This document shows positions 1 to 12,142 of a stretch of DNA of 12,142 nucleotides, one piece after another; position 1 is the first letter of the stretch, and the number at the start of each line of letters is the position of its first letter. Both the position numbers and the translations under genes were made by a program. Below the pieces are notes generated by a model, which saw only the letters and a program-made list of their open reading frames with translations, was not told the origin of the DNA and made no database searches. Where the stretch lies: the NCBI GenBank assembly GCA_964590575.1, contig CAZPWM010000095.1, positions 1 to 12,142 of the forward strand. The letters run 5' to 3'. Origin of the DNA: an uncultured archaeon. GTDB lineage: Archaea > Asgardarchaeota > Thorarchaeia > Thorarchaeales > Thorarchaeaceae.

Positions 1-50
1 TTTTCCTCCAAGTAGTCCCGAGGAGAGAATCTCTTTGTTTGCATAGTCAT
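1..50 (-). CDS. 5' end of a gene coupled to livF (MTMQTKRFSPRDYLEE...), truncated by the window edge; probably a Liv-type ABC permease
   Basis: Not in the ORF track. The minus-strand ATG at 50-48 overlaps the livF stop (TAATG) and the frame stays open to position 1. The product is inferred only from operon context. Confidence 0.6.
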   Translation of the reverse strand, partial: MTMQTKRFSPRDYLEE

Positions 51-769
51 TAGATGCTTACCCCCAAATATTGTGCTACAAGTGCCTTGTCTTCTATTAG
101 CTCAGCCATGTTGTTACCTTCATACACGATTTTTCCGCTATCGAAAATGTAGAAATTATCACCTAGCTTGGATACTGCTCGAAAGTTCTGTTCGACCATT
201 AAAATTGTAGCAAATTCCTTAAGTCTGTCAAGCGATTCGATAAGTTTCTTAGCCAAAAGTGGACTCAAGCCCTCTGTAGGTTCGTCTATGAGCAATAGAT
301 CATTTTCATTCATCAATGCACGAGCAACAGCTAGCATCTGTTGTTGACCACCTGATAGAGTTCCTGCTCTTTGTTTCATGAACCCTCTCATGTCAGGAAA
401 CAAATCGAAGATTAGATCCAATCGATATTGCATGTCATCTCGTGAGCTTCCTTTCCGCCTTGACACTATTAGATTCTGTTCAACTGTCAATGTTCCGAAT
501 ATCCTTCTTGTATCGGGAACATATCCAATGCCTTTGTTGACTATCTTATGGGTAGGGAGATTTGAAATCTCCTCACCCTTGAAGACAATCTTCCCCTCCG
601 TGGGTGGGTATATGCCAAGTATTGTTTTCATGGTTGTAGTTTTCCCAGCTCCGTTTCGACCGAGTAACAGAGTGACTTCTCCTTTAGGTACTACCAATGA
701 GATTCCTTGCAGAATGTAAAAGGAACCGATGTACACGTGAGCATTTTGTATTTCAAGCAAGTTCTTCAT
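50..769 (-). CDS. livF: Branched-chain amino acid-type (HAAT family) ABC transporter ATP-binding subunit LivF
   Basis: Walker A GRNGAGKTT, signature LSGGQQQMLA, Walker B LLLIDEPTEGL, VEQN switch and C-terminal YLG. ATG at 769 is preferred over GTG at 778 because AGGTGG lies just upstream of it. Confidence 0.92.
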   Translation of the reverse strand: MKNLLEIQNAHVYIGSFYILQGISLVVPKGEVTLLLGRNGAGKTTTMKTILGIYPPTEGKIVFKGEEISNLPTHKIVNKGIGYVPDTRRIFGTLTVEQNLIVSRRKGSSRDDMQYRLDLIFDLFPDMRGFMKQRAGTLSGGQQQMLAVARALMNENDLLLIDEPTEGLSPLLAKKLIESLDRLKEFATILMVEQNFRAVSKLGDNFYIFDSGKIVYEGNNMAELIEDKALVAQYLGVSI

Positions 770-1547
770 CTGTACCACCTAAATAAGCTGTCAATACTTG
801 TTCATTTTTTTGAATCTCTTTTGGAGGACCTCTCGCAATCAGTTTTCCTTCTGATAAAACAAAAATCTCCTCACTGAGGTTCATTACTATGTCCATCTTG
901 TGCTCAACCACTAATAGTGTTAGTTGATCACCATAGGATTCCTTGACCCGCAAAATAGCGTCAATGACCTCTGGAATCTCTTCAATTGCCATTCCCGCCG
1001 CTGGTTCATCAAGTAAAAGGAGTTGCGGTTCGGTAGCTAGAGCCATAGCAATCTCAAGCTTTCTTTGTTCAGCGTGAGGTAACAGAGCAGCCGGGATATA
1101 GAGTCTTGTTGGATCAAGACCGACAATTGCGGCAATATCAAGAACCTTTTCATGAAACTCATCATATGAGCCAGCTTTCTTCAGCATTCCCAAGAAATTT
1201 ACTTTTGCACCACTACAACCTTGTGCAGCTAATCGAATATTCTCAAATGTTGTCTGATATGGGAAAATATTCGTGATCTGATAGGATCGTGATATACCAA
1301 GTCGTGTACGTTGATGCATTGAGGATCGTGTGATGTCGTGACCCTCAAAGTATATCTTTCCAGCCGAGGGAGGAAGGGCTCCTGTAATAAGATTGAAGAA
1401 AGTAGTTTTTCCTGAACCATTTGGACCGATAATAGCTTTTATCGACCCCCTTTCAATATCAAGGGTTACATCATTAACAGCTACAAGTCCACCAAAATTC
1501 TTGGATAATCTATCCGTGCTTAGAATAAATTCATTCGTTGAGGACAA
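753..1547 (-). CDS. livG: Branched-chain amino acid-type (HAAT family) ABC transporter ATP-binding subunit LivG
   Basis: FGGLVAVNDV, Walker A GPNGSGKTT, RSYQ, LLLLDEPAAG, VEHKM and C-terminal AYLG. TTG start with GAAGGAAG upstream; overlaps the livF start. Confidence 0.92.
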   Translation of the reverse strand: MSSTNEFILSTDRLSKNFGGLVAVNDVTLDIERGSIKAIIGPNGSGKTTFFNLITGALPPSAGKIYFEGHDITRSSMHQRTRLGISRSYQITNIFPYQTTFENIRLAAQGCSGAKVNFLGMLKKAGSYDEFHEKVLDIAAIVGLDPTRLYIPAALLPHAEQRKLEIAMALATEPQLLLLDEPAAGMAIEEIPEVIDAILRVKESYGDQLTLLVVEHKMDIVMNLSEEIFVLSEGKLIARGPPKEIQKNEQVLTAYLGGTDEELA

Positions 1548-1549
1548 TT

Positions 1550-1621
1550 CGACTTCCTTCTACACAATATATCTAGAGCTGGTTTTCCCCACCGACTTCC
1601 CGCTAGGCGAATAATATATCT
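1550..1621. repeat. Bipartite direct repeat CGACTTCC-N8/N12-AATATATCT (two copies)
   Basis: CGACTTCC at 1550-1557 and 1593-1600; AATATATCT at 1566-1574 and 1613-1621. Confidence 0.6.
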
Positions 1622-1626
1622 TTTGG
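1612..1626 (-). promoter_or_regulatory. Putative archaeal-type BRE/TATA promoter of the liv operon
   Basis: The minus strand reads CCAAAAGATATATTA (A-rich BRE-like run followed by a TATA-like box), about 65 nt upstream of the livG start. Confidence 0.4.
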
Positions 1627-1649
1627 ATTTAACAGAAGAAACATTATGA

Positions 1650-1677
1650 TTACTGAGAAGAGGAAAGGCTTCAGTAA
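1650..1677. promoter_or_regulatory. Inverted repeat TTACTGA-N14-TCAGTAA, candidate regulator site or hairpin
   Basis: Perfect 7-bp arms at 1650-1656 and 1671-1677 in the divergent intergenic region. Confidence 0.35.
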
Positions 1678-1712
1678 GACTAATACTTAGCAATGTCTAG
1701 ATTCTGAATCAA

Positions 1713-1720
1713 GAGGAGGT
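1713..1720 (+). promoter_or_regulatory. Shine-Dalgarno site of the acyl-CoA synthetase
   Basis: GAGGAGGT, 6 nt before ATG 1727. Confidence 0.75.
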
Positions 1721-1726
1721 TTTGTG

Positions 1727-3250
1727 ATGGACCTGAAAGATTGGTCTTGGATAGGCGACTGGACTGGAAGAAGAGCATTGTTAACTCCTAATAGGGAAGC
1801 AATAGTTGACAACATTCAGAAAAAGAGATACACGTTCAAAGATATGGATAAACGCGCAAATCAAGTCGCAAGATTATTACTCGATTCAGGAGTTCGAAAG
1901 GGAAACCGAGTAGCGGTCTATTCCAAGAATAGGTTCGATTTTCTAGACCTCCTCTTTGCTTGCGGAAAGATAGGCGCCATTCTTACCCCCTTCAACATTC
2001 GGCTTACTAAACCTGAGGTTGAACACCTCATAAAAAAAACACAGCCCTCCATTGTTTTCTATGACCCCGATATGGGGACTCAGTTTGATGAACTCCGTTC
2101 CTATCTGGGAAATCAGGACATAGTCGTCATGGGCGATGAAGCATTTGATTCAGATCCCAGTATCTACTCACTCATGACCAAAAAATCTTCCAGAGCAGTA
2201 GAACGACCTGCACTCACTCTGGATGATCCTTACTTGATCGTTTTTACTGGAGGTACTACTGGATTACCCAAGGGTGCTATTCTATCCCATGGTCTGGTAT
2301 TTTGGAACTCAGTTAATACGATTGTTTCATGGGGACTTAGACCAGACGACATCCAACCACTTCTTTTCCCTCTCTTTCATACCGGCGGTATCAATGTTCT
2401 CTTGGTTCCTTTCTATCATTTAGGAGCCAAGTCTATCGTCATGGGCGATTTCGATGTAGATGCGACTTTGAATGTTATTGAGGAAGAGAAATGTTCCATT
2501 GTCATTGCTGTTCCAACAATGTTCAATATGATGTCCGAGTCTACAAATTTCGCAAAGACTAACTTTGACAGTGTTCGTGTCTTTATTAGTGGCGGTGCTC
2601 CCTGTCCTGTGGCGATAATGGAGAAGTACTGGGAACGTGGCAAGATACTCAAGATGGGATATGGTCTTACTGAAGTTGGTCCAAATAATTTCTATCTGCC
2701 AGAGAGCGAGGTTAAGCGAAAACCGTCGAGTGTTGGCTTCCCCGTCTTTCATTGTGATATGAGAGTTGTGGATGATCATGGCAATGATGTGCCAGCAGGT
2801 GACCATGGAGAGTTGCTGCTCCGTGGGCCTCACATTTTCTCTGGGTATTGGGATGAACCTGAAGAAACAGCTAAAACACTCGAGCCTGATGGTTGGGTTC
2901 ATACAGGTGATCTCGTTATGAAAGACGAGGAAGGATTCTATTTCATCACAGGACGTAAAAAAGACATGTTCATCTCTGGAGGTGAGAATATCTATCCCAC
3001 TGAAATTGAAGAACTCCTTTACAAACACCCCTCGGTATTGGAAGCTGCAGTAGTAGGTGTTCCTCATGAGAAGTGGGGCGAGGTGGGGAAAGCAGTCATT
3101 GTATTAAAACCAGGCAAGAGTCTAAGTGAGGAACAGATCCTAGAATATCTTGACGGAAAGCTTGCACGCTACAAAATACCAAAACAATACGAATTTAGAG
3201 ATGAATTACCAAAAAGTGCAGCTGGAAAGATTCTGAAACGCGATTTATAA
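1727..3250 (+). CDS. AMP-forming acyl-CoA synthetase (fatty-acid-CoA ligase / MenE-like ANL family)
   Basis: AMP-binding loop FTGGTTGLPKG, PLFHTGG, GYGLTE, GWVHTGD, GRKKDMFISGGENIYP and terminal lysine motif PKSAAGKILK. ATG 1727 fits SD spacing better than GTG 1724. Confidence 0.9.
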   Translation: MDLKDWSWIGDWTGRRALLTPNREAIVDNIQKKRYTFKDMDKRANQVARLLLDSGVRKGNRVAVYSKNRFDFLDLLFACGKIGAILTPFNIRLTKPEVEHLIKKTQPSIVFYDPDMGTQFDELRSYLGNQDIVVMGDEAFDSDPSIYSLMTKKSSRAVERPALTLDDPYLIVFTGGTTGLPKGAILSHGLVFWNSVNTIVSWGLRPDDIQPLLFPLFHTGGINVLLVPFYHLGAKSIVMGDFDVDATLNVIEEEKCSIVIAVPTMFNMMSESTNFAKTNFDSVRVFISGGAPCPVAIMEKYWERGKILKMGYGLTEVGPNNFYLPESEVKRKPSSVGFPVFHCDMRVVDDHGNDVPAGDHGELLLRGPHIFSGYWDEPEETAKTLEPDGWVHTGDLVMKDEEGFYFITGRKKDMFISGGENIYPTEIEELLYKHPSVLEAAVVGVPHEKWGEVGKAVIVLKPGKSLSEEQILEYLDGKLARYKIPKQYEFRDELPKSAAGKILKRDL

Positions 3251-3271
3251 AATTAGATGAGGTTGATGCTG

Positions 3272-4297
3272 ATGCCAAAGAATACTATCGGAATTGAATC
3301 TATTGGTATATATATCCCAAAAGAACGTCATACAGCTGAATATATCTCAAGCAAGTCCGGAACACCTGTTGAGGTCATTAAGACAAAAATGGGAATGCTT
3401 AGCAAAGCAGTTCCGGGGAAGGATGACCATACCGTCGCAATGGGAGTAAAAGCTGCTAAGATTGCGATTGAGCGGGCAGGAATCGATCCTGCGAAGGATA
3501 TTGATCTTGTGATTTGGGCTGGCGAGGTATATGCTGAACGTCCTATGCAGACTTATGCTATCAAGTTCCAAGGTGAGATTGGAGCGACCAGGGCATGGGC
3601 TTTCGATGTCAACCAGAGATGCGGTACTATTGTTGTTGCCATGATTCTCGCAAAATCACTCATGCAGACTCATGGCTATGAACGTGTCATCATCGGAAGC
3701 GGTTATCGGAATTCAGACCTAATCGATTATGGGAACATAAGAACACGATTCATGCATGACTTGGCTGCTAGCGGAGTTGCTATGATACTTCGTTCCAATT
3801 ACGATAGAAACATCGTATTGGAAGGTAGCGTTATCTCTGATGGCCAGTTTTCTGAGGATGTCTATGTTCCAGCTGGTGGAACAGTTATGCCCATCTCATG
3901 TGATGCAATTGAAAAGGGGTTAATCTACCTCGACGTTACTGATCCTGAAGGTCTCAAACAACGTCTAGACAGATTATCAATGAAGAATTTCATCGCTGTT
4001 GTTGATCAGTCTCTTGAACGTAGCGGATATACTCGAAAGGATATTGATTATTTGGGACTCATTCGGATGAAACGAAGTGCGTTTGAATATGTAGCGAATG
4101 AGCTCGGAGTAGACCCCTATGAGCAATCCACATATTTTGAAGAATGGGGTCACATGGGCCAGAATGATTCAATTGTATCGCTTGAGGAGGGTCTAAAAAG
4201 TGGCAAGATTAAGGATGGAAACATTGTTGTTCTAACTGCAGCAGGAATTGGTTGGTCTTGGAATGCCATGACCATCAAATGGGGCAAGGAGAAATGA
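3272..4297 (+). CDS. 3-oxoacyl-ACP synthase III (FabH/KAS III)-like thiolase-fold condensing enzyme, atypical active site
   Basis: IGIESIGIYIP N-terminus, AFDVNQRCGT with the catalytic Cys, WGHMGQND and GNIVVLTAAGIGWSW C-terminus. ATG 3272 follows GAGGTTGA; alternative starts at 3257 and 3266. Confidence 0.85.
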   Translation: MPKNTIGIESIGIYIPKERHTAEYISSKSGTPVEVIKTKMGMLSKAVPGKDDHTVAMGVKAAKIAIERAGIDPAKDIDLVIWAGEVYAERPMQTYAIKFQGEIGATRAWAFDVNQRCGTIVVAMILAKSLMQTHGYERVIIGSGYRNSDLIDYGNIRTRFMHDLAASGVAMILRSNYDRNIVLEGSVISDGQFSEDVYVPAGGTVMPISCDAIEKGLIYLDVTDPEGLKQRLDRLSMKNFIAVVDQSLERSGYTRKDIDYLGLIRMKRSAFEYVANELGVDPYEQSTYFEEWGHMGQNDSIVSLEEGLKSGKIKDGNIVVLTAAGIGWSWNAMTIKWGKEK

Positions 4298-4725
4298 ACG
4301 AAATGAAAGTTACAAAATATTCGGATATAAAAATGGGTCAATCAGCAGAAGTTGTTCATACCATTACTAAAGAGGACATTCAGGTCTTTGGAGACCTCAG
4401 TGGAGATTACAACCCGCTTCACTTTAATGAAGACTGGGCAAAGACGACCATGTTTGGAGGTCGAATTGCCCATGGTATTCTAACGGTTTCTTTCATAAGT
4501 GCTGCAATTGGTATGCATTTGCCTGGACCTGGTACAATCTATATGAGTCAGAGTATGCGTTTTCTTGGTCCTGTGAGGATTGGTGATACAATCACAGCTC
4601 GTGTAGAAGTAGTCTTGTTGAATGATGAAAAGGAACGAGTGACCTTGAAGACCACTTGTACAAACCAAGATGGAAAAATAGTCATGGATGGAGAAGCGCT
4701 TGTTACATTAATGAAGATGGACTGA
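4294..4725 (+). CDS. MaoC/PhaJ-family (R)-specific enoyl-CoA hydratase (hot-dog fold)
   Basis: Hydratase-2 motif FGDLSGDYNPLH (Asp/His dyad), RIAHG, LPGPG and FLGPVRIGD. ATG 4294 overlaps the upstream stop (ATGA); alternative start at 4303. The track start 4252 lies inside the upstream gene. Confidence 0.88.
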   Translation: MNEMKVTKYSDIKMGQSAEVVHTITKEDIQVFGDLSGDYNPLHFNEDWAKTTMFGGRIAHGILTVSFISAAIGMHLPGPGTIYMSQSMRFLGPVRIGDTITARVEVVLLNDEKERVTLKTTCTNQDGKIVMDGEALVTLMKMD

Positions 4726-4759
4726 GAGTAATTTCACTTACCCTCTTGTTTATTTTCTT
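4724..4759 (+). terminator. Putative terminator: weak hairpin plus T-rich tract
   Basis: GAGAGTAA (4724-4731) pairs with TTACCCTC (4738-4745) with one mismatch and is followed by TTGTTTATTTTCTT, right after the MaoC stop. Confidence 0.45.
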
Positions 4760-4841
4760 ATCATATACAATAAAAGGAGCGTCCACCATCAGAAAGATAA
4801 GGCCTAATGAATATTAGAAACAAAGCACGAGGTAGAGGAAT

Positions 4842-5744
4842 TTGGCGGAGCAAAAAGAAGACGTCCTTCCTGTCATTCATCTGCGGATTCGTATTTCCAG
4901 ACCCCTTGAGGAAGTTTGGCAAAAGTTTCTGGATCCTGTCATCATGCTTCAATGGCTAGGTGATGAAATCAGTGCAGATGTTCGAGCAGGCGGTACTATC
5001 CGTTTTCTTGGACCCAATGCTCCCACAACGCCTGAGCTTGCTAACTACTGGGACATCAAAGAGGTCAAGGAACAGAAAGTGCTTCTTCTCAGCTGGAGAA
5101 TTATGGGTGTAGATACGTTGCTCGTCATTAGATTCAATCCCATAGGTCCCGGTACAATGATTCAGGTGAATCATGGTGCTGTTCCGGTTTCAGCTCGGAA
5201 TTACCACTTGCCTGAGCATTGGAATCTCCTACTTGCGAATTTTAAGGCAGCAGTCGAACTTGGAGCACCAGCAATACGGTTCGATTTTTCTAATTATCAC
5301 CCTCTGCGAATCACACGATATGACCCTACTGATGTGCGAATTAGTGTCGTCTGCAAAACGCCTCCATCATTGCCATTTGACGTATGGACCAACCCAGAGA
5401 AATTGAAACATTTCATTCGTGCTGATGCTCCAGTGGTAGATCAACAATATGCGGGCATCTATACTTGGTGGGCTGAAGGCAAAGGTCCTGTTGTATTCAA
5501 GAAGATGGTTCAAGACCGTGAACTAGAGTTCTCCTGGGTACATGGTAATGAACCAGAAACCCTTGTTAATGTCCGATTTGAAATGGTCAATGAACATACC
5601 CTAGTCACTCTCCATCATCATGCATTCAGGTCACCTGAGGCTGTGGTGGGTTACGATATCGGTTGGACAGGTATACTTGCTGAACTCAAACTTGTTTGTG
5701 AACTTGGCGAGTCAGGCATCGAGCGGATTAGTGACTGGGGATAA
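4842..5744 (+). CDS. Tandem SRPBCC (AHSA1/START-like) domain protein
   Basis: Two similar halves: ISRPLEEVWQKFLDPVIMLQWL...HWNLLLANFKAAVELG and KTPPSLPFDVWTNPEKLKHF...GWTGILAELKLVCELG. TTG start preceded by GAGGTAGAGG. Confidence 0.78.
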   Translation: MAEQKEDVLPVIHLRIRISRPLEEVWQKFLDPVIMLQWLGDEISADVRAGGTIRFLGPNAPTTPELANYWDIKEVKEQKVLLLSWRIMGVDTLLVIRFNPIGPGTMIQVNHGAVPVSARNYHLPEHWNLLLANFKAAVELGAPAIRFDFSNYHPLRITRYDPTDVRISVVCKTPPSLPFDVWTNPEKLKHFIRADAPVVDQQYAGIYTWWAEGKGPVVFKKMVQDRELEFSWVHGNEPETLVNVRFEMVNEHTLVTLHHHAFRSPEAVVGYDIGWTGILAELKLVCELGESGIERISDWG

Positions 5745-5754
5745 TTGATTTTAC

Positions 5755-6516
5755 TTATACTGCAAAGAGTAGTAGTTCAGGAAATAGAAACCACCACATG
5801 GTGAAAGCAGTTATTATTGGAATGAAGAAATTATCAGTCCACCCAATACTCAGATACTCTGCAATGGTTGAGCAAAGAGCAATAATAATGATTTGCGGTA
5901 GAACAACCAAGATGATGGTGTCAGGAGAGAAGAATGCCAATGAGGTCATAACTGAAAGAATTGTAAAAATAAAAACTCCCATGCTCCCCTCAATAGATTT
6001 ATGGCCATGCATTCGTCTGATAATCTTCCCTCTAAACGGTCGTCCAATTATTTCTCCTGCCGCATCTCCCCAAGAAACTGCAAGGATGGCTGCTACAAAG
6101 ATTTCTGGCCTTTGGAAAAATAAAAGGAACACTGCTCCAAATGAAACGAGCCCCATAAAACCTGAAGCAAATGTGTTGAGTCGGGATTCATCCTCGCGAC
6201 TCCCAGCTATGAGCAAATCCAAGATTAGCTCACTCTTATGAGCCCAAGCGTACATGAGAATCGTCAGGAAAATCCCGGCTGCAAACGCAGGACCGCTAAG
6301 ATTAGAATATACTACTAATGTCAGTCCAATCGTCGTACCCATCGAGATATGAACAAGCTTTCTTGGTTTCCATTTAGACATACCTGAGGCTGCCATATAG
6401 TATGCCATTGTAAGAACCACTGAAACAATCAACCCCGTTGCTATCGCCATGCCGATATCAAGAGGGGATAGTTCCCCAAAGACAAGATCCACCATCTTAG
6501 ACAGCACAGAATACAT
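5755..6516 (-). CDS. CTP-dependent polyprenol/diacylglycerol kinase family membrane protein (phytol kinase VTE5 / dolichol kinase SEC59 / DGK1-like)
   Basis: Several hydrophobic segments plus family motifs RKLVHI, WGDAAGEIIGRPF, KSIEGS and DNFFIP. Alternative start at 6495. Confidence 0.82.
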   Translation of the reverse strand: MYSVLSKMVDLVFGELSPLDIGMAIATGLIVSVVLTMAYYMAASGMSKWKPRKLVHISMGTTIGLTLVVYSNLSGPAFAAGIFLTILMYAWAHKSELILDLLIAGSREDESRLNTFASGFMGLVSFGAVFLLFFQRPEIFVAAILAVSWGDAAGEIIGRPFRGKIIRRMHGHKSIEGSMGVFIFTILSVMTSLAFFSPDTIILVVLPQIIIIALCSTIAEYLSIGWTDNFFIPIITAFTMWWFLFPELLLFAV

Positions 6517-6655
6517 GCCGGTACTATTTCATTATTGTTATTCTGTTGTTAATTGGGTCTTTCGTCCGTTCTTACTCACTTGATAACAGGTAAAATTTTG
6601 AACATTCATCTAGATTTATCTACTAATTGCTATCTCAGATAAGTAGTGATTTTAA

Positions 6656-7564
6656 ATGAGGAATATTCCATTCATTCAGACATCTGTTTTCGTTGACAAA
6701 AGGTATGATTTTGGAGGCAACCAGCTTGCTACTTTTTGGAAAGCTGAAGTGAATAAGACATTGAAAAAGGATGAGATGCAAGGCATCGCGCGAGAGATGA
6801 ATTACTCAGAATCAACATTTGTCTTTGAATCTAAAAGGAAGGATTGTTTGTCGAAAGTAAGGATTTTCACACCTCAAGTTGAACTTCCATTTGCTGGTCA
6901 TCCTACGTTAGGTACCGCATATGCCTTAAGACGAAAGAAGATCGCAGAACCGAAAATCGATAAATTCCGCTTAGAGCTAGGATTAGGTCCAATTGATGTA
7001 GAATTTCTTGGTAAGGAAATAATCAGTATGAAACAGAAGCCACCCGAGTTTCTAGAAATAATGGATAACCCTCGAGCCATAATGAAAGCATTAAGTCTCC
7101 CTGAGAAGTCAGTATCCGAAGATTCCCCGATACAATTTGTTTCAACTGGCAACCCATTTCTGATAATTCCGTTGAAATCTCTTGCATCAGTGCAAAAGGC
7201 ATCTCCGAACTCAGCGTCCATTCTCAAAGCTCTTGACGGCGCAGTTTCACAGGATGTACTAATATTCAGTACTGAAATAGTCCACGCAGACGCGAATGCA
7301 CATGCTCGAGTTTTTGCTCCTTCAGCTGGTGTACTTGAGGACCCTGCAACCGGGAGTGCCGCTGGTCCCCTTGGTGCTTATCTTGAGCATTATGATGTTC
7401 TTGCTTCTCACAGTACGGGTGATGTAATCACTGTTGAACAGGGTTATGAGATGAACAGACCAAGCAAACTCAAAATCCAGCTAGAAAGGAAGAAACAGAA
7501 GATCAATGTCTTTGTTTCTGGGCGAGTAAGGACTACAGCTGAGGGAACGTTCTATTTGAAATAG
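6656..7564 (+). CDS. PhzF-family (diaminopimelate-epimerase-like fold) isomerase
   Basis: GGNQLA, EMNYSESTF with the catalytic Glu, RIFTPQVELPFAGHPTLG, STGNP, EDPATGSAAG and EQGYEMNRPS. Confidence 0.9.
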   Translation: MRNIPFIQTSVFVDKRYDFGGNQLATFWKAEVNKTLKKDEMQGIAREMNYSESTFVFESKRKDCLSKVRIFTPQVELPFAGHPTLGTAYALRRKKIAEPKIDKFRLELGLGPIDVEFLGKEIISMKQKPPEFLEIMDNPRAIMKALSLPEKSVSEDSPIQFVSTGNPFLIIPLKSLASVQKASPNSASILKALDGAVSQDVLIFSTEIVHADANAHARVFAPSAGVLEDPATGSAAGPLGAYLEHYDVLASHSTGDVITVEQGYEMNRPSKLKIQLERKKQKINVFVSGRVRTTAEGTFYLK

Positions 7565-7590
7565 GAACTCCTCCAACTCACTGAACCGTT

Positions 7591-7600
7591 TGATATATAA
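7591..7600 (+). promoter_or_regulatory. Putative TATA box of the PadR operon
   Basis: TGATATATAA, about 47 nt upstream of the PadR ATG. Confidence 0.5.
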
Positions 7601-7607
7601 CGTACGT

Positions 7608-7644
7608 AGAACTCAACTGAGTAGAAATCTACGTAGTTGATTCT
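7608..7644. promoter_or_regulatory. Nested palindrome, candidate PadR operator
   Basis: AGAA-c-TCAACT-ga-GTAGA-aa-TCTAC-gt-AGTTGA-TTCT: 15 complementary pairs between the TATA-like box and the start codon. Confidence 0.6.
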
Positions 7645-7646
7645 GG

Positions 7647-8189
7647 ATGAGCAAACAGATTAAGTTATTCCTCCCTACGCCTGCAAAGCTCACTCCAATT
7701 CAATTGCTGATATTGATACAGCTACTAAATGCCTCCAAATATGGTTATGAAATTCTTCGAGGCCTTCGTGAAGGATTCAACGGAGCTTGGGAACCAAAAA
7801 CTGGGACAATGTACCCTGCTCTTCAGTCATTAGAGAAAAAAGGACATATCATCAAAAGTTACCAGGGTGAAAAAACTCACTATAGTCTCTCAGACGGAGG
7901 TAGAGCTATACTAGAAGAAATGAGTGATTATGTTGCTGAATATCTCTTGTTTAACTCACGATTTATAGAATCAACAGTAGCTAGCATGCCCCCTCTTTTC
8001 ACTCAAGAAGTATTTAGCAAGATACACGAAGCGGGAATTGATGAGATTCTTCCTGAAACAACAATTCTTGAGGCTGTTCGTGGTCTTCCCAACAAACAGT
8101 TGAGAAGAGCCTTTCTAGAACTACGAAAACAAACACTACTTCGGAAATTGAATCTAGTCAAAACGCAACTAAAGGAGTTGGATTCTTGA
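7647..8189 (+). CDS. PadR-family transcriptional regulator
   Basis: wHTH pattern LLILIQLL...KYGYEI...WEPKTGTMYPALQSLEKKGHI...YSLSDGGR followed by a helical, Leu-rich C-terminal domain. Confidence 0.9.
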   Translation: MSKQIKLFLPTPAKLTPIQLLILIQLLNASKYGYEILRGLREGFNGAWEPKTGTMYPALQSLEKKGHIIKSYQGEKTHYSLSDGGRAILEEMSDYVAEYLLFNSRFIESTVASMPPLFTQEVFSKIHEAGIDEILPETTILEAVRGLPNKQLRRAFLELRKQTLLRKLNLVKTQLKELDS

Positions 8190-9589
8190 AAGAGTATGAT
8201 ATCATAATCGTAGGCGCTGGGCCTGGTGGGTCTCTTGCAGCAAAGGAGGCTGTAGAGAAGGGTCTCAAGACCATCTTCTTTGAACGTGGTCGAAAACCAG
8301 GAGAGAAGAACTCCTCTGGCACCGGTCTGGGCCCACGATTATGGCGTGAATTTGACTTTATGAAAGAACTCAATCCTGAAGTATGCCCATCGATGAGAGC
8401 TGGTGCTGCAGCTCGGAATTACTTTGTCAATACTGAAGGCGAGGTCACCGGGTACATCATGACGAAACCGACAGAATCAGTGACTTATGAGCCTGCAAAA
8501 AGCTGGATTACAATGAACTGTTACCGAAGCGAGTTTGATCCTTGGTTAGCACAGTTTGCAGTTGATGCAGGAGCAGAACTGAAGACATCAACACTTGTCA
8601 CAGGTCTCTTGAAAGAAGATGGCAAAGTTGTTGGAGTTATTGATGAGAAAGGTGAGAGGTACAAGGGTTTAGTAATTGGCGCTGACGGCGCTGTTTCCTT
8701 GGTCGCCCAACAATCGGGGTTAAGACAGAGATGGGAGCAAAAACAAGTTACGATAGTTCCACAGTATGACTTTGAATGCTCTCCTTCCAAGATAGATGAT
8801 ATAATGGGGGACGAGGCATTAGCTGTTTGGTGGTCTGCAACCTTTCCTGCATCTTATCAGGTGTTCTTTAACGATGGGTTCCATGTAGGTCTAGGAAACT
8901 GGATGACATGGTGGGATAAGAACCCACTACATTATCTGAACAAAGTGGTCAATCTGAAGTACTTCAAGAGATTGGTTAGAATCTTGGATGCCAAACCTCG
9001 AGAGTTTCAAGCTCATCTCCTCCCGTGGCAGGGAATGCCACACGATACTCATTCTGACAACGTGATTCTAATAGGCGATGCAGGTGGATTTCCCTGTCCA
9101 TTAGAGGCAGAAGGTATCTATCCAGCAATGGTTACAGGAAGGGCTGCAATTGAAACCGCAGCCGAAGCCATATCTGCAGGTGATACATCCCAAGAGTTCC
9201 TTTCACTCTATGACAAAAAGTGGATGGCAACTTCAGTGGGTGAGGACTTCAAGGCGGGTCCGGAGTTATCAAGCATCTGGAGAGCACTCCCATTCAGTCC
9301 AAAAGAAACTATGTCTTGGTTTGTCCCTATGTTTATGGAAATTATTGGGGGAATCATTGATTGGTCTGAACCACATCCAGTCAGAGTGAGACAGGTTGCA
9401 CGGAGGGTTAAGCGATATCTTCCTCAGGCTGTGCCTTTCATCATGAAAGAAGTAATTCCACTATTGACTGCAATACTGGGTGAAGACAAAATGGATCTTC
9501 TAACAGATCCTGAGAAACTACTAACTGAGATGCCAGAGATTGAAGCAGCGATAACTCAAGCTTTCATGACACCTGATGAGGAGGAATGA
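8186..9589 (+). CDS. FAD-dependent oxidoreductase, FixC / geranylgeranyl-reductase family
   Basis: YDIIIVGAGPGG dinucleotide-binding motif, ERGRKPGEKNSSG (FixC-like), RSEFDPWLA, VIGADG and LIGDAGG..P...EGI. TTG start overlaps the PadR stop; SD AAGGAG at 8172-8177. Confidence 0.85.
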   Translation: MKEYDIIIVGAGPGGSLAAKEAVEKGLKTIFFERGRKPGEKNSSGTGLGPRLWREFDFMKELNPEVCPSMRAGAAARNYFVNTEGEVTGYIMTKPTESVTYEPAKSWITMNCYRSEFDPWLAQFAVDAGAELKTSTLVTGLLKEDGKVVGVIDEKGERYKGLVIGADGAVSLVAQQSGLRQRWEQKQVTIVPQYDFECSPSKIDDIMGDEALAVWWSATFPASYQVFFNDGFHVGLGNWMTWWDKNPLHYLNKVVNLKYFKRLVRILDAKPREFQAHLLPWQGMPHDTHSDNVILIGDAGGFPCPLEAEGIYPAMVTGRAAIETAAEAISAGDTSQEFLSLYDKKWMATSVGEDFKAGPELSSIWRALPFSPKETMSWFVPMFMEIIGGIIDWSEPHPVRVRQVARRVKRYLPQAVPFIMKEVIPLLTAILGEDKMDLLTDPEKLLTEMPEIEAAITQAFMTPDEEE

Positions 9590-9864
9590 AGTGGATGAAA
9601 ATTGACCACAAGAAACTCGTGAAGAGAATTCCTGGTACTGGCAACTTCATCAGTGTAGACAATGAGAAGTGTAATCTCTGTGGACGATGCCTTATTATCT
9701 GTGTTATGAATCTCTGGAAGAAACGCAATGATACAGTGTATATCGTTGATGACTACACCTCATATTGCTTGGAATGTGGAGCATGCTTCCAAGTATGTGA
9801 GAGCGATGCGATAAACTTCAGATTCCCTGCTGGAGGAACTGGAATAGTTTACGAGCAGGGTTAG
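9586..9864 (+). CDS. FixX-like 2x[4Fe-4S] ferredoxin
   Basis: CNLCGRCLIIC and CLECGACFQVC motifs; the C-terminus FRFPAGGTGIVYEQG resembles the FixX tail. ATGA overlap with the upstream stop; alternative start at 9595. Confidence 0.88.
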   Translation: MKWMKIDHKKLVKRIPGTGNFISVDNEKCNLCGRCLIICVMNLWKKRNDTVYIVDDYTSYCLECGACFQVCESDAINFRFPAGGTGIVYEQG

Positions 9865-9866
9865 CA

Positions 9867-9899
9867 ATGACTAAACAAGGACGCGAGGACCAAACATGA
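9867..9899 (+). other. 10-codon mini-ORF MTKQGREDQT bridging the ferredoxin and the FAD oxidoreductase (or a frameshifted N-terminus of the latter)
   Basis: ATG 2 nt after the ferredoxin TAG; its TGA (9897-9899) overlaps ATG 9896 as ATGA. Confidence 0.3.
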
Positions 9900-11329
9900 T
9901 TGCAGCGGTGACCAAGATCGTCGGAGCCGAGAGAGTCTCCAATAAACAGGAAGCACTTGATCAATACACTGGAACAATCTCTCCATCATTAGTTGTCTGG
10001 CCTTTATCAACTGAAGAAGTGGTTGAGCTAGTAGCCTGGGCTAATTCAAACTCAGTTGCACTTGTTCCTGTGAGTTCTGGAAGACCAAGACGCCGGGGTT
10101 CATCTTTTCCAAAAGTGAAGAATTCTGTGATTATTGACCTTAGCAGGATGAATAAGATCATTCGAGTTGATCCTAAGAACAAAGTGGTGATGATTGAACC
10201 CGGCGTAACTTTTGGGCAGTTGATACCTGAGCTAAAAAAGAATGGACTCCGGCCTTTGATGCCATTTCTCCCCAAGGCCTCGAAGTCAGTTCTTGCAAGC
10301 TGTCTTGATAGAGAACCTACAACAATCCCGCGATTTCACTGGGATCTTTCTGATCCACTCCTCTGTACTGAAACTGTGTTTGGTTCTGGTGATACGTTGA
10401 GGACAGGATCTGCAGCAGGTCCTGGTACACTAGAAGAACAGTGGGCTTCAGGGCAAGCTCAGAAGAATCCTCAAGGCCCCTCCCAGTTTGACCCATTTAG
10501 AATAATCCAAGGGTCTCAAGGGACTATCGGTATCACAACTTGGATTTCAATGAAGTGTGAACTTCTGCCAGAAGCGCATGACATCTATCTCATAGGGGCG
10601 GATAGTATTAATGAACTTGAGGCATTCAACTATGCTCTATTGAGAAGGAGACTAGTTGATGAGCACTTTCTGATGAACTCAGTTGCTCTATCAGCTGCCC
10701 TCGACTCAAAGAAGAAGATTCCACATTGGATTTTAGTTCTCGGTCTTTCTGGACATGGAATTCTTGCTCAGGAAGAAATTGAGTATCGGACTGGAGACAC
10801 CTTAGACATCGCAAATGAGATGAACGTGAAACTCACGAGGTCTCTTGGAGATATTAAAGGAGATGACGTAAAATCCCTTCTTAATCGGTCTAGCGGCACT
10901 CCCTATTGGAAATATGCTCCACGGGGTAATTGCAGCGAGGTGATTTTCACAACAACTCTTGATCAGGTTAGCAGTCTATATTCAAATTTCTTAGAGATAG
11001 CAGAACAAGCTAATTTTCCAAAGGAGCAGATTGGTGCTTATGTCCAACCAGTGGTCCAAGGTGTAACCACACACTGCGGATTTGATCTTTACTTTGACCC
11101 AGAGAATGACGAAGAAGTTGAATCAATGAATGCTCTCCTAGACAATGGTCAGCGGAAGCTATTGGATGATGGAGCGTTCTTCAGTAGACCATATGGAAGT
11201 TTCACAGATATAGTGTTTGAACAGACCTCGCCAGGGATGGTCAAGGCGATTCAAAGTGTCAAAGCAATCTTTGACCCAAACAATGTACTGAACCCTGGAA
11301 CTCTCTGCTTCAAGGAGGTGCCTAAATGA
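9896..11329 (+). CDS. FAD-binding oxidoreductase of the VAO/PCMH (GlcD-like) family, substrate unknown
   Basis: VVWPLSTEEV, IDLSRMNKII, IEPGVTFGQL, GDTLRTGS, GSQGTIGITT and C-terminal IFDPNNVLNPG. SD-like GAGGA at 9885-9889. Confidence 0.87.
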   Translation: MIAAVTKIVGAERVSNKQEALDQYTGTISPSLVVWPLSTEEVVELVAWANSNSVALVPVSSGRPRRRGSSFPKVKNSVIIDLSRMNKIIRVDPKNKVVMIEPGVTFGQLIPELKKNGLRPLMPFLPKASKSVLASCLDREPTTIPRFHWDLSDPLLCTETVFGSGDTLRTGSAAGPGTLEEQWASGQAQKNPQGPSQFDPFRIIQGSQGTIGITTWISMKCELLPEAHDIYLIGADSINELEAFNYALLRRRLVDEHFLMNSVALSAALDSKKKIPHWILVLGLSGHGILAQEEIEYRTGDTLDIANEMNVKLTRSLGDIKGDDVKSLLNRSSGTPYWKYAPRGNCSEVIFTTTLDQVSSLYSNFLEIAEQANFPKEQIGAYVQPVVQGVTTHCGFDLYFDPENDEEVESMNALLDNGQRKLLDDGAFFSRPYGSFTDIVFEQTSPGMVKAIQSVKAIFDPNNVLNPGTLCFKEVPK

Positions 11330-12142
11330 CCTTAGACCAATTTGAAGAGATGATGGACAGCTGCGTTCGTTGTTCCAAGTGTAAGTACATCCCACAGATA
11401 GCGATCAAGAGCCAGAGATTCTCTCACATATGCCCATCTGTCCAATATTACAATTTCCACGCATACTCAGGCGGCGGAAGAATGATCATGGCAAATGCCT
11501 ACCATAAAGGTCGGCTTGAATGGACTCCTGAGATGCTTGATGTTCTTTATCAATGCACCAACTGTGGTGGTTGCGAGGTTTCATGCAAGTGGGTGTATGA
11601 CTTTGAACCAAATGAGGTCATTCACGAACTTCGAGTACTAGCTGTCGAGTCGGGTGCTGGACCGATGCCTGCACACAAAAAGTACATCGAGCTTGTGAAG
11701 AGGGACAATAATCCCTATGGAGAACCCATCGAGAAAAGGTCCGATTGGCTTACTGATGACATTGAAGTTGATGAGGATTCTTCGACCCTCTACTTTGTGG
11801 GATGCACTGCAGCTCTCCGTAGGGAAGAGATAGCACAGAGTACTGCGAGAGTTCTCAATGCAGCTAACGAGCCCTTCAGAATTCTTGGTTCTGACGAAAT
11901 TTGTTGTGGAAGTCCAGTCTATCGAGTGGGTGACAGGAGGAGTGCAATAGACATCATGAAGGGGAATGTCGAACTCTTCAGAGAGAAGGGTGTGAAACGA
12001 ATCATCACAAGTTGCGCTGGTTGTTATAATATGTTTAAGACAGAGTATCCCCGATTTGTTGAGCACGACTTTGAAGTGATACACACCTCTCAGCTTATGG
12101 ATGAGCTACTGAAACAAGGTCGACTGAAACCAAGGAAGGAGG
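11326..12142 (+). CDS. HdrD/GlpC-like (Fe-S)-binding protein with a CCG domain, 3' truncated by the window edge
   Basis: Not in the ORF track. Manual translation gives MTLDQFEEMMDSCVRCSKC...ICPS...CTNCGGCEVSC...YFVGC...EICCG...ITSCAGC..., open for 272 codons to the window end. ATGA overlap with the upstream stop; SD AGGAGGTG at 11313-11320. Confidence 0.9.
   Translation, partial: MTLDQFEEMMDSCVRCSKCKYIPQIAIKSQRFSHICPSVQYYNFHAYSGGGRMIMANAYHKGRLEWTPEMLDVLYQCTNCGGCEVSCKWVYDFEPNEVIHELRVLAVESGAGPMPAHKKYIELVKRDNNPYGEPIEKRSDWLTDDIEVDEDSSTLYFVGCTAALRREEIAQSTARVLNAANEPFRILGSDEICCGSPVYRVGDRRSAIDIMKGNVELFREKGVKRIITSCAGCYNMFKTEYPRFVEHDFEVIHTSQLMDELLKQGRLKPRKE

Follow-up and report, generated by a model that had tools for sequence, protein, structure and literature searches.

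What does a gene cluster of a Thorarchaeota (Asgard) archaeon do that is headed by a PadR gene, contains the genes of three flavoproteins and of two iron-sulfur proteins, and places a FixC- and FixX-like pair next to no ETF? We conclude that its flavoproteins and Fe-S proteins are probably links of a single electron-transfer chain whose substrate is a hydrophobic compound. The window, i.e. the whole stretch of 12,142 nucleotides analysed, is one whole contig, and the redox gene cluster first described in it is confirmed. Five genes, coding for PadR, a FixC/GGR-family protein, a 2x[4Fe-4S] ferredoxin, a VAO-family protein and a CCG protein, lie at the coordinates of Table 1; the identities which the earlier note had assigned to them are correct. 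Its interpretation as a whole was partly supported.

Table 1. Features of the cluster and of its continuation on contig C185
Feature	Position	Strand	Length	Remarks
TATA-like box TTGATATATAA	7590..7600	+		read from sequence; in the 82-nt gap between a PhzF-family gene and the PadR gene
Two tandem 12-bp palindromes	7606..7632	+		15 bp start-to-start; between TATA-like box and start codon
Palindrome 1 GTAGAACTCAAC	7606-7617	+		imperfect
Palindrome 2 GTAGAAATCTAC	7621-7632	+		perfect
PadR-family transcriptional regulator	7647..8189	+	180 aa	PF03551, 3e-13, 50 bits, cut-off 27
FixC-like FAD flavoprotein, GGR/FixC superfamily	8186..9589	+	467 aa	TTG start
FixX-like 2x[4Fe-4S] ferredoxin	9586..9864	+	92 aa from ATG 9586, 89 aa from ATG 9595	Fer4 families
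VAO1, VAO/PCMH-superfamily FAD flavoprotein	9896..11329	+	477 aa	C-terminal domain FAD-oxidase_C-type
CCG protein, HdrD/GlcF/EtfD-like Fe-S subunit	11326..12142	+	first 272 of ~423 aa	PF02754 + PF13183; contig end cuts gene
VAO2, second VAO-family flavoprotein	C185:906-2486		527 aa	
CrtC-like gene, start only	C185:2483-3091			same contig as VAO2

The genes are tightly spaced. All three junction sequences from which 4-nt overlaps had been read are real, namely TTGA at 8186-8189 between the PadR and FixC-like genes, ATGA at 9586-9589 between the FixC-like and ferredoxin genes if ATG 9586 is used, and ATGA at 11326-11329 between the VAO1 and CCG genes. Yet a GGAGGA (RBS) at 9580-9585 is positioned 9 nt ahead of the second ATG, and ferredoxin orthologues mostly begin at the position of that codon with MKI(D/E). 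Thus the ferredoxin more likely starts at 9595, with a 5-nt gap to the FixC-like gene in place of the overlap. On the right the operon runs on into contig C185, which carries the remainder of the CCG gene (G000:C185:507-902 by tblastn), VAO2 and the gene of a CrtC-like lipocalin protein; an independent contig from run X1 reaches C185:507 and reads PCHLGRMSEP immediately before it. Intact relatives keep the order PadR-FixC-Fdx-VAO1-CCG-VAO2-CrtC-like. VAO2 is the second FAD oxidoreductase that an extension of the contig had been expected to reveal. The four redox genes described at first are present, but with VAO2 and the CrtC-like gene downstream the set comprises at least six, so the first view was incomplete rather than wrong. 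DNA of the operon, as DNA only, was also present in salt-marsh and sediment metagenomes.

Conservation was surveyed in 70 loci, 33 from Asgard archaea and 37 from bacteria or Hadarchaeota. As the conserved core, VAO1-CCG-VAO2 was present with these genes in the same order in 30/33 Asgard and 20/37 bacterial/Hadarchaeota loci; in the three remaining Asgard loci the contig breaks off upstream of CCG. A search for the FixC-like protein in 41 related genomes (E <= 1e-60) gave 19 matches in 18 of them. Because 17 of these directly adjoin the VAO1 orthologue, the arrangement is more than chance. The gene set is conserved. There are two exceptions: in G006 the two genes are on different contigs and a contig end truncates VAO1, and in G036 the match (44% identity) lies ~666 kb from VAO1. 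The FixC-like/ferredoxin pair takes three arrangements: in Thorarchaeota it lies upstream and co-directional, in Loki/Hod/Hermod types upstream and divergent, and in bacteria downstream. Locus L081 carries two VAO2-FixC-Fdx units and neither CCG nor VAO1. At least eight of the 33 Asgard loci (L025, L027, L031, L032, L036, L045, L049, L052) have the core but no FixC-like gene within a flank of several kb, and therefore the core does not require it.

The upstream region agrees with the earlier description of a PadR-headed operon. In six of seven Thorarchaeota upstream regions a comparable A/T-rich box aligns to the TATA-like box, a putative promoter element; L023 does not align. The palindromes, whose region comprises direct repeat D1 and inverted repeats I1, I2 and I4, keep the pattern GTAGAAnTCnAC in 6/7 orthologous upstream regions and may be operators bound by PadR. 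In 7 of the 70 loci, all of them Thorarchaeota-type, an orthologue of this regulator (44-74% identity) stands at the head of the cluster. PadR-family regulators are known to sense phenolic compounds. That the pathway may be inducible has the PadR gene and these putative operators as its sole basis.

Both iron-sulfur proteins have conserved cofactor-binding motifs. In the ferredoxin all eight Cys of two CxxCxxCxxxC motifs are invariant (19 sequences), and its profile matched FixX 7koe_D at 2.5e-9, colinear to the C-terminus of a 92-aa chain. Full-length CCG orthologues have two CCG domains, and each Cys of the two cubane and two CCG motifs is either invariant across 40 sequences or kept in no fewer than 90% of them; the best PDB match was 9ojn (EtfD) at 1.1e-34.

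With about even confidence we favor the view that the cluster is a PadR-repressed operon for a soluble multi-flavin, multi-iron-sulfur oxidoreductase which oxidises a hydrophobic substrate. We infer its assembly, the direction of electron flow, the substrate and the acceptor as follows. VAO1 and VAO2, two different VAO/PCMH-superfamily flavoproteins, would be wired together by CCG with its two cubane and two HdrB-type non-cubane [4Fe-4S] clusters to a GlcDEF-like heterotrimer, which would be joined to the FixC-like flavoprotein and its FixX-like ferredoxin. A hydrophobic organic substrate, possibly bound or hydrated by the CrtC-like lipocalin protein, would be dehydrogenated at a VAO-type flavin. 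Electrons would then pass via the Fe-S clusters and the ferredoxin to the FAD of the FixC-like protein, and from there to an acceptor of lipophilic nature, which would be either a C=C bond or a prenylated carrier resembling a quinone. The hydrophobic theme derives from a CrtC/DA_N lipocalin protein encoded in 16 of the 70 loci, the PadR regulator and the FixC/GGR fold. Several points speak against the favored explanation: there are core loci that have no FixC-like gene, the markers of quinone synthesis form an incomplete set in the genome (91% complete), with MenA-like and MenG/UbiE-like matches above cut-offs, MenB below and no match to MenD or MqnA/D, and no membrane segment was predicted in any of the eight proteins.

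The label FixC/GGR-like proved apt in its first half. The predicted model of the protein (pLDDT 88) had FixC 7koe_C as its best Foldseek match (E 4.2e-30, rmsd 3.5), and VIA Z was 41.9 with 415 residues aligned to FixC versus 39.5 with 370 aligned to TaGGR and 36.4 to SaGGR. Judged by this model it is structurally closest to FixC, GGR being the weaker half of the label. In sequence it scored below the cut-offs of both TIGR02032 (134.1 of 158.8 bits) and FixC NF007542 (77.5 of 610 bits). The motifs GxGxxG, RxxFD and LxGD are present, and 21 cluster-linked FixC-like proteins form a 100/100 clade, with the ten other GGR paralogs of the genome outside.

Alternatively, the cluster might modify prenyl chains, the FixC/GGR-family enzyme and ferredoxin reducing isoprenoid C=C bonds of a lipid, polyprenol, quinone side chain or carotenoid-like compound, the CrtC-like protein hydrating such bonds and VAO-CCG-VAO providing electrons or further oxidation. 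The superfamily fold with Z values only slightly under that for FixC, the RxxFD and LxGD FAD motifs, the CrtC N-terminal lipocalin domain of the downstream protein (PF07143, 36.6 bits, cut-off 22.5), CrtC/DA_N families among Atlas neighbours and two phytoene-desaturase-type (Amino_oxidase) genes following the VAO2-FixC-Fdx units of L081 are consistent with this; GGR-plus-ferredoxin pairs are known in archaea according to the review PMC10821996. Yet the counterpart of Cys47, a residue which according to the same review all archaeal GGRs share and without which the Sulfolobus enzyme does not function, is Ser/Thr in this protein and variable within the clade, PxxYxWxFP is only partial (PASYQVFFN), and Pfam GGR_cat is matched by two other paralogues of the genome but not by this protein. 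Together with the TIGR02032 score, the nearest bacterial relatives in the tree, among them those of loci L065 and L066 with etfAB nearby as for FixC, and the restriction of the CrtC-like gene to 16 loci, this makes prenyl-chain modification unlikely.

The favored oxidoreductase would operate without ETF in cis. No ETF gene was found in the window, as the earlier note had said, nor on C185 or in the intact relatives' loci, and etfAB was missing from all 33 Asgard loci. In this genome etfBA occurs once, on contig C63 within an Hdr/FlpD-type cluster, with EtfA fused to a ferredoxin, and this ETF could participate in trans. Five of the 37 non-Asgard loci, each of them a core locus, have etfAB, three of them (L065, L066, L070) with a FixC-like gene as well. 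These three combine VAO1-CCG-VAO2, EtfAB and FixC-Fdx, as might be expected if three flavins and six Fe-S clusters served electron bifurcation, confurcation or internal recycling between low-potential ferredoxin and a high-potential acceptor, like FixABCX or Ldh-EtfAB, with a VAO-type flavoprotein replacing ETF or ETF acting in trans. FixC and FixX are part of a known bifurcating complex (title of 7koe), the genome's ferredoxin-fused EtfA sits in an Hdr cluster, and both papers on benzene degraders dealt with below discuss, for the homologous heterotrimer, electron cycling of a bifurcation-like or redox-neutral kind. On the other hand, not one of the 33 Asgard loci has an NAD(P)H-binding module or ETF, and the closest heterotrimer that has been characterised, GlcDEF, was described as non-bifurcating; we consider bifurcation quite improbable.

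In the preferred explanation a hydrophobic substrate would be oxidised at a VAO-type flavin. VAO1 matched PF01565 (FAD_binding_4) at 1.9e-17 and PF02913 (FAD-oxidase_C) at 6.7e-5, and in Foldseek its predicted model (pLDDT 86.5) scored equally with PCMH, VAO-type oxidases and mouse D-LDH (TM 0.75-0.82, ~20% identity). In the VAO1 family S-R aligns to Y-R of PCMH, Ser replacing Tyr of the Tyr-Arg pair, and an invariant RPYG aligns to GEHG of D-LDH with loss of the Glu-His pair, although this alignment is weak (E 6e-3). Because the catalytic signatures of the two closest characterised subfamilies are both missing from VAO1, dehydrogenation as the reaction type is an assumption.

The best sequence matches of both VAO proteins, p-cresol methylhydroxylase and eugenol/vanillyl-alcohol oxidases, would suit a system that activates or converts an unreactive aromatic or hydrocarbon compound, as would phenol sensing by PadR proteins and the occurrence of operon DNA in the metagenomes mentioned. 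Such a role was proposed for an uncharacterised GlcDEF-like heterotrimer ("Magic" #24-26; BzS1_12970/80/90) that was reported in 2026 from organisms degrading benzene anaerobically, and its three-gene architecture and sizes recur here. Yet the benzene function itself was deduced from protein abundance only, according to Musat et al. the distant homologues of organisms that do not degrade benzene (23-42% identity) probably have other functions, and the missing PCMH Tyr and the different neighbours also speak against this role, which is very unlikely. As a last alternative the cluster might encode an ordinary 2-hydroxyacid dehydrogenase for glycolate or D-lactate, of the GlcDEF or Dld-HdrD type. 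In favor are the two flavoproteins with a GlcF-like subunit, the near-equal Foldseek scores of mouse D-LDH and PCMH and the C-terminal K..DPnn.lNPGK motif typical of FAD-oxidase_C proteins. This reading is extremely improbable given profile scores far under cut-offs (GlcD TIGR00387 55.7/567.9, GlcE NF008439 26.7/284, GlcF NF008434 27.2/333 bits), the lost Glu-His pair, the PadR control, the partner genes unlike those of such loci and the small VAO2-type family, which among 1.84 billion had 173 representatives at E <= 1e-30.

We thus return to a GlcDEF-like core with FixC-like and FixX-like partners, and to its known counterparts. Toth et al. modelled their homologues as a GlcDEF-like heterotrimer. 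The Asgard core and BzS1_12970/80/90 have the same gene order (FAD, FeS, FAD), domain pattern and similar sizes (52.5, 47.8 and 59.1 kDa for VAO1, CCG and VAO2 versus 54.5, 46.5 and 65.8 kDa), the oxidase C-domain being in subunit 1 and absent from subunit 3; it is by these features that they are likened. That the locus is not a characterised system is true biochemically, but because its VAO-FeS-VAO core has been in print since 2026 as a presumed GlcDEF-like heterotrimer the gene combination is not wholly unrecognised. The benzene clusters are flanked by genes for acyl-CoA synthetase, a hot-dog hydratase and beta-oxidation, and such neighbours are not conserved beside the Asgard operon. The operon has PadR control and CrtC-like and FixC-like partners, which are not features of lactate/glycolate loci. 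Taken together, the core resembles an enzyme, itself still uncharacterised, for which a link to anaerobic benzene degradation has recently been reported.

Five co-directional genes occupied positions 7647-12142 of the window, which is one entire contig of the 194 that make up the 3.4-Mb, 91% complete Thorarchaeota genome. Close relatives with 89-91% protein identity were Thorarchaeota/Promethearchaeota (Asgard archaea). The genes code for a PadR regulator, a FixC/GGR-superfamily flavoprotein (FixC-like), a FixX-like ferredoxin (Fdx), a VAO-superfamily flavoprotein (VAO1) and an HdrD/GlcF-like Fe-S protein (CCG protein). An earlier note had described a PadR-headed redox operon with three 4-nt gene junctions. 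All three were seen in the sequence, yet the one between the FixC-like and Fdx genes is doubtful as an actual overlap. A GGAGGA motif, a second ATG at position 9595 and the N-termini of orthologues make a start of Fdx at 9595 more likely, which would leave a gap of 5 nt. No RNA run was among the 14 listed with operon DNA.

Features of the operon in the window and of the proteins encoded beyond its end
Feature	Position	Strand	Remarks
TATA-like TTGATATATAA	7590-7600		in the 82-nt stretch upstream of PadR
Tandem 12-bp palindromes of the form GTAGAAnTCnAC (n = 2)	7606-7617 and 7621-7632		upstream of PadR
PadR	7647-8189	+	PF03551, 50 bits (cut-off 27)
FixC-like, FixC/GGR-superfamily flavoprotein	8186-9589	+	TTG start; orthologues open with the same MKEYD
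Fdx, 2x[4Fe-4S] ferredoxin	9586-9864	+	
VAO1, VAO-superfamily flavoprotein	9896-11329	+	
CCG protein	11326-12141	+	truncated at contig end
CCG protein, full length			423 aa; two CCG domains
VAO2			526-527 aa; FAD_binding_4 only
CrtC-like lipocalin protein			363 aa; downstream of VAO2

The tandem GTAGAAnTCTAC palindromes upstream of PadR are putative operator sites of the regulator. The layout of TATA-like box and palindromes was kept in six of the seven orthologous Thorarchaeota upstream regions, with one locus (L023) unaligned. Judged from the sequence, this layout is consistent with an autoregulated operon in which PadR would bind upstream of its own gene. Both a winged-helix domain above the Pfam cut-off and a palindromic putative operator at its own promoter place the regulator with the PadR proteins. 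The conservation of the putative operator offers a practical way to the substrate through ligand screening.

In the relatives a second VAO-family gene followed about 1.3 kb 3' of VAO1. In the Thorarchaeota genome of the window it was located on another contig of 3,092 nt, C185. The complete gene order, obtained by tblastn against the intact loci of six relatives and by Pfam, was PadR, FixC-like, Fdx, VAO1, CCG, VAO2, CrtC-like and a 176-aa ORF, the last without any family match. The continuation to the right, where the earlier note proposed to look for etfAB or a second FAD oxidoreductase, has the latter, VAO2, and no ETF. C185 was collinear with the operon of the relatives from nucleotide 507 on, while nucleotides 1-506 were unrelated and matched no relative's locus. 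We placed contigs from four public DNA runs on C185. None of these pieces spanned position 507, and an 841-nt contig of one run (X1) matched C185:507-1076 but was unlike C185:1-506 on its other side. Therefore, C185:1-506 is probably a chimeric assembly join. In the X1 contig the 30 letters before position 507 read in frame PCHLGRMSEP and so include (D)PCHLGR, a motif that is invariant in the second CCG domain. Thus, the CCG gene of the window is continued on C185, with a gap of about 57 nt or 19 codons between the two contigs.

The conservation of the system was explored by a one-genome-per-species scan with a VAO2 alignment. It yielded 70 loci, 33 of them from Asgard archaea (Thor, Atabeyarchaeia, Jord, Frey, Hermod, Hod and Loki types) and 37 from bacteria (Actinomycetota, Chloroflexota, Desulfobacterota, Spirochaetota and others) or Hadarchaeota; genes in the bacterial loci were called from all-ORF lists and Pfam. 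The core VAO1-CCG-VAO2 was present in this order in 30 of the 33 Asgard loci, and the remaining three end at contig edges upstream of CCG. Outside Asgard the core was found in 20 of 37 loci, CCG-VAO2 only in five more and VAO2 alone in 12. A FixC-like gene accompanied 16 of the 33 Asgard loci, together with Fdx wherever the contig allowed. It lay upstream in co-directional orientation in seven Thorarchaeota loci and divergently upstream in nine loci of the Loki, Hod and Hermod types. At least eight Asgard loci carried the core without a FixC-like gene within several kb of flank. In non-Asgard loci the FixC-like/Fdx pair was present in 5 of 37 and always downstream. CrtC-like genes were present in 16 of the 70 loci and PadR in seven, all of the Thorarchaeota type.

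Among 41 related genomes, VAO1 was matched at E ≤ 1e-85 in 21, the genome of the window included, and the FixC-like protein at E ≤ 1e-60 in 18 genomes at 19 places. At 17 of these places the FixC-like gene was directly beside VAO1; the two exceptions were G006, where the genes are on separate contigs, and G036, where a protein of 44% identity is encoded about 666 kb away. Thus the gene set, for which the earlier note had proposed a cluster search, is conserved. The VAO2-type family is small with 173 representatives at E ≤ 1e-30 among 1.84 billion 50%-identity clusters; looser cut-offs of 1e-10 and 1e-3 gave 817 and 4,660 representatives, respectively.

Single loci differed in their gene content. 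An actinomycetotal MAG (L081:460-11091) contained two tandem VAO2-FixC-like-Fdx units, followed by two genes for Amino_oxidase proteins of the phytoene-desaturase type. Because these units come without a CCG or VAO1 gene, they suggest that the VAO2-type subunit is able to interact with FixC/FixX directly. In a Loki-type MAG (L041) a response-regulator gene was located between VAO1 and CCG (7633-8505), and a gene for a Ras-family small GTPase (3486-4046) just past the divergent FixC-like/Fdx pair. A proteobacterial MAG (L065:11794-14845) had a large subunit of the methylmalonyl-CoA-mutase type, a B12-binding subunit and a MeaB GTPase between VAO2 and FixC-like, etfAB farther downstream and TetR regulators on either side.

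The FixC-like protein scored 134.1 bits with the GG-red-SF family TIGR02032 (cut-off 158.8) and 77.5 and 59.1 bits with the NCBIfam FixC families NF007542 (cut-off 610) and NF007450 (cut-off 466), all below the cut-offs. Its structural model (pLDDT 88) most resembled FixC in the FixABCX complex from Thermotoga (7koe_C), the C-terminal helical region included, with a Foldseek E of 4.2e-30 at an rmsd of 3.5 Å and a VIA-align Z of 41.9 over 415 of 438 residues at 2.8 Å. GGRs were close behind, i.e. those of Thermoplasma (3oz2; E 1.4e-27, rmsd 6.6 Å; Z 39.5, 370 residues aligned) and Sulfolobus (3atq; E 2.0e-22, rmsd 8.5 Å; Z 36.4). Mammalian ETF-QO (2gmh) was not among the best 50 Foldseek matches listed and reached a VIA-align Z of 26.4.

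Archaeal GGRs are defined by a catalytic Cys (Cys47 of the Sulfolobus enzyme), a PxxYxWxFP motif and FAD motifs, according to the accessible text of a 2024 review (PMC10821996). The FAD motifs were present in the FixC-like protein as GAGPGG 10-15 (GxGxxG), YRSEFD 113-118 (RxxFD) and LIGD 295-298 (LxGD), and PxxYxWxFP was partially retained as PASYQVFFN. The catalytic Cys was absent, and a Ser aligned with the Cys of the canonical paralogue of the same genome. A nearby position in the FixC-like clade was occupied by Thr in the protein of the window and by C, T, S, F or A in other members. The Pfam domain GGR_cat (PF22578) was not matched at E ≤ 0.001; paralogues encoded on two other contigs of the genome (C7 and C5) matched it with 1.3e-11 and 6.4e-19. 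Altogether the genome contained 11 matches to GG-red-SF, nine of which exceed the cut-off, with the FixC-like protein below it. In a maximum-likelihood tree 21 cluster-linked FixC-like proteins formed a clade (100/100) on a long stem, which excluded the ten other paralogues of the genome. The 16 Asgard copies were monophyletic (100/99) and sister to a bacterial group including those of two etfAB loci (L065 and L066) and one of the two copies of L081, a locus without an ETF match; L070 was left out of the tree.

In Fdx all eight Cys residues of the two CxxCxxCxxxC motifs were invariant in 19 sequences, and a C-terminal FxYPxGGxG tail was present. The Fdx profile matched FixX (7koe_D, 92 aa) with 2.5e-9, positions 22-89 against 29-92, colinear up to the C-terminus; polyferredoxins outscored FixX against this profile via their repeated domains. 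A length of about 90 aa, two 4-Cys motifs and a gene adjoining FixC-like are the FixX-like features of Fdx.

The CrtC-like protein carries the N-terminal lipocalin domain of CrtC (PF07143, 36.6 bits with a cut-off of 22.5) in the orthologue of L014. Orthologues of the Loki type and of Atabeyarchaeia matched DA_N only, at about 26-27 bits with a cut-off of 27, and Atlas neighbours of the protein carry CrtC/DA_N families. Among solved structures no meaningful sequence match was found, the best being an unrelated protein with E 0.023. A hydrophobic substrate is suggested alike by the CrtC-like lipocalin protein, the PadR regulator and the FixC/GGR fold, none of which identifies it.

Archaeal GGRs and the FixC-like protein share the superfamily fold, the three FAD motifs and an adjacent small ferredoxin gene, and the GGR of M. 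acetivorans is paired with a ferredoxin. On the other hand, the FixC-like protein differs from GGRs by the loss of a Cys47 equivalent, a merely partial PxxYxWxFP, the absence of GGR_cat and its separate clade. Given these likenesses and differences, saturation or hydration of prenyl chains is a tentative reading of the operon that we consider possible but do not expect to hold. FixC-type paralogues beside genes for ferredoxin and 'FAD-binding protein', e.g. Saci_0316, appear in the accessible text of the review (PMC10821996).

All 70 loci were searched for ETF by tblastn with the ETF proteins of the Thorarchaeota genome, L070 and L066. Pairs of etfAB were detected in five of the 37 non-Asgard loci (L059, L065, L066, L070 and the hadarchaeotal L078). 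In the bacterial L070 and L066, etfA and etfB were located between or beside VAO1-CCG-VAO2 and FixC-Fdx. None of the 33 Asgard loci contained etfAB in this search. The Thorarchaeota genome has a single etfB-etfA pair, on a different contig (C63:751-11949), where it closes an HdrC/HdrB/HdrA/FlpD-type cluster; this EtfA carries a 2x[4Fe-4S] ferredoxin domain at its N-terminus. This cluster comprised two HdrC/HdrB-like pairs, HdrA-like proteins and two FlpD/MvhD-domain proteins. Because no Asgard locus carries etfAB and the etfBA genes are elsewhere in the genome, the absence of an ETF, which the earlier note had remarked for the window, is genuine and holds for the Asgard version in general, at least as far as genes in cis are concerned. 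No membrane segment was predicted in any of the eight operon proteins, and the 423-aa CCG orthologue did not contain a 19-residue window with a Kyte-Doolittle hydropathy of 1.6 or above. Taken together, the locus is a conserved repressor-headed operon with three FAD-binding proteins, in which a FixC/FixX-type pair has co-evolved with the VAO-CCG-VAO core; in Asgard it lacks both an ETF in cis and a membrane anchor. Electron bifurcation by such a set of three FAD-binding proteins and six predicted Fe-S clusters (two in Fdx, four in CCG) with no ETF in cis appears unlikely to us.

The CCG protein had the complete motif set of the HdrB/HdrD type, two C...CCG...CxxC and two ferredoxin-type 4-Cys motifs. 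Its residues C13/16/19/36, C77/80/83/87, C160/193/194/230/233 and C283/350/351/388/391 were invariant or at least 90% conserved in 40 sequences. This is the Cys set expected for two cubane and two HdrB-type non-cubane clusters, which are predicted accordingly. By domains, VAO1 has PF01565 and PF02913, VAO2 PF01565 only, and CCG two copies of PF02754 and Fer4_8. A complex prediction of CCG, VAO2 (residues 46-526) and Fdx as partner, with the proteins of the intact relative locus L022 and without controls, scored 0.00 against a mark of 0.32, which speaks neither for nor against a complex. In-frame stops in five tblastn-derived reference sequences, considered as selenocysteine codons, turned out to be the regular stop codons of these genes, past which the alignments had run.

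The best sequence matches of VAO1 and VAO2 were p-cresol methylhydroxylase and eugenol/vanillyl-alcohol oxidases, in the FAD domain only. The model of VAO1 (pLDDT 86.5) had a fold equally near to the 4-phenol oxidoreductases and to mouse D-lactate dehydrogenase (LDHD). 4-Phenol oxidoreductases bind phenolate by a C-terminal Tyr-Arg pair, while the Glu-His of the C-terminal GEHG motif in metal-dependent D-2-hydroxyacid dehydrogenases of the LDHD/LctD type has a metal-binding or catalytic role. In the VAO1 profile 'VYR' of PCMH aligned with 'FSR', i.e. the Arg was invariant and the Tyr replaced by Ser (E 7e-4, approximate). GEHG of mouse LDHD aligned with RPYG, the R and P of which were invariant in 38 sequences; the match of the C-terminal profile was weak (E 6e-3), and the alignment was anchored by a flanking K..DP..NPGK motif. 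Because Tyr-Arg is changed to Ser-Arg and GEHG to RPYG, VAO1 lacks the full catalytic signature of either subfamily. Activation of aromatic compounds or hydrocarbons, to which the matches of the FAD domain relate, is in our opinion very unlikely with the phenolate pair incomplete. Ordinary oxidation of lactate or glycolate, in spite of the LDHD-like fold and with RPYG at the position of GEHG, is the least likely of these readings.

We picture the following as the most likely course of events. The core would assemble like GlcDEF, and a substrate would be dehydrogenated at one of the VAO flavins. Electrons may then pass via CCG and the FixX-like ferredoxin to the flavin of the FixC-like protein and from there to a lipophilic acceptor. 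The earlier note had read the operon as an inducible, probably anaerobic pathway with a similar route for electrons from a hydrophobic or aromatic substrate. This interpretation is supported in part, while the underlying observation stood and now extends beyond the window. In its boldest form, an ETF-less FixC/FixX wired to a two-flavoprotein/HdrD-like module would be an unrecognised soluble enzyme of five subunits with three flavins and six Fe-S clusters, widespread in Asgard and switched on by PadR in response to its substrate. It would bifurcate or recycle electrons and activate inert hydrophobic or aromatic compounds without oxygen. We regard this as a long shot. Such oxygen-free activation of inert compounds is the chemistry now proposed for anaerobic benzene activation.

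Regarding the acceptor, two genes of the 91% complete genome scored above cut-off, one for a MenA-like prenyltransferase and one for a MenG/UbiE-like methyltransferase, and each lies close to a GGR paralogue. MenB remained below its cut-off, and no match was obtained for MenD or for the MqnA/D family of the futalosine pathway. The argument that a missing quinone would bar the FixC-like protein from acting as a quinone reductase was considered and dropped because of the MenA-like and MenG/UbiE-like genes. The former (TIGR00751, 133.6 bits, cut-off 102) is located on C5:6000-22000 with a canonical GGR (GGR_cat 6e-19), a polyprenyl synthetase and an HdrD-like CCG protein. Next to these are a 646-aa fusion of a GlcD-type flavoprotein and a NuoB-like domain (Oxidored_q6) and NuoA/J/C-like genes. 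From this region a Thorarchaeota genome may be suspected to encode a prenylated membrane carrier and a complex-I-like module that is fed by a flavoprotein. The methyltransferase (183.9 bits, cut-off 158.35) adjoins another GGR-superfamily paralogue on C2:67942-69787. Thorarchaeota are usually read as simple fermenters. The operon suggests a defined catabolic redox capability, possibly tied to a membrane carrier, in these archaea.

Among known systems, the electron-bifurcating FixABCX/EtfABCX complex of Thermotoga maritima (7koe) is related through its chain C, the best match of the FixC-like protein, through FixX, which Fdx resembles in length, Cys motifs and tail, and through the adjacency of the two genes. 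Moreover, the bacterial FixC-like loci L065, L066 and L070 also hold etfAB. In contrast, none of the 33 Asgard loci has FixA/FixB; a VAO-CCG-VAO module is the neighbour instead, and the identity of the FixC-like protein with 7koe_C is about 22%. For the CCG protein the best sequence match among solved structures was mycobacterial EtfD (9ojn, 1.1e-34). In the accessible text on this protein two [4Fe-4S] domains and two CCG domains are described as an electron wire (PMC13083937). Yet, EtfD spans the membrane with five helices and has haem b as well as a long disordered tail, while the CCG protein is soluble with about 423 aa. Furthermore, the first CC pair of EtfD is changed to C-T and binds a linear [3Fe-4S] cluster, while both CC pairs are intact here as in HdrB (PMC13083937, accessible text).

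E. coli GlcDEF likewise consists of two VAO-superfamily flavoproteins and an Fe-S subunit with N-terminal 2x[4Fe-4S] and two CCG domains. The Asgard operon differs by its D-F-E-like order, by two full-size flavoproteins (477 and 527 aa) and by RPYG in place of GEHG. All Glc equivalogs were below cut-off, i.e. GlcD TIGR00387 (55.7 bits, cut-off 567.9), GlcE NF008439 (26.7, cut-off 284) and GlcF NF008434 (27.2, cut-off 333, with the 272-aa fragment).

In its architecture the core resembles presumed heterotrimers of anaerobic benzene degraders, compared here by their published descriptions as far as accessible. In a benzene-degrading sulfate reducer BzS1_12970/80/90 (54.5, 46.5 and 65.8 kDa) account for about a fifth of the proteome; the genes code for FAD, FeS and FAD proteins, the first with an oxidase C-domain and the third with a PCMH-type FAD domain only (Musat et al. 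2026, PMC13416013). The homologous 'Magic' #24-26 of Ca. Anaerobenzenivorax ORM2a were modelled as a GlcDEF-like heterotrimer, with two incomplete Cys motifs in the Fe-S subunit #25 (Toth et al. 2026, PMC13101534). The Asgard core has the same gene order FAD, Fe-S, FAD, FAD_binding_4 plus an FAD-oxidase C-domain in the first flavoprotein and FAD_binding_4 only in the third, two cysteine-rich CCG domains in the Fe-S subunit, and the kinship with GlcDEF and VAO/PCMH. Both are biochemically uncharacterised. The subunit masses are similar, with 52.5, 47.8 and 59.1 kDa in Asgard. In contrast to 'Magic' #25, where some are reported to be absent, all Cys are kept in the Asgard CCG protein. The host is archaeal with PadR, FixC-like/FixX-like and CrtC-like genes as neighbours, while the benzene clusters are described with genes for acyl-CoA synthetase, a hot-dog hydratase, CoA-transferase, beta-oxidation and TetR.

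The window also contains a tight unit of acyl-CoA ligase (508 aa), a KAS-III/FabH-like protein (NF005308, 414 bits, cut-off 315) and a MaoC hot-dog dehydratase at 1724-4725. Although similar to the acyl-CoA synthetase and hot-dog genes that adjoin the 'Magic' heterotrimer, these genes were not counted in the system, since their place beside the operon is not shared by the other Thorarchaeota loci. Between them and PadR (4842-7564) are genes for a 300-aa protein with two AHSA1/SRPBCC domains and a PhzF-family isomerase, and a 253-aa minus-strand ORF without Pfam or NCBIfam match.

Archaeal homologues of the heterotrimer, from Asgard or elsewhere, go unmentioned in the accessible texts of both benzene papers (PMC13101534 and PMC13416013), as does FixC. 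Neither these texts nor the result listings of literature searches showed a description of the Asgard combination. For distant homologues in organisms that do not degrade benzene other functions are probable according to Musat et al. (PMC13416013, accessible text). The VAO-FeS-VAO heterotrimers are a recent, long-sought candidate for anaerobic benzene activation, a family with no characterised member. The present analysis shows the conservation of this architecture across Asgard lineages with repeated recruitment of a FixC/FixX pair, which is accompanied by ETF in some bacterial loci and never in the 33 Asgard loci. The loci thus provide natural variants for working out electron entry and exit of the heterotrimer. 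Likened by gene order, domains and sizes, the system is of a kind already known, though biochemically uncharacterised: an Asgard-wide, ETF-less, FixC/FixX-coupled and PadR-controlled version of the GlcDEF-like 'Magic'/BzS1 heterotrimer.
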